This document shows, piece after piece, positions 1 to 64,000 of a DNA stretch of 64,000 nucleotides. Under the pieces are notes generated by a model. That model was not told the origin of the DNA and ran no database searches. It was given only the letters and a program-made list of their open reading frames with translations. Source of the stretch: Myxococcota bacterium (GTDB taxonomy: Bacteria; Myxococcota_A; UBA9160; UBA6930); assembly GCA_965223415.1 (NCBI GenBank), contig OZ245002.1, forward strand, positions 736,001 through 800,000. Direction: 5' to 3'. Numbering within the stretch: position 1 is the first letter of the stretch; every line of letters starts with the position of its first letter. Position numbers and translations under genes: made by a program.

Positions 1-209
1 GGTCCGGGGCGGTCCGGACGCAGGTAGGGAATGAGCTGTCCGCCGCCCCGGGACGACTCGCGCAGCTTGAGCCGCCCCTCGCGCGTGCGGAAGTAGGTAT
101 CCACCTGCCGCTCCGAGCCCACCCACTCGCTGGCGAGCGCCTTCGCCCGGCGCCGGGCCGCCTCCAGGTCGGCACAGCGCGCCTTGATCTCGATGTTGGC
201 CGTGGGCAT
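1..209 (-). CDS. CYTH-domain protein (class IV adenylate cyclase-like), partial; runs off the window edge
   Basis: Manual translation from ATG at 209: MPTANIEIKARCADLEAARRRAKAL...QVDTYFRTREGRLKLRE. Contains the ExEIK-like start, Q-D-Y and RLKLR motifs of CYTH proteins. Confidence 0.85.
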   Translation of the reverse strand, partial: MPTANIEIKARCADLEAARRRAKALASEWVGSERQVDTYFRTREGRLKLRESSRGGGQLIPYLRPDRPG

Positions 210-246
210 CCTGCGCGGGGTATACCGCAGGCCAGGAGGACCCAGC

Positions 247-600
247 ATGCAGAGCCAGGCGACGACCGTCGGTGCCTACCTCAAGGAGCAGCCCCCGGAC
301 CGCAGCAAGGCGCTCCGCACCATCCGGGGATGGGTGAAAGAGGAGCTGCCGGGCGCGAAGGAGACCATGGCCATGAAGATGCCGACCTGGGAGCTGGGCG
401 GCGTCCCCGCCGTGTGCCTGGCGGCCCAGAAGCAATACCTGGCGCTCTACGTGTGCGAGACCGACATTCTGGCCCGCCACCGCAAGGCCTTCTCCCACCT
501 GAACCTGGGTAAGAGCTGCATCCGCTTCAGGGCGCTCGGCGACCTGCCCGAGAAGAACGTGCGCAAGGTGCTGCGGGAGACGAGGAAGGCGCTGGGCTAG
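247..600 (+). CDS. DUF1801 / YdhG-like protein
   Basis: AGGAGG RBS before ATG 247; MQSQATTVGAYL...LAAQKQYLALY...GKSCIRF. Confidence 0.8.
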   Translation: MQSQATTVGAYLKEQPPDRSKALRTIRGWVKEELPGAKETMAMKMPTWELGGVPAVCLAAQKQYLALYVCETDILARHRKAFSHLNLGKSCIRFRALGDLPEKNVRKVLRETRKALG

Positions 601-2095
601 AGCCCGTCGTCGTGTCCCGCGTTCAGCCCCGGCGGCGTCCACGCGATGACCGGGCGCGGCTCCAGCACCGGTGGACCGAGCTCCGGCGTGGACAGCAGAT
701 AGAGCCCGTCGTTCGTCGCGAGCCAGATCAGGCGCCGATCCCATTCGACGAAGACCGAGTCCGCGCTGCGCTCGTGGCTCGCGGGGTTGTCCAGGCGACC
801 TCCCTGGCGCGGCACGAACCAGGCGACGATCTCGGACTCGACGGATCGCTGATGTCGAAGCCCTGGAGGCCGCCGTTGAAGTAGGTGTAGAGCGTGAAGT
901 CCGGGTGGGGTCGACCGGGCGCTTTCAGGTGGGGAGCGTTGTGGGGGCCGAAGCGTCCCCGTTTCGCACAGAAGTCGTCGTAGGGAGCCTCCTCCGGCGG
1001 CACCGGTCGGGGAAGCGCCGCGATCGCGCTCGGCGTCGTCGGATCACTCACGTCGATGATCCACGAGTCGTGCCACTCCTCCTGGCACTCCGTCGCCATC
1101 GACTCGGGGCTGGTGATCACAAAGCCGAGGTCCAGCCGCGCCACGTCGACGGTGTGGTGCGGCATCATCGGGCCCCTTCGGTACTCCGGCGTGTCCCAAC
1201 GCCCGACGAGGGCCGGCCTCATCGGATCCGACAGGTCGTGGATCAGGACGCCAAAGGCCCCCCACCCTCCGAATCCGTAGCGACCTCCGCGCTCGATCGG
1301 CACCGGGACGTACTCCGGGCCGTGGAAGGTGTCGTAAGCCAGGGGGTCGCCCCGCGATCGCCACCGGCTCCGGGCCTCGGTCTCGTCCCGCTTCTGGCCC
1401 GGAACCCACCAGCTCGAGAGGAGCCGCGGCGCGTCCAGATTCCCGACATCCACGACCTGAAGGGATCGGGAGTACTCGACAGCGTCGTACCCGCGCTCGG
1501 GAAAGCGCGCATCCTCGTTCGCGACGCCCAGGTAGGCGTAGCGGCCACCGTCCCACCAGTCGCGGTGGGTTCCGCTCCCCGTCTGGAAGATCCGGGAGGG
1601 ATCGCCTCCGTCGGCGCTGTAGGTCGAGATCTCCCGCACGTCGGTCGGGTCGGTGACGTCGAGGAAGCGGACCCCCCGCGGGCCGGGCGCCCAGGTCGCG
1701 GGCGCGCCGAACGTCGTCATCGACTCCATGAGCACCCAACGCTCCGAGGCCGCGTGGTAGGCCAGGTTGATCGAGAAGCCGAAGAACGCGTCCTCGCCGA
1801 CGACGACCGGGCGCAGCGGGTCCGAGACGTCCAGGATCTGCCCCCTTGCCCGGAGGAAGTCCCACTCCTCCCCGGGAAAGGTCAACTGGAAGAGGTAGCG
1901 GCGGCTGTCCGACGCCATCATCTGCATCTTCCCGGGCCGGTTCGACCCGGGGAAGTGGTGAGCCAGCAGCTCCATCCGGTGGGCGTAGGAGCGGCGGTCC
2001 AGATCGGGGAGGGTGCCCGGAGGCACCATGGGCTCCGCCCCGGAGCAGGCGGTCCATGCGAGAAACAGCAGGGCGCTGCACCGGTCATTTCGCAT
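597..2095 (-). pseudogene. LVIVD-repeat beta-propeller exported protein with one frameshift near 833 (real lesion or assembly indel)
   Basis: Repeated ILDVSDP, FLDVTDP, IHDLSDP, IIDVSDP, FDISDP units and a PHN motif. ORF 728-2149 loses sense after FDISDPSSP; the natural continuation (IVAWFVP...LYLLSTPELG) is in the 597-815 frame. Confidence 0.75.
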
Positions 2096-2402
2096 GATCG
2101 GCCATCGCGGAAAGCGTCGCGCGCATGCGTTCTTCAGCGGCGTCGGCACCCGTCGCCTCCAGCACGCCGGCGTTGTTCACCAGGACGCGGAGGCCCGCGG
2201 GCAGGTCGATCGTAGCGGGATCTTCCACGTCCAGGCGCGCGACCCGGAGACGGCCCCCGGCGTGGCTCTCCAGATCGCCGGCAGCGCCGGGATCGCGCAT
2301 GGTCGCGACCACGTCGAAGCCGCGCCGCGAGAGCTCGAGCGCCGTGGCACGGCCGAGGCCGCGGCTGGCGCCGGTGACGAGGGCCGTTCCGCGGGGCTCC
2401 AT
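2085..2402 (-). pseudogene. Truncated short-chain dehydrogenase/reductase (N-terminal Rossmann half, 105 aa)
   Basis: ALVTGASRGLG and VLVNNAG present; no YxxxK; stop 26 codons after NNAG. Confidence 0.7.
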
Positions 2403-2412
2403 GGGCTCCTCC

Positions 2413-3015
2413 TCAGAGCAGCGTGCACAGCTCCCCCAGCCCCGCGAGGGTGACGTCGCCCGAGATCCCCAGCCCGGCGAAGCGGGCCCCCGCAGCCTGC
2501 GCCGCATCCCGGTCGAAGACCGAGTCGCCCACCACGAGTGTGCGAACGGGAGCAACGCCGAGCCGCGCCGCCGCGTGGAGCACCATGTCCGGAGCCGGCT
2601 TGGCGTGGGGAACGTCGGTGCCGCCGACGACCAGGTCCGGCGTGGCCCCGGCGCGAGCGACGAGCTCGCCGGCCAGGGGATTGGGGGTATTGGTGATCAC
2701 GGCGCTCGGAAGGCCCCGCTCGGCGAGACGGCGGAACACCGCCGGGACCTCCGGAGCGATCTCGAGGTGGGCGAGGTGATCGGCGAAGTGCCCGTGGTAG
2801 AAGGCCTCGATCTCCTCGATGCCGTGATCCGGGAAGAAGCCCTCCCGATCCGCCGCGACCCCCTGCCCCCAGGCGGCGCGGAAGGCCTCTGCCGAAATGG
2901 CCGGATAGCCCCATTGCGCGCAGGCGTCGTTCATCAGGGCGAACCAGACGGAGTAGGAGTCGATCAGGACGCCGTCGAGATCGAACAGCACGGCGGCGAC
3001 ATCCGGAGCCGGCAC
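2413..3015 (-). CDS. HAD-family phosphatase (phosphoglycolate phosphatase-like)
   Basis: FDLDGVL, VITN, KPAP and VGDSxxD motifs. Confidence 0.9.
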   Translation of the reverse strand: MPAPDVAAVLFDLDGVLIDSYSVWFALMNDACAQWGYPAISAEAFRAAWGQGVAADREGFFPDHGIEEIEAFYHGHFADHLAHLEIAPEVPAVFRRLAERGLPSAVITNTPNPLAGELVARAGATPDLVVGGTDVPHAKPAPDMVLHAAARLGVAPVRTLVVGDSVFDRDAAQAAGARFAGLGISGDVTLAGLGELCTLL

Positions 3016-3124
3016 CGCCGCAGCATAGGCCGCGAACGCAGGCTGGACACTGCGGGCTGCAGCGCCGAACCTGCACCCTCCACCCGCCCGGCGCCCGCTC
3101 GGCGCCGTAGGCCCTCGCGAAGGA

Positions 3125-3140
3125 TGGCACGCCCCTTGCT
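3125..3140 (+). promoter_or_regulatory. Sigma-54 -24/-12 promoter upstream of the DUF4097 gene pair
   Basis: TGGCACGCCCCTTGCT matches TGGCAC-N5-TTGCW; lies 13 nt before ATG 3154. Confidence 0.7.
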
Positions 3141-3153
3141 CCCTTCCCTACCC

Positions 3154-4119
3154 ATGTCCGCTCGACTCGCCCTCGCGACCGGCCTCGCGCTCGGCCTGCT
3201 GGGCGTCTCGCCCCCGGCCCTCGCGGAGCGCTGGGAGGAGGCGCTGCCGGCCGGCCCCGGCGGAACCGTCGAGGTGGAGCTCGACCTCGGCGACGGCCTG
3301 CGGCCGGACCCAGGCAGCCTTTCCCTGCGCGGCCACCAGGTGGACGAGGTGCGCGTCGCCGTCGAGACCGACGGCTGGGGGAGCTGGGGGGTCGAGCCGG
3401 AGCTGGCCGTCGTGGGCGGTCGGATCCGGGTCGAGGTGCGGGTGACCGGCGCCACCTCCTGGATGTTCGGCGGCCCGAACGTGCGCGTGCGCATCTGGGT
3501 CCCGGAGAAGACCTCCCTCGACCTGCGGTCCGGAGGCGGGCCGGTACGGATCGAGGACCTCGTCGGATCGGTGCGCGTGCGGACTCGGGACGCCGGCGCC
3601 GAGATCCGGGGCGTCGAAGGGCCGGTGAAGCTGCGCGTGCAGGACGGCGACGCGGAGCTCGAGGAGATCCGCGGCGATCTCGACGTCAGCAGCACCGACG
3701 GAGCGATCCACGCGGTGTGGGTTTCCGGCGACGTCGAGGCGCGAACCACCGACGGCGCGATCCGGCTCGAGCACGTGGGCGGCCGGGCCGTCGCCAAGAC
3801 CCTGGCCGGAGACGTCGAGGTCTCCGGGGTGGGCGGGCCGGTCGAGGCCCGCACCGAGGCGGGGCAGCTCCGAGTCGCCTTCGTCGGCGCCCCGGAAGGC
3901 TCGCTCCTGGTGGAGCGCGGGAACATCGACGTCCAGCTCCCGGCGAACGCCGGGGCCGAGCTGGATGCGGCGGTCACCCGCGGCGAGGTGGAGATCGCGG
4001 GGGGGCTGATTCCGAACGGAGACGTGGGAGCGAGCCACGCACGGGGCACCCTGGGCACCGGCGGGGGAAGGCTCGTGCTTCGCAGCTCGAGAGGTTGGAT
4101 CCGCGTGAGCGGACGTTAG
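3154..4119 (+). CDS. Exported DUF4097 beta-strand repeat protein
   Basis: Signal peptide ending PPALA; repeats such as STDGAI, TTDGAI, TLAGDV; C-terminal LRSSRGWI. Confidence 0.8.
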   Translation: MSARLALATGLALGLLGVSPPALAERWEEALPAGPGGTVEVELDLGDGLRPDPGSLSLRGHQVDEVRVAVETDGWGSWGVEPELAVVGGRIRVEVRVTGATSWMFGGPNVRVRIWVPEKTSLDLRSGGGPVRIEDLVGSVRVRTRDAGAEIRGVEGPVKLRVQDGDAELEEIRGDLDVSSTDGAIHAVWVSGDVEARTTDGAIRLEHVGGRAVAKTLAGDVEVSGVGGPVEARTEAGQLRVAFVGAPEGSLLVERGNIDVQLPANAGAELDAAVTRGEVEIAGGLIPNGDVGASHARGTLGTGGGRLVLRSSRGWIRVSGR

Positions 4120-4132
4120 GCGAGAGGAAGAA

Positions 4133-5008
4133 GTGATGAAGAACGAGATGACGACGCTGCTGGCCCTCTTCCTCGCCGGGGCCCTCGCCCTGCCCTACGC
4201 CGCCGGAGCGGAGGACCTGGAGGCCACCATCCCCATGGCGCCGGGAGGCAAGCTCAAGATCGACCTGCCGGGCGGCCGCATCGAGGTGGACAGCCACGAC
4301 GAGCCGATCGTCGAGCTCGACGGCTTCGCGAGCGGACGCTTCCACTTCAGCGTCGATGAGAGCGACGACCAGGTGGTGGTCACCGGTCGCAGCGAGGGCT
4401 TCCTGCCCTGGTTCCTCGGGCGGGTCCAGCTCCACGCCCGGGTGCCGACCCGCTTCCACCTGGACCTGGAGACGGCCGGCGGCCGCATCGACATCCAGGA
4501 CATCGAGGGCGACGTCAAGGCCCACACCAGCGGCGGCCGCATCGAGCTGGAGGAGATCGCTGGCCAGGTCGACGTTCACACCTCCGGTGGACGCATCCAG
4601 GCCCAGGAGATCCGCGGCGATCTCGACGCCGAGACCAGCGGCGGCGGGATCCACCTCTCGGAGATCGAAGGGGACGTGGACGTGCGCACCAGCGGGGGGA
4701 GCATCCGCGTGCGCGAGGCGACCGGCGAGGTGAAGGCGCGCACCAGCGGCGGCCCCATCGAGGTGCGCTTCCTCGGTGCGCCGGAGGGCGACCTCGAGAC
4801 CTCCGGCGGCTCGGTCGAGGTGGAGGTTCCCGAGGGTCAGGGCTTCGACCTCCACGCGGAGACCTCCGGCGGTCGGGTCGAGCTCGACCGGGAGCTCCAC
4901 TTCGACGGCGAGAGCGAGCGCTCCGAGATGGACGGCGAGGTCGACGGCGGGGGCCCGAGCCTCGACGTGAAGACGTCGGGCGGCAACATCCGCATCCGCG
5001 TTCGCTAG
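4133..5008 (+). CDS. Exported DUF4097 beta-strand repeat protein (second, tandem)
   Basis: Signal peptide; about 9 T[SA]GG-x-[IV] repeats, mostly ~18 aa apart. Start may be 4133, 4136 or 4148. Confidence 0.85.
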   Translation: MMKNEMTTLLALFLAGALALPYAAGAEDLEATIPMAPGGKLKIDLPGGRIEVDSHDEPIVELDGFASGRFHFSVDESDDQVVVTGRSEGFLPWFLGRVQLHARVPTRFHLDLETAGGRIDIQDIEGDVKAHTSGGRIELEEIAGQVDVHTSGGRIQAQEIRGDLDAETSGGGIHLSEIEGDVDVRTSGGSIRVREATGEVKARTSGGPIEVRFLGAPEGDLETSGGSVEVEVPEGQGFDLHAETSGGRVELDRELHFDGESERSEMDGEVDGGGPSLDVKTSGGNIRIRVR

Positions 5009-5023
5009 GGAATCGGCCCCCGG

Positions 5024-5398
5024 CTACTCGACGCGGGTCTCCGGCTCCTGCGCCGCGCTTCGCGATCCGGCGCCGTGGTTGCGCAGGAGCCACGTCTGCC
5101 AGGTGTTGCACTGCCGGGAGCGCGCCCACACCCAGTCCGTACGGGCCTCGCACTCGGCCTCGGACGCAGCGACGCGGCCACCCGGCTCGCAGGCGGCGAG
5201 GAACGAGTAGGCCCAGGGATCGAAGGCGTAGTCGCCACACGGGTGCTGCTTCAGCACCGTGTTGGCATCGATCCGGATGTTCCAGTCCCGCGCCCAGGCG
5301 GCCCGGAGCTCGTCGAGCGGCGCTTCCGCCGCGGCCGCGGCGGGCAGGGCCAGGACGAGGGTGAGAAGGGGAATGGGTGAAGGGATCGCGGCGCGCAC
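5024..5398 (-). CDS. Small secreted hypothetical protein with 4 Cys
   Basis: Hydrophobic signal peptide ending AAAA; GC3-biased codons; fills the gap between neighbours. Confidence 0.65.
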   Translation of the reverse strand: MRAAIPSPIPLLTLVLALPAAAAAEAPLDELRAAWARDWNIRIDANTVLKQHPCGDYAFDPWAYSFLAACEPGGRVAASEAECEARTDWVWARSRQCNTWQTWLLRNHGAGSRSAAQEPETRVE

Positions 5399-5482
5399 CC
5401 CCAGACCCTAGCGCCTCGATCCCGCCGACGGCGGACGGCCTGGGGTACTCTTCGCCGGCGCCCCGGGCGCCAGGGGGAGGGT

Positions 5483-6853
5483 TTGAGCGCGGCGTCGCAG
5501 CACGGCAGGGGAGCGGACGACGAGCGGCTGCCCCTTCGCACGAAGCTCGTCTACGCCACCGGCGACCACTCGGTCAACCTGGCGCTCTTCTCCCTGCTCG
5601 CGGTGTTCCCGCCCTTCCTCGTCGAGGAAGCGGGCATGCGGCCGGCTCTCGCGGGCCTGGTTCCGCTGATCGGCCGAATCGTCGATGCGTTCACCGATCC
5701 GGCCATGGGCCGCCTCTCCGACCGCACCCCTTGGCGTGCGGGACGTCGCCGGCCCTACCTGCTCATCGGGATGGTGCCCTTCGGCCTGGCCTTCGGTGCG
5801 CTCTGGGCGGCCGTGCCGGCCAGCGAAGGCTATGGCGGATTCGCCTACTACGCCTCCGTCTACGTCCTCTTCAGCCTCGCCAGCACCGTCGTCGGCGTCC
5901 CCTACCTGTCGCTCATCCCCGAGATGACCCACAGCTACGACGAGCGCACTTCGATGAACGCGGCTCGGGCCGTAGGCGCGATCCTCGGCTCCTTGGCGGC
6001 GACGACCCTCCCCCTCATCGCGGCCACCCTTGGCGGAGGCTCCCTCGGCTACCAACGCATGGGAGTGGTAGCCGGCATGTACGTGATGTTGCCATGGGTG
6101 TTCGTGTACGCCGTCACGTTCGAGCGACCGCGTCAGGCGACGGGCCCGGCTGCGAGCCTCTGGAGCAACCTGCGCTCCGTCGCGAAGCTGCGCTCCTACC
6201 GCCTTCTCGTCGGGCTGTTCCTGCTCGGGCGGATCGCGATCGATCTCACTTCGGCGATGTTCATCCCGTTCTTCACCTACCGGCTGCAGAACCCCGATCT
6301 GTTCACGCCGACCCTGGCCATCTTCCTGGGGATGGTGGCCGTCGCTGTGCCGATCTGGTCCGCGATCAGCAGGCGAACCGAGAAGCGGACGATCTTCCTC
6401 TTCGGCGTGGTCTGGTGGATCGGCTCCCAGGCGTTCCTGTTCTTCGCGACGCCGGAGTGGCCCGCCTGGGTGGTCTTCGTGGGCGCCGCCTTCGGAGGCG
6501 TCGGCTACGCCGCCGCCGACATGATTCCCTGGTCGATGCTGGGAGAGGTGGTGGACGAGGACGAGCTCGAGAGCGGAGAGCGTCGCGAGGGGATCTACTT
6601 CGGCCTCTTCACCTTCCTGCGCAAGCTCGGCGGAGCCCTCGGCGTGGCAGGGGCGTACATGGTGCTCGACTGGGCCGGCTACCGCGGCGATCAGCCCGTC
6701 GAAGAGGCACCGGTCGGCTGGATCCGCGCCTTCACCGCTGTCGTCCCGGGCGTCTTCGTCCTGCTCGCGGGCTTCGTCGCCCTCCGCTACCCCCTCGATC
6801 GCGCTCGCCACGCCCAGATCCTCCACCAGCTCGAGGTGCGCCACCGGGGCTGA
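5483..6853 (+). CDS. MFS transporter, glycoside-pentoside-hexuronide (MelB-like) family
   Basis: DAFTDPAMGRLSDRT..GRRRPY, LIPEMT..YDERT and RREG motifs; about 12 TM segments; TTG start after GGAGG. Confidence 0.9.
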   Translation: MSAASQHGRGADDERLPLRTKLVYATGDHSVNLALFSLLAVFPPFLVEEAGMRPALAGLVPLIGRIVDAFTDPAMGRLSDRTPWRAGRRRPYLLIGMVPFGLAFGALWAAVPASEGYGGFAYYASVYVLFSLASTVVGVPYLSLIPEMTHSYDERTSMNAARAVGAILGSLAATTLPLIAATLGGGSLGYQRMGVVAGMYVMLPWVFVYAVTFERPRQATGPAASLWSNLRSVAKLRSYRLLVGLFLLGRIAIDLTSAMFIPFFTYRLQNPDLFTPTLAIFLGMVAVAVPIWSAISRRTEKRTIFLFGVVWWIGSQAFLFFATPEWPAWVVFVGAAFGGVGYAAADMIPWSMLGEVVDEDELESGERREGIYFGLFTFLRKLGGALGVAGAYMVLDWAGYRGDQPVEEAPVGWIRAFTAVVPGVFVLLAGFVALRYPLDRARHAQILHQLEVRHRG

Positions 6854-6871
6854 GCCGGGCGCGGGGCCCGT

Positions 6872-7483
6872 TCAGGCGCAGAGCAGGCGGCGGAGCTGGG
6901 TCTCGAGCTCGGCGGCGATCTTCTCGGCGTCGCGCTCGCCGCGGTCGACGGCGCGGGCGATCTGCACCTGCATGACCGCCAGGCAGGTGGCGGCGAGGGT
7001 TTCGGCGTCGCCCTTGTGGAACAGGCCTTGGTCCATTCCGGCCCGGAGGATGCCGGTCAGGCGCTCGATGCTGGCCTGCCAGCTCTCGCTGCCGACGCCG
7101 GCGGTCGGACGCAGGCCCCAGCCCAGGCCCTCCGCCAGGGTGATGCGCAGCCAGGCCTCGTGCTCGAGGAGGAAGGCGGCGTAGCCCCGGGCCATGCTGG
7201 CGACCTGGTCGAGGGGGCTCTCGGCGCCGGCCATCGCCTCGCCGACCGCCGCCACGAACTGGCGGCTGCGCTCGGCGTGGATCTCCTGATACAGCTCCTG
7301 CTTGCCGGCGAAGGTGGCGTAGACGGTCTTCAGGGAGACTCCGGCCTCCTTCGCGACGTCCTGCATCGTCGCCTGGTCGAAGCCGCGCTCTCCGAAGACG
7401 TGCTCCGCCGACTCGAAGATCAGCTCGTGATACATGCGGGCGCGGGCATCCTCGAGACGGCTGGTCGCGGCGGCTCGGGCCAT
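6872..7483 (-). CDS. TetR/AcrR family transcriptional regulator
   Basis: N-terminal HTH: FGERGFDQATMQDVAKEAGVSLKTVYATFAGK. Confidence 0.9.
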   Translation of the reverse strand: MARAAATSRLEDARARMYHELIFESAEHVFGERGFDQATMQDVAKEAGVSLKTVYATFAGKQELYQEIHAERSRQFVAAVGEAMAGAESPLDQVASMARGYAAFLLEHEAWLRITLAEGLGWGLRPTAGVGSESWQASIERLTGILRAGMDQGLFHKGDAETLAATCLAVMQVQIARAVDRGERDAEKIAAELETQLRRLLCA

Positions 7484-7550
7484 GGGTCCCCCCGGGGTAC
7501 TGAACGATGGTTCAAAGGATAGCGAATCGACTCTACGAGGCATATTTTTG

Positions 7551-7578
7551 TTGATCTTTTGATAACTAATGTTACTCT
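7551..7578 (+). promoter_or_regulatory. Putative sigma-70 promoter with TetR-type operator between tetR and the WS/DGAT gene
   Basis: AT-rich island; TTGATC-N16-TACTCT enclosing the inverted repeat TAAC-TAAT-GTTA (7563-7574). Confidence 0.4.
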
Positions 7579-7636
7579 TATGGATAACAGACATTTTCCA
7601 AGGCCCCGACCGATCGGCGCGGACCCGGAGGAAGAC

Positions 7637-9025
7637 ATGCGACAGCTCGGCGCCCTCGACACCCTGTTCCTCTCCGGTGAGACCCCGGAGACCCCCGGCC
7701 ACATCGGCGGCCTCTCGGTCCTCGATCCCACGGGCCGGGAGAGCTTCGATTTCGACTACCTCCGCGCCTTCCTCGTGGAGCGCCTCGCCAGCGCGCCAGA
7801 GTTCGGCTGGAAGCTCCAGGAGGTGCCCCTCGGCCTGGATCGCCCCTCCTGGGTCGACGATCCCGCCTACACGCCGGAGGACCACGTCCGGCGCCTGGCA
7901 GTGCCCGCGCCCGGCGGCACCCGGGAGCTTCTCGACCTGGCCGGCTACCTGTACGCCCGGCCCCTCCCCAAGGACCGCCCGCTCTGGGAGATCTTCGTGC
8001 TCGAGGGCCTGCAGGGCGGCCGCGTGGCGCTGCTCTGGAAGGTCCACCACTGCCTGATGGACGGCATGTCCGGGGCGGGCCTGAGCAAGGCGCTCTTCGA
8101 CCTCGAGGCCGATCCGGCGCCCCGCCCGCAAGCTGCGCTGAAGGACGAGGACCGGGCAGGAGACGAGGACTCCTGGTGGAGCCAGACCGCCCGCGGCGTT
8201 CGCAACGCGGTGGAGCGACGCCGGGCCCTGCGCAAGCACGTCGGCGCCTACGCCAAGAGCGCGATCGGCTCCCTCTTCTCCGGCGAGGCCGAGAGCGCAC
8301 CGGCCGTCCCGCACGTCAGCTTCAACGGCGCGGTCGGCGCCGAGCGCGCCCTGGCCTGGTCGAGCGTCTCGCTCGAGGACGTGAAGAGCTTGAAGACGCA
8401 GCTCGGCGTCACCGTGAACGACGTGGTGCTCGCCCTCTCGAGCGCCGCCGTGCGCCGCTACCTGGAGGAACGGGGAGAGCTCCCGGTGGAGAGCCTGTGG
8501 GCCTCGGTGCCCGTCTCCCTTCGCGCCGAGGGCGACAAGCAGCTGGGCAACCAGGTCGGCGAGATGAACGTGCTCTGGGCCACGAACGTCGAGGACCCGG
8601 TCGAGCGGGTCCAGGCCATTCATGCGAGCACGAGCGAGGCCAAGGCCCGGACGAAGGACGGCGAGCCGAGCATGCTGGTCGCCCTCAGCGAGAGCCTGAG
8701 CCCGGCCGTCGCCTCTCTGCTGATGCGGGCCACGAGTGCGTTCCCGGATGCGGTGCCCCTGCCCGGCAACGCCTGCGTCTCCAACGTGCCGCTCTCGCCG
8801 AAGCCCTTCTACATCGCCGGTGCCCGGGTCGAGCGGCTGATGCCGATCTCGATGCTCGCGCCCACCCAAGGCCTGAACGTGACGGTGGTCAGCTACTGCC
8901 GCGAAATCCAGTTCGGCTTCACCGTCGACGCGGGCCTGGTCCCGGAGCCCTGGGCCCTGGCCGACGGCGTGCCGAAGGCGATGATCGAGCTCCAGGAAGC
9001 CGTCGCGAGGCAGGCCGTCGCCTAG
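7637..9025 (+). CDS. Wax ester synthase / diacylglycerol acyltransferase (WS/DGAT)
   Basis: HHCLMDG catalytic motif, RPLWE, TVNDV, SNVP; GGAGG RBS before ATG 7637. Confidence 0.93.
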   Translation: MRQLGALDTLFLSGETPETPGHIGGLSVLDPTGRESFDFDYLRAFLVERLASAPEFGWKLQEVPLGLDRPSWVDDPAYTPEDHVRRLAVPAPGGTRELLDLAGYLYARPLPKDRPLWEIFVLEGLQGGRVALLWKVHHCLMDGMSGAGLSKALFDLEADPAPRPQAALKDEDRAGDEDSWWSQTARGVRNAVERRRALRKHVGAYAKSAIGSLFSGEAESAPAVPHVSFNGAVGAERALAWSSVSLEDVKSLKTQLGVTVNDVVLALSSAAVRRYLEERGELPVESLWASVPVSLRAEGDKQLGNQVGEMNVLWATNVEDPVERVQAIHASTSEAKARTKDGEPSMLVALSESLSPAVASLLMRATSAFPDAVPLPGNACVSNVPLSPKPFYIAGARVERLMPISMLAPTQGLNVTVVSYCREIQFGFTVDAGLVPEPWALADGVPKAMIELQEAVARQAVA

Positions 9026-9043
9026 GCGAGAGCAGCCCTCGGC

Positions 9044-11470
9044 CTAGTCAACCGGGCCGCGCCGCCAGGCGGCGCGGCCCTTCCGTGCCCCGAGCAAGAG
9101 CCCCAGCACGCCCACCAGCTCCGGGCCGAGGCCGCAACCCACCGGCGGCGGGCGGCTCCCGATCACGAGCGCGGCCACCTGCTCCGTCGTGTGGCTGCGC
9201 TCCGGATCGAAGTACCAGTCCTCCTCGATCGCCACGTGGAGCGCATCGTCCTGCACCGCGCCGGCCCCGTAGAGGATGGGCCAACCACCCTCGAGCCCGT
9301 CCATCGCTGCAGAGCCGAGGACGGCGACCTGCGCGAGGAGCGAGGGAGAGACCGGCACTACGTAGGGTGGCACGTCGTCCACGCCGCGTACGCTCTCGGT
9401 GCTCACACTCGCCCGGTAGGGCCGCCCTTCCATCAGGCCCGCGCCGGCCTCTACCACCACGTAGGCCAGGGTCTCCGGAACACGGCCGGTGGGATCCTCG
9501 CCGGTGTGTCGCCCGACGTGGAGATCGGCGGCGGAAGGCGGCTCCTGGGCGGTCGCTCCCCGGGCCCAGAAGGCGGACCACTCGCCGATCGCGCCGGGCA
9601 GCCCCCCGCCGCTTCCCGAGATCACCTGCCCGACGACGACGGGCTGGGTGTAGGCCTGAGCGTAGCTGCGAGCCTGACCGACCCAGGACGACGCGTCGTC
9701 CTTGCCGGTGAAGCCGTCCAGGCGCACGGCTTCGAGGCGGAAGCCCGGCTCGTCGTACACTCCCGCGCGCATCACCACGCACTGCACCTCCTCCGTGGTC
9801 TCCTCACCAGGGAAGGCGCCGAACCACGGACGGCCGAGGCCGACCTCGAAGCCCGTGCCGGAGGCATTGCGCACCCGCGGCACCAGCGGGCCCAGGCCCG
9901 CGACGTCGTAGAGCGGCGTGCACACGACGACCATGTCCGGGCCGTAGTCGACGCCGAGCGAGACCGGCGTCCACGAATCGGTATGGGCACTGCCCTGCCA
10001 GATGCGCAGCGAGAGCCCGGGCGGCTCCAGCAACACGGACACGCCACTCGCGGCCGCCTGGTCGTTGGCCGGATCATCGTCCGCGACCTGGAGGGTGGCG
10101 ACGAGATCGTGGGGCCCGGTCTGGGTCGGCGTCCAGGAGAAGTCGAGCTGCGCGCTGGCGCCCGGTGCGAGAGCCGGTGCCGTGAGGGTGGCGCTGGTGG
10201 TCTCGGTGACGTCGTCGAGCACGACGTCGATCGCCGGCAGCGGCTCGGTGCCGACGTTGCGCACGACGGCGCTCACGGTCGACGTCTGGTTCACGAGGGC
10301 CCAGGACGGAGGGCTCAAGCTCTGGAGCGCGGCGTCGGTCACGGGCCCGGTCGTCCCGCCGTCGTCGATCGTGACGCCGAAGCGATCCAGCACGAAGTCG
10401 ATCCGGCTGACGATGGTGTCGGTCGCGCTGCCGGCGAAGAGGAGGCCCACCGGACTCCGGACCGCGTCGTCGGTGACCACGAGGGAGCCCGAGTCGCCGC
10501 CCGCACTGAAGGCGCCCTGGATCCCGATCTGGTCGGTGAAACGAGCGACCTGCAGGCAGAACTCGTCGTAGCAGACGTCGGTCGTGAGCTGGATGGTGTC
10601 GATCGTGTCCTGGGTGAGGCCGGTCGTGCGGCCGTGCTTCTGGACCGGCAGGCCCTGGAGCAGGCCCAGGTCCTCGTCCCCGAAGACCGCCGGATCGCCG
10701 TAGGCCGCGTGCAGCAGCGGGCGCGGCGCTCCGTAGCCGGGCGCCGAGCCGAACTCGCCCAGGGGCGTGGCGAAGCCCAGCTCCCCCGGCGTGGACACCG
10801 CCAACGCCGCGTCGAAGAGGTTCGTCTGGGTGCAGACCGGGATGATGATGCCGGTGCAGAAGACGATCGGCTCGAAATCGTGAAGGGTTCCGATCGCGTC
10901 GCCGGCGGCCACCGAGCCGCCGTCGAAGGTGCCGGGCTGGATGGCCGCGTCACCGATCAGGCCCAGGTTGATGTTCGCGAGCACGTGGTTGTTGCTGAGC
11001 GCGAAGACCGAGGCGCCGTCGGTCACCCGGGCGCCGATGGTCCCGGCCGTGATCGCCGGGTGACCGATCGAGACGCCGATCGGCACGGGCAACGGCCAGC
11101 GTTCGAGGGTCTGGCAGATGCCGTCACCGCTGGACTCGCAGGTCGCGCCGCGCCGGGCGTGGATCCGCCCGGAGGTGCGCATGCGGAGGGGAACGCCTTC
11201 GAGGGCCGCCGGCAGGCCCGCGACGCCGGGGCGGGCGGTGAGCACGCGGATCACCGGCTCGCCATCGGCCCCGAGCGCCGTGCCGACGCCGACCACGTCC
11301 CGGTGCGCGAGCAGACCCGCCTCGTGACGGCGTTGCACCGCCGTCGCGGCCCGCACGCGAGCGGCGCGGGCGGCCCGTTCGAGCCCGCGCTCGGCGCCGG
11401 GAGGCGCGGCAGCCGCCGGCGGCGCCGCGACGAGGAGAGCGAGAACCAGGAGTCCGAAGCGAACGGTCAT
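9044..11470 (-). CDS. Secreted trypsin-like serine protease with CARDB-like and C-terminal beta domains and a Cys-containing sorting-like tail
   Basis: Signal peptide; triad motifs SNNHV, FDAAL, GDSGS; Ig/CARDB-like VRNVG...NDQA; tail CGLGPEL + hydrophobic helix + basic residues. Confidence 0.75.
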   Translation of the reverse strand: MTVRFGLLVLALLVAAPPAAAAPPGAERGLERAARAARVRAATAVQRRHEAGLLAHRDVVGVGTALGADGEPVIRVLTARPGVAGLPAALEGVPLRMRTSGRIHARRGATCESSGDGICQTLERWPLPVPIGVSIGHPAITAGTIGARVTDGASVFALSNNHVLANINLGLIGDAAIQPGTFDGGSVAAGDAIGTLHDFEPIVFCTGIIIPVCTQTNLFDAALAVSTPGELGFATPLGEFGSAPGYGAPRPLLHAAYGDPAVFGDEDLGLLQGLPVQKHGRTTGLTQDTIDTIQLTTDVCYDEFCLQVARFTDQIGIQGAFSAGGDSGSLVVTDDAVRSPVGLLFAGSATDTIVSRIDFVLDRFGVTIDDGGTTGPVTDAALQSLSPPSWALVNQTSTVSAVVRNVGTEPLPAIDVVLDDVTETTSATLTAPALAPGASAQLDFSWTPTQTGPHDLVATLQVADDDPANDQAAASGVSVLLEPPGLSLRIWQGSAHTDSWTPVSLGVDYGPDMVVVCTPLYDVAGLGPLVPRVRNASGTGFEVGLGRPWFGAFPGEETTEEVQCVVMRAGVYDEPGFRLEAVRLDGFTGKDDASSWVGQARSYAQAYTQPVVVGQVISGSGGGLPGAIGEWSAFWARGATAQEPPSAADLHVGRHTGEDPTGRVPETLAYVVVEAGAGLMEGRPYRASVSTESVRGVDDVPPYVVPVSPSLLAQVAVLGSAAMDGLEGGWPILYGAGAVQDDALHVAIEEDWYFDPERSHTTEQVAALVIGSRPPPVGCGLGPELVGVLGLLLGARKGRAAWRRGPVD

Positions 11471-11627
11471 CGAGCGCCTCCTCGCGTGTCACTCCGATCC
11501 TAGCTCGGCCCGCCTCCCCGTGTTGGGCTAGAGCCGGCCTCAGAAATGTGAAGCGCGTACCGGCCTTCCTCGGAAGAGACAGGCACGCTGGATATTTCTG
11601 AGACGGGTTTCTAGCCTGCGCCGACCG

Positions 11628-11885
11628 ATGTCCTTCGACGACGAGCAGCCGGTCGTCCCGGACGGCCTCCAGATCCGCGGGCTGCGCCGGGCGCGCGGCT
11701 GGAGCCGCCGGGCCCTGGTCGCCGCGATCTCCGACGCCAGCTTCCGCGAGAGCGGACGCCGGGAGACGATCGCCCCCAACCTGCTGGAGGGCATCGAGGA
11801 GATGAACGAGCCCGTCCCCTACTCGGTGCTCTGCCTGATCGCGACGGGCCTGGACCGCAACCCGGTCGAGCTCGTGCTCTCCTGA
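11628..11885 (+). CDS. Small XRE/Cro-like helix-turn-helix protein
   Basis: IRGLRRARGWSRRAL...LLEGIEE...IATGLD pattern; 85 aa. Confidence 0.65.
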   Translation: MSFDDEQPVVPDGLQIRGLRRARGWSRRALVAAISDASFRESGRRETIAPNLLEGIEEMNEPVPYSVLCLIATGLDRNPVELVLS

Positions 11886-11905
11886 GGAGCCCGACCCGCA
11901 GGGCT

Positions 11906-13354
11906 TCAGGCGTGGGCGGCCAGCTCGCCCGCCCGTAGCGCGTCGCCGATCGCGGCCTTCACGTTGCCGTGCAGGCCGAAGGAGAGATGGGCGCCCGGGT
12001 ACCACTCGATGCGCGGGCGGTCCCAGTGCTCCCAGAGGTCGCGCACCTGGTCGGCGGGCACCAGCTGGTCGCAGGTGGCGGCGAAGATCGTGCAGCGCTC
12101 CTTCGGCACCACGCGCTCGAGGGCAAGCGGCGCGGCGGGGGTCATGGCCTCCTGCAGCTCGGCCTGGGTCAGCCCTGCGGCTTCCACGGATCGAATCAGC
12201 AGCGGCGGACCGTGTCGCCAGACGAGCCGCGAGTAGTCGGCGGCGGGAATGCCGGGCAGGACGCAGGCCAGGTCGGGTTCGAGGCCCGCGAGCATCGCCG
12301 TGTGATAGCCGCCGAGGGAGAGGCCATACACACCGATGCGTTCTCCGCCCCGCTGGCGGATCCAGCCCAGCATTCGCCGGATGTCCCACGTGGCCTGGGA
12401 GACGGCGTGCACCGCGTCCATGGCATTGCCGGTGAAGAACCCGTCGCCGGAGATGCGCCCGATCTTGCGGGGCCCGTGGAGCGGCAGCACCGGCAGCAGC
12501 ACGTTCATGCCGAGCTGGTGGTGGAGCTCGGCGGCCCGGAAGGCTCCGAGATCGACCAGGGGAGCACCCATCTGGTAGCCGTGGATGCACACCAGCCACG
12601 GCCGGTTCGGCGTGTCGTGCTCGAGCAGCCAGGCGTGGGCGGTTCGGTTCGGCGCGTAGGAGAGCCAGCGGTCGCGGCCGGGCTCGTCCGGGGGCTCGTA
12701 GCCGCTCTCGAAGCGCAGGTGACGGAAGTCGACGCCGCCCGCTCGTCCCGCCGTGAGCGTGGGATCCTCGAGAGGCGGGGGCGCCACGTGGTAGGACGCG
12801 GGCTTCTCCAGCACCCCCCGCTCGGCGAAGAGCGCGCGAGCCTCGGTCACCTCCCGGGCGATCTCCGCCATCTCGCTGCGATCCGGGATCTGCAGGGTCG
12901 ACGCCATGAAGCTCAGGATCGCGTCGTCCCCGGCCACCTCGGCGGCCTTGCGCCAGGTGAGCGGGGAGTCGGGCACGTCGACGACGCCCGGGGTCATCGC
13001 GGCGGTGAGGTGGCCGGCCGCCACCACGGAGAAGGCGGAGAGCCCGGTCAGCACGAGGCCCGCCCACGGGCCCAGGGCGAAGAGCGCGCCGACGCCGAGG
13101 AGCGTTCCGATCAGGCCGCCCAGCGCCATGAAGTGGTGGAGCCGCAGGTCGCCGGGGATGAGCAGCGCGGGCACCCCCGTTCCGAGCAGGAGCAGGCCGG
13201 GGACGAGGCAGACCGCGAAGCCCAGCCAGCCGGCGTCGAAGCCGTAGGACAGCCACAGGAGGCCGGCCAGGATGGCGGGCCAGGTCTCCTTGGGGCCGCG
13301 GAGCGAGGCGCGGGCGTCGTCCTCCGGGTGGATCGTGCTCGGCGAGTGGGTCAT
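11906..13354 (-). CDS. Alpha/beta hydrolase with N-terminal multi-pass membrane domain
   Basis: About 4 hydrophobic helices, then IHGY, GLSLGG nucleophile elbow, DQLV and GAH; GAGG RBS. Confidence 0.82.
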   Translation of the reverse strand: MTHSPSTIHPEDDARASLRGPKETWPAILAGLLWLSYGFDAGWLGFAVCLVPGLLLLGTGVPALLIPGDLRLHHFMALGGLIGTLLGVGALFALGPWAGLVLTGLSAFSVVAAGHLTAAMTPGVVDVPDSPLTWRKAAEVAGDDAILSFMASTLQIPDRSEMAEIAREVTEARALFAERGVLEKPASYHVAPPPLEDPTLTAGRAGGVDFRHLRFESGYEPPDEPGRDRWLSYAPNRTAHAWLLEHDTPNRPWLVCIHGYQMGAPLVDLGAFRAAELHHQLGMNVLLPVLPLHGPRKIGRISGDGFFTGNAMDAVHAVSQATWDIRRMLGWIRQRGGERIGVYGLSLGGYHTAMLAGLEPDLACVLPGIPAADYSRLVWRHGPPLLIRSVEAAGLTQAELQEAMTPAAPLALERVVPKERCTIFAATCDQLVPADQVRDLWEHWDRPRIEWYPGAHLSFGLHGNVKAAIGDALRAGELAAHA

Positions 13355-13462
13355 GGTCCCTCCTCGGATCGCGGCCTTCCGCCGGGGCGGCGGGCCGGAA
13401 GTCGGGCGGCCGGAAGTTACCGACCGCTCCGACCGCGCGCCGCGCCGATGAGAGGAGAACCC

Positions 13463-14788
13463 GTGAGAAGGCTCGACATCCTGGCCGTGCTCCTGCTGGG
13501 CTCGATGGCGGGGCCGGCTCCGGCGGAGGAGACCCGTCTCGAGACCGCCCTGGAGCGAGACGTCACCTCGGTCACCGAGCAGGTGGTGGCCTGGCGGCGC
13601 GACTTCCACGCTCATCCGGAGCTCTCGAACCGCGAGACGCGCACGGCGGGCGTGGTCGCGTCGGTGCTCGAGGAGCTGGGCCTCGAGGTGCGCCGGGACG
13701 TCGCCCACACGGGTGTGATCGGCGTGCTCCGCGGGGGCGGCGGCCCGGGCCCGACCATCGCCCTGCGCGCCGACATGGACGCCCTGCCGGTGACCGAGGC
13801 CACCGGCCTGCCCTTCGCCTCGACGGTGCGCACGACCTACCTGGGACGCGACGTGGGCGTGATGCACGCCTGCGGCCACGACGCCCACACCGCCATCCTA
13901 CTCGGCGCCGCCCGGGTGCTGGCCGGCCGCCGCGCCGAGCTGCCGGGCACCGTGCTCTTCCTGTTCCAACCGGCGGAGGAAGGCGCCCCGCCCGGCGAGC
14001 AGGGCGGCGCCCGTCTCATGCTCGAGGAAGGCGCCTTCGCCGACCCGAAGCCCGACGCGGTGCTGGGGCTCCACGTGGTGCCCCAGTACGAGGCCGGCCA
14101 GATCGCGCTGGTGTCCGGCGGCGCCATGGCGGGCTCGGACCGCCTCCGCATCGTCGTGAAGGGCCGCCAGACCCACGCCGCCTACCCGTGGCTGGGCGTC
14201 GACCCCATCGCCGCGGCCTCGCGCATCGTGCTGGCACTCCAGGCGATTCCCGGCCGGCGCGTCGACGCCCGCCTTCCCTCGATCGTCTCGATCGGAGCGG
14301 TCCACGGCGGCGTCCGCGGCAACATCATTCCAGACGAAGTCGAGCTGCTCGGGACGATCCGTCACACGGATCCGCCCATGCAGGAGCGGCTCCATGCCCT
14401 GGTCCGGGAGACCGCCGTGAGTGCCGCGGAGAGCGCCGGCGCCGAGGCCGTGGTGGAGATCGGCGTCGGCTATCCGGTCACCTTCAACGACCCGGCCCTC
14501 AGCGATCGGGTGCGACCCGCCCTCCTGCGCGCGGCGGGACCGGGCGGCCTGGTGCGCGGCCTGCTGCGCACCGGAGCCGAGGACTTCTCGTTCTTCGCCC
14601 GGGAGGTGCCCGGCGTCTACTACTGGCTCGGCATCCGAGAGCCCGGGGTCGCGGAGCGGGACGCGGCGCCGAACCACTCGCCCCACTTCGTGGTCGACGA
14701 GAGCGCCCTTCCCCTCGGCGTGAAGGCGATGGTGGCGACGACCGCCGATCTGCTGCTCCACGGAACCGGCGCCTCGGCTTCGCGGTAA
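13463..14788 (+). CDS. M20 family amidohydrolase, probably exported
   Basis: HPELSNRE, RADMDALP, HACGHD, QPAEE, EDFS, NHSP; signal peptide; GTG start after AGGAG. Confidence 0.92.
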   Translation: MRRLDILAVLLLGSMAGPAPAEETRLETALERDVTSVTEQVVAWRRDFHAHPELSNRETRTAGVVASVLEELGLEVRRDVAHTGVIGVLRGGGGPGPTIALRADMDALPVTEATGLPFASTVRTTYLGRDVGVMHACGHDAHTAILLGAARVLAGRRAELPGTVLFLFQPAEEGAPPGEQGGARLMLEEGAFADPKPDAVLGLHVVPQYEAGQIALVSGGAMAGSDRLRIVVKGRQTHAAYPWLGVDPIAAASRIVLALQAIPGRRVDARLPSIVSIGAVHGGVRGNIIPDEVELLGTIRHTDPPMQERLHALVRETAVSAAESAGAEAVVEIGVGYPVTFNDPALSDRVRPALLRAAGPGGLVRGLLRTGAEDFSFFAREVPGVYYWLGIREPGVAERDAAPNHSPHFVVDESALPLGVKAMVATTADLLLHGTGASASR

Positions 14789-14797
14789 GCTGGCCGC

Positions 14798-17179
14798 ATG
14801 GTCGAGCTGCCCGTCCCTCCGGAGCCGCGATGGCCGGCGGGTTCGGGACCGCACGACGGCCGGGTGACCTTCCTGATCGAGCCGGCCGGCCGTCTCGAGG
14901 AGCGCCTGCTCCGCGAGTGGATCGAGGAATCGCGGCCCGACGAGGTGGCGCCCAGCCAGGTGGAGGTCTTGCGCATCCCTTCGCCGCGCCGCGCCCTCGG
15001 CCGGGTGGACCCGGGCCTCGAGCCCAGCCTGGCGGCCGGCGACGACCCCCTGATGGCTCCGTTGCGGGTCGCCTGGTTTCCGGAGACCCGGGACGGGCGG
15101 CGCAGCGCGCGCCTCTCCGACCTGCTCAAGCTGGGCGATCCCCGGGACCCCAACTTCCTGCGCGCGCGATGGGTCCGGCGCAGGGCACCGGAACGCTGCC
15201 GGATCATCGCCGGCCAGCCGGCCCGTGCCTCGGAGCTTCGGGAGCGCTGGCGACGCGCGGCGGGTACCGACACCGGCGCGACGGTCGGGCTCGCCGATTT
15301 CGTGGCCCGCCAGGCCGCCCTTGCCCTCGAGCGGGCCGAGCGCGGCGCCCGCGGCGCCCGCTACAAGGTCCCGCGCTTCGTGCGCGACGAGCTGCTCGCG
15401 CGCCCGGCCTTCCGAGGCGAGCTCGCGCGGCTGGCCCGGGACCTGGGCGAGAGCGAGGCCCGGGTCGGCAAGCGCGCCGCCCGCTACTTGAAGGAGATCG
15501 CGGCGAGCCACAGCCCCTTCGTGATCGACCTGGTGGTGCAGCTCTGGGTCTTCATGTACTCGCGGGGCTACGACAGCGAGCTGCACCACGTTCCGGCCGA
15601 GCTCGAGGAGCTTCGAGAGCGCCTGCAGCAGCACCCCGTGGTCTTCCTCCCGACCCACAAGTCCAACCTGGACCACGGCGCACTCCAGGTGCTGCTCCAC
15701 GAGAGCGGGCTGCCGCCGAACCACACGGCCGGCGGCATCAACATGAACTTCTTCCCGCTGGGCCCACTCGTGCGGCGTGCGGGGATCTTCTTCATCCGCC
15801 GCAGCTTCAAGGACAACCCGGTCTACAAGGTCGTGCTGCGCCACTACGTCGACTACCTGGTCGAGAAGCGCTTCTCCCTCGAGTGGTACATCGAGGGCGG
15901 GCGCTCCCGCTCGGGGAAGCTGCTGCCGCCGCGCTTCGGCCTGCTGGCCTACGTCGTGGACGCCTACCGGCGCGGCTGCAGCGACGACGTTCACCTGGTG
16001 CCGGTCTCCATCACCTACGACCAGATCTCCGACGTAGGCGACTACGCGAAGGAGGCCCGGGGCGGCGCCAAGGAGCGCGAGAGCTTTCTCTGGTTCCTCC
16101 GGATCCTGCGCCGCATGCCGCGGCGCCTGGGCAAGATCGCGATCCGCTTCGGCGAGCCGGTCTCCCTGGCCGCCACCCTGGGCCCGCCGGACCCGGAGGC
16201 GGAGCCGGACCCGGACGAGGAGAACCTGCAGCTCCAGAAGCTCGCCTTCGAGGTGTGCGTCCGGATCAACCGCGCCACGCCGATCACGCCCATCTCGCTC
16301 GTGTGTCTCGCCATGCTCGGCCGCGGCGATCGCGCGCTCTCCGCGGAGGAGATGGTCGCCGCCCTGGCCAACCTGGTCGGCTACGTCGAGCGCCGCGGCC
16401 TCGAGACGACGGAGCGCCTCGACCTCGGGAGCGAGAAGGGCGTCGCCGCCACCCTCGAGGAGCTCACCGCCGCCGGCCTCCTCGAGCGCTACGACGCTGG
16501 GCCGGAAGCGGTCTACCGCATCCGCGAGAACCAGCACCTCTCCGCCGCCTACTATCGCAACTCCGTCATTCACTACTTCGTGAACGGCGCAATCGGCGAG
16601 CTGGCACTCCTCCGGGCCGCCGAAGCCGAGGACGGCGACCCCGCCCGGGCCTTCTGGGACGAGGCCATGGAGCTTCGCGACCTGCTCAAGTTCGAGTTCT
16701 TCTTCGCGGAGAAGGAGGTCTTCCGAAAGGAGCTGCGGGAGGAGCTGGCGCTCCACGATCCGGAGTGGGAGGACGCCCTGGGCGACGGGCCCGAAGCGAT
16801 CGGTGAGCTGATCCAGGGGATCCGGCCGTTCAGCGCCCACCGCGTCCTGCGCCCCTTCCTGGAGGCCTACCGGGTGGTGGCCGACGTGCTCGGCCGCAGC
16901 GACGCCGACGTGCCCCTGGACGAGCCCGCCTTCCTCGACGCCTGCCTCGCCCTGGGCGGCCAGTACGCCCTGCAGCGCCACGTGAAGAGCCAGGAGTCGA
17001 ACTCCAAGGTGCTCTTCGCCACGGCGCTCAAGCTGGCGCGGAACCGGGGGCTGCTCGACCCCTCACCGGACCTGCTCGAGCGCCGCCGGGCCTTCGCGGA
17101 CGAGATCCAGGCGGCGATCCGTCGGGTGGACGGGGTGGAGGCGTTGGTGCGGGCGCGCCGCGCCGGGCTGTTCGACTAG
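14798..17179 (+). CDS. plsB: Glycerol-3-phosphate 1-O-acyltransferase
   Basis: HKSNLD (HxxxxD), FFIRR, IEGGRSRSGK and VPVSITY blocks. Confidence 0.9.
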   Translation: MVELPVPPEPRWPAGSGPHDGRVTFLIEPAGRLEERLLREWIEESRPDEVAPSQVEVLRIPSPRRALGRVDPGLEPSLAAGDDPLMAPLRVAWFPETRDGRRSARLSDLLKLGDPRDPNFLRARWVRRRAPERCRIIAGQPARASELRERWRRAAGTDTGATVGLADFVARQAALALERAERGARGARYKVPRFVRDELLARPAFRGELARLARDLGESEARVGKRAARYLKEIAASHSPFVIDLVVQLWVFMYSRGYDSELHHVPAELEELRERLQQHPVVFLPTHKSNLDHGALQVLLHESGLPPNHTAGGINMNFFPLGPLVRRAGIFFIRRSFKDNPVYKVVLRHYVDYLVEKRFSLEWYIEGGRSRSGKLLPPRFGLLAYVVDAYRRGCSDDVHLVPVSITYDQISDVGDYAKEARGGAKERESFLWFLRILRRMPRRLGKIAIRFGEPVSLAATLGPPDPEAEPDPDEENLQLQKLAFEVCVRINRATPITPISLVCLAMLGRGDRALSAEEMVAALANLVGYVERRGLETTERLDLGSEKGVAATLEELTAAGLLERYDAGPEAVYRIRENQHLSAAYYRNSVIHYFVNGAIGELALLRAAEAEDGDPARAFWDEAMELRDLLKFEFFFAEKEVFRKELREELALHDPEWEDALGDGPEAIGELIQGIRPFSAHRVLRPFLEAYRVVADVLGRSDADVPLDEPAFLDACLALGGQYALQRHVKSQESNSKVLFATALKLARNRGLLDPSPDLLERRRAFADEIQAAIRRVDGVEALVRARRAGLFD

Positions 17180-18162
17180 CCACCGAAGGAGGCCGCCCAC
17201 TCGGAGCGGCTGCACACGCGCGGGGCCTCGGGGGGCGCCACCGCGGGGGTACGCCGGGAGGCGTGCCAAGCGCGGAGCCCTTTCCACCACGGTGCCATCG
17301 GGACGACGTGGAAGCCGCGCCGCATCCAGCGAAGCCCGTGGCGAGCGGCCGCTTCGGGCGGGACGCCTGGCACCGCCATGAGGATCCGGAGCTGGACGCG
17401 CGGATCGCGCAGGTAGTGGCGAAGCGCCGCGTCCGGGCGCGTGCGCAGGCACCAGACCTCCGGCGGCAGGAGCCTCTCCCGGGTCGCGCGGGCCAGCGCC
17501 TCGATCTCCGGAGACGGATCCGCGTCCGGATCGAGCAGCAGGAGGACCTCGGCGTCGGCAGGCTCCCCGCCCTGCGCGACGCCCTGCCCCCGGAGCCCGG
17601 CGAGCAGTGCCCGTGCGAGCTCTCCGCCCTCTCCCCGAGTGACCAGCCGGCGCCCCGCCGGCGGAATGCCGCCCCCCACGAGCCAGTCGACGAGCTTCGT
17701 GTAGCTGCTGTAGTGGGCGTCGGGGTGGACGTGGTGCAGGGCGTGGTAGGGCGGCAGGGGCTGGAGACCCGGCGGGTGGGCGTCGAGCAGCGCGATCGGA
17801 CGGTGGTTCGGATCGAGGCCCCGACACGAGAGGATGTAGAGGAAGATCGCCGCCTGAAGCACCAGAAGCACCGTCACCCACGGCCCGGGCAGCAGCAGCG
17901 CGACGACGCCGGTGAAGGCGAGCTGGGTCAGGAACTCGGGCACGATGTGGCAGAAGACGTTCGCGAGCTGCCACTCCATGCGCGGCTGGAGGTCCGCGCC
18001 GATCCACTCGTGATGCACAGCATGGGGCCACGCGAGCGCCCGCAACCATCGGGACCGCGAGCGCAGCATCACGTGCAGGAGCCAGTGCACCCCGTCGAAG
18101 ACCCACGCACCGACCAGCCACAGCAGGGGCCCGAGGAGCAGCGCCCCGACCCAGACGTCCAT
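17176..18162 (-). CDS. Fatty-acid hydroxylase/sterol desaturase-like membrane protein with a degenerate Rossmann-like C-terminus
   Basis: His boxes HWLLH, HAVHH, HALHH; C-terminal LVTRGEGGELARAL resembles a decayed SDR dinucleotide motif. Confidence 0.65.
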   Translation of the reverse strand: MDVWVGALLLGPLLWLVGAWVFDGVHWLLHVMLRSRSRWLRALAWPHAVHHEWIGADLQPRMEWQLANVFCHIVPEFLTQLAFTGVVALLLPGPWVTVLLVLQAAIFLYILSCRGLDPNHRPIALLDAHPPGLQPLPPYHALHHVHPDAHYSSYTKLVDWLVGGGIPPAGRRLVTRGEGGELARALLAGLRGQGVAQGGEPADAEVLLLLDPDADPSPEIEALARATRERLLPPEVWCLRTRPDAALRHYLRDPRVQLRILMAVPGVPPEAAARHGLRWMRRGFHVVPMAPWWKGLRAWHASRRTPAVAPPEAPRVCSRSEWAASFGG

Positions 18163-18220
18163 GGATGGAGGATAGGCCGCCTAGCCTCGATCCGGCATGG
18201 AGAGGAATGCCCGGGCCAGC

Positions 18221-19561
18221 CTACGAGCCGCCGATCATGCCCCGGACGAGAGCGAAGCTGTCCGCCGCGGAGTAGACCAGCACGACCAGCAGCAGCACCG
18301 GAACGACGAAGCGGAGCATGAAGAGCCAGAGCCGCAGGGCGGCGCGCTCCCCACCGCCGACGGACGCCTCTTCCACCGCCCGCTCGCCGAGCTGCCAGCC
18401 CGCGAAGAGGGAGAGCATCAGACCGCCGAGCACCAGCAGCAGGTTGCCGCCGACCTGGTCCATCAGGCCCAGGACGTCGAGGCTCAGGGCGGACGGGATC
18501 CCCAGCAGCGCGATGGCAGCGCCACACCCCCAGGCGGCGCGGCGCCGCGCCCAGCCGAGGCCGTCGATGGCCGAGGAGACGACCACCTCGAGGAGGGAAA
18601 TCGCAGAGGTGAGGCCACCGACCACGAGGGCCGCCATGAAGAGCGATCCGACCACCCGACCCGGGCCGCCCATCTCCGCGAAGGCCTTGGGCAGCGTCAC
18701 GAAGAGCGCTCCCAGGGTGCTCGCTCCTACCTCCTCCTGCACGCCGAAGGCGAAGACGAAAGGAAACACGACCATGCCCGCGACGAAGGCGACGCCGAAG
18801 TCGGAGACGGCCACGAGCAGCGCCTCGCGCGGCAGGTCGCGCTCGCGGGAGAGGTAGCTCGCGTAGGTGAGGATCGCGCCCATGCCGAGGCTCAGACTGA
18901 AGAAGGCCTGGCCTGCGGCGTCCTTCATCACGTCGAAGTTCAGGACCTCGCTGAAGTCGGTGGTGAAGTAGTAGCGGTAGCCCTCGCCCGCCCCGTCGAG
19001 GGTGGCGGCGTAGGCGGCCAATCCGAGGACGAGGACGCCGAGCAGCGGCATCAGTGCCAGGGACGCCCGCTCGATGCCCGAGGTGATCCCGCCGGAGACC
19101 ACCACGATCGTGAGCAGCATGAACGCCAGGTGCCAGGCGACGGCCGGCCCACCGGACGCGATCGCGCCGAAATGGGCGCCGGCGTCGTCGGGAAAGCCGC
19201 TCAGAACGGCTTCGGCCACGTAGCGGACGGTCCAGCCGGCGATCACGCTGTAGTAGGCGAGGATCACGAAGCCGGCGAGCACGAACAGCCCGCCCAGCCA
19301 CTTCCAGGCGTCGCCACCGTAGTGGACCAGGGCCTGGATCGGGCTCCTCTGCGCGCCGCGGCCCAGGGTGAGCTCGGCGAGCATGACCGGCAGGCCCACC
19401 AGGGCGGTGAGCGCGACGTAGAGGAACACGAAGGCGGCGCCGCCGTTCTCGGCGGCCATGTAGGAGAACCTCCACATGTTGCCGAGGCCGACGGCAGAGC
19501 CCACCGCGGCGAGGGTGAAGCCGAAGCCCGCGGACCAGTGCTCGCGCGTTCCGTTCGTCAT
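18221..19561 (-). CDS. Sodium-dependent transporter, NSS family
   Basis: GSAVGLGNMWRF, NGGAAF, QAFFSLSLG. Confidence 0.95.
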   Translation of the reverse strand: MTNGTREHWSAGFGFTLAAVGSAVGLGNMWRFSYMAAENGGAAFVFLYVALTALVGLPVMLAELTLGRGAQRSPIQALVHYGGDAWKWLGGLFVLAGFVILAYYSVIAGWTVRYVAEAVLSGFPDDAGAHFGAIASGGPAVAWHLAFMLLTIVVVSGGITSGIERASLALMPLLGVLVLGLAAYAATLDGAGEGYRYYFTTDFSEVLNFDVMKDAAGQAFFSLSLGMGAILTYASYLSRERDLPREALLVAVSDFGVAFVAGMVVFPFVFAFGVQEEVGASTLGALFVTLPKAFAEMGGPGRVVGSLFMAALVVGGLTSAISLLEVVVSSAIDGLGWARRRAAWGCGAAIALLGIPSALSLDVLGLMDQVGGNLLLVLGGLMLSLFAGWQLGERAVEEASVGGGERAALRLWLFMLRFVVPVLLLVVLVYSAADSFALVRGMIGGS

Positions 19562-19600
19562 GGCGATCGTTATACCCCTCGGCCGACCGCCGCCGCCAGT

Positions 19601-20377
19601 TCAGCGCTCCGCCTCCAGCAACACCGTCGTGAAGGCGAAGTCGTGGGGACCGGGGTCGCCGATGCGGAGGAAGGCCCTCGCCGCGTCCGGCGCCCCTTCC
19701 AGCAGCGAGCGCAGCACACAGGCCTCGCGCGCGGGCGTCTGCATGCGCCGGATCCACGCCTCGAAGTCGATGAAGCAAGGCCAGCGGCCGCGGGGGCGGG
19801 GCTGTAGGCCGGCGTCGGCCATCATCCCCATCCACTCCTCGGCGGTGTGGTCGCGCACGTGGGAGGGATCGCGCACCAGCTCGATGGCCTGGACGAAGGT
19901 ATCGACGGCCGGCTCGTCGCTGCTGACGATGTCGGCCAGGAGGATCGCGCCGCCGGGCCGACAGACCCGTGCCATCTCCGCGACGGCACGCGCCGGATGC
20001 GGGTAGTGATGGGCGCTGTAGCGGGAGGTGACGACGTCGAAGGCGGCGTCGGGGAAGGGCAGGGCCTCGACGTCGCCGCGCTGGAAACGCACGGACAGCG
20101 AGCGCTCCCGGGCGAGCGCGCGGCCCTGGACGAGCATCTCCTCGGTGAGATCGAGGGCGGTCACCTCGAGACCCCGGGCGGCCAGGGCTAGGGCCGTGTG
20201 GCCAGCGCCGCAGCCCACGTCGAGGGCCCGCACGGCGCCGCGGGCTGTGGCGCGCGCCACCAGGGCTTCGAGGTCCGGACCGGTCGCGTGAACGTGGCTG
20301 GCGGCGTAGTTCGACGCGACGGCCCCGAACTGGCGCTGCACGGCAGCTTTCTCGTCGGCGGGTCGGGTGGGCGCCAT
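19601..20377 (-). CDS. Class I SAM-dependent methyltransferase (YafE-like)
   Basis: LDVGCGAG, LPFPDAAFD, SAHH, RDPSHVR. Confidence 0.9.
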   Translation of the reverse strand: MAPTRPADEKAAVQRQFGAVASNYAASHVHATGPDLEALVARATARGAVRALDVGCGAGHTALALAARGLEVTALDLTEEMLVQGRALARERSLSVRFQRGDVEALPFPDAAFDVVTSRYSAHHYPHPARAVAEMARVCRPGGAILLADIVSSDEPAVDTFVQAIELVRDPSHVRDHTAEEWMGMMADAGLQPRPRGRWPCFIDFEAWIRRMQTPAREACVLRSLLEGAPDAARAFLRIGDPGPHDFAFTTVLLEAER

Positions 20378-20401
20378 GGCTTCCTCCAGTCGGTCGCGCG
20401 G

Positions 20402-20439
20402 GATCAATTGAGTTGATCTAACTATTAACTCAAGTTAAT
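20402..20439. promoter_or_regulatory. Tandem palindromic operators, probably for MarR, in a divergent promoter
   Basis: GATCAA-N5-TTGATC (20402-20418) and ATTAAC-N4-GTTAAT (20424-20439) in an AT-rich island. Confidence 0.6.
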
Positions 20440-20449
20440 TTTCTGAGCC

Positions 20450-20923
20450 ATGGCCACCTCCCGCGACCGGTTGATCCTGAGCCTGCAGGAGCTGGCGGAC
20501 CTGTTCGCCCGCCGGCGGGCCCAGCTGGCCGGCGGTGCCGGGCTGCGGGAGAGCGAGTGGCGCCTGCTCGAAGAGGTCGCCCAGGAGGACTTCCTGCCTT
20601 CGCTCTTCGCCCGCGAGCGGGCGTGCACCGCGGCGGCGGTCTCCAAGACCCTGCGTGCCCTTCAGGAGGCCGGGCTGGTGACGGCCCGCATCGACCCGGA
20701 GGACGGGCGCCAGCGCCGCTATGGGCTCACCGCCGCGGGCCGGAGGCGACTCGCCGCCCTGGCTCGCGCCCGCAGCGAGGCCCTGGCGACCGTCTGGGAC
20801 GACCTGCCGGAGCGCGAGCTCGCGCGCGTCGCGAGCTTCGCCGACGAGCTGGCACTGCGCCTGCGGCGCTACGCGGACGAGAGGGAGCCCCGAACGAAGA
20901 GAGCCCGGCCAGCAGCGCGCTGA
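20450..20923 (+). CDS. MarR family transcriptional regulator
   Basis: AVSKTLRALQEAGLV...DGRQRRYGLTAAG winged helix. Confidence 0.88.
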   Translation: MATSRDRLILSLQELADLFARRRAQLAGGAGLRESEWRLLEEVAQEDFLPSLFARERACTAAAVSKTLRALQEAGLVTARIDPEDGRQRRYGLTAAGRRRLAALARARSEALATVWDDLPERELARVASFADELALRLRRYADEREPRTKRARPAAR

Positions 20924-20951
20924 CCGGGCTCCCGGAGAGAAGGAAGGAGCT

Positions 20952-21560
20952 TCAGGCCTTCGGACGGCGCCTCAGGTAGGAGAGTCCGAGCAGTCCGGTC
21001 GCCATCATCAGGAGGGTGCCGGGCTCGGGAACGCCGTGGGGATCGGCGCCGAGAAGCGCGTCGGCGAAGTAATCGCCGGGATCGACGTCGCCCTGCGAGC
21101 CGAACACCTGCTGGAACACGTTGGCGGCCTGGGTGGTCCAGATCAGCTCGAAGGTTCCGTCGGGACGCTGGAAGAGGTCGAAGACGTCGATGTGTGCGCC
21201 GAACACCGGAGCGCCGTCCACCAGCGCACCGACGAAGCCGTGGGCCGTGTGGGTGTTCCAATCGAAGCTCAGGCCCTCGACCACGTAGCGCGTCGACCGC
21301 GGACCCGCGGTGAACTCGATGCGCGCCTTGTCGTGCATCACCACACCAGGGGCGATGCCGCTCACGCCGAGCAGCAGCTCACCGACGGGGCCGATACTGC
21401 CGTCGCCGGTGACGTCGATCATGATGCCGTCGGCAGCCAGGGTGTCCTGGACCACCGTGATCTCGCTGATCGGTGCAGCTGCTCCAGGCAGCGCCGCACC
21501 GAACAACAGCACCAGACTTGCGAAGATCACACCGACTCGTCCTAGATTTCGCACGCTCAA
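20952..21560 (-). CDS. PEP-CTERM sorting domain-containing exported protein
   Basis: Signal peptide; C-terminal VPEPGTLLMMATGLLGLSYLRRR; TTG start after GGAGGAG. Confidence 0.9.
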   Translation of the reverse strand: MSVRNLGRVGVIFASLVLLFGAALPGAAAPISEITVVQDTLAADGIMIDVTGDGSIGPVGELLLGVSGIAPGVVMHDKARIEFTAGPRSTRYVVEGLSFDWNTHTAHGFVGALVDGAPVFGAHIDVFDLFQRPDGTFELIWTTQAANVFQQVFGSQGDVDPGDYFADALLGADPHGVPEPGTLLMMATGLLGLSYLRRRPKA

Positions 21561-21784
21561 CTCCTCCAGGGACTCGGGCCCTCGGATGTACGTGGTCCGG
21601 CGGCGCAGCTTGTGTCATGGAAATCCCCTCATATCCGGCGGAATGCGAGCGATCCCTGCCGATCGGTCGGCTCCTGGGGCCTCGTGGGCACAACCCCGCA
21701 GAAACATTCGGGGTTTCCCACCGAACCCCCACGGGGACAGATCGGCGGAGCTATGCTCCGCGCCGATCTCGAGGGTGGGGAGCC

Positions 21785-24385
21785 ATGCCGGCCAGAAAGA
21801 GCGGGGGCAGGAGGAAGCGGGCGGTCCGGCTCTCGCCCCACGTGCGGCCGACCGAGGTCGATCTCCACGTCGAGGTGGATCCCTGCCAGGGGGACGCTTT
21901 CGAGGGCGAGGTCTGCCACCGGCTGCGCCTCGACCGGCGCACGCGGAGCATCGAGCTGCACGCCGACGACCTGCGGACGAGTCGCGTGCGGGTGGAGGCG
22001 AGCGGGCGTCGCGTCGCCGCCAGGCTCGAGCGACGACCGGAGCGCGAGACCGTGGTGGCCCAGCTCGCCGAGCCGCTGCCTCCCGGCGAAGCGACTCTCA
22101 CCCTCGGCTTCCGCGGCAAGCTGCGCAGCGATCTCCGCGGGCTCTACGGCGCCGGCTCCGACGAGCAGCGCTACGCCTTCACGCAGCTCGAAGCGGCGGA
22201 CGCGCGCCGCTTCTTCCCCTGCTTCGACGAGCCGTCCTTCAAGGCGCGCTTCCGGATCTCCGTCACCACCGGCAGCGGCAACACCGTGCTGTCGAACGGG
22301 CCGGCCGAGAAGACCGAGCCCCTCGGCGGCGGCCGCAAGACGGTGCACTTCGAGCGGACACCACCGCTCTCCACCTATCTGCTGGCACTAGCGGTGGGCG
22401 ATCTCGAGGTGTCACCACCGACGCGCTGCGGCGACACCGAGATCCGGGTGTGGCACGTGCCGGGCAAGGGCGGGCTCACCGACTTCGCCCTGGAGGCGGC
22501 CCGGGAGACCCTCTCGCGACTCGAGGCCTACTTCGACCTGCCCTACCCCTACGCCAAGCTCGACCTGGTCGCGGTTCCCGACTTCGAGGCCGGCGCCATG
22601 GAGAACGCGGGCGCGGTGTTCTTCCGGGAGACCCTGCTGCTCGTCGACCCGGCGACGGTGACGTTGCACGAGAAGAAGCGCGTCGCCGAGGTGATCTGTC
22701 ACGAGCTGGCGCACATGTGGTACGGCGACCTGGTCACGATGGCCTGGTGGGACGACCTCTGGCTGAACGAGGCCTTCGCCACCTGGATGGCCTTCCACGT
22801 CGTCGACTCCTGGAAGCCCGAGTGGAAGATGTGGAACGACTTCCAGCACTACCGCTCCGCGGCCCTCGGGATGGACGCGCTCGCCGAGACCCATCCCATC
22901 TACACGAAGGTGCGCACGCCGGAGGAAGCCACCGAGAACTTCGACCTCATCACCTACGAGAAGGGCGCGTCGGTGGTGCGCATGATCGAGCGTTACCTCG
23001 GAGCCGAGGCCTTCCGCGCCGGCGTACGCGGCTACATCCGCGAGCACGGCGAGGGCAACACCGTCGCCGCCGACCTGTGGAACGCGCTCTCGGAGGCGAG
23101 CGGCCAGGAAGTGGAGCCGATCGTGCGGGCCTGGATCGAGCAGGCGGGCTTCCCCCTGCTGCGTTTGAAGCGGGTGGAGGCGGGGCTACAGCTGCGCCAG
23201 CAGCGCTTCGAGCCGGCGCCCACCAGGGGGCGGCGGGACGTGTCGCGGGATCCGGCGAGCTGGCCGATTCCCTGGGTCGGCCGCGTCGGCACGGGCCGAG
23301 AGCGCAGCCGCACCGTCCGGCACCTCGTCACCGGGAAGCGCTGTGTCGTGCCGCTGCCGGTGGCCCAGCCGCGCTTCGTGTACGGGAACGCCGACGAGGG
23401 GGGCTTCTTCCGGCCGCTGCACGATCCGGACGAGCTCCGGGCGCTGGCCGGCTCGCGGGGGGCGCTCTCGGCCGTCGAGCGGATGGGGCTGCTCGGTCAC
23501 GCGGCGGCGGCGGTTCGGAACGGACACGCCGAGGTCGGACCGCTCCTCGACCTGCTCCTGGCCTTCCGCGACGAGGCGGACCCGGACGTGCTGCTCGCCG
23601 CAGCGGGCCCCCTGGACGACCTGATCGAGACGGCCCACCGCGGCGTCGGTGAGGCCGCCGAGCAGGCGCTCCAGGATGCCGTCGCGGAGGCCTTCGGGCC
23701 GGCCCTCGACGCCTGCGGCCTCGAAGATCGTCCCGGCGAGAGCGATGACGAGCGGCTGCGCCGGGCGGCCCTGCTCGGCCTGGTGGGACAGCTGGCGGAA
23801 CGCGAGGAGACGGTCCTGCAGGCGGGGCGACTCTGCGACGCCTACCTGGACGATCGGAGCGCCGTCGACCCGAACCTGGCGGATCGCATCGCCTCCCTCG
23901 GCGCGGCCCGCGGTGACGAGCGCCGCTACGCGCGCTTCCTCGCCGAGGCGGCGAGCTCCGCCACGCCCCAGGAGCGACGACGCTTCCTGATGGGGCTCGG
24001 CGGCTTCCGCGAGCCGGCCCTGGTGCAGCGCACCCTCGAGCTGTGCCTGACCGAGACGGTGAAGACCCAGGACGTCGCGATCCTGCTGACGCGGATGCTC
24101 GGCTCCCGACAGGCCCGGGAGGCCACCTGGGCCTTCATGAAGCGACGCTGGCGCCGACTCGCCCGGCGCATGCCGCCGATGATGGTGACCCGGCCGATCG
24201 AGGCGACGCCGGCCCTGGGCGGCCGTCGCTACCGGCGGGAGGTCGCCAGCTTCTTCCGCGAGCATCCCGTAGCGACGGGCCAACGGGCCGTGAAGCAGGC
24301 CCTGGAGCAGTTCGACCTCGACCTGGCGTTCGACGCGCGGGTGGCTGCCCCCCTCGAGCGCTGGCTCCGGGAGCGCGACGTCTAG
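21785..24385 (+). CDS. M1 family aminopeptidase with ERAP1-like C-terminal domain
   Basis: ARRFFPCFDEP, GAMEN, HELAH...WLNEAFA, YEKG. Confidence 0.95.
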   Translation: MPARKSGGRRKRAVRLSPHVRPTEVDLHVEVDPCQGDAFEGEVCHRLRLDRRTRSIELHADDLRTSRVRVEASGRRVAARLERRPERETVVAQLAEPLPPGEATLTLGFRGKLRSDLRGLYGAGSDEQRYAFTQLEAADARRFFPCFDEPSFKARFRISVTTGSGNTVLSNGPAEKTEPLGGGRKTVHFERTPPLSTYLLALAVGDLEVSPPTRCGDTEIRVWHVPGKGGLTDFALEAARETLSRLEAYFDLPYPYAKLDLVAVPDFEAGAMENAGAVFFRETLLLVDPATVTLHEKKRVAEVICHELAHMWYGDLVTMAWWDDLWLNEAFATWMAFHVVDSWKPEWKMWNDFQHYRSAALGMDALAETHPIYTKVRTPEEATENFDLITYEKGASVVRMIERYLGAEAFRAGVRGYIREHGEGNTVAADLWNALSEASGQEVEPIVRAWIEQAGFPLLRLKRVEAGLQLRQQRFEPAPTRGRRDVSRDPASWPIPWVGRVGTGRERSRTVRHLVTGKRCVVPLPVAQPRFVYGNADEGGFFRPLHDPDELRALAGSRGALSAVERMGLLGHAAAAVRNGHAEVGPLLDLLLAFRDEADPDVLLAAAGPLDDLIETAHRGVGEAAEQALQDAVAEAFGPALDACGLEDRPGESDDERLRRAALLGLVGQLAEREETVLQAGRLCDAYLDDRSAVDPNLADRIASLGAARGDERRYARFLAEAASSATPQERRRFLMGLGGFREPALVQRTLELCLTETVKTQDVAILLTRMLGSRQAREATWAFMKRRWRRLARRMPPMMVTRPIEATPALGGRRYRREVASFFREHPVATGQRAVKQALEQFDLDLAFDARVAAPLERWLRERDV

Positions 24386-24419
24386 CCGGCGAGCTCGATT
24401 TTCGCTTTACTTTTGCTCC

Positions 24420-25460
24420 ATGCGGGGCCGAGGCGCAGCGACGAATCCGCCGAACCGCTTCGAGCGGCTGCACTACGTGCCGGGCCCGGGCCGTGCCGAC
24501 GAGGAGATCGATCCGGGCACGGTGTTGATCCGCGATGCGACCCGCAACGTCCTCTCGACGAACACGAGCCCGGACGTCGGCTTCACCACCAGCGTGAACC
24601 CTTACCGGGGCTGCATACACGGGTGCGCCTATTGCTATGCGCGGCCGAACCACGAGTACCTCGGCTTCTCCGCGGGCCTCGACTTCGAGACCCGCATCCT
24701 GGTGAAGGAACGGGCGCCGGAGCTCCTGCGCAGCCGCCTCTCGTTGCCGAGCTGGAAGCCCCAGGTGATCGCCTTCTCGGGAGTCACCGACGCCTATCAA
24801 CCGGCGGAGCGGAGGCTCGAGATCACCCGACGCTGCCTCCGCGTGCTGGTCGATTTCCGCAACCCGGTGGGGATCGTCACGAAGAACTGGCTCGTCACCC
24901 GCGATGCCGACCTGCTGTCCGAGCTCGCGAAGCGGGGGGCAGCCTCCGTCGTGCTCTCGATCACCAGCCTCGACCCGCGGCTGCAGAGCAAGCTCGAGCC
25001 GAAGGCCTCACGGCCGAGCAAGCGCCTCGCCGCCATCAGGCGCCTGGCGGAGGCGGGCGTGCCGGTCGGCGTGAACGTGGCGCCGGTGATCCCCGGACTG
25101 ACGGACCACGAGATCCCCGCCATCGTCGGGGCCGCCGCCGACGCAGGCGCCAGCTTCGCGGGCACGATCCTGCTGCGCTTGCCCCACGGCGTGAAGGATC
25201 TGTTCGCCGAGTGGCTGGATCGGCACGCTCCCGACCGCAAGCAGAAGGTCCTGAACCGCCTGCGCGCGATGCGCGGCGGCAAGCTGTACGAGGCGAGCTT
25301 CGCCACGCGCGGCCGCGGCTCCGGCCTTTTTGCGGACCAGTACCGAGAGCTCTTCGAGCTCGCCTGCCGCCGCCACCACCTCGCCCGCCAAGGCCCCGAA
25401 CTCTCCACCGCCCACTTCCGCAAGAGTGGCGCCACCGAGCAGCTCGATCTCTTCAGCTAG
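24420..25460 (+). CDS. PA0069/Rv2578c-type radical SAM protein (spore photoproduct lyase-related)
   Basis: NPYRGCIHGCAYCYAR, GLDFET, TDAYQP, C-terminal QLDLF. Confidence 0.9.
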   Translation: MRGRGAATNPPNRFERLHYVPGPGRADEEIDPGTVLIRDATRNVLSTNTSPDVGFTTSVNPYRGCIHGCAYCYARPNHEYLGFSAGLDFETRILVKERAPELLRSRLSLPSWKPQVIAFSGVTDAYQPAERRLEITRRCLRVLVDFRNPVGIVTKNWLVTRDADLLSELAKRGAASVVLSITSLDPRLQSKLEPKASRPSKRLAAIRRLAEAGVPVGVNVAPVIPGLTDHEIPAIVGAAADAGASFAGTILLRLPHGVKDLFAEWLDRHAPDRKQKVLNRLRAMRGGKLYEASFATRGRGSGLFADQYRELFELACRRHHLARQGPELSTAHFRKSGATEQLDLFS

Positions 25461-25801
25461 GAAACGTGGTCGTGGCCGTGAGGGCGGGCGGTGAAGGCTT
25501 CGACGCGCTGGTCCAGCTCGGAGGGCGCGCAGAGGTGGCGCTCGGCGAGGAGGGACTCGAGGGCGGTCATCCAGCAGCGGTAGTAGGGGTAGGGCTCGCT
25601 GGTCTCGCGGCGCTCCCAGTCGGCGATCGCGGCGATCAGGCGCTGCTGGAACTCGGGCCAGGGGAAGACGCCCTGCTCGTGGAGCGCCATCGTCACGCCG
25701 AACAGGCGGCTCTCCCAGGGAGCCTCGAACACGAGCTCGCCGTTGGCGCGGGGCGGTGCACCCGGGCCGTCGACGGGAAGGAGCGAATCGGACCGGGTCA
25801 C
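25457..25801 (-). CDS. Nitrile hydratase accessory protein
   Basis: [30 protein letters not shown], His-rich end; GTG start overlaps the nthA stop. Confidence 0.88.
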
Positions 25802-26376
25802 GCCGGCGCCTCCGGCAGCGCGACGCCGATCATCGCGTCCCGGGTGACGAGGGCGGCGAGGGCCTCCTCGTCGAGCCCCTCGCTGCCGGCGGGCCGCTCG
25901 GGCAGCACCAGATAGCGGATCTCCGCGCTCGAGTCCCACACCCGGATCTCCACGTCCGCGGGCACCTCGAGGCCCATCTCCGCGAGCACCACCCGCGGCT
26001 CGCGCACCACCCGGGACCGGTACGCCGGCGCCTTGTACCAGGCCGGCGGCAGCCCGAGGACCGGCCACGGGTAGCAGGAGCACAGGGTGCACACGACGAC
26101 GTTGTGCACGCCCGGCTCGTTGGGCACGACCACGAGGTGCTCGCCCTGGGGTCCGCCCAGGCCCAGCTCGGCCACGGCGGCGGTGCCGTCCGCGAGCAGG
26201 CGCTCCCGGTAGGCGGGATCGCACCAGGCCCGCGCCACGACGCGCGCTCCGTTCATCGGGCCCACATCCTGCTCGTAGTAACGAATCAGCCCGTCCACGG
26301 CCTCGCTCGTCACGAGCCCGCGCTCGACGAGCAGGGATTCCAGGGCCTCGGTACGCAGGGCGGGATCGTCGCTCAT
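25798..26376 (-). CDS. nthA: Cobalt-type nitrile hydratase alpha subunit
   Basis: [10 protein letters not shown] metal-binding motif with the Thr/Tyr pair typical of Co-type; ATG overlaps the nthB stop. Confidence 0.95.
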
Positions 26377-26960
26377 GCCGGCTCCAGGTAGTCCTCGAAG
26401 AGATCGACGTGCACCGCGACACCGGGCTCGGCGCCCTCTCCGTAGAGCTCCGCCGAGTCGAAGCGCACCGCATAGCAATGTTGGGGGCGCTCCCCTCCGC
26501 CGTGGGCGTGGCTGTCCGGGAACACCCAGGCGGGATGGACCCGCGCGACCGTGCCCCGATGCGCCCGCGCGTAGGAAGGCAGGCGCGTGTGCCCCGGCGG
26601 CTGATGGTTGCGCGTCCGCACCGCGTCCCCGGCAACGAAGCGCGGCGCGCGGCCGATCTCGCGCAGGGCGCGTGCGTTCTCATAGCGGCCCGGCTCGAGC
26701 CCCTGTTCGCGGACCAGGGACTCGACGGCCAGGAGCCAACGCCCGTAGTAGCCCGCCGTCAGGTAGCGGACCGGATCCAGTCGCTCGATCGCGTGGCGGA
26801 AGGCGTCCACGTTCCAACAGCCCGCGGCGAGCAGGAGGGACGCCAGGGCGTTGACCCGGCCCTCCCAGGCCTCGTGGAAGGGCGCGTAGCGCAGGTCCTC
26901 CGGGCCGCGGGCGACGGCCCCGAAGCCCTCCCGGCCGCCCAGGTCGTGGATGCCGTTCAC
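26373..26960 (-). CDS. nthB: Nitrile hydratase beta subunit
   Basis: [32 protein letters not shown]. Confidence 0.93.
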
Positions 26961-27001
26961 GAGTGAAGGCTACCACGGCCGGCGTCGCTACCCTGCGCGC
27001 G

Positions 27002-28729
27002 ATGCGCGGGGAAGAGGAGCTCGAGCGCCTGCTGCGCCGGATCGACGGCCGCGGCTACAAGGCCTACAAGGAGCTCCAGCGCGAGTGCTTCGCCCTCCAG
27101 GGCTTCGAGCTGTTCGTCGACCACGTGCAGGGCGACCCCTTCGCCGCGCCCTCCCGCATGCGCCTGCGCGTGCCGATGGAGACGGCCGGTGTTCCCGGCG
27201 ACCTCTTCGCTGATGCGGTGCGTCGCACGGCCTTCGAGGATTTCGTCGCCCGCGCGGTGGCCGGCGCCATCCGGCGCGAGACCCGCGGGCAGCGCGGCTC
27301 CGGCAAGAGCGGTCGCGTGCAGATCGACGCCGGGGGCCAGCAGATGCTGGAGCGCAGCGCCGTCTCGGTGACCGGGCGCTTCCTCGAGGCGCGCCTCGAG
27401 GTGGGGCTGCCCGCCGCCGGCCGGCGCGTCCTCGGCCGCGAGGCCGAGGCGCTGCTGCTGGACGAGCTGCCGGCCGTCGCCCTGGCGGCGCTGGTCATGC
27501 CGGCACTCTCGGAGGAGGCGGCACGCCGCCACGTCGAGTGCGCCGAGGACCATGCCTCCCTCCAGTCCCAGCTCGAGGGCCTGGGGCTCGTCGCCTTCGT
27601 CGCCGACGGTGCCGTCCTGCCCCGGGAGAGCGGCGCCAGCGACCGTCCACCTCGAACCGAAGCGGTGCCCTTCGCGGCGCCCGACGCCCTCGCCCGCGAG
27701 GTCGAGCTCCCCCACGCCGGGCGGATCCGTGGCCTCGGCGTTCCCGCCGGCGTCACGCTGATCGTCGGCGGCGGCTACCACGGCAAGTCGACCCTGCTTC
27801 GCGCCCTCGAGCGGGCCGTGCACCCCCACGTGCCGGGCGACGGACGCGAGCAGGTCGCGACCCGTCTCTCGGCGGTGAAGATCCGCGCCGAGGACGGCCG
27901 CCGGGTAACCGGCTGCGACATCCACGCCTTCATCGACGACCTGCCGAAAGGCCTCGGCCCCTCCCCCTCCACCCGCTGCTTCGAGAGCGACGACGCCAGC
28001 GGCAGCACCAGCCAGGCCGCCAACATCGTCGAGGCCCTCGAGGCCGGAAGCCGCCTCCTGCTCCTGGACGAGGACACCTCCGCCACCAACTTCATGGTGC
28101 GCGACGCGCGCATGCAGGCCCTCGTCCACCCGGAGCACGAGCCCATCACGCCCTTCGTCGACCGGGTGCGCGAGCTCCACGACCGCCTGGGCGTCTCGAG
28201 CGTCCTGGTGATGGGCGGCTCCGGCGACTACTTCGCCGCCGCCGACACCGTGATCGAGATGCGCGCCTACGTCCCTCGCGACGCCACGGCAGAGGCGAAG
28301 CGCATCGCGGCGGAGTCGCGGGGCGAGGCCCGCCGCAGCGAAGCGGAGAGCCCGCTCGAGGCGCCGCGCCCGCGCGTCCCCGATCGCGCCAGCCTCGACC
28401 CCTCCCGCGGACGCCGCGACGTGAAGATCGACGCCCGCGGCACCGATACCCTGGTGTTCGGGACCACCGAGATCGACCTGCGCGCGGTGGAGCAGCTCCT
28501 CGACCCGAGCCAGACCCGCGCGATCGGCCGGCTCCTGGTCCGGGCGAAGGAGGAGTGGATGGGCCCGCAGGTGACCCTGCCGGAGCTCCTCGATCGCATC
28601 GAGCGCGCCCTCGACGAAGAGGGCCTCGACGGCCTGGGCGACCGGCCCGCGAGCCTCGCCCGTCCCCGTCGCTTCGAGATCGCCGCCGCGCTGAACCGCC
28701 TGCGCACGCTCCGCGTCGATCCGGCCTGA
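27002..28729 (+). CDS. ABC-ATPase domain-containing protein (PF09818-type)
   Basis: IDGRGYKAYK, HVQGDPFA, Walker A GGGYHGKST, ASGSTSQA, Walker B LLLLDED. Alternative GTG start at 26963. Confidence 0.88.
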   Translation: MRGEEELERLLRRIDGRGYKAYKELQRECFALQGFELFVDHVQGDPFAAPSRMRLRVPMETAGVPGDLFADAVRRTAFEDFVARAVAGAIRRETRGQRGSGKSGRVQIDAGGQQMLERSAVSVTGRFLEARLEVGLPAAGRRVLGREAEALLLDELPAVALAALVMPALSEEAARRHVECAEDHASLQSQLEGLGLVAFVADGAVLPRESGASDRPPRTEAVPFAAPDALAREVELPHAGRIRGLGVPAGVTLIVGGGYHGKSTLLRALERAVHPHVPGDGREQVATRLSAVKIRAEDGRRVTGCDIHAFIDDLPKGLGPSPSTRCFESDDASGSTSQAANIVEALEAGSRLLLLDEDTSATNFMVRDARMQALVHPEHEPITPFVDRVRELHDRLGVSSVLVMGGSGDYFAAADTVIEMRAYVPRDATAEAKRIAAESRGEARRSEAESPLEAPRPRVPDRASLDPSRGRRDVKIDARGTDTLVFGTTEIDLRAVEQLLDPSQTRAIGRLLVRAKEEWMGPQVTLPELLDRIERALDEEGLDGLGDRPASLARPRRFEIAAALNRLRTLRVDPA

Positions 28730-28730
28730 G

Positions 28731-29384
28731 TCAGGCAGCTTCCTTCGGGACGCGCCCCTCGGTCAGGCACAGGCTGCCCAGCAGCGTCCGGTGCGCCTTG
28801 CGCGCCGACACCTCCACCAGCCCGGCTCGTTCCATCAGGGAGGGCAGCTCCCCGGCGACGTCCTCGTGTCCGTGCTGGTGGGCCTGGAACTTGGCCAGCA
28901 GCCCGTGGAGCCCGTGGCCAGCGGAGCCGAAATCGAGCACGTGGACCGAGCCCGCCGGGCGCAGGATCCGGCGGATCTCCGGAACCGTGGCGCGCACCGC
29001 CGCCGGCGGAAGGTGATGGAACACGAGGGACGAGACGACGCGGTCGAAGGACGCGTCGGGAAAGGGCAGCTCGTCGGCGAAGCCCTGACGCCACTCCACC
29101 TTCGCACCGTTCCGCTCGGCCTTGCGGCGCGCGCGGGCGAGAGCCTTCGGATCCGGGTCCAGCCCGCACACCTCCACCTCCGGCCGCCGGCCCTTCAGCA
29201 GCACGGCCAGGGTGCCGGTCCCGCAGCCGAGGTCGAGCACGCGGTCTCCGGGCCGGGGATCGGCGGCGTCGATCAGGGCGCCCTTGATGTGATCCTCCCC
29301 CATCAGGCGGAGCAGGGGGTCGTAGAGGGGCAGGAGCCAGTCCACTCCGGCGGCGGGGACGAAGGAGCGGGTGGAGTGCGACAT
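28731..29384 (-). CDS. Class I SAM-dependent methyltransferase (UbiE-like)
   Basis: VLDLGCGTG, LPFPDASFD, SLVFHH. Confidence 0.88.
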   Translation of the reverse strand: MSHSTRSFVPAAGVDWLLPLYDPLLRLMGEDHIKGALIDAADPRPGDRVLDLGCGTGTLAVLLKGRRPEVEVCGLDPDPKALARARRKAERNGAKVEWRQGFADELPFPDASFDRVVSSLVFHHLPPAAVRATVPEIRRILRPAGSVHVLDFGSAGHGLHGLLAKFQAHQHGHEDVAGELPSLMERAGLVEVSARKAHRTLLGSLCLTEGRVPKEAA

Positions 29385-29459
29385 GGGCGGCTCCGGCAGG
29401 CGGGCTGCGGGGGGGCCATCCATTCTACTCTCCCGGCCGGCCCTGGCAGGCCAGCATTT

Positions 29460-29476
29460 TGGCGCGCCCTATGCCA
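29460..29476. promoter_or_regulatory. Quasi-palindromic GG-N10-GC element, possible sigma-54 promoter on either strand
   Basis: TGGCGCGCCCTATGCCA between divergent genes; -12 element imperfect. Confidence 0.35.
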
Positions 29477-29506
29477 CAATCCGCGCCTCTCGAGAGGAGG
29501 ATCGTC

Positions 29507-30574
29507 GTGAAGCGTCTCGGAATCGTCGTCGCCGTCGTCGCGGCCTTGCTGCTGCTGGCGATGGCCTTCCGCGGACCGCTCTCGATGCGGCTGATGCGGG
29601 CGGGCGCCGCCCGCATCATGACCGCCGACCCGATCGCGGCGCTCCCCGACGGCCTGCACCTCACGCTCTGCGGCGCCGGCAGCCCACTGCCGGACCCGCA
29701 GCGCTCGGGCCCCTGCGTCGGCATCGTCGCTGGCGGCAAGCTGTTCGTGGTGGACGCGGGCTCCGGCGCCTCCCGCAACCTGCAGCGGATGGGCCTGCCC
29801 CAGGCCGCGGTGGAGGCGGTTTTCCTGACCCACTTCCACTCGGACCACATCGACGGCCTCGGTGAGCTGGCGCTCCAGCGCTGGGCCGGCGGCGCGGCCC
29901 GCGAGCCCCTGCCCCTCGTCGGACCGGAGGGCGTCGAGAGCGTGGCCGCCGGCCTGAGGACCGCCTACGAGCTCGATTCGGGCTACCGCATCGCCCACCA
30001 CGGAGAAGACACCATCCCACCGAGCGGCTTCGGCTACGCCGCGCAGCCCTTCGCGACGCCGGCGCCGGGAAGCCCGCGGGTCGTCTGGAACGAGGATGGT
30101 GTGAAGGTGACTGCCTTCCGCGTCGACCACGCCCCCGTGGATCCGGCCGTGGGCTACCGCTTCGACTACGCCGGACGCTCCCTCGTGATCAGCGGGGATA
30201 CCGTCAAGTCGGCGGAGATCGAACGTATGTCCGAGGGCGTCGACCTGCTCGTCCACGAAGCCCTGGCCGCCCATCTCGTCAAGATCATGACCGAGGTCGC
30301 GACCGAAGCCGGCCGCGAGAACATGGCCAAGATCACCGCCGACATCGTCGACTACCACGCCACGCCGGTGGATGCGGCGGAGATCGCGGAGGCCGCCGGC
30401 GCCCGCCACCTGCTCTTCTACCACGTCGTGCCGCCGCTCATCGTGCCAGGCTTGGCGACCGCCTGGCTCGAAGGCGTCGACGACGCCTACTCGGGGGACT
30501 TCACCCTGGGGCGCGACGGGGTGCGGGTCTCCCTGCCCGCCGGCTCGACGGCGATCGAGGTATCCGGCGACTAG
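29507..30574 (+). CDS. MBL-fold metallo-hydrolase (RNase Z/AtsA-like) with N-terminal anchor
   Basis: THFHSDH, VDH, SGDT, HEA, DYH; GAGGAGG RBS. Confidence 0.9.
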   Translation: MKRLGIVVAVVAALLLLAMAFRGPLSMRLMRAGAARIMTADPIAALPDGLHLTLCGAGSPLPDPQRSGPCVGIVAGGKLFVVDAGSGASRNLQRMGLPQAAVEAVFLTHFHSDHIDGLGELALQRWAGGAAREPLPLVGPEGVESVAAGLRTAYELDSGYRIAHHGEDTIPPSGFGYAAQPFATPAPGSPRVVWNEDGVKVTAFRVDHAPVDPAVGYRFDYAGRSLVISGDTVKSAEIERMSEGVDLLVHEALAAHLVKIMTEVATEAGRENMAKITADIVDYHATPVDAAEIAEAAGARHLLFYHVVPPLIVPGLATAWLEGVDDAYSGDFTLGRDGVRVSLPAGSTAIEVSGD

Positions 30575-32592
30575 GGCGCCTCGGCGATCTCGCTGCCGCC
30601 CGACCCCTCGGCGCCATCCGGCGTGTACCAGATCGGTGACGTCCAGGCGCGCTCCTGCTGGACGTCCTGCATCGGCGAGCCGTAGCAGCCCGAGGGACGG
30701 TCGCTCTCCGGCAGCCCGAGGCAATCCCAGGCCGAATAGCGACAGCTCGGGTTCTCCACGATCCGGGCGTAGTAGACCGCCCGCCGGGTCGGGTCGAAGT
30801 CCGGATCCCGCCACACGCCGCAGAGGAAGTCCTCGCCCGCGCCCTGGGGCTCGCAGGTGTTCGGGTCCACGCTGGCGCCGTTGTCGCCGCCCGCCACGTC
30901 CACCACCCGGTGGTGCAGGCCGCCCTCGTCGCCGACCCAGCCCTTGATGATCTGGATGCGCTGCAGGCGGCCGCCGGGCACCGTCGGGCTGCCGGGATCC
31001 CGCGCGGCCCAGGCAGCGAAGACCGGAGCGTCGCCCTTGCGAGCGGGCAGGTCGCCGCCCATGGGCACGCCGACGCCGTCGGCCGCGACGACGAGATCCG
31101 ATCGCGTGCACAGGTCGTCCGGGTAGTCCCAGCTCGCGAAGAAGCGCGGCCGGATCCGCGGGCCGCTGGTGCCGAACACTTCCTTGCGGCGGATGGCGTC
31201 GAAGACCGCCTCCCGTGAGTTCTCCTCGGCCCACACCCCGACCAGGCCGCCGGGGCCGCCCGCGATGTTGCCCATCACGCCGGCCTCGGTGGAGAGGCGC
31301 CGGTCCGGGCCGGCGTCGGCGATCCCCAGGTGGCCGGCCCAACCCTTCTCCTGGACGCCGCCGCCCATGGCGTTGTGGGTGTCGGTGCTCGCCAAGATGC
31401 CCATCTTGAACGGGTTCGCCCCGATGCGGGCCTCCTCCGCCAGGCCCAGAGTGAGCGCGTAACGCACGTAGCTACCACGGGAGAGACAGCTCGGCCCCAG
31501 GTGCGGCACCCAGTCCGCGAGCGGCCCGTCGTAGCACTCGCCGGGCTGGCCGCCGCCGAAGCGCCCGAAGGCCATCGACTCGAACTTCTCGAAGTCACAG
31601 AGCTCGTCGTCCGTGTCGAGCACACCGGGAACGCCGCGCCGGCACTCGGAATCGCCCTTGTGCTGCATGATCTCCACGACCGGCTCCATGACGGCGCGCA
31701 GCTCCGCGCGGGCGCGCTGCTCCTCCAGGCTCCCGGCACCCGGGTAGTCCACGGCGAACATGCGTCCGTTGCTGATGTTCGAGTTGTGGGGGATCGCCAG
31801 GGCGGCGCAGCCGGTGCCGGAATCGTTGCAGGCCTCCTTCAGCACCCGCCACAGCTCCCACTCCCGCTGGGTCTCCAGGTAGCTGACGGGGCGCTGCGGC
31901 ACGGCGCGGCCCCGGAAGATCACGTTGCGGTGGAGGTTCGAGCCCAGCCGGTGGGAGCTGTACTCGTAGGCGATGAAGGTGGTGCGCTCGCAGGCCGCCG
32001 TGGTGTCGTTCCACTCCTCCGCGGCGGCGATGATCTCCTCCCAGCCGGCCCGGGTGGCGGCGAGGCAGGCCGCGCCGTCGTCGCCGCAGATCTCTGCCTC
32101 GCGGGAGGGGAACGGGTTCATGATCTTGAAGCCCAGCGGAGAGTCGGTGGGCGCGGTCGAGGCACGGATGGATTGACACATTTCGGTGTCATAAGCCGCC
32201 GAACCGGGGCGCGTGCACAGTCGCTGCTCGGCCAGGAACTCGGCGTGGTCGGTGACGGCCATGAAGTCCAGGGGCCGATCGATGCGCAGCTCGCGGGTGC
32301 CGCGCCCGTCGCCGTCCTTGGGAGGCAGCCGGATCGGCTCCCCGAACGCGTAGCCGTAGGACTCGCGGGGCCGCACCTCCACGTCGTAGTTCCAGGCGTC
32401 GCTGGAGAGGGCCGTGTGCACGTGGAGATCCCCGAAGAGCGCGACCCGGAGCGGCTCCCGCCGCGCACAGGCGGCTCGGGGCGCATCGCGCGGGCCCGGC
32501 GGGACGGCGAACCCGGCCGGATCCAAGGGATCGCCGCCGCACGCGACGAGCAGGAGCGAGACCACCACCATCGCGTGACGATTCGCGCGCAT
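30571..32592 (-). CDS. DUF3604 domain lipoprotein
   Basis: Lipobox LVAC; GDLHVHT, VTDHAE, NLHRNV, IPHN, STDTH, QERAWTSPIWY. Confidence 0.9.
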   Translation of the reverse strand: MRANRHAMVVVSLLLVACGGDPLDPAGFAVPPGPRDAPRAACARREPLRVALFGDLHVHTALSSDAWNYDVEVRPRESYGYAFGEPIRLPPKDGDGRGTRELRIDRPLDFMAVTDHAEFLAEQRLCTRPGSAAYDTEMCQSIRASTAPTDSPLGFKIMNPFPSREAEICGDDGAACLAATRAGWEEIIAAAEEWNDTTAACERTTFIAYEYSSHRLGSNLHRNVIFRGRAVPQRPVSYLETQREWELWRVLKEACNDSGTGCAALAIPHNSNISNGRMFAVDYPGAGSLEEQRARAELRAVMEPVVEIMQHKGDSECRRGVPGVLDTDDELCDFEKFESMAFGRFGGGQPGECYDGPLADWVPHLGPSCLSRGSYVRYALTLGLAEEARIGANPFKMGILASTDTHNAMGGGVQEKGWAGHLGIADAGPDRRLSTEAGVMGNIAGGPGGLVGVWAEENSREAVFDAIRRKEVFGTSGPRIRPRFFASWDYPDDLCTRSDLVVAADGVGVPMGGDLPARKGDAPVFAAWAARDPGSPTVPGGRLQRIQIIKGWVGDEGGLHHRVVDVAGGDNGASVDPNTCEPQGAGEDFLCGVWRDPDFDPTRRAVYYARIVENPSCRYSAWDCLGLPESDRPSGCYGSPMQDVQQERAWTSPIWYTPDGAEGSGGSEIAEAP

Positions 32593-32623
32593 CCTCGACT
32601 GGATAGCGCAGTCCGGCGCGCCC

Positions 32624-33196
32624 TCAGCGAGGCAGCGACAGGACGAAGCGGAACGCCACCCGCTCGGGTGTCGCCTCCACCTCCACGCGACCCACGTCGT
32701 CGAGGATGTCGTAGAAGGCGTCGTAGCAGGCGGCCATCCCCTCGACGTACTCCGGGCTCGCCACGATCGCGGGTGCCGGGTGGGTCAGGAGAAGGGTCGG
32801 CGTGGGACCCTCCACCCAGCGCGGTTCGCCCAGGTCCCGGAAGAGAGCCGGGAGGGCCTTGGGGGTCCAGCGCCCGAACCGCTCGAGGCGGCGTCCCATC
32901 AGCCGGAGCGCCCCGTCGAAGATCGGCTGCAGGTAGGGGCGGCGGAAGCTCTGGAGCATCGCCTGCCGGCACACCCGCGAGGCACCCTGCCGGCCCACGG
33001 TGCGCGCGATGGCTTCCGCCAGCGCCACGTGCTGATCCAGTTCCACCCAGCCGAGGCGCGGCGCCTCGTCGATTGCCTTCCAGGCGGCTTCGCCCAGGGC
33101 GTCCCGCAGGCGCGACTCCTCGGCTGGAAACAGCTCCGCAAAGGCCTTCCGGTGGGTGAGCACGAATGCGGTGAGGACCCGGGGCCGACGGCTCAT
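32624..33196 (-). CDS. Hypothetical protein
   Basis: Coding-like 190-aa ORF filling the gap; family not recognised with confidence. Confidence 0.55.
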   Translation of the reverse strand: MSRRPRVLTAFVLTHRKAFAELFPAEESRLRDALGEAAWKAIDEAPRLGWVELDQHVALAEAIARTVGRQGASRVCRQAMLQSFRRPYLQPIFDGALRLMGRRLERFGRWTPKALPALFRDLGEPRWVEGPTPTLLLTHPAPAIVASPEYVEGMAACYDAFYDILDDVGRVEVEATPERVAFRFVLSLPR

Positions 33197-33261
33197 CAAC
33201 ACGCTCCTGCATGACGCGTCGGCCGGCCGGCCTCGGAGCTGAAATGTGCCAACCTCCGCAG

Positions 33262-33852
33262 ATGAAGTACGACGAGTTCCGCCAGCGCGACCACTTCACC
33301 CAGGAAGAGGTCCTCGGCCTTGGACACGGCACGCTGATCGAAGATCCGCCCGCGGGCTTCGTGACGCGGCTTCCCACCCCTCCCATGCTGATGATCGACC
33401 GGGTCACCCACCTCTCCCGCAAGGGCAACAAGGGCGCGATGACGGCGGAGCGCGACGTCCGGCTGGACGACTGGTTCTTCCAGTGTCACTTCGTCGGCGA
33501 CCCGGTGCAGCCCGGATGCCTGGGCGTGGACGCGGTGTGGCAGATGCTGGGGCTCTACTGCGCCTGGAACGGAGGTCTCGGCGCGGGCCGGGCCCTCGGC
33601 GTCGGCGAGGTCGACTTCGGCGGACAGATCCGCCCCTACAACGAGGTCGTGCGCTACGAGGTGAAGATCGTGCGCTTCGTCAACCTGCCGGCCAGCGGTG
33701 CCTGCCTGGTGATCGGCGACGCCTCGGTACAGGTGGACGGCGAGGAGATCTACACGCTGAAGCGCGCCAAGGTCGGCATCTTCAAGGACATCGACTACCC
33801 GGACTACCCGAACCGGTCCCCGAACTCCGTCGGCGGGCGGCTCGAGGAGTAG
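33262..33852 (+). CDS. fabA: 3-hydroxydecanoyl-ACP dehydratase/isomerase
   Basis: LPTPPMLMIDR, WFFQCHFVGDPVQPGCLGVDA, GRALGVGEV. Confidence 0.92.
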   Translation: MKYDEFRQRDHFTQEEVLGLGHGTLIEDPPAGFVTRLPTPPMLMIDRVTHLSRKGNKGAMTAERDVRLDDWFFQCHFVGDPVQPGCLGVDAVWQMLGLYCAWNGGLGAGRALGVGEVDFGGQIRPYNEVVRYEVKIVRFVNLPASGACLVIGDASVQVDGEEIYTLKRAKVGIFKDIDYPDYPNRSPNSVGGRLEE

Positions 33853-33861
33853 GCTCGGGGC

Positions 33862-34695
33862 TCAGTCGAGATGGAGCCGCGGGTCGCGGGGCCTGCGGTT
33901 CATCGAGTAGCTCTCGCGGTAGCTCCCAGGCGTGACGTTCACCGAGCCGATGCCGCGGAACGTCTTGTAGCCCAGCAGGTCGGCGAGCTGGCGCGGGAAG
34001 TGGGCCACCTCCTCGATCGGGACCGAGCGGAACCAGTTCGTGTAGGGGCGGATCCAGCCGGCGTGGTAGGAGACCTGGAGGCCGAGCCGCCAACCGTCCG
34101 AGTGGTTGTCCGCCGCTCCGTGGAAGAGCGCGTGGTCGAACATCAGGACGCTCCCCGCCTCGACGTCGGGCTGGATCAGGCCCTCCATCTTCGCGGGATC
34201 CTGCGACCAAAGGAGATCGAGGGGCGCCCGGTGGCTCCCCGGGATCAGTCGCGTCCCGCCGGTGTGGGCGTTGAAGTCGCTCATCACCCACATGCAGGTG
34301 CAGCCGATCGGCCGCTCGTGGGGACGGGAGACCGGGATCAACGCGTCGTCCGGGTGAAGGGGCTGCTCGTTCGACTTGCTCGGCTTGACGTCGATCGCGG
34401 AGAAGGTGGAGAGCAGGAAGTCCTCGCCCAGGACTCCCTCCAGGATCTGGAGGACGTCGGGCTGGATCGGGATCTCCCAGAACATCGGGTCCAGCCGGAG
34501 CAGGCCGGCGGTGCGGAAGAAGGAGCTGTCGTCCTCCTGCTCGCCTTCTTCGAGTGGACGCAGCGTGTCGCGCTCGATCTCACGAACGCGAGCGCAGATC
34601 GCGTCGACCTTGGACTTCGGGATGACCTCGGGCAGGATGGTGAAGCCGTCCTCCTCGATTGCCGAAAGGTGGGTCTGGAGCTCGTTCGGGTCCAT
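33862..34695 (-). CDS. Phytanoyl-CoA dioxygenase family Fe(II)/2-oxoglutarate oxygenase
   Basis: QPLHPD, GGTRLIPGSH, LFHGA, R motif. Confidence 0.9.
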   Translation of the reverse strand: MDPNELQTHLSAIEEDGFTILPEVIPKSKVDAICARVREIERDTLRPLEEGEQEDDSSFFRTAGLLRLDPMFWEIPIQPDVLQILEGVLGEDFLLSTFSAIDVKPSKSNEQPLHPDDALIPVSRPHERPIGCTCMWVMSDFNAHTGGTRLIPGSHRAPLDLLWSQDPAKMEGLIQPDVEAGSVLMFDHALFHGAADNHSDGWRLGLQVSYHAGWIRPYTNWFRSVPIEEVAHFPRQLADLLGYKTFRGIGSVNVTPGSYRESYSMNRRPRDPRLHLD

Positions 34696-34759
34696 GGGAC
34701 GAGTTTGGCCGAAGGAGGGCGGCCTGTGCAGAGAAATCGCGTACCCCCCGCGGGGTGTC

Positions 34760-34788
34760 TTGACAAACTATCGATAGTTAGTTTTTAT
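34760..34788 (+). promoter_or_regulatory. Sigma-70 promoter with a perfect 14-bp palindromic operator, probably for TetR
   Basis: TTGACA at 34760-34765, followed directly by AACTATCGATAGTT (34766-34779); weak -10 TTTTAT at 34783-34788. Confidence 0.7.
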
Positions 34789-34794
34789 TCCACC

Positions 34795-35424
34795 ATGTCA
34801 CGGGGCCAGCGCAAGGGCGAGCAGACCGCCGCCCGCATCCTGGACGCGGCGGAGGCGCTCTTCGCCGAGCGCGGCTACGCGGGGACCTCCCTGCGCGACG
34901 TGGCCGAGGCCGTCGGCCTGCGCACGCCGAGCCTCTACAACCACTTCGAGAGCAAGGAGCTGCTCTACGCCGCCGTGCTCGACCGCGTGGTCGATCCGGT
35001 GCTGCGCATCCTGAACCGGTTCATCGCCGCGCCGGCCGCCGAACGCCCGGAGCCGGCGGAGGTGATCCACCAGGTCATGGCCCTGCTGGACGCCCACCGG
35101 AACCTGCCGCTGCTGCTCTTCCACGAGACCCAGACCGGCGGCCGGCGGCTCACGCCTGCCCTGCGCGAGCGGCTCTCGCCGATCTTCGCCCGGGCCTTCG
35201 AGACCGTGGAGGCCGCGGACGAGGACGGCCGCTTCGAGAAGGACGAGATCCCGCTGCTCGTCCTCTCGCTCTACCACGCGATCGTCGGCTTCTACGCGAT
35301 CACACCGTTCTACCGCGAGGTGGCCGGGGAGGACCTGCAGTCCCCCGCGGCCCGTGCGCGGCAGTCCCGTTTCCTCACCCGGATGGTCGAGGCGCTCTTC
35401 GACCACGCCCCCGACCGATCCTGA
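34795..35424 (+). CDS. TetR/AcrR family transcriptional regulator
   Basis: ILDAAEALFAERGYAGTSLRDVAEAVGLRTPSLYNHFESK. Confidence 0.92.
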   Translation: MSRGQRKGEQTAARILDAAEALFAERGYAGTSLRDVAEAVGLRTPSLYNHFESKELLYAAVLDRVVDPVLRILNRFIAAPAAERPEPAEVIHQVMALLDAHRNLPLLLFHETQTGGRRLTPALRERLSPIFARAFETVEAADEDGRFEKDEIPLLVLSLYHAIVGFYAITPFYREVAGEDLQSPAARARQSRFLTRMVEALFDHAPDRS

Positions 35425-35435
35425 AGGAGAACCCC

Positions 35436-36665
35436 ATGGTCGACGTCGACGTCGCTTACCTCGATTCCAGCAGCTGGGAAGAGGAGCCCATGCTCGAGCG
35501 CTTCCGCTGGCTGCGCCAGCACGAGCCCGTGCGCTGGAGCGAGAAGGACCAGCTCTGGCTGATCTCCCGCTACGAGGACGTGGTGGCGGTCTCCAAGGAC
35601 CAGAAGACCTTCACCTCGGGCCAGGGCGTGCGCCCGGGCCTCGACGTCAAGATCGGCCTGATCGACGAGGAGGAGCCCCGCCACGCCGCGCTCCGCGGCA
35701 TGATCAACAAGGGCTTCACGCCGCGGATGGTGAAGATCCTCGAGGAGACCTTCACCAAGATCACCACCGATGCGATCGACAGGGTGGCGACACGGGGCGA
35801 GTGCGATTTCGTCGAGAGCATCGCCGTCCCGCTGCCGCTCCGGCTGATCGCGTCGATGATCGGCATCCGCGAAGCGGACTACGACCAGTTCCACGAGTGG
35901 TCCGATCACATGATCGCCGCCGAGGGCAGCCAGGAAGATCCGGAGGTCATGGCCAAGGCCGGCAAGGCCTTCCTGGGCTACGCCACCTACGTCACTCCCA
36001 TCATCGAAAAGCGGCGCCAGAACCCCCAGGAAGACCTGATGAGCATCCTGACCGGGGCGAAGGACGACGGCCTGCTCATGGAGTACGACGAGTCCCAGAG
36101 CGCCATGGCCGGCACGGCCCCGGCGGAGCTGGCCAACGACGAGCTCATCAAGCTGATGGTGATCCTGATGGTCGCCGGAAACGAGACCACCCGGAACGGC
36201 CTCTCGGGCGCCATGCAGCTCCTGATCGAGCACCCGGAGGTCCGCGATCAGCTGACCCGCGACCCGACGCTGATCCCCACCGCGGTGGAGGAGATGCTGC
36301 GGCTCACGAGCCCCGTGCGCTCCTTCGGTCGCACCGTGCTCCGCGATACCGAGATCGGCGACAAGCAGATCAAGGCCGGCCAGAAGGTGCTGATGCTGTA
36401 CGGCTCGGCGAATCGCGACGAGCGCCAGTTCGCGAACCCGGACCGCTTCGACATCGAGCGCAATCCGCACCACCTGGCCTTCGGCATCGGCAGCCATTTC
36501 TGTCTCGGCGCCAACCTGGCCCGGATGGAGATGCGGGTGGGGCTCCGGGAGGTGCTGCGCCGCATGCCGGAGATGGAGTACGCGGCCGGCGGCCCGGTGC
36601 TGCAGCCCTCCGCCCTGGTGCGCACCTGTGCCGAGATGCGCGTGCGCTTCACGCCGGAGGCCTGA
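35436..36665 (+). CDS. Cytochrome P450 (CYP142/CYP125-like by recall)
   Basis: AGNETT, EEMLR, FGIGSHFCLG. Confidence 0.93.
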   Translation: MVDVDVAYLDSSSWEEEPMLERFRWLRQHEPVRWSEKDQLWLISRYEDVVAVSKDQKTFTSGQGVRPGLDVKIGLIDEEEPRHAALRGMINKGFTPRMVKILEETFTKITTDAIDRVATRGECDFVESIAVPLPLRLIASMIGIREADYDQFHEWSDHMIAAEGSQEDPEVMAKAGKAFLGYATYVTPIIEKRRQNPQEDLMSILTGAKDDGLLMEYDESQSAMAGTAPAELANDELIKLMVILMVAGNETTRNGLSGAMQLLIEHPEVRDQLTRDPTLIPTAVEEMLRLTSPVRSFGRTVLRDTEIGDKQIKAGQKVLMLYGSANRDERQFANPDRFDIERNPHHLAFGIGSHFCLGANLARMEMRVGLREVLRRMPEMEYAAGGPVLQPSALVRTCAEMRVRFTPEA

Positions 36666-36676
36666 CTTCGGATAGG

Positions 36677-37606
36677 ATGGCGTCCATGGCGGACGCTCTC
36701 CCCCAGACCCTGGCTCCCTTTCATGGCACGCTGGCCGCGGAGCTCTCGCACGGCGCGGCCGAAGGCCTCGGCCCCTACGGCGAGCGGGTGAGCGAGCTGG
36801 TGCAGGCGGGCCTGGTACCGGCCTGCGTGCTCACCGGCATGACGCTGCATCTGCTCGCGAGCCAGCCCCGACGGCCGCGGGAGGACGGCCGCGAGGCGAA
36901 GAAGGCCATCGCCGGCGGCGTGTGGGTGCGCGAGCAGGTGACGATCCACCGGCCGGTCGCCCTGGGGCAGGAGCTCGTGATCCGCGGCGAATCAGCCCGA
37001 CGCTTCTCGCGGCGCGGCCGGCGCTACGGCGTGACCAGCTCCGAGACCCGCGACACGGATGGCCGGCGGCTCGTCTCGAGCTGCACCACGGGCCTGCTCC
37101 GCTACCGCAAGGAGCCCGGGCTCCCGGACGGGGCGGAGGGCCGAAGCGAGGACGCGGTCGCTGTCCCGGGACCGGACCTCCCGGCCGCCGCCGGGAACCC
37201 CGCCGGCGACGCTCTCACCGCGCTGGGCGAAGGCCAGCGCTTCGAAGGCGAACGGTGTCTCGTGAGCCTCGAGATGATGCGCGCCCGGGACGCGGGCCGC
37301 GACGACAACCCGATCCACACGGAGCCGTCGGTCGCCGCGGCGGAAGGACTCGCGGCCCCGATCGCCGGCGGCTCCCACGTGCTCTCCTTCCTCCACGAGA
37401 CCCTGATGCGCGCCTGGGGCACCGAGGCCCTGCTCCACGGCGCCCACTTCGACGTGCGCTGGACCGGGCAGACCTACGCCGGCACCCTCGTGACGCCCCG
37501 TGCCCGGGTCGAGCGGCTCACGCCGCAGCTCGCCGAGCTCTCCCTCGAGATCGAGGGCGAGGAGCGGGCGGCGATGGTGGACACCCTGCTGATCCCGCGG
37601 CCATGA
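36677..37606 (+). CDS. MaoC-like double hot-dog dehydratase
   Basis: DDNPIH hydratase motif, APIAGG; two hot-dog-like halves. Confidence 0.75.
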   Translation: MASMADALPQTLAPFHGTLAAELSHGAAEGLGPYGERVSELVQAGLVPACVLTGMTLHLLASQPRRPREDGREAKKAIAGGVWVREQVTIHRPVALGQELVIRGESARRFSRRGRRYGVTSSETRDTDGRRLVSSCTTGLLRYRKEPGLPDGAEGRSEDAVAVPGPDLPAAAGNPAGDALTALGEGQRFEGERCLVSLEMMRARDAGRDDNPIHTEPSVAAAEGLAAPIAGGSHVLSFLHETLMRAWGTEALLHGAHFDVRWTGQTYAGTLVTPRARVERLTPQLAELSLEIEGEERAAMVDTLLIPRP

Positions 37607-37634
37607 CGGCGAGCCCGCGCCGAGCTCTGCGCCC

Positions 37635-40028
37635 GTGACGGTGTCGGCGCTTGCCGGCGTGCGGGTGCTCGACCTGGCCGACGCCTCCGCGGCCCTGGCG
37701 GGACGCATCCTGGCAGACCTGGGCGCCGACGTGGTGAAGGTCGAGCCGGCCGGGGGCGGCGCGACCCGCTCCCGCGCGCCCTTCCTCGACGACGAGCCCG
37801 GGCCGGAGCGGAGCTTCTTCCACCTCTACCACGATGCGGGCAAGCGGTCCCTCGTGCTGGACCACGAGACGCCGGCAGGCGCGTCCCGCTTCCGCCGGCT
37901 CGTCGAGGGCGCCGACGTCCTGATCGAGACGGCGCGACCGGGCGCGGCCGGCCTCGAGGCGAAGCGGCTCGCGGGATGGAACCCGCGGCTCGTCCACGCC
38001 TCGGTGGTGCCCTTCGCCTCCGACGGCCCCTGGCGGGATTGGCGCGCAACGGATCTCGTCGCCGGTGCCGCCGGAGGCCTCGTGTGGCTGTGCGGCGAGC
38101 GCGACGGCCCTCCCCTCCAGGGCTCGGCGAACCCGGCCTACACGATGGCGAGCCTCGCCGCGGCGACCGGCGTGATGGTCGGCCTCGCCGATCGCGAACG
38201 CGAAGGCCCGCGCCGGGGCTGTCACTTCGAAGTGTCGCTCCAGGAAGCGGCCTGCATGGCGGCGATGCAGACCGCCACGCCCACCTTCTGGTCCTGGTTC
38301 GGCCGCGTCCCGGCGCGGCCCGGGCTCTCCAACGCCGTGCGCTGCAAGGACGGCGGCCACGTCGGCCTGCTCGTCCGGTCGGGACGCTTCGAGCTCTTTG
38401 TCGAATGGTGCGAAGAGGCGGACATCCCGACGAAGCTCACTCCGGCGGATGCCCACTGGGCGGAGCTCACGGCGCCCCGGGAGGGCAACCCGGTTTCGGC
38501 GGCCGTGCTCGAGCTGGCGGCCTGCCATACCCGCGACGAATTCGCCGAACGGGCGGGGCGGGCGGAGATCGTGTGCCTCCCGATCCTGGACTTCCCCAGC
38601 ATGGAGCGGCATCCCCAGTTCGAGGCGAACCGGCAGTTCGTCCTCGTGCCCCACGAGCCCCTCGGCCGTGAGCTGGGCTTCCCGCGCAGCCCGGTCGCGG
38701 CCATGGCGGAGGAGGTGGAGCTGCGCCGGGCCCCGCTGCTCGGCGAGCACGGCCCGGCGATCCTGCGCGAGCTCGAGGTACCCGCGGCGCCCGCCCCGGC
38801 GGAGCTCGCCCCGGCCGACCCGCGGCGTGCCCTCGAGGGCGTGCGCGTGGTCGACTTCTGCTGGGTGCTCGCCGGGCCCATCGGCACGCGGCTCCTGGCG
38901 AGCCACGGCGCAGATGTCATCCGCATCGAGTCTTCGCGTCATCCGGACGGCATGCGCTTCCAGCCCGGCCCGGACGGACGGCCCAGCCCGGACCTGGGCG
39001 GCCTCTTCAACACGGCGAACGCCGGCAAGCGCTCTCTCTGCGTCGACCTCACGACCGCGGCCGGGCGCGAGATCGTGCGGAAGCTCGTCGCCCGGGCGGA
39101 CGTGGTCACGAACAACTACCGGCCCGGCGCCCTCGAGCGCATGGGCTTCGGCTTCGACGCGCTGCGCGAGATCCGACCCGACATCGTCCTGCTGAACCTC
39201 CCGGGCACGCACCGGCAGGGGCCGTGGAGCGGACGGCCCACCATGGGCAACGTGGTAATGGCGGCTTCCGGCTTCAATCCGTTGATGGGCTTTCCCGGCC
39301 AGCGGCCCCGCGGCGTCGGTGTCGCCTATCCGGACTTCACCTCACCCTACCTGCTGGCGACGACCGTGATGGCCGCCCTGCGCGAGCGCCGGCGCACGGG
39401 GCGCGGCCAGGAGCTCGATCTCTCCCAGCTCTCGGCGACGATCTCGCTCCTCGGTGCCGAGTGGATGCGCTACCAAGCCACCGGGGTGCAGCCGGGGCCG
39501 TCGGCGAACCGCGACCCGAATCACTGCCCCCACGGCGTCTTCCCGGCGCGGGGCGACGACGAGTGGTGTGCGCTCGCGGTGGACGACGAGGCGCAGTGGA
39601 AGGCCCTGTGCCGGGAGCTGGACGCGCCGGACCTGGCCAAGGAGCCCCGCTTCGTTTCCCACGCGAGCCGCAAGGCGAACGAAGACGCCCTCGACGAGAT
39701 CGTGTCCGACTGGACGCGACGCCACGACAAGTGGGCGCTCGCTACCCGCCTCCAGGCCGCCGGCGTCCCCGCCGCGCCGGTCGAGAACCTGCGCGACACC
39801 TTCGAGCGGGACCCCCAGCTGCGGCACCACTACGTGCGGGTCCGCCAGCCGGCGGCCCCCGACGTCGAGATCCCCATCGACCGGGAGGCGATCTGCTTCG
39901 ACGGCGCCGACCCGGCGCTCGTCCGCGCGCCGACGATGGGCGAGCACGGCGAGCCGATCCTGCGCGAGCTCCTCGGGCTCTCGGACGGCGAGATCGCACG
40001 GCTCGTGCGGGACGAGGTGCTCAGCTAG
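37635..40028 (+). CDS. Family III CoA-transferase (CaiB/BaiF), two domains fused
   Basis: Two copies of L-GVRV-D, GADV, GKRS and RAP-[LM]GEH. Confidence 0.92.
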   Translation: MTVSALAGVRVLDLADASAALAGRILADLGADVVKVEPAGGGATRSRAPFLDDEPGPERSFFHLYHDAGKRSLVLDHETPAGASRFRRLVEGADVLIETARPGAAGLEAKRLAGWNPRLVHASVVPFASDGPWRDWRATDLVAGAAGGLVWLCGERDGPPLQGSANPAYTMASLAAATGVMVGLADREREGPRRGCHFEVSLQEAACMAAMQTATPTFWSWFGRVPARPGLSNAVRCKDGGHVGLLVRSGRFELFVEWCEEADIPTKLTPADAHWAELTAPREGNPVSAAVLELAACHTRDEFAERAGRAEIVCLPILDFPSMERHPQFEANRQFVLVPHEPLGRELGFPRSPVAAMAEEVELRRAPLLGEHGPAILRELEVPAAPAPAELAPADPRRALEGVRVVDFCWVLAGPIGTRLLASHGADVIRIESSRHPDGMRFQPGPDGRPSPDLGGLFNTANAGKRSLCVDLTTAAGREIVRKLVARADVVTNNYRPGALERMGFGFDALREIRPDIVLLNLPGTHRQGPWSGRPTMGNVVMAASGFNPLMGFPGQRPRGVGVAYPDFTSPYLLATTVMAALRERRRTGRGQELDLSQLSATISLLGAEWMRYQATGVQPGPSANRDPNHCPHGVFPARGDDEWCALAVDDEAQWKALCRELDAPDLAKEPRFVSHASRKANEDALDEIVSDWTRRHDKWALATRLQAAGVPAAPVENLRDTFERDPQLRHHYVRVRQPAAPDVEIPIDREAICFDGADPALVRAPTMGEHGEPILRELLGLSDGEIARLVRDEVLS

Positions 40029-40040
40029 GAGGTCCGCGCC

Positions 40041-40805
40041 CTACTCGCCTCCGACGCTCGCCTGCTCGAGCTTCTCGATCTCGTCGGGAAGGCGGCCGTC
40101 GAGGGTGCGGTAGAAGCGCTCCCGGTAGTAGCGGCACTGCAGATCCCGGTAGGAATCCGCCGTGTTGATCTCGTAGGCCTCGTCGAGCTCGTCGTCGATG
40201 CGGGCGCGCTTCTCCGCGCGGTTGCCGTAGCGCAGTACGGTGATGCCGTCGCCCACCGGCCCGCCGACGACGCCGGCCACCGACATCGTGCTGTCGACCG
40301 CATCCCCCGCGAGGCTGCGGAAGGTGGCCGGGCCGCGCAGCGGGATCTCCACGTAGGGACCGGCGCCCAGGCCCCAGACGGCCAGGGTCTGGCCGAAGTC
40401 CTCGGGGTCGGCCTTCACGCCGCCGACGCGACCGGCCACGTCGTAGAGGCCGCCGACCCCGACGGTGGTATTCACCAGGAAGCGGGCGGTCTCGGTGCCC
40501 GCGGAGCCCAGGTCGGCCTGCAGCAGGTTGTTGGCGACGTTGCGCGGCGCGCGCAGGTTGCGGCCGAAATCGGTGAAGCGGTTGCGCACCGCCTCGGGCA
40601 CCCACATCCACACCTCGATCAACGGATCGTAGATCGTGCGGTCGACCCAGCGGTTGAGCCCGTGGACCGGGCGGTTCCAGCCCTCGAGGGGATCCGAGCG
40701 CGACCACAGCTCCTCGCAGGAGCGGGGCGGAGCGGTCGCACAACCGACGAGGAAGGCGAGGGAGAGGAGGAGAGCCACAAGAGGGAGCTTGGTTCGCTTC
40801 AGCAC
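40041..40805 (-). CDS. mlaA: VacJ/MlaA family lipoprotein
   Basis: Lipobox LVGC; DPLEGWNR, RFLVNTTVGVGG, EDFGQTL, GPY. Confidence 0.9.
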   Translation of the reverse strand: MLKRTKLPLVALLLSLAFLVGCATAPPRSCEELWSRSDPLEGWNRPVHGLNRWVDRTIYDPLIEVWMWVPEAVRNRFTDFGRNLRAPRNVANNLLQADLGSAGTETARFLVNTTVGVGGLYDVAGRVGGVKADPEDFGQTLAVWGLGAGPYVEIPLRGPATFRSLAGDAVDSTMSVAGVVGGPVGDGITVLRYGNRAEKRARIDDELDEAYEINTADSYRDLQCRYYRERFYRTLDGRLPDEIEKLEQASVGGE

Positions 40806-41123
40806 GCGACCAGCGTAACACCGGAATGCGTCGGCTCGTCAAGCACGAATCCGGCAGCAGGGGCCCAGGGACGCTGGGGCGCGTACTTGCAGGCGAAGCT
40901 GCCCGCCCGCGGATACGCGGGGCGCCGGCAGCAGAGCCGCGACGCGGCTCAGTCGAGGGGCTGGACGCGGCAGTGCAGCCGACGAGGTGCCTGGCTGACG
41001 GCCCAGGTCATGCCGGTGGGCACGCCGTCGTCGTCGGAGAAGGCCTGGGGTGCGGAAGCGGCGGGACGGTGGTCGCCCGGCGACCCATCGGCAGGGGGCA
41101 ACCGGTGCGAAGGCGAGCGGCGA

Positions 41124-42674
41124 TCAGCCCTCCGCTTTCAGGCGTTCCAGGAGCGCGCCGTCGACCCGCGCCTTGACCGTCCGGCGGTCGATGCCGAGCC
41201 GGCGTGCCGCCTCCTCGTAGCTGCCGGTCTCGTGATAGAGGAGCGTCGCGTAGCGCTCGCCGAGCTGGTCCATGTCGAGCTGGCCTGCGGCCACGGCGCC
41301 GGCGATCTCGCCCCGGACGCCCGCCGCCACGAGGGGCACCGCGGTATCGGGCGGCTGGTAGCTGCCGCGGATCACCACGTTGCGGATGCACTGCTCGAGC
41401 TCGCGGATGTTCCCCGGCCAGGGGTAGCCCGCACCGAGCTCGACCTGGATCCAAGCCTCCACCTGCTCCGCCACCGCGTCGGCCTCCTCCCGGCCGAACA
41501 GGCGCCGTGCGATCACCAGGATCAGGTTGTGGAGATCGTCCGGGTGATCGGCGAGCTGATCGCGGAGGCTCGGAGTATGGATGCGATCAGAGCAGAGGCG
41601 GTAGTAGAAGTCCCGACGGAAGTCTCCCTCCTGCATCTCCTGGCCCAGGTCCCGGTTGGTGGCGGCGATGATCTTGCCCTCGAAGCGTCGCTCGGAGGTC
41701 TCGCCGAGGCGCTGGAAGGTGCGCGTCTGCAGGACGCGCAGCAGCTTCACCTGGATCTCCGCGTCCAGCTCGCCGATCTCGTCCAGGAAGACCGTGCCGC
41801 CGCGGCCGCAGGCCTCGAGCCAGCCATCGCGGTCGTCGACGGCGCCGGTGAAGGCGCCCTTGCGGTGGCCAAACAGCTCGGACTCGATCAGCGTCGGCGT
41901 GAGGGCCGAGAGATTCAGCGGGTGGAAACCGGTGCGGAAGCCCTCGGCGAAGGTGCGGGTCTCCGGGTCGAAGGGGATGAAGCGCGAGAAGCCGATCGCC
42001 CGGGCCACGAGCTCCTTGCCGGTGCCGGACTCCCCGGTGATCAGGGTGTTGAAGTCGTGCATGCGGTCGTAGAGGGCGCGGCGGTAGCGCGAGCGATCGT
42101 GGCTGAAGATCGACTGCCACACCGCAGCGCGGAGCTGCGCCGCCGGCAGCGACGCGCCGAAGATCTGCCGGAAGACGTGGTGGAAGGCGCGGCGGGTCTG
42201 GTAGCCGTAGGCGAAGAGGAAGGCCGGGTCCCGGCGGGACGGCCCGGTGAGGCCGGGCAGGTCGAAGTAGCTCGCGGCGTCGGCGGCGAAGCGGTCGAAG
42301 GCGGTGACCTTGTGGGGCTTGCCGTCAGCGTCGCGGTTCATGGCGTCGAACCACACCGGGGCGTACTCCGCGTAGAGGGCGTAGAGGACGAGGTCCTCGT
42401 AGAGCACGAGCTCCTCATCGGTCGCGCTCCCGCCCTGGGCGAGGCGCTCGCGGAGGGTCGGCAGGAGCTGCTGCACGGCCTCGTCGATCGGCCCGAGGTT
42501 CGGGTTCAGGCCACCGAGCTCCGTGTCCACGTTCCAGACCTGGCGGGTCGCGACGAAGCGGCTGCCGAGCACGTCCTTCTCGTGGGCGATGCGATCGGGC
42601 AGGAACGGGTTCACGTGGGTGAGCCGCGACATCGCCTCGGCGATGGCACGCTCCTTGCCTCTCATGAGGGCCAT
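41124..42674 (-). CDS. Sigma-54-dependent enhancer-binding protein with unrecognised N-terminal domain
   Basis: [36 protein letters not shown] and C-terminal Fis-type HTH. Confidence 0.92.
42644..42659 (+). promoter_or_regulatory. Sigma-54 promoter match inside the 5' end of the activator gene, facing the acyltransferase
   Basis: TGGCACGCTCCTTGCC. Confidence 0.45.
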
Positions 42675-42713
42675 GCGGTGCTCCGATGAGGAGGGACGGT
42701 CCGGACGCGATGT

Positions 42714-42732
42714 CTGTACAATGGGTGTACAG
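42714..42732. promoter_or_regulatory. Palindromic transcription-factor site (TGT-N11-ACA type)
   Basis: CTGTACA-ATGGG-TGTACAG, a perfect 7-bp inverted repeat in the divergent intergenic region. Confidence 0.6.
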
Positions 42733-42745
42733 TAGGGAGCATCGG

Positions 42746-44119
42746 ATGGATAGGCCTTCCCCTGAAGCCTCCGATCGGCGAGAACGCCTGGACGCCTTCG
42801 TCGCCTGGCTGTGCAAGGCGCTGATGGGGATCTTCTTCCGCGAGGTCGAGGTGAACGGCCTCGCACGGGTGCCCCGGGGTGTGCCGCTCCTGCTCGTGGC
42901 CAACCACCACAACAGCCTGATCGACCCGGCGCTGGTGCTCGCCCATCTCGATGCGAACCCGCGCTTCCTGGCGAAGAGCACGCTGTGGAACCTCCCGGTG
43001 ATGCGCCAGCTGCTCCAGCTCGGCGGCGTGATCCCGGTGTACCGGCGCCAGGACGAGGGCGTCGACATCAACAAGAACCAGGAGACCTTCGCGCGCTGCC
43101 ACGAGGAGCTGGCGCGGGGCGGGGCCGTGGCCCTCTTCCCGGAAGGCATCAGCCACAACGCCCCCCACCTGGCGGAACTCAAGACCGGTGCGGCGCGCAT
43201 CGCGCTCGAGGCGGAGCAACGTTTCGGCCCCCTCGGCACGTGGATCGTGCCGGTCGGGCTGACCTTCGAGGAGAAGGGCGTGTTCCGCTCCCGGGCACTG
43301 GTGCGCGTCGGGACGCCGGTCGAGGTGGCCTCCTGGAACGCCGGCGAGGCGCGCGAGCTGACCGACGCGATTCGCGAAGGCCTCGCCGAGGTGACGCTGA
43401 ACTACCCGTCGGCGCAGGACGTGCGCGCAGTGGAGACCGCCTCCCACGTGTTCGGCAGCGAGGAGCTCGAGCTGCCCGCTCGCATGGCCCTGGACGAGGC
43501 CTTCGCGGTGCGGCGGGACTTCATTACCGCCGGCCAGCGGCTTCGCGAGCTCTTCCCGGAGCGCATGGCCGCCCTCCAAGAGCGTCTCGAACGCTATGCC
43601 GAGGAGCTCGGGCGCCTCGGGCTACGCGACGAGCACCTGGCCGCCCGCTACCGGAGGCGCGACGTCGGCCTCTACCTGCTCGGCAGCGCCTCGCTGCTCC
43701 TGTTCTGGCTGCCCCTCGCCCTGCTCGGTACCGTGATCCACTTCGTGCCCTACCGCCTGTGCGGCGTCGTCGCCCGCTTCATGAAGACCGAGGATCTGCC
43801 GGCGACGATGAAGCTCTTCAGCGGCTTCTTCCTCTTCCCCGCCACCTGGGCCCTGGTCGCGGGCGCGGTGTGGAGCGCCGCCGGCCCCGGCTGGGCACTC
43901 TTCGCCCTCTTCGTCGCCCCCGTCACCGGCTGGTTCGCCCTCCTCTTCCACGAGCGCCACGAGCACTTCTGGGCCGAGGCCGACGCCTATCTGTCCCTCA
44001 AGCTCCGCCGCCGCCGCGCCGCCGAGCTCCGAACCGAGCGCGAAGCCCTCCGCGAAGAGCTCCAGGACCTCGCCGCCCTCGAACGCGACACCGGGGACGC
44101 TCCTGAACGCAACACCTAG
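42746..44119 (+). CDS. Lysophospholipid/glycerol acyltransferase (PlsC-like domain plus C-terminal TM helices)
   Basis: [26 protein letters not shown]. The stop TAG lies within the IS target CTAG. Confidence 0.9.
44088..44113. repeat. Left arm of a 26-bp perfect inverted repeat (REP-like hairpin) split by the IS
   Basis: ACACCGGGGACGCTCCTGAACGCAAC is the exact reverse complement of 45414-45439. Confidence 0.9.
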
Positions 44120-45410
44120 CAGGCTGCGGAAAAACCCCGTGCGACGGGTCGAATCGGTTGGTACAGGCATACCGGGGGGATGGAGATGCGCGGAACCGAT
44201 CGAACGCAGTCCACGATGTTCAGCTACGTGTCGCCGGAGGCGCGTGTCCCCGCCGATCATCCACTGCGCGTGACGCGGGAGATGACGAATCGCGCCCTGG
44301 TCCGGCTGGACGGGAGGTTGCGGAAGCTGTACTCGCGGACGGGTCGGCCGTCGATTCCGCCCGAGCACCTGTTGCGGGCCCTGCTGCTGCAGGTGCTCTA
44401 CTCGGTGCGAAGCGAGCGGATGCTGATGGAGCAGCTCGAGTACAACCTGCTGTTCCGCTGGTTCGTGGGGCTCGAGATGGACGACCGGGTCTGGGACGTG
44501 ACGGTGTTCACGAAGAATCGGGATCGGTTGCTTCGGGGAGAGATCGCGGAGGGGTTCTTTCAGGCCGTGTTGGCGGAGGCCCGCGAGGAGGGGCTTCTGT
44601 CGGACGAGCACTTCACGGTGGACGGCACGCTGATCGAGGCATGGGCGGGGCAGAAGAGCTTTCGGCCGAAGGACGAGGACCGGGGCGGCCGCGGGGGTGG
44701 ACGGAAGGCGACGGAGCGGGACTTCCACGGTGAGCGTAGGAAGAACGACACGCACGCCTCGACGACGGACCCGGAGTCCCGGCTCTACCGCAAGGGGAAG
44801 GGGAAGGAAGCGAAGCTGTGCTTCATGGGCCACGTGGTGACGGAGAACCGGCATGGCCTGGTGGTGGCGGCCAAGACGACGCTGGCCACGGGCACGGCGG
44901 AGCGCGAGGCCTCGGTGGCGATGGTGAAGCGGGTGCCACGCGGACGGCGATCGACGTTGGGCGGAGACAAGGGCTACGACACGGTGTCGCATGTCGAAGA
45001 GCTTCGAGAGCTGGGCGTGACCCCGCACGTCGCGCAGAACGACAAGGGCCGCCGCAGCGCGATCGATGATCGAACGACGACGCACGTGGGCTACGAGATC
45101 AGCCAGCGCAAACGCAAGGCGATCGAGCAGGTCTTCGGCTGGGGGAAGACGGTAGGCCCGATTCGCAAGGTGAAGCATCGCGGCAAGGAGCGGGTGGGCT
45201 GGATGTTCACGTTCACCCAGGCGGCCTACAACCTTGTGAGGATGAGGAACCTGCTATGCCCCACGTAGCTTGTCGGGTCGAGTGGAGGGCCCCGTTGGCA
45301 GCGAGCCGGGCGTCAACCGGCGGCAAGGCCTCGATTCCGCGCTCCTTTCCTAGCCAAAGCGCCTCCAAGGCACCGTTCTCTGCGTACCATCGGCGTTCTT
45401 CCGCAGCCTG
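44120..45410 (+). mobile_element. Complete IS5-family insertion sequence, 1291 bp
   Basis: Terminal inverted repeats CAGGCTGCGGAAAAAC / CAGGCTGCGGAAGAAC (15/16); CTAG duplicated at 44116-44119 and 45411-45414; single transposase ORF. Confidence 0.93.
44180..45268 (+). CDS. IS5 family DDE transposase
   Basis: GRPSIPPE, YNLLFRWFVG, VDGT, GDKGYD, RKAIEQVFG, AYNL. Confidence 0.95.
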   Translation: MEMRGTDRTQSTMFSYVSPEARVPADHPLRVTREMTNRALVRLDGRLRKLYSRTGRPSIPPEHLLRALLLQVLYSVRSERMLMEQLEYNLLFRWFVGLEMDDRVWDVTVFTKNRDRLLRGEIAEGFFQAVLAEAREEGLLSDEHFTVDGTLIEAWAGQKSFRPKDEDRGGRGGGRKATERDFHGERRKNDTHASTTDPESRLYRKGKGKEAKLCFMGHVVTENRHGLVVAAKTTLATGTAEREASVAMVKRVPRGRRSTLGGDKGYDTVSHVEELRELGVTPHVAQNDKGRRSAIDDRTTTHVGYEISQRKRKAIEQVFGWGKTVGPIRKVKHRGKERVGWMFTFTQAAYNLVRMRNLLCPT

Positions 45411-45413
45411 CTA

Positions 45414-45439
45414 GTTGCGTTCAGGAGCGTCCCCGGTGT
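45414..45439. repeat. Right arm of the 26-bp inverted repeat
   Basis: GTTGCGTTCAGGAGCGTCCCCGGTGT. Confidence 0.9.
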
Positions 45440-45444
45440 TGCCT

Positions 45445-46512
45445 CTACCAGTGGTGGGCGGCTCGGGCGCGGTGCGTACCAGGAGTGCCCAGGTAGGTGC
45501 GGTCGAACATGGCTCGCTTGAACCAGATCTGGACGTCGCACTCCCAGGTGTAGCCGATGCCACCGTGGGCCTCGACCGTGTCCCGGGCGACGGCCATGAA
45601 GCGATCCGTGAGGTATGCCTTGGCGATGGCGGCCATGCGCTCCGTCTCCTCCGGCTCCTGGTCGTAGGCGTGGGCCGCGTACCAGTAGAGGGCGCGGCTG
45701 GGCTCGACCTCGAGGGCCATGTTGGCGAGCTGGTGCTTGAGCGCCTGGAAGTGGCCGATCGTCACGCCGAACTGCTCGCGGGTCTTCGCGTACTCGACGG
45801 CCATCTCCACGCAGCGCGATGCGCCGCCGAAGGCGTCGGCCGCGAGCAGCACGAGACCGGCGTCGCGCAGGCGCGCGGCGGCTCCCCCGCCAGGCAGCAC
45901 CTCGCAGGCCGCACCCTCGAAGCGCACGGTGTCGAGGCGGCGCGTGCGATCGACGCCGGAGAAGGCCTCGACCTCGACGCCCGCGGCGCCGCGCTCCACG
46001 AGCGCGAGCCCGCCCCCGTCGGTGCCGACGACCAGCAGATCCGCCACGGCGCCGTTCGGCACATAGCGCTTCTCGCCGGACAGGCTGCCGTTCGCCTTCA
46101 GCTGCCACTCGTCCGGCAGCCAGCGGCCCGCCTCCTCGGCCAGGGCCACGCTGCCGAGGACGTCCCCGGTCGCGAGCCTGGGCAGCCAGGCCTTCTTCTG
46201 GGCGTCGCTGCCGCCGGCGGCCAGGGCCACGCACGCGAGGGTGTGCCCGAGGAAGGGCCCGGGCGCCGCGCCGCGGCCGAGGGTCTCCGCGACCACCGCG
46301 GCGTCGAGCAGGTCGAGCCCCGCGCCACCGTGGGGCTCCGGAACGACCAGCCCCGCCAGCCCCATCTCCACCATGCCGTTCCAGAAGCCCGCGTCGTGGC
46401 CGTCCTCCGCGTCGAATCGCGCTCGCAGCTGGTTCGGGTCGTTCTCGTTGGCCAGGAACTGGCCGACGGTGTGCTGGAGCAGCGCCTGCTCTTCCGAGAG
46501 TCCGAAGTCCAA
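45445..46512 (-). CDS. Acyl-CoA dehydrogenase family protein (short partner subunit)
   Basis: TTG start (MDFGLSEEQ) after AGGAGG; REQFG, FQALKH, HGGIGYTWE. Confidence 0.9.
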   Translation of the reverse strand: MDFGLSEEQALLQHTVGQFLANENDPNQLRARFDAEDGHDAGFWNGMVEMGLAGLVVPEPHGGAGLDLLDAAVVAETLGRGAAPGPFLGHTLACVALAAGGSDAQKKAWLPRLATGDVLGSVALAEEAGRWLPDEWQLKANGSLSGEKRYVPNGAVADLLVVGTDGGGLALVERGAAGVEVEAFSGVDRTRRLDTVRFEGAACEVLPGGGAAARLRDAGLVLLAADAFGGASRCVEMAVEYAKTREQFGVTIGHFQALKHQLANMALEVEPSRALYWYAAHAYDQEPEETERMAAIAKAYLTDRFMAVARDTVEAHGGIGYTWECDVQIWFKRAMFDRTYLGTPGTHRARAAHHW

Positions 46513-46523
46513 GGCCCGCCCTC

Positions 46524-47735
46524 CTACCTGCTCTGCTGGGCGAAGTGGTCGCGGGGCAGCCCGAGGCCACGCTCGGCGATCACGTTCCGCTGGATGTTGG
46601 CGGTGCCTCCGGCGATCGCGACGCCGAGCGCCGACATGTACTGGTTGATCCACCCGACCGCGCCCTTCGGCGCCACGCCCATCAGGCGACCTCCTCCGAG
46701 GGGATCGGTCAGCGCCTCGTCCGCCAGCAGATCGAAGGCCAGCTTCGAGACATCCTGGTTGATGTTGGTCGAGTGCAGCTTGTTCATGAGCCCGATGATC
46801 CCGGGCTCCTCCCCTCGCAGCTGGTGGGTGAGCTGGCGGTAGCCCGAGGACTTGTGGGCCTGCACGTAGCCTTCGATCCGGCCGAGGCGCTCCCGGATGG
46901 CCGGGTCCTCGATGGCTGGGCGCCCGTTCAGCTCGGTCTCCTTCGCGAGCCGCACGAGCCCCTTGAAGGTCACCTCGGTCATCGCCGCGTTGCCGATGGA
47001 GTTGCGCTCGTGCTTCAGCGTCGTGCGCGAGACGATCCAGCCCTCGCCGCGCTTGCCGACGATCCAGTCCTTCGGCGTCCGCACGTCCGTGAAGAACACC
47101 TCGTTGAAGTGGGCGGAGCCGTTCATCTGCTTGAGCGGCCGCACGTCGATGCCCGGCTGCTTCATGTCGATCAGCAGGTAGGAGATGCCGGCGTGCTTGG
47201 ACGCTTCGGGCTCCGTGCGCACGAGACAGAACATGAAGTCGGCGGTGGTCGCGCCGCTGGTCCAGATCTTCTGGCCGTTGATCACCCAGTCGTCGCCGTC
47301 GAGCTCGCCACGGGTCATGAGCGAAGCGAGATCGCTGCCGGATCCGGGCTCGCTGTATCCCTGGCACCAGAAGATCTCGCCGAGCACCGTGCCGGGAACC
47401 CACTTCTCCTTCTGCCATTCCGCCCCCTTCTCGAGCAGGGTCGGCGCGAGCATCATGGTGCCGATGCCGGCGGGATCGCCCGGCGCCTTCGCGCGGCCGA
47501 GCTCCTCGCGGATCACCTGGGCCTTGAGCGGATCGGCCTGCTGGCCCGAGCCGCCGTAGGCGACCGGCGTCGAGCGGGCCAGGTAGCCCGCGGCGATGGC
47601 GCGCTTCCGGAACGCGATGGCCTGCTGGTTCAGGTCCAGCTCCGCTTCCGCGCCGGTGAGGGGCCAGTGCTCAGCGAGGAAGGCGCGGACCTCCTCGCGA
47701 AAGGCGTCGTACGCGGGGCCGTAGGCGAGATCCAA
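46524..47735 (-). CDS. Acyl-CoA dehydrogenase family protein
   Basis: TTG start after GGAGG; CQGYSEPGSGSDLA, GQKIWTS, FNEVFF, IAGGTANIQRN. Confidence 0.92.
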   Translation of the reverse strand: MDLAYGPAYDAFREEVRAFLAEHWPLTGAEAELDLNQQAIAFRKRAIAAGYLARSTPVAYGGSGQQADPLKAQVIREELGRAKAPGDPAGIGTMMLAPTLLEKGAEWQKEKWVPGTVLGEIFWCQGYSEPGSGSDLASLMTRGELDGDDWVINGQKIWTSGATTADFMFCLVRTEPEASKHAGISYLLIDMKQPGIDVRPLKQMNGSAHFNEVFFTDVRTPKDWIVGKRGEGWIVSRTTLKHERNSIGNAAMTEVTFKGLVRLAKETELNGRPAIEDPAIRERLGRIEGYVQAHKSSGYRQLTHQLRGEEPGIIGLMNKLHSTNINQDVSKLAFDLLADEALTDPLGGGRLMGVAPKGAVGWINQYMSALGVAIAGGTANIQRNVIAERGLGLPRDHFAQQSR

Positions 47736-47765
47736 GACGGGTCCTCCGGACGGAAACGAAACAAA

Positions 47766-47782
47766 TGGCACGCGGTGTGCCA
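47766..47782 (-). promoter_or_regulatory. Putative sigma-54 promoter for the acyl-CoA dehydrogenase pair; also palindromic
   Basis: Minus strand TGGCACACCGCGTGCCA (GG-N10-GC), 30 nt upstream of the TTG. Confidence 0.5.
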
Positions 47783-47786
47783 GACC

Positions 47787-48449
47787 CTAGCCCGTTCGGA
47801 CGGCCTTCGCGTAGGCGGCCAGGGCTTCCCGCGCCGGGGCCTCGGCCACGCCGGGCTCGTCCAGCACCGCCTCCAGCCACTCGGGCCGGTCGGCACAGGC
47901 GACGCTGATGGGCTCGTCCAGCCCAGAGAGCTGGGCCGCCTGGCGCACGAAGGCGGTGGCGTAGTCCGGCGGGCGGACGTCCCGGGCCAGCTCGGCCAGG
48001 GCGAAGGGATCCGGCGGAGCGGCGCCGGACGGGTCCGGGAACACCAGCGAGGAGGAGCCGGGCTCCCGGCCGCCCCCCGCCAGGCCGAGGCCGTCGCACA
48101 CGACGGCGCCGCGCACCTTCTTCGGCTGGGCGCCGGCCAGGAGCAGGGCCACGTAGCCGCCCAGCCCGCGTCCCATCAGCGTGGCCTCGCCCAGGTGGTT
48201 CAGCGCCGTGTCGGCATCACCCATCAGCACCTCGGCGCTGTAGCCGCCGCCGCTCGGAATGGTGCTGTCGCCGTGCCCCGTGAAGTCGAGGGCGTGGATC
48301 CCCCCGGGCCACCCCTGCGCCTCCTCGGGCACCTCGGTCGGCGAGCGCTCGCCGAGACCGTGCAGCAGGAGGAGCGGCGGACCGGCACCGGACCGCAGCG
48401 TGTGCAGCGCCAGCTCCACGTGGACGTGCCGGAGGCGGACGGCGCTCAT
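47787..48449 (-). CDS. Alpha/beta hydrolase-fold protein lacking the nucleophile Ser
   Basis: LLHGLG and DFTGHGDS present; the elbow reads GRGLGG. Confidence 0.8.
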   Translation of the reverse strand: MSAVRLRHVHVELALHTLRSGAGPPLLLLHGLGERSPTEVPEEAQGWPGGIHALDFTGHGDSTIPSGGGYSAEVLMGDADTALNHLGEATLMGRGLGGYVALLLAGAQPKKVRGAVVCDGLGLAGGGREPGSSSLVFPDPSGAAPPDPFALAELARDVRPPDYATAFVRQAAQLSGLDEPISVACADRPEWLEAVLDEPGVAEAPAREALAAYAKAVRTG

Positions 48450-49387
48450 GACAGGTACTCGAGCACGGCCTTCGCCACCCGCTCGGGCTGCTCGATGTGC
48501 ACGAAGTGCCCCGTGTCCTCGAAGGTGAGGAGCTCCGAATCCCGCGGCAGATAGGGCGTCGCCGCGGTGGCGGTCGTGCCCCAGCCCATCGGCTCCTCCT
48601 GCAGGCCGAGGATCGCGAGCATCGGCACCGGCAGGGCGACCATGCGGCGCAGAGACCAGACCGCCCGCCAGGGGCCGAAGCCCCCCGGGCGCAGCGCGGG
48701 ATCGATCTTCCAGCGCCAGCCGTCCTCGTCCCGCCGCGCACCGACGGTGACGAGGTAGCGCAGCCAGTCGAGGGAGAGGCGCGGGTTCATCTTCGCGCGG
48801 CGCCGCGCGAGCCCGTCGATCGTGTCCGGCCGGCGCACCTTCGTGCCAGCACGCGCGCGGTGCTCGAGCCAGCCGGTGAGCTCGGTGGCGAGGAGCTTCG
48901 TGCGGTCGTGATCGGCCACGTCAGGCGGGTTCTTCTGCGACGGAATGCCGTCGATGTTCACGAACCGACGAATGCGATGGGGCACGGCCTGGATCAGGTG
49001 GGTGGCGATGCCACCGCCCTTCGAGTGGCCCAGCACTGGGATCGGGTCCGGACCGATCGAGTCGAGCACCGCCAGCATGTCCCGCACGTCGGCATCCCAG
49101 CTGTAGAGGGCCGCGTGGTCGGAATCGCCGTGGCCGCGCTGGTCCCAGGCGACCACCCGGTGGCCGGCGTCGGCCAGGAGCGGGGCGAAGACGTCGAAGG
49201 TGCCAGCGAAGTCGAAGCCACCGTGGGCGAGGAGGATCGGCTCCGCCGTCTCGCTACCCCACTCCCAGACGGCCAGCTCGAGGCCATGGCTCACGACGCT
49301 CCGGCGCCGGTCGGGCCGGCGCGCGCCGGGGAAGGCGCGGGCGCGGGCCAGCGCGTCGTCGTCGGAAGCGGGGGCGGCGTCGTTCAC
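48446..49387 (-). CDS. Alpha/beta hydrolase
   Basis: AHGG, DQRGHGDS, GHSKGG, GHFVH; GTG start after AGGAG. Confidence 0.88.
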   Translation of the reverse strand: MNDAAPASDDDALARARAFPGARRPDRRRSVVSHGLELAVWEWGSETAEPILLAHGGFDFAGTFDVFAPLLADAGHRVVAWDQRGHGDSDHAALYSWDADVRDMLAVLDSIGPDPIPVLGHSKGGGIATHLIQAVPHRIRRFVNIDGIPSQKNPPDVADHDRTKLLATELTGWLEHRARAGTKVRRPDTIDGLARRRAKMNPRLSLDWLRYLVTVGARRDEDGWRWKIDPALRPGGFGPWRAVWSLRRMVALPVPMLAILGLQEEPMGWGTTATAATPYLPRDSELLTFEDTGHFVHIEQPERVAKAVLEYLS

Positions 49388-49498
49388 GGGGCGGGGCTCC
49401 TGGGGCGCGGGAGCAGGGTAACGGCCGCGCTGGAGGCTTCCAGCGGAAGGGCCGACGGGCTCGAGTCGGTGCCCCGGACGGCCGAAACCGCAGGGGTC

Positions 49499-50797
49499 AT
49501 GGACCGCCTGCTCGATCTCCCCCCGGACGCCCTGGCCCGCGAGCTGAAGCGCCTCGGTACCGGCCGGGCCTGGTGGGCTCGCGAGGGCGACCGCCTGCGC
49601 GCCTCCCACGAGGCCCTGCTCGAGATCACCGGCTTCCTCCAAGAGGGCGTCGGCGGCGCGCGCGGACACGAAGCGGTGTTCCTGGCCGTCGGGCCCGAGA
49701 GCGGCGCCTTGTTCGGGGCCTTCCTGCACGCGACGGCTCGGGGCCAGGCCCAGGGCGGCCTGCGACGCTGGCCCTACCCGGACCTGGCCGCCTTCCTGCG
49801 TGACGGCCTGCGCCTCTCCTGGGGCATGTCGCGCAAGAACGCCCTGGCCGGCCTGTGGTGGGGCGGCGGCAAGGGCCTGATCGCCGGCAGCGAGAGCCCG
49901 CCGGACGACCATTCGCGCCGCATCCTCTACCGGGAATACGGCGACTTCGTGAGCTCCCTTGGCGGCTGCTACGTCACGGCCGAGGACGCCGGAACCCGCC
50001 CCCAGGACGTGGCGACGGTCTTCGAGCGAACCCGCTTCGTCACCTGCGTGCCGGCGGATCGCGGCGGCGCCGGGAACCCGGGCCCGGCCACCGCCGCCGG
50101 CGTGGTGTGCGGCATGGAGGCGGCCCTCGAAGCCTGCGGCCTCGACGGCCTGCCCGGACGACACGTGGCCATGCAGGGCCTCGGCAACGTCGGCACCGCG
50201 ATGGTCGACCTGCTGCTCGCCCGCGGCGTCCGCTCCGTCGTGGCCAGCGAGATCTCCGCCACCCGCTGCGGCGAGCTCGCCGAACGCTGGCGGGACGCTC
50301 CGGTCGAGGTGCGCCTCGCCCACCCGGACGATACGGACCCGCTCCTGGAGCCCTGCGACGTGCTCGTCCCGAACGCCCTCGGCGGCGTGATCGGTCCCGA
50401 GCTGATTCCGAGGCTCCAGACCCGCATGATCTGCGGCGCTGCCAACAACCCGTTGGTTCGCGAGGACCGGGACGGAACGGCCCTGATGGAGCGCGGCATC
50501 GTCTACATGCCGGACTTCGTCGTCAACCGGATGGGCATCGTCAGCGTGGCCAACGAGCAGTACGGCCGGCTCGAAGGGGATTCCGCCGTCCTGCGCCATC
50601 TGGACCCCGGCTGGGAGCACGGCATTCCGGCGGTGACCAAGCGCGTCCTCTCCCTGGCCCGGGACGCCGGGATCTCTCCCGTCGAGGCCGCGAACCGGCT
50701 GGCCGAGAGCCGCTGGCACGAGCCCCACCCCCTCTTCCCCGGTCGAACCGGGGCGATCATCCAGGGCCTGGTTCGCAGCGGATGGGAGCGAGGTTAG
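49499..50797 (+). CDS. Glu/Leu/Phe/Val dehydrogenase family protein
   Basis: GGLR, MSRK, GGGKG, AEDAG, QGLGNVG, GAANN, PDFVVN. Confidence 0.9.
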   Translation: MDRLLDLPPDALARELKRLGTGRAWWAREGDRLRASHEALLEITGFLQEGVGGARGHEAVFLAVGPESGALFGAFLHATARGQAQGGLRRWPYPDLAAFLRDGLRLSWGMSRKNALAGLWWGGGKGLIAGSESPPDDHSRRILYREYGDFVSSLGGCYVTAEDAGTRPQDVATVFERTRFVTCVPADRGGAGNPGPATAAGVVCGMEAALEACGLDGLPGRHVAMQGLGNVGTAMVDLLLARGVRSVVASEISATRCGELAERWRDAPVEVRLAHPDDTDPLLEPCDVLVPNALGGVIGPELIPRLQTRMICGAANNPLVREDRDGTALMERGIVYMPDFVVNRMGIVSVANEQYGRLEGDSAVLRHLDPGWEHGIPAVTKRVLSLARDAGISPVEAANRLAESRWHEPHPLFPGRTGAIIQGLVRSGWERG

Positions 50798-50837
50798 GCG
50801 GAGCCGCGATACACTTCGCGCCGAAGGAGCGCCCCCC

Positions 50838-52124
50838 GTGCTCGTGCCGACCCTTCCTGCCGGACGCCTCACCCAGACCCGGCGGTTCTTCCGCGATCCC
50901 TTCCGACTGGTCGAGGAGGCCCGGGAGAGCTGCGGCAACGTGTTCCGCCTGAGGCTGCTCGGCGTCGGAGACTGGGTGTTCTTCGCTACGCGCACGGGAG
51001 CACAGGAGCTGTTTCGCGCGGATCCGGAGGTCGTCGTCGCCGGCGCATCGAACGCGGCCGCCATCGGCGCCCTGACGGGGACGAACTCGGTGTTCGCGCT
51101 GGACGGCGCCGCCCACGCGGAGCGCCGGGGGCTCGTGCGCCCGCTGCTCGCCGAGGGCCGCGCCCTGGCCTACGCGAACCTCATCGCCACCCTGGCGGAC
51201 CGGCGGGTCTCGTCCTGGTGCGACGCGGGCCCGGTCGACCTGCTGGCGGAGTGCAGAGCTCTGGTCGCGGAGATCGTCGGAGCGATCGTGCTGGGCGACC
51301 CGCGCCACCCCGTGCTCGGGATGGTGCATGCGTTCGGGGAGGCGACGCTGCGCAAGCCGGCCATCGCTCTCGGAGCGGGCGCCGTGAGTGGGGGCCGGAT
51401 CGGTCCGTGGCGCCGTGCCCGCGCGCTCCGTCCCTCCATCGATCGCGCCGTGCTCGCGGAGGCGAACCGCCGCCGGGAGACGCCCGGTGCCGACCTGCTC
51501 TCGGAGCTCGTCTGCGCGCGCGGCTCCGACGGTGAGCCCCTCGGTGACGAAGCCCTCGCGGACGAGACCCTCAACCTGCTGCTGGCCGCGATCGACAGCA
51601 CGAGCCACGCGCTCACGTGGCTGCTCCACTTCGTCGCGGGCCAGGCCGAGATCGCCGAGCAGGTAGTCGACGAGGTGACGCAGGCGAACGATCCGGAGCG
51701 CTGGCAGGACGGCACCCTCCCCGTCCTCGACGGGGCCGTGTGGGAAGCGCTGCGACTGATGCGGGCGGCGCCTTTTGCGGGTGCGCGGGTCACCCAGGCG
51801 CCCTGGCGGTGCCTGGGCTTCGAGGTCCCCACCGGCTGCCGGGTCTCCCCGAGCAGCTACCTGATGGGGCGCGACCCGGCGGTCTACGCCGCCCCGGAGC
51901 GCTTCGATCCCGGTCGCTACAGCCGCGGGGAGCCCACGGTGCTGGTCTTCGGGGGCGGCGCGCGCCTATGTACCGGGCGAGCGGTGGCACTCGCCATCCT
52001 GCGCGGCTGCCTGGCCAGGGCGGTCTCGCGGGCGCGCCTGGCCCGGGATGCGCCGGTTCGGGCGCGGCGTCGGGGCCTCTTCTTCCTCCCCGAAGGCTGC
52101 ATCCTCCGCGCCTCCAAGCCCTGA
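50838..52124 (+). CDS. Cytochrome P450, divergent
   Basis: LLAAIDST I-helix, EALR, PERFDP, FGGGARLCTG. Confidence 0.85.
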   Translation: MLVPTLPAGRLTQTRRFFRDPFRLVEEARESCGNVFRLRLLGVGDWVFFATRTGAQELFRADPEVVVAGASNAAAIGALTGTNSVFALDGAAHAERRGLVRPLLAEGRALAYANLIATLADRRVSSWCDAGPVDLLAECRALVAEIVGAIVLGDPRHPVLGMVHAFGEATLRKPAIALGAGAVSGGRIGPWRRARALRPSIDRAVLAEANRRRETPGADLLSELVCARGSDGEPLGDEALADETLNLLLAAIDSTSHALTWLLHFVAGQAEIAEQVVDEVTQANDPERWQDGTLPVLDGAVWEALRLMRAAPFAGARVTQAPWRCLGFEVPTGCRVSPSSYLMGRDPAVYAAPERFDPGRYSRGEPTVLVFGGGARLCTGRAVALAILRGCLARAVSRARLARDAPVRARRRGLFFLPEGCILRASKP

Positions 52125-52175
52125 CATTCCCGTACGCGGGTCGTTAGGCTCCTCCTGGGTGAGGGGGGAGAGCGG

Positions 52176-52982
52176 CTGCGACGAAGACACCTCTTCGAGT
52201 TCGGGGACTGGCAACGGCTCCCCCGCTCCCTCCGCCAGGCCATGCAGGAGCTGATGGCCTTCTCGCCGGGCCGCTTCAGGACCTTCGAGCCGGTCGTGGG
52301 CGTGCTGACCGATGCGCTCAAGCGAACGGCCTCGCACCGTGTGCTCGACCTCGGGTCGGGCCGCGGCGGCGCCTGGAGGGAGCTGGCTCACAGCCTCTCC
52401 GACGCCGGCTTCTCGGTGAGCGTCCGGCTCTCGGATCGCAGGCCTCCGGAGCGCGAGAGCCTGGCCCTTCCGCTCACCCACCGTGTCGCGGTGAGCTACG
52501 AGCCCGAGCCGCTCGCGGCTCCGAACGTGCCGACCACGATCGGCGGGCTTCGCACCTGCTTCAACGCCTTCCACCACCTCGATCCAGGCCAGGCGAGCGA
52601 CCTGCTGGCACGGGTCGCGGCGTCCGGCGAGGGCATCGTCATCGTCGAGGTCACGAACCGGAACCTCGCGAGCCTCGCCTGGAACGCGGTGGCCGTTCCG
52701 TTGCTGGTGCTGCTGCTCGCGCCGTTCGTCGGCAGCTGGCGCGTCCTCGCGTGGACGTACCTTGGGGGATTCGCGCTTCCCCTCGCCATGGGCTGGGACG
52801 GCGCCGTCTCCTGTCTTCGGACCTACTCCGCCGACGAGGTGGTCGAGCTCGGCCGGGCGTCAGCGCCCGGCTACACCTGGACCGTGGGGGCGGAGCGCAT
52901 CGGGCGGCTGCCCGTCTCCGTCTCCTGGATCTGCGGACTCCCGCCGGGGGCGAGCGACCCGCGGACGGAAATCCGCCGGTAG
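52176..52982 (+). CDS. Class I SAM-dependent methyltransferase-like protein with a hydrophobic insert; probable CTG start (first ATG 52242)
   Basis: VLDLGSGRGG, FNAFHH, WDGAVSCLRTYS; in-frame upstream extension RRRHLFEFGD after a G/A-rich RBS. Confidence 0.75.
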   Translation: MRRRHLFEFGDWQRLPRSLRQAMQELMAFSPGRFRTFEPVVGVLTDALKRTASHRVLDLGSGRGGAWRELAHSLSDAGFSVSVRLSDRRPPERESLALPLTHRVAVSYEPEPLAAPNVPTTIGGLRTCFNAFHHLDPGQASDLLARVAASGEGIVIVEVTNRNLASLAWNAVAVPLLVLLLAPFVGSWRVLAWTYLGGFALPLAMGWDGAVSCLRTYSADEVVELGRASAPGYTWTVGAERIGRLPVSVSWICGLPPGASDPRTEIRR

Positions 52983-53867
52983 CGGCGCCTCGATCGCCGT
53001 CGGGCGCGCATCGCCGGGCATCCTGAGCGACACCTCCCGCGCGTGGAGGAGCGCGCGGTCGAAGCGACCGCCCTCAGCCCCGTAGAGCTCGTCCCCCAGG
53101 ATGGGGTGGCCCAGGGCCGCCAGGTGAACGCGGATCTGATGGGTGCGACCCGTGATCGGCCGGGCCTCGACCCGGGCGTCCTCGTCCCGGCGCTCGCAGA
53201 CCCGCACCCGCGTCTCACTCCACCGGCCGCCACTCCCAGGTGCTCCAGCCAGGGCGAACCGAAGCCGGTGCGAATCCGGGGCACGGCTCATCCAGCCGCC
53301 GACCCGGCAGCCCGTCCAGGCCGGCACCGGGGCCACCCAGGCGAGGTAGCGCTTGCGCACCCGCCTGGCGGCGAGCGCGCGCTGGGCGTGGCGCGCGGCG
53401 TCGCGGGTGCGGGCGAAGAGGACCACACCGCTGGTCTGCCGGTCGAGGCGGTGCACGGCGATCAGCTCCGCGCTTCCCAGGAGCTCGCGCAGCAGGAGCT
53501 CCAGGGAGCCGCGGGCCGACGCCCGAGTCCGCTGGGTCGGGAGCCAGGCCGGCTTGTCCACCGCCACCAGGCCCGCGCGGTCGAGCAGCACCGAGCCGGG
53601 CCCGATGCCGGGCAGCTCGGGCTCCCAGGCGAAGCCCCAGCCGACCACCTGGCAGCCGGCGGGAAGCGAATCCGGCGGATGGTCCGGCTCCAGGGGGCGC
53701 CCGCCCAGGCGCAGGCCCCCGTGCCACAGCACCCGTTCGAACGCCTCGGGGCCCGGAATCCAGCGGGCCCGGCCCTCGGCAACGAAGTCCCGCCAGCTGT
53801 GCTTGCTCGCCAGCACCCACGCCTGGCGATGGAGAGGCGGATCGGCCGGGTGGGATCGGTCACTCAT
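52860..53867 (-). CDS. RluA family pseudouridine synthase
   Basis: VDKP, HRLDRQTSG, TGRTHQIRVH, GHPILGD. Confidence 0.9.
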   Translation of the reverse strand: MSDRSHPADPPLHRQAWVLASKHSWRDFVAEGRARWIPGPEAFERVLWHGGLRLGGRPLEPDHPPDSLPAGCQVVGWGFAWEPELPGIGPGSVLLDRAGLVAVDKPAWLPTQRTRASARGSLELLLRELLGSAELIAVHRLDRQTSGVVLFARTRDAARHAQRALAARRVRKRYLAWVAPVPAWTGCRVGGWMSRAPDSHRLRFALAGAPGSGGRWSETRVRVCERRDEDARVEARPITGRTHQIRVHLAALGHPILGDELYGAEGGRFDRALLHAREVSLRMPGDARPTAIEAPLPADFRPRVARPRRESADPGDGDGQPPDALRPHGPGVAGR

Positions 53868-54001
53868 GGGATACGGGGCGATTGGACCGGCCTCGCAGCG
53901 GATTCGCAAGCCCGGCGTCCCGGAATCGCCGGGCGGTGGCTGCGACGGCGCGAGAATTTCGCGAAGCTGCACGACTCCCTCTGGAGTAGGAGACGACGAG
54001 C

Positions 54002-55027
54002 ATGCGCCTGACGATGATGGGAATGTGGATGGGGATCGGCCTCTGCCTGGTCTCGGCAGTCTTCGCGACGGCGACCGCCGCCGAAACGCCCGATGCCTCC
54101 GCCCTGCGGGAACGTGTGGGCGCCGCCTTCGGAGCCTTGCCGAAGGAGGTCCCGAATCCGGCCAACCGGGTGACCGAGGCGAAGATCACCCTCGGCCGGC
54201 TCCTCTACTACGACGAACGGCTCTCCCTCGCCGACGACATCAGCTGCAACTCCTGCCACCAGCTCGACCGCTTCGGCGTCGACGGCGAGCCCACCTCTCC
54301 GGGCCACGAAGGCCAGCGCGGCGACCGCAACTCGCCGACGGTCTACAATGCCGCCCTCCACGTCGCCCAGTTCTGGGACGGCCGCGAGCCGGACGTGGAG
54401 GCCCAAGCCAAGGGCCCGATCCTGAATCCGATCGAGATGGCGATGCCCTCCGACGCCGCCGTCATCGAGAAGCTGCGCGGCATCCCCGGCTACGCGCCGC
54501 TCTTCGCCGCGGCCTTTCCGGACGACAACGACCCGCTCAGCTACGACAACCTGGCACGGGCCATCGGCGCCTTCGAGCGCAGGCTCAGCACGCCGGGCCC
54601 CTTCGACGCCTTCCTCGCCGGCGACGACGCCGCTCTGGACGAGACCCAGCTGCGCGGTCTCGCCGCCTTCTTCGACACCGGCTGCACCACCTGCCACTCC
54701 GGCGCCGCTCTCGGCGGCGGCATGTTCCAGAAGCTCGGCCTGGTCCACCCCTACGAGACCGAGGACACCGGTCGCATGAAGGTCACGGGCAACGAGGCCG
54801 AGAAGCACTTCTTCAAGGTCCCCTCCCTGCGCAACATCGAGAAGACCGGCCCGTGGTTCCACGACGGCAGCATCAGCGACCTCTCGGAGGCGGTGCGGCT
54901 GATGGCCTGGCACCAGCTCGGCGTCGAGCTCGACGCGGCGGCCACGGCCGACATCATCGCCTTCCTCGGCGCCCTGACCGGCGAGGTGGACGCGGCGTAC
55001 ACGAAGGAGCCGGAGCCCGTCCAGTAA
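54002..55027 (+). CDS. Diheme cytochrome c peroxidase (CcpA/MauG family)
   Basis: Signal peptide; CNSCH and CTTCH; QFWDGR; FKVPSLRN; FHDG. Confidence 0.93.
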   Translation: MRLTMMGMWMGIGLCLVSAVFATATAAETPDASALRERVGAAFGALPKEVPNPANRVTEAKITLGRLLYYDERLSLADDISCNSCHQLDRFGVDGEPTSPGHEGQRGDRNSPTVYNAALHVAQFWDGREPDVEAQAKGPILNPIEMAMPSDAAVIEKLRGIPGYAPLFAAAFPDDNDPLSYDNLARAIGAFERRLSTPGPFDAFLAGDDAALDETQLRGLAAFFDTGCTTCHSGAALGGGMFQKLGLVHPYETEDTGRMKVTGNEAEKHFFKVPSLRNIEKTGPWFHDGSISDLSEAVRLMAWHQLGVELDAAATADIIAFLGALTGEVDAAYTKEPEPVQ

Positions 55028-55066
55028 CGCGTCCCGCGTTCGGCCGACGCTGCGCGCCACCCAGAC

Positions 55067-55882
55067 ATGACGACTCGGCTACCGCAAGAGGAGCTGATCA
55101 GCGCGGTCCGGACCCGGTCGAAGAGCGACGAACGGGTCCTCGCGGTGCTGATGTACGGGTCATTCGCGAAGGGCGAAGGCGATCGGTTCTCCGACGTGGA
55201 GTTCTACGTGTTCGTCGCCGACGACGAGCTGAGCTCCCTCGATCGGCATGCATGGGTGTCCTCGATCGCACCGGTGTCCGCCTTCTTCGTGAACGAGTTC
55301 GGAACCGACGTCGCGATATTCGAGAACCTGGTCCGGGGCGAGTTCCACTTCGAGCCCCATGGCAGCGTCGGCCGGGTGCGGGGCTGGACCTCCATCGAGT
55401 CCCTCGGCTCGGCGAAGGAAATGCTGGTTCTCGATCAGAGGGGAGAGCTCACTTCGGCACTGGGCGATCGGCATCGAACGAGCCCGTCACGGGATCTGGT
55501 TCAGGAACTCTACGACCGCTTCCTCAACTGGTACCTGCTCGGCTGCAACGTCCTCCGGCGGGGCGAACGAGCGCGCGCCCTCGACGCGCTCGGCCGAGCC
55601 CATGTCTTCCTGCTCCAGCTCGCCCGGATCCGCGAGGGCGCCCTCGAACACTGGCTGACGCCGAGCCGGAATTTGGAGCACGAGCTCAGTCGGCCAGGCT
55701 ACGAGGCCTACTGCTCGTGCACCGCCTCCCTGGCAGCGGATTCGCTGACGGCCGGTTACGGGAACGCTTGGCAGTGGTCCCGGGAGCTGATGGCGGACCT
55801 GTCGCCTTCCTGGAACGTCGACTCGCGGCACGCACTCGTCGAGAGCATCGAGGCCAGCCTGCCGAGCTGGCTGTCCGGCTAG
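55067..55882 (+). CDS. lnu: Lincosamide nucleotidyltransferase-like protein (LnuB/LnuF type)
   Basis: MYGSFAKGEGDRFSDVEFY, NEFGT, FENLVRGEFHF, NVLRRGE.ARAL, LLQL, RNLE match LinB/LnuF blocks as I recall them. Confidence 0.82.
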   Translation: MTTRLPQEELISAVRTRSKSDERVLAVLMYGSFAKGEGDRFSDVEFYVFVADDELSSLDRHAWVSSIAPVSAFFVNEFGTDVAIFENLVRGEFHFEPHGSVGRVRGWTSIESLGSAKEMLVLDQRGELTSALGDRHRTSPSRDLVQELYDRFLNWYLLGCNVLRRGERARALDALGRAHVFLLQLARIREGALEHWLTPSRNLEHELSRPGYEAYCSCTASLAADSLTAGYGNAWQWSRELMADLSPSWNVDSRHALVESIEASLPSWLSG

Positions 55883-55897
55883 CCGGACTCCCCGGCC

Positions 55898-56590
55898 CTA
55901 CCGTTCCCCCCGCCGCTGCTCGTTCACCAACGTGTGCGCCCGCCGCGTCGCCTCCGGCAGGCGGAATCGGGGCGCGCCGCCGAGGACGATGCGGCACGCG
56001 GTCTCGAGGGAGACGCGATGGCCGATCGAGACGAACACGGGCTTCACGCCGGTTCGCGTCCGCAGCACCCGCCCGACCACCTCCCCCTCGTGGCGCAGCT
56101 GTACGGCGGCGCCGCGGCGGGGACCAGGCTCTCGATGCTCGCCGACGAGGAGGCTCTTGGCACAACCGAGGGTGGGCCGGTCGAGCACGACGCCGAGATG
56201 ACAGGCCAATCCGAAGCGGCGCGGGTGGGCCAGGCCATGGCCGTCGCACACGATCACGTCCGGGAGGGTTCGCAGCTTCTCGAAGGCGGCGAGCAGCGGT
56301 GGGATCTCGCGGAAGGAGAGGGTTCCCGGCACGTAGGGGAAGCGGACCTCGTGGCTGACGGCCACCTCCTCCACGGGCTCGAGGCTGGCGGCGTCCAGGA
56401 CGGCGACCCCCGCGTGCAGCAGGGGGCTCCGCTTGTCGAAGGACACGTCCACGCCGGCCACGGTGCGGGGCGCGGCGACGCCGGGGGCGTCCTCGCGGAC
56501 GACCCGGTCGCGCAGGCGCTCCTGGATCGCCCGAGCCGCGGGGACGTCCACGTCCCATGCGTGCCGCAGCCTGGGTCGGAGGCCGCTCAG
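55898..56590 (-). CDS. nfi: Endonuclease V; probable CTG start overlapping the sucA stop
   Basis: GVDVS, FPYVPGTLSFRE, DGHGLAHPRRFGLACH, GCAKS, VSIGH, RLPE. Confidence 0.92.
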   Translation of the reverse strand: MSGLRPRLRHAWDVDVPAARAIQERLRDRVVREDAPGVAAPRTVAGVDVSFDKRSPLLHAGVAVLDAASLEPVEEVAVSHEVRFPYVPGTLSFREIPPLLAAFEKLRTLPDVIVCDGHGLAHPRRFGLACHLGVVLDRPTLGCAKSLLVGEHREPGPRRGAAVQLRHEGEVVGRVLRTRTGVKPVFVSIGHRVSLETACRIVLGGAPRFRLPEATRRAHTLVNEQRRGER

Positions 56591-59454
56591 AGGCCCTGGA
56601 AGGCGGCTTCGAGGATGGCCGCCTGCTCGGCCCGGTGGACGCGACCGGAGCCGGTGGCCGGGCTCGCGTGGGAGGGACGACCGGCGTAGCCGAGCTTCGA
56701 GAGGGTGCGCAGCTGGCCCTGCAGCCGCTCGCGCACGAAGGTCCAGGGGCCCATGTTGGCCGGCTCTTCCTGGACCCAGAAGACGCCCTCCGCGCGGGAG
56801 TAGCGCTCCATGATCCGGTCGATGATCTCCTCGGGCCAGGGATAGAGCTCCTCGACCCGGACGATCGCCACGTCGCCGGCGGCGTCGCCCGCCGCCACGC
56901 CGTCGCGCTTCTCGCGGTGGGCGAGCAGGTCGTAGTAGACCTTCCCGCTGCAGCACAGCACCCGGCGCACGACCGACGGGTCGAGCACCGCGGGATCGTC
57001 GAGCACCGGCTGGAAGCCGCGGTTCACGAAGTCCGCCACGTGGGAGGTGGCTCGCGGTGCGCGCAGCAGGCTCTTCGGCGTGAAGATGACCAGCGGTGCC
57101 CGGTAGGGCCGGCGCATCTGGCGGCGCAGCACGTGGAAGTACTGGGCGGGCGTCGTGCAGTTCGCGACCTGGAGGTTGTCCTCGGCGCAGAGCTGGAGGA
57201 AACGCTCCATCCTCGCACTCGAGTGCTCCGGGCCCTGCCCCTCGTAGCCGTGGGGCAGGAGCATCGCCAGCCCGCTCATGCGCTGCCACTTCACGTGGGC
57301 CGACGTGATGAACTGGTCGATGATCACCTGGGCGCCGTTGGCGAAATCGCCGAACTGGGCCTCCCACAGGGTGAGCGTGGTCGGGTCGGCCAGGCTGTAG
57401 CCGTACTCGAAGCCCAGCACCGCGGCTTCGGAGAGGTGGCTGTCGTAGACCTCGAAGCGCGCCTGGGTCTCGGAGATGTGGTCGAGGGGTGCGTACTCGA
57501 CGCCGGTCTCCTGATGGACGAGGACGGCGTGACGCTGACTGAAGGTGCCCCGGGAGCTGTCCTGGCCCGAGAGCCGCACGGGAGTCCCCTCGACGAGCAG
57601 GCTGCCGAAGGCCAGCGCCTCGCCGGTGGCCCAGTCGATGGGGGAGTCCTCGGCGACCACCTTGCGTCGCTTGTCGAGCACCGCGGCGAGCTTCTTGTGC
57701 ACCTCGAAGTCGCCCGGCACCTCGGCCAGCGCTTCCGCGATCCGGGCGAGTCGCTCGACCGGCACCGTGGTCTCGCCGTCGTCTCCCGGATCGGTCCGCA
57801 AGAAGCCCGACCAGGGCCCCCGCGGCTCGTAGGGCTCGTCCGGGCCGGGCGGCTTGGTCTTGATGATCTGCAGCGCTTGCTGGAGCTGATCGTTCAGGTC
57901 CTCTTCGATCCGCTCCACGTCCGCCTGGCTCAGGGTGCCGCCCCGCACCAGCTGCTCGGTGTAGATCGCCCGCAGCGAATCCTTGTTGCGGATCTTCCGG
58001 TAGAGGACCGGGTTCGTGAAGCTCGGCTCGTCGCCTTCGTTGTGGCCGTGGCGGCGGTAACAAAGGAGATCGATCACGACGTCGTCGCCGAAGCGCTGGC
58101 GATAGGCGAAGGCCAACTTGGTCACGTGGACCACCGCCTCCGGATCGTCGCCGTTCACGTGGAAGATCGGGATCTGGATCATCTTCGCGACATCGGTGGC
58201 GTAGAGGGTCGAGCGCGCTTCCTGGGGCGTGGTGGTGAAGCCGATCTGGTTGTTCACCACGACGTGCAGCGTCCCGCCCACCGAGTATCCGTTCAGGTGG
58301 GAGAGGTTCAGCGTCTCCGGAACCATGCCCTGGCCGGCGAAAGCGGCATCGCCGTGCAGCAGCACGGGCACCGTCTGCCAGCCCTTCTCGTCACCGCTCC
58401 GGATCTGCTTCGCGCGGGTGCGGCCCACGACGACCGGGTCGACGGCCTCGAGATGGGAGGGGTTGGCGGTGAGCGAAAGGTGGATGCGCTCGCCGGAGCG
58501 GGTGCGGCGGTCGCTCGAGTAGCCCTTGTGGTACTTGACGTCCCCGGAGCCGAAGGGCGAATCGTGCTCCTCCACGTCCTCGAACTCCGAGAACATCGCC
58601 TCGAGGCTCTTGCCCATGATGTTGGAGAGGACGTTCAGACGTCCGCGATGGGCCATGCCCAGCACGATCTCGCGGGCGCCGCGGGCCGGCGCCTCCTCGA
58701 CGACGGTGTCGAGCAGCGGGATCAGGGCCTCGGCGCCCTCGAGGGAGAAGCGCTTCTGCCCGATGAACTTGGTGTGGAGGAAGCGCTCGAAGAGCTCCGC
58801 CGCGCAGATCTTCTCCAGGATGCGCAGGCGTTCCTCGGGGAGCTGCGTGGTGTCGTTCTCGTGCTCCTCCATCTGCTGCATCAGCCACTGGCGCCGGCCG
58901 GGATCCTGGATGTGGGTGAACTCGACGCCGATCTTGCGACAGTAGGTGGAGCGCAGCCGGTCCAGGATCTGGGCGAGGGTCTGGATCGGGCCGCCGGGAA
59001 GATCGCCGGCGAAGAAGGGCTGCTCGAGGTCGTCGTCGCCCAGGCCGTAGTGGGCGGGGTCGAGCTCGGGGAAGTCAGCCGGCGCCGGGGTGAGGGGGTT
59101 CGAATCGGCGATGCGGTGGCCCCTGGCGCGGAACGCGTGGATCAGCCGCAGCACCCGGGCGTGCTTCTCGGCGACCTGGGGGCTGGCGATCGCGTGGAGC
59201 GCCTCGGTGGCCGGCGCCGGCTCGGTCCGGACGGGAGCCCGGTGCGCAGGGGGCGCTGCAGGCTCGCGGCGGGCCTTCGGCCGGTCCTCGAACAGCTCCG
59301 CCCAGCTGGCGTCGACGGACTCCGGGTCGAGGGCGTAGCGATCGCGGATCTCCGCGACGATGCCCGCGTTCACTCCGAAGCCGGCGAGGGCGGGCTTCTT
59401 CTCGCCCTCGCCGCGCGCGCTCTCTGGGCGGCCCTTGTGGCTCAAGGCGCTCAC
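56587..59454 (-). CDS. sucA: 2-oxoglutarate dehydrogenase E1 component
   Basis: KRFSLEG, GMAHRGRLN, HGDAAFAGQG, GHNEGD, WEAQFGDF, GPEHSSAR. Confidence 0.97.
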   Translation of the reverse strand: MSALSHKGRPESARGEGEKKPALAGFGVNAGIVAEIRDRYALDPESVDASWAELFEDRPKARREPAAPPAHRAPVRTEPAPATEALHAIASPQVAEKHARVLRLIHAFRARGHRIADSNPLTPAPADFPELDPAHYGLGDDDLEQPFFAGDLPGGPIQTLAQILDRLRSTYCRKIGVEFTHIQDPGRRQWLMQQMEEHENDTTQLPEERLRILEKICAAELFERFLHTKFIGQKRFSLEGAEALIPLLDTVVEEAPARGAREIVLGMAHRGRLNVLSNIMGKSLEAMFSEFEDVEEHDSPFGSGDVKYHKGYSSDRRTRSGERIHLSLTANPSHLEAVDPVVVGRTRAKQIRSGDEKGWQTVPVLLHGDAAFAGQGMVPETLNLSHLNGYSVGGTLHVVVNNQIGFTTTPQEARSTLYATDVAKMIQIPIFHVNGDDPEAVVHVTKLAFAYRQRFGDDVVIDLLCYRRHGHNEGDEPSFTNPVLYRKIRNKDSLRAIYTEQLVRGGTLSQADVERIEEDLNDQLQQALQIIKTKPPGPDEPYEPRGPWSGFLRTDPGDDGETTVPVERLARIAEALAEVPGDFEVHKKLAAVLDKRRKVVAEDSPIDWATGEALAFGSLLVEGTPVRLSGQDSSRGTFSQRHAVLVHQETGVEYAPLDHISETQARFEVYDSHLSEAAVLGFEYGYSLADPTTLTLWEAQFGDFANGAQVIIDQFITSAHVKWQRMSGLAMLLPHGYEGQGPEHSSARMERFLQLCAEDNLQVANCTTPAQYFHVLRRQMRRPYRAPLVIFTPKSLLRAPRATSHVADFVNRGFQPVLDDPAVLDPSVVRRVLCCSGKVYYDLLAHREKRDGVAAGDAAGDVAIVRVEELYPWPEEIIDRIMERYSRAEGVFWVQEEPANMGPWTFVRERLQGQLRTLSKLGYAGRPSHASPATGSGRVHRAEQAAILEAAFQGL

Positions 59455-59604
59455 GGCACCAATCCTCGCTTGCCCACTTCGCCGGCCCGGAGAGCCCCCT
59501 CGGCCCTCTCGCGACCCGACCCACGAAGCATCGGCTGGCCCCGCCCCGTCATGTAGCCCAATCGCAGCACATGACCAGTGGGATGCCCCGAGCCGGCCCT
59601 CGGT

Positions 59605-60516
59605 TCACGGCGATCCATCCCGACCGAAGCGCAGGGCCGCCTCCACGACCAGGTCCGGCCGTTCCATCGGGACCAGGTGGCCGGCGTCGACTTCCTCGAG
59701 CCGGGCCGCCGGCATCAGCTCGACCAGGGCCTGATAGAACGGGAGCGGGAAGTTGCCGAGGCGGGCCCAGAGCCAGAGGCAGGGCGTGACCGTCCGCCGC
59801 GCCAGGTCGGCGACGTCGACGTCCCGCCGCGGGCCGAAGACGGCCGCCTCCACCTCGGGCGAACACTTGAGCTCCACGCTGCCGTCAGGCAGCGCGCGCA
59901 GGCCGTCCAGGGTGTAGAGGTCCAGGGCCTCGGGCTGCCAGGCGGCGAAGAAGTCGCGCTCGGCCCACCAGGCGCGGGCCTCGGCGGCGCTGGGCCAATC
60001 CGCCCGCCGCTTGAGCGCGGTCTCGACCATGCTCTGGACGTGCTCGAGGCGCTCCGGCGGCGCGCCCCCCGGCGGCGGCGGCGTGACCGGATCGACCAGC
60101 ACGAGGCGCCGGAAGAGTGCGGGTCGGCGGGCCGCCGCGCCGAGCATCGACGTGCCGCCAAAGGAGTGGCCGATCCCGAGGGAGATCGCGTCCTGGCCAC
60201 TCTCGGCCCGTAGCGTGTCGGCGACCGCCGCCACGTCGGTGGCGAACTCGTCCCAGGCGAAGACGTCCCGGGGATCGCCGGCCGGGCGAGAAGAATCGCC
60301 GTGGCCGCGGGCGTCCATCGCCACCGGGCGGTAGCCCGCCTCCTGCAGGCCCTCTGCCACCTGCGCCCACATCCCCTTGCAGAAGCCGTTGGCGTGGTGG
60401 AGCAGCGCGATCGGGCCGTCGCCGCCCCAGTCGAGGAGCGCGATCTCGACGTCGCGCCCGGGGAGGGCGAGGCGTCGCCTCTCGGCGCGGTCCAGGAGCG
60501 CGGCGGCCGTCTGCAT
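59605..60516 (-). CDS. Alpha/beta hydrolase
   Basis: HHANG, DARGHGDS, GHSFGG, GHLVPME. Confidence 0.88.
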   Translation of the reverse strand: MQTAAALLDRAERRRLALPGRDVEIALLDWGGDGPIALLHHANGFCKGMWAQVAEGLQEAGYRPVAMDARGHGDSSRPAGDPRDVFAWDEFATDVAAVADTLRAESGQDAISLGIGHSFGGTSMLGAAARRPALFRRLVLVDPVTPPPPGGAPPERLEHVQSMVETALKRRADWPSAAEARAWWAERDFFAAWQPEALDLYTLDGLRALPDGSVELKCSPEVEAAVFGPRRDVDVADLARRTVTPCLWLWARLGNFPLPFYQALVELMPAARLEEVDAGHLVPMERPDLVVEAALRFGRDGSP

Positions 60517-60593
60517 CCGGCGGACGGTAGCCGTTTCCGCCCCGGCCGCCGGATCGCCCGCTCCCCGTGGCGAGTCGGTTACCCTGCGCGCCC

Positions 60594-61214
60594 GTGACCA
60601 CCCTCGACGACGCGCTCCGCGAGCGCATCCGCCGCCACCTCACCGACCACCGGCGCCGCAGCGAGCCTCTGGGCGAGCGCCGCCATGCGGCCGTCGCCCT
60701 GGCCCTCCTGCCCGATGAGGAGGGCCGGCCGAGCTTCGTGCTCACCCGCCGGGCCGCGCGCTTGCGCGACCACGCGGGCCAGTGGGCGCTCCCGGGCGGT
60801 CGCCTCGACGACGGCGAGTCCGTCGAAGAGGCCGCGCTCCGCGAGCTGCGAGAAGAGGTCGGCCTCCAGCTCGGCGCCGGAGCCGTGCTCGGTCTCCTCG
60901 ACGACTACCCGACCCGCAGCGGCTTCGTCATCACGCCGGTCGTCGCCTGGGCCGGCCTCCACGCCGAGCTGGTGCCGGACCCCACCGAGGTGGCGGAGGT
61001 GTACCGGGTCGCGGTGGAGCAGCTCGACGCACCGGAGGTCCCCCACCTGCGCCGAATCCCCGAGAGCGAGCGCCCGGTCATCTCGATTCCGCTGCTCGGC
61101 ACCCACATCCACGCACCCACCGCCGCCATCCTCTTCCAGCTCCGCGAGGTCGCCCTGTGGGGCCGGGGCACCCGCGTCTCCCACTTCGAGCAGCCGGTCT
61201 TCGCCTGGCGCTGA
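60594..61214 (+). CDS. Nudix hydrolase, CoA pyrophosphatase-like
   Basis: LTRRAARLRDHAGQWALPGG and AALRELREEVG. Confidence 0.9.
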   Translation: MTTLDDALRERIRRHLTDHRRRSEPLGERRHAAVALALLPDEEGRPSFVLTRRAARLRDHAGQWALPGGRLDDGESVEEAALRELREEVGLQLGAGAVLGLLDDYPTRSGFVITPVVAWAGLHAELVPDPTEVAEVYRVAVEQLDAPEVPHLRRIPESERPVISIPLLGTHIHAPTAAILFQLREVALWGRGTRVSHFEQPVFAWR

Positions 61215-61245
61215 AGGTGCGCGATCGGCCCCCTGGCCAGCGAGG

Positions 61246-62508
61246 CTAGGCGGCCCGCACGTGACCGCGGCCGATCGAGTCCAGACTGGGCGCGCCCATC
61301 TGCCTCATCGTCGTCGCGAGCTCCGCCCGCAGGATCCGTAGCACGGCTTCGACCCCCGCCTGGCCGAAGGCCGCCAGGCCCCACAGATAGGGCCGGCCGA
61401 CGCAGACCGCGGAAGCCCCGAGTGCAATCGCCTTCACGATGTCCGTTCCACGGCGGAAGCCGCTGTCGACCAGGATGGGAACGCGCCCGTCCACGGCGCG
61501 CGCGATCTCGGGCAGCACCTCGATCGTCGAGAGCCCGCTGTCCTCGGCGCGCCCGCCGTGGTTCGACACGACGATGCCGTCGACGCCATGCTCCATGCAG
61601 AGACTCGCGTCCTCGGGCGTGAGGATCCCCTTGATCCAGAGCTTCATCGACGTGCCGTCGCGGATCCGATCCACGTAGTCCCAATCGAGCACGAGCAGGT
61701 TCCGGATCCAGGCGTCGAGGTCGAGACCGACGGCGCCGCCCGCAGCGGCGATCCCTCGCAGGGCGTCGCCTCCGAGCGACGCGTGGCAGGAGCGGCACGC
61801 GGGGTTCTCGTCCCGACGGTAGCGGCGCATGCGGTCGCGATTGGCTCCGTTCGCCACGATGTCGGCCGTCAGGACCACGGCCGGGCATCCTGCTCCTTCG
61901 GCTCGCCTCAGCTGCGCGCGCGTCGCAGGCCACACGCGCGCCGTGTAGAGCTGGAACCAGGGCGCCTCGCCGCGTGCGTCGGCCACCTCCTCGATCGGGG
62001 TCGACGAGCCCGTGGACAGGATCATGCCGTGGTCGATGCGTCTCGCCGCACGTGCCACCGCGAGCTCGCCCTCGGGATGGAAGGCGCGCTGGCTCCCGCA
62101 GGGAGCCAGCAGGATCGGAGAGGAGAGCCGGGTCCCGAGGACGTCGGTGCGGGTGTCCACCTGCCGGACGTCCACCAGGCGCCGGGGCCGCAGCTGGAAG
62201 CGCTCGAACGCGGACTGGTTCGCGCGCAGCGTGGCCTCGTGCTGCACGCCCATCGACAGATACGTGTAGTGGGCCGGCGAGAGGTTGCGCTCCGCCACCG
62301 GCTCGAAGTCGAAGACGTCGATCGCCGCGCTCGCCTCCTCGATGATCTCGCGCGGCAGCGGCTCGCAGCCGGCCCCGGGCACGGGATCCAGGCCTCGCCC
62401 GATCGCCCAGAGAGGTCGAGCCGTGAGGAGGGGGCTGGCCATGAGGAAGCACAGGAACGACCGACGGCTCCGTGCGGCGGTCCCGGCGTCGAGGACTCGG
62501 TGCGACAT
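61246..62508 (-). CDS. FMN-dependent alpha-hydroxy-acid oxidase/dehydrogenase with Tat signal and CxxCH motif
   Basis: SRRSFL Tat motif; WFQLY, IKGI, SNHGGR, DSGFRRG, GRPYL; CRSCH at 61783-61797. Confidence 0.9.
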   Translation of the reverse strand: MSHRVLDAGTAARSRRSFLCFLMASPLLTARPLWAIGRGLDPVPGAGCEPLPREIIEEASAAIDVFDFEPVAERNLSPAHYTYLSMGVQHEATLRANQSAFERFQLRPRRLVDVRQVDTRTDVLGTRLSSPILLAPCGSQRAFHPEGELAVARAARRIDHGMILSTGSSTPIEEVADARGEAPWFQLYTARVWPATRAQLRRAEGAGCPAVVLTADIVANGANRDRMRRYRRDENPACRSCHASLGGDALRGIAAAGGAVGLDLDAWIRNLLVLDWDYVDRIRDGTSMKLWIKGILTPEDASLCMEHGVDGIVVSNHGGRAEDSGLSTIEVLPEIARAVDGRVPILVDSGFRRGTDIVKAIALGASAVCVGRPYLWGLAAFGQAGVEAVLRILRAELATTMRQMGAPSLDSIGRGHVRAA

Positions 62509-62520
62509 GCACGGCAGGAG

Positions 62521-62536
62521 AGCAAGCGACGTGCCA
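62521..62536 (-). promoter_or_regulatory. Sigma-54 -24/-12 promoter upstream of the FMN oxidase
   Basis: Minus strand TGGCACGTCGCTTGCT, 12 nt before ATG 62508. Confidence 0.72.
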
Positions 62537-62634
62537 GGGCCGCATCGACGTCTCGGGGCTCCTCGGGCGCGCGAGGCGCAAGGGGCGGGCGACAGGTGCA
62601 GCCGGCGTGCTGCGGCGCGTGAACGCCGCTCCCC

Positions 62635-63369
62635 TCAGCTTCTCCGCAGTCCGAGGTAGTGATCCACACCGGACACGTGGTGCTGCTCGATCCCCCAGCC
62701 CGTGCCGTCGACCAGTCGCGGAACGTCGTCCACCACGAAGTTGGTCTGGCGCCACCACGGTGATGCGATCGCGCCGTAGACCAATCGCAGGGTCACATCG
62801 CCTACGTAGTCGCCGGCTTCGAGCCGGGCCTTCTGATATTGCAGCGCGTGTTCGTCTGCGCCGACGGTGGGATCCACCGTATCGGCGATCAGCATCGCGC
62901 CGGGCGCGCATCGAGCGTGGAGCGCCCGCAGCAGCCGGCGCGTCGCCTCCCATCCACCCGCGAGCCCCAGGTTCCCGCAGAGGAGCAGGACCGCGTTCCA
63001 GTCCCGATCGCCGGGCACCTCCTCGAGGAAGTCCTGGACCCGGACCTCCTCGACGCCTCTGCGGCGACAAACCTCGACAGCACCAGGTGAGGAGTCGACT
63101 GCGACGACGTCGACCCCCCGCGTCTGGAGGTGCAACGAGGCTCGTCCCGCGCCTGTGCCGAGGTCGAGGACGGGGCCTGCCAGACCGGCCAGCGCACCTC
63201 GCTCCCATTCGCTCCAGTGGGCGGGCTGCTGGAAGAACCAGGCGGGCGACATCGCCGGCACGCTCCAGCCGTCGTCGACCTCGAGCCTCAGCTCCTCGAC
63301 CGGCCGGCCCTCGAGGTGATCGAGGAGGGCCCTACCGAACGCGTCCTGGTCGAGCGGAACGTTCGGCAC
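62635..63369 (-). CDS. Class I SAM-dependent methyltransferase
   Basis: DAFGRALLD, VLDLGTGAGR, GNLGLAG. Confidence 0.85.
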   Translation of the reverse strand: MPNVPLDQDAFGRALLDHLEGRPVEELRLEVDDGWSVPAMSPAWFFQQPAHWSEWERGALAGLAGPVLDLGTGAGRASLHLQTRGVDVVAVDSSPGAVEVCRRRGVEEVRVQDFLEEVPGDRDWNAVLLLCGNLGLAGGWEATRRLLRALHARCAPGAMLIADTVDPTVGADEHALQYQKARLEAGDYVGDVTLRLVYGAIASPWWRQTNFVVDDVPRLVDGTGWGIEQHHVSGVDHYLGLRRS

Positions 63370-63375
63370 CGGCCC

Positions 63376-63837
63376 TCACGGGTTGGAGTCGGGGATGTGG
63401 GCCACCTCGATCTTGATCCCGTCGGGATCGGCGTAGAAGGCCGCGTGGTAGCCCGGTGAGTAGCCGCGCTGCCCGGTGTAGTCCACCGGCGCATCGAGGA
63501 CGTCCGCTCCCGCCGCGACCATGGCCTCGTGGACGCGGTTCACGTCCTGCGCGCTCTCGGCATGGAAGGCCATGTGGTGCATGCCCGGAGCGTACCGGTC
63601 GTTGGGCCGGTCGCGGTTCGGCCCGGAGGAGGGCCGGACTTCGATGCCGAACGTCGCGCCCGCAGCGAGCCGCACCTGCCACGCGGCGCGGCGGGGCTTC
63701 GCCCCCTGGAAGTCCGCCATGGGGATCTCGAGGCGCTCGTAGCCGAGAGCCCGGAAGAGAGCGTCGTAGAAGGGGATCGAACGATCGGGATCGCTGATCG
63801 AGAGATCGACGTGAGTGAGGGGACCGCGAATCGGCAT
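63376..63837 (-). CDS. VOC/glyoxalase family protein
   Basis: THVDL, PGMHHMAF, DPDGIKIE. Confidence 0.9.
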   Translation of the reverse strand: MPIRGPLTHVDLSISDPDRSIPFYDALFRALGYERLEIPMADFQGAKPRRAAWQVRLAAGATFGIEVRPSSGPNRDRPNDRYAPGMHHMAFHAESAQDVNRVHEAMVAAGADVLDAPVDYTGQRGYSPGYHAAFYADPDGIKIEVAHIPDSNP

Positions 63838-63883
63838 CTCTCATCCTACACGACGGGATTTGGGACGACCGGTACCCGTTTCC

Positions 63884-64000
63884 CTACTTCCGCAGCGTCC
63901 CATCCTCCCCCAGTGTCCGGTCCCAGGCGTCGATCACCTCGGTCCGCACGTTCCAGTCGGTCCCTTCTTCTTCCCGGGTCAGGTCCGCCAGCGTCTCCTT
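63884..64000 (-). CDS. 3' end of an unidentified CDS entering from the right edge
   Basis: Open frame KETLADLTREEEGTDWNVRTEVIDAWDRTLGEDGTLRK*. Confidence 0.45.
   Translation of the reverse strand, partial: KETLADLTREEEGTDWNVRTEVIDAWDRTLGEDGTLRK

Follow-up and report, generated by a model that had tools for sequence, protein, structure and literature searches.

The window, a 64,000-nucleotide stretch of DNA from a Myxococcota bacterium, contains a minus-strand gene (61246..62508) for a 420-aa FMN alpha-hydroxy-acid oxidoreductase, here called P0001, which was identified from its open reading frame and a PF01070 match, and which carries both a predicted Tat signal peptide and a CxxCH motif in its active-site lid. 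Conservation of CxxCH in the homologs of P0001 is more than chance, and the proteins that carry it make up a real clade, widespread across several phyla and apparently undescribed. Judging from its sequence, P0001 is probably a periplasmic 2-hydroxy-acid dehydrogenase that receives a covalent heme c on its lid after Tat export. The more specific architecture of a single-chain TIM-barrel flavocytochrome c, with a bis-His heme c sitting in the lid of a folded, FMN-loaded, Tat-exported enzyme without any cytochrome domain, is proposed tentatively and with somewhat less than even confidence.

Reading frame, protein family and export signal

The translation of the 420-codon minus-strand ORF starts with MSHRVLDAGTAARSRRSFLCFLMASPLL, and the plus-strand frame at 61246-62508 meets a stop already at codon 32. 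The public gene call for the same gene (P0002) starts 42 codons downstream and gives a protein of 378 aa from which the signal peptide is lost; homologs support Met1 of the 420-aa ORF. P0001, which is the sole full-length PF01070 gene in its own 5.83-Mb genome, matched PF01070 (FMN_dh) with 388 bits (E 3.9e-116; gathering cut-off 24.9), and the Pfam match and the AlphaFold model place the TIM-barrel domain at residues 72-418 (61255..62295, minus strand). The AlphaFold2 model, made with a 76-sequence alignment, had a mean pLDDT of 85.9 and a (beta/alpha)8 barrel, and was aligned to human glycolate oxidase 2rdt with Z 43.0 and rmsd 2.3 over 329 aligned residues (VIA-align); Foldseek also gave a glycolate oxidase match. 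Identity to known PF01070 members was 31-42% over structural alignments, and there was no solved structure from the CxxCH clade among the PDB matches. P0001 scored under the curated cut-off of every named NCBIfam subfamily (score/cut-off 207/550 for LldD, 205/645 for LOX, 215/471 for MftD and 229/376 for PRK11197), and the database names of the clade proteins are generic, ordinary-oxidase labels.

The FMN and catalytic motifs, described as intact in a first-pass annotation of this DNA, are indeed complete, with Y83, Y188, D216, R224, K293, H317 and R320 all in P0001. By alignment, Y83, Y188, D216 and R224 equal Y40, Y146, D174 and R181 of A. viridans lactate oxidase (AvLOX), and K293, H317 and R320 sit in the expected family motifs, with catalytic His317 and Arg320 in an SNHGGR motif (61549..61560, minus strand) recognised from the sequence and homolog alignments. 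Tyr83 (62260..62262, minus strand) aligns as the carboxylate-binding active-site tyrosine, equivalent to AvLOX Tyr40, for which that role is described (PMC4908395; this and the other citations refer to the accessible part of each source), and by offset to flavocytochrome b2 residue 143. The R224 column (AvLOX R181) is Arg in only 23 of 62 diverse CxxCH members, often with an Arg two residues earlier, and activity across the clade is thus not guaranteed. Gly138, which is kept in at least 90% of the 76-sequence close-homolog alignment, and Gly167 occupy the positions of AvLOX Ala95 and Tyr124, and their small size suggests a roomy pocket. Small residues at these two positions would favour mandelate-like or long-chain substrates, and on this sequence comparison the substrate of P0001 is probably bulkier than lactate, for example a mandelate-like or long-chain hydroxy acid.

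The Tat-like N-terminus noted in the first-pass annotation was also borne out: SRRSFL occupies residues 14-19 (62452-62469) and is followed by the hydrophobic stretch CFLMASPLLTA. On the basis of sequence and homolog conservation, the predicted Tat signal peptide covers residues 1-35 (62404..62508, minus strand), with a possible cleavage site after LWA35. R15 and R16 are invariant in the 76-sequence alignment, and an RR motif was present within the first 60 residues of 108 out of 120 close sequences. This close set comprises P0001 and 119 others from the best 120 of 7996 matches, at 60-86% identity apart from the gene itself, with P0002 omitted as the same gene. Inspection of the 12 sequences lacking RR suggests a truncated N-terminus in 11 and shows a long N-extension in the remaining one. 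Both leader arginines were also found at 0.94-0.95 in 62 diverse CxxCH members, with Phe at +2, and three clade members have a lipobox-like Cys behind the leader. The twin-arginine pattern argues for Tat, and P0001 is a predicted Tat substrate on account of S/T-R-R-x-F-L and a hydrophobic region kept in homologs; TatC is present in its own genome. Conservation of the leader motif RRxFLxFLAASPL across phyla exceeds what signal peptides usually show, and the motif may bind a chaperone or the enzyme itself. Export in this family of alpha-hydroxy-acid oxidoreductases is not new as such: for PauLDH, an FMN lactate dehydrogenase of the PF01070 family, a Tat signal was predicted (PMC9670274).

A CxxCH motif in the active-site lid and the clade that carries it

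The sequence ENPACRSCHA, reported in the first-pass annotation between VLTAD and WDYV, was found there, and its CRSCH corresponds to C238-H242 (61783..61797, minus strand), a candidate heme-c attachment motif according to the sequence, homolog alignments and tree. It lies in the variable segment of loop 4, the active-site lid, which extends from D216 to W276 by alignment and model (61681..61863, minus strand). Loop 4, the link between beta-4 and alpha-4, closes over the active site and is frequently disordered (PMC4908395, PMC10153336, PMC7039449). In the model of P0001, pLDDT was 62-80 across residues 211-270, and CRSCH ends a short predicted helix (236-242).

CxxCH was present in 119 of the 120 close sequences, the sole exception being P0038, which reads FQPCH, and 107 had both CxxCH and RR. 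H80, C238, C241 and H242 are invariant in the 76-sequence alignment (62% mean column identity), and the motif flanks show 32% mean identity and variable length in an alignment of 32 loops picked for having the motif. The His of CxxCH is as constant as both Cys in members down to ~43% identity. Small or polar residues (S, A, Q, T, G) predominate at the two intervening positions and overlap with those of the own genome's CxxCH motifs; Pro at the second of them was found in 2 of 77 sequences of the diverse set, and CxPC variants are frequent in the close subclade. According to a heuristic scan of 6166 putative coding frames of the own genome, 34 were Tat-like and 62 bore CxxCH, and only the P0001 gene was both.

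Among the top 60 PDB matches of a loop profile, 59 were c-type cytochromes, a result that is largely circular as these matches rest on the motif itself. Pfam matches of the loop were mostly to cytochrome families, motif-driven and under threshold, and per-stretch E-values were mostly >1 for the PDB and Pfam matches alike; over the 32 loop sequences the Pfam matches included 7 for each of two cytochrome families and 1 zinc-ribbon, all under cut-off. The whole of P0001 matched no cytochrome Pfam domain, and the ESM Atlas search with the loop found FMN_dh clusters only. Where a lone CxxCH occurs in a known non-cytochrome fold, it is mostly a false positive, in many cases a Zn or Fe-S site (PMC4429474).

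Two further residues go with the motif. His80 (62269..62271, minus strand), three residues ahead of catalytic Tyr83 and thus one helical turn away, is clade-specific by homolog conservation and tree, and is a candidate distal heme (or metal) ligand. It was present in 73 of 76 clade tips, compared with a His80-like match in 2 of the 149 tips outside, and was absent from all 18 inspected Tat-bearing relatives without CxxCH. The value of 0.00 for His80 among 148 'others' is circular because that group was defined as lacking His80, and the tree's 2/149 was used. Arg281 (61666..61668, minus strand), clade-specific in the alignment and a possible propionate or lid contact, had a frequency of 0.90 in the 62 CxxCH members versus 0.08 in the 148 others, with Trp in the sister Tat clade. 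From the alignment ranges, His80 and Tyr83 map to flavocytochrome b2 residues 140 and 143, which we assume to be close to the heme-docking face of that enzyme, residue 143 presumably contacting a heme-b2 propionate. With CxxCH in the lid and His80 near Tyr83, both new elements map to the mouth of the flavin site. Other candidate contacts were rejected. The Met of a downstream (K/R)PM(F/Y) is not a general sixth ligand, having a Met-like match in only 34 of 77 sequences, being missing from P0001 and being replaced by Asn in others; Arg110 and Phe381 are common to Tat relatives without CxxCH.

A scan of genomes for homologs found at least 601 loci, of which the best 80 were retained, and 30 of these 80 had CxxCH in loop 4, every one with an RR leader. 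A tree was computed from barrel columns only, leaving out the leader and loop 4, with 150 representatives at 50% identity, 79 loci (without L086, whose frame was wrong) and 8 sequences from the close set of 120 as input; 225 of 237 rows, those with >80% coverage, were retained. All CxxCH carriers fell in a single clade of 76 tips (FastTree support 0.969), in which CxxCH was present in 68 tips and the RR motif in 69. Outside the clade, none of the 149 tips had CxxCH and 25 had the RR pattern, a few of them spurious. The immediate sisters of the clade are Tat-bearing and have neither CxxCH nor His80. The co-occurrence of CxxCH and Tat signal that had been raised in the first-pass annotation therefore holds one way only: all 30 CxxCH loci have the twin-arginine leader and CxxCH is confined to the clade, but several Tat-bearing sister lineages do without the motif. 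As the CxxCH clade is nested among Tat-bearing, motif-less relatives, export predates the motif. CxxCH, His80 and Arg281 were gained together on one branch, after the leader, as the sequences place them; the gain of CxxCH and His80 on one branch is a single event, for which we claim no statistical test. The case for tight coupling between motif and His80 is weakened by 6 of the 8 clade tips without CxxCH that retain His80; these are P0038 (FQPCH), P0155 (CAACN), three loop deletions and one fragment, and some of the motif-less tips may be sequence errors. P0151, a basal relative that resembles a Tat lipoprotein, reads CPACK at the motif site, has no His80, and is possibly an intermediate or a separate use of CxxC. 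Together with CAACN of P0155, it indicates that CxxC can stand without the following His.

Carriers were found in Alpha- and Gammaproteobacteria, including cultured Bradyrhizobium lablabi (L021), Acidobacteriota and Gemmatimonadota, and close protein matches were labelled Myxococcota, Deltaproteobacteria and Planctomycetota. Among relatives of the own genome the gene is patchy, with 6 of 41 genomes having it at E 1e-60 or better; a same-genus genome (G035) gave two matches, L095 and L099 (69% and 57% identity), and the motif was confirmed in L095 only. A second Tat-bearing PF01070 group, mainly acidobacterial (L044, L045, L051, L058 and L062; P0126, P0169 and P0188), likewise has no CxxCH or His80, and shows an altered loop 4 (DQQ..YYER) in which Arg is missing from the R224 column. 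A Bryobacterales genome encodes a PF01070 homolog (L043:6001-6981) that bears a Tat leader, has no CxxCH and shows an altered active site (WFQVDTS, LTLGAP); ~1.4 kb upstream of it lies a 175-aa ORF with five CxxCH motifs (L043:4058-4582), the pair being possibly a two-subunit version.

A proposed heme c and its alternatives

For an invariant C-x-x-C-H and an extra invariant His that occur only in exported proteins, the simplest reading is a bis-His heme c to which FMN would pass electrons. The nesting of the clade among Tat-bearing relatives would mean that the motif arose only after the protein had reached the compartment of heme-c attachment. In the mechanism that we propose, the enzyme would bind FMN and fold in the cytoplasm, probably as a tetramer, and exit by Tat, after which the periplasmic Ccm heme lyase would find CxxCH displayed on the enzyme's mobile lid. 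His242 would serve as proximal ligand, with His80 likely on the distal side, and the heme would lie next to Tyr83 where the flavin site opens, on the face to which yeast flavocytochrome b2 docks its heme domain. FMN would take the electrons from the hydroxy acid and hand them to heme c, from which a general periplasmic carrier or oxidase, and not O2, would receive them. Such a relay would imply a dehydrogenase, and many enzymes of the family are dehydrogenases (PMC9670274), so that the 'oxidase' label of the first-pass annotation is probably wrong and P0001 is probably a dehydrogenase.

Prokaryotic cytochrome c maturation is stated to be strictly linked to Sec, not Tat (PMC13645880), a rule with which the predicted Tat export of P0001 conflicts, and this conflict was overlooked in the first-pass annotation. 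The way out may be a lyase that acts, once export is complete, on the mobile lid. In one family member, folding and tetramer assembly were shown to depend on FMN (PMC7039449), which would explain the retention of Tat, and a precedent is provided by the split-Soret diheme cytochromes c, for which Tat signals are predicted (PMC3623810, PMC4429474). The own genome encodes CcmF- and CcmC-sized PF01578 proteins, and PF01578 was detected in 29 of 30 carrier genomes, the missing one being a 1.7-Mb assembly. Ccm genes also occur in 9 of 14 control genomes and in that of L039, a relative without the motif, and they are thus necessary but not discriminating.

C238 and C241, with His80 and/or His242, could instead form a non-heme metal site (structural Zn, redox Fe or [2Fe-2S]) that is loaded in the cytoplasm before Tat export and either latches the lid or relays electrons. 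This is unlikely in our estimate, even though it would fit the Tat route without breaking the Sec rule (PMC13645880), would account for two Cys and two His gained together in the tree, and would agree with Zn and Fe-S proteins being common CxxCH false positives (PMC4429474). Such a site does not sit well with the occurrence of CxxCH in none of the 149 non-clade sequences, most of which are cytoplasmic, or with the single zinc-ribbon match among 32 loops, against 7 for each of two cytochrome families, all of them sub-cut-off. Zinc knuckles typically carry Gly after Cys, whereas Cys241 is followed by His, and it would be unusual for adjacent Cys and His both to bind one metal.

Quite improbable, in our view, is a periplasmic C238-C241 disulfide, structural or serving as a redox switch of the lid, in a heme-free oxidase or dehydrogenase where His242 and His80 are ordinary lid or pocket contacts. 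It would explain why the motif is confined to exported proteins and why CxxC stands without His in P0151 (CPACK) and P0155 (CAACN), and the CxPC variants frequent in the close subclade have a counterpart in thioredoxins. It gives no account, however, of a His242 that is as constant as the Cys down to ~43% identity, or of the co-gain of His80; Pro at the second position is limited to 2 of 77 sequences in the diverse set, and a free, accessible CxxCH in a Ccm-positive periplasm would itself be a lyase substrate. That the leader is no working Tat signal, with Sec export, an uncleaved anchor or cytoplasmic retention making the conflict between Tat and heme only apparent, is scarcely credible, since against its short h-region and unusual conservation across phyla stand the near-constant arginines with Phe at +2 in the 62 diverse members, their invariance in the 76-sequence alignment and the lipobox-like Cys after the leader in three members.

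Known systems and genomic neighbourhood

P0001 has its fold and catalytic set in common with glycolate oxidase, lactate oxidase, 4-hydroxymandelate oxidase, (S)-mandelate dehydrogenase and LldD, and differs from these PF01070 enzymes in its Tat leader, loop-4 CxxCH and His80. Yeast flavocytochrome b2 (EC 1.1.2.3) has the same flavin domain and the FMN-to-heme-to-cytochrome relay proposed here for P0001, but its heme is non-covalent and held in a separate N-terminal b5-type domain (PMC8348568). No fused cytochrome b5-like Pfam domain was found in P0001; only ~70 residues precede the barrel and, compared with flavocytochrome b2, the protein has just a c-type motif of five residues, within the lid. 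With a real heme, P0001 would work like flavocytochrome b2 without belonging to its family. Two PF01070 dehydrogenases, PauLDH with a predicted Tat and SsLDH with a predicted Sec signal peptide, resemble P0001 in having such a leader but belong to the LOx cluster, and the accessible text on them mentions no heme motif (PMC9670274). For biogenesis, the nearest precedent is Shewanella SO0939, a heme-c protein with a predicted Tat signal (PMC3623810, PMC4429474), although it is unrelated and non-flavin and its Tat use is itself predicted. Periplasmic transfer from flavin to heme c, as proposed for P0001, is also a feature of the two-subunit flavocytochromes c (Shewanella SO1414, SO3058 and SO3301), whose flavin subunits are listed as predicted Tat substrates (PMC3623810). 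P0001 differs from them by having both cofactors on one TIM-barrel chain, with no partner gene nearby. In the two-subunit flavocytochromes c, a subunit of its own carries the heme, and the flavin fold is of the FAD type.

No description of an FMN hydroxy-acid oxidoreductase with CxxCH was found in the full-text literature, a body that leaves most subscription papers outside and includes the accessible text of PMC8491902, PMC2881027, PMC11492766 and PMC11238220. A keyword search of the PMC8491902 supplements gave neither the clade motifs nor Bradyrhizobium. Bradyrhizobium was likewise not found in the PMC9670274 supplement, which holds accessions only, and the 42 enzymes tested there could include a clade member. 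If heme is bound, the clade would break the rule that ties heme-c maturation to Sec export of unfolded chains. It would be an example from nature of heme c attached after Tat export, and would supply a simple natural substrate with which to study Ccm lyase action on a loop of a folded protein. It would also represent a new electron-exit design in a family that has so far relied on O2, on quinone or on a fused b-type domain, and would be a bacterial counterpart of flavocytochrome b2, convergent and present in several phyla. Such an enzyme would be a natural hydroxy-acid dehydrogenase capable of direct electron transfer, of the kind that the biosensor field builds by fusion (PMC8348568). If a metal site or disulfide is present instead, this would still be an undescribed exported clade labelled as ordinary oxidase in databases. 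Its cultured host Bradyrhizobium lablabi (L021) makes the clade accessible to cheap testing.

The neighbours of the gene in the window (NUDIX, methyltransferase, glyoxalase and alpha/beta hydrolase) are not recurrent, and no recurring partner gene was found besides pairs in close kin (Pfam, 71/110 flanking ORFs, 31 loci). Promoter or terminator matches were also not obtained. Within 2.5 kb, a CxxCH ORF was located at 3 of the 30 carrier loci, one of these ORFs being probably a spurious frame; the corresponding numbers were 2 of 9 for motif-less Tat loci and 2 of 41 for the remaining loci. With no CxxCH-ORF signal and no recurring partner, the neighbourhood was set aside as a functional clue, and the lack of a conserved partner gene suggests that the acceptor is probably a general periplasmic carrier.

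Some individual loci are described here as observed. A gene for a secreted di-heme cytochrome c peroxidase of the MauG family (PF03150, 178 bits) is located at 54002-55027 of the window on the plus strand, 6 kb from the P0001 gene and opposite to it. Also in the window, a 955-aa ORF at 56587-59454 (minus strand), which we take to resemble 2-oxoglutarate dehydrogenase E1, is followed by a presumably endonuclease-V-like coding stretch, which forms the end of a frame at 55898-58063 (minus strand). At one of the 30 carrier loci (L019:7100-9391), a TPP-dependent enzyme and a 112-aa monoheme cytochrome c are encoded directly downstream on the same strand, and a route from hydroxy acid to keto acid and on to decarboxylation is plausible for this set. 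In two related gammaproteobacterial carriers (L029 and L042), a gene for a TctC/Bug tricarboxylate-binding protein adjoins on the opposite strand.
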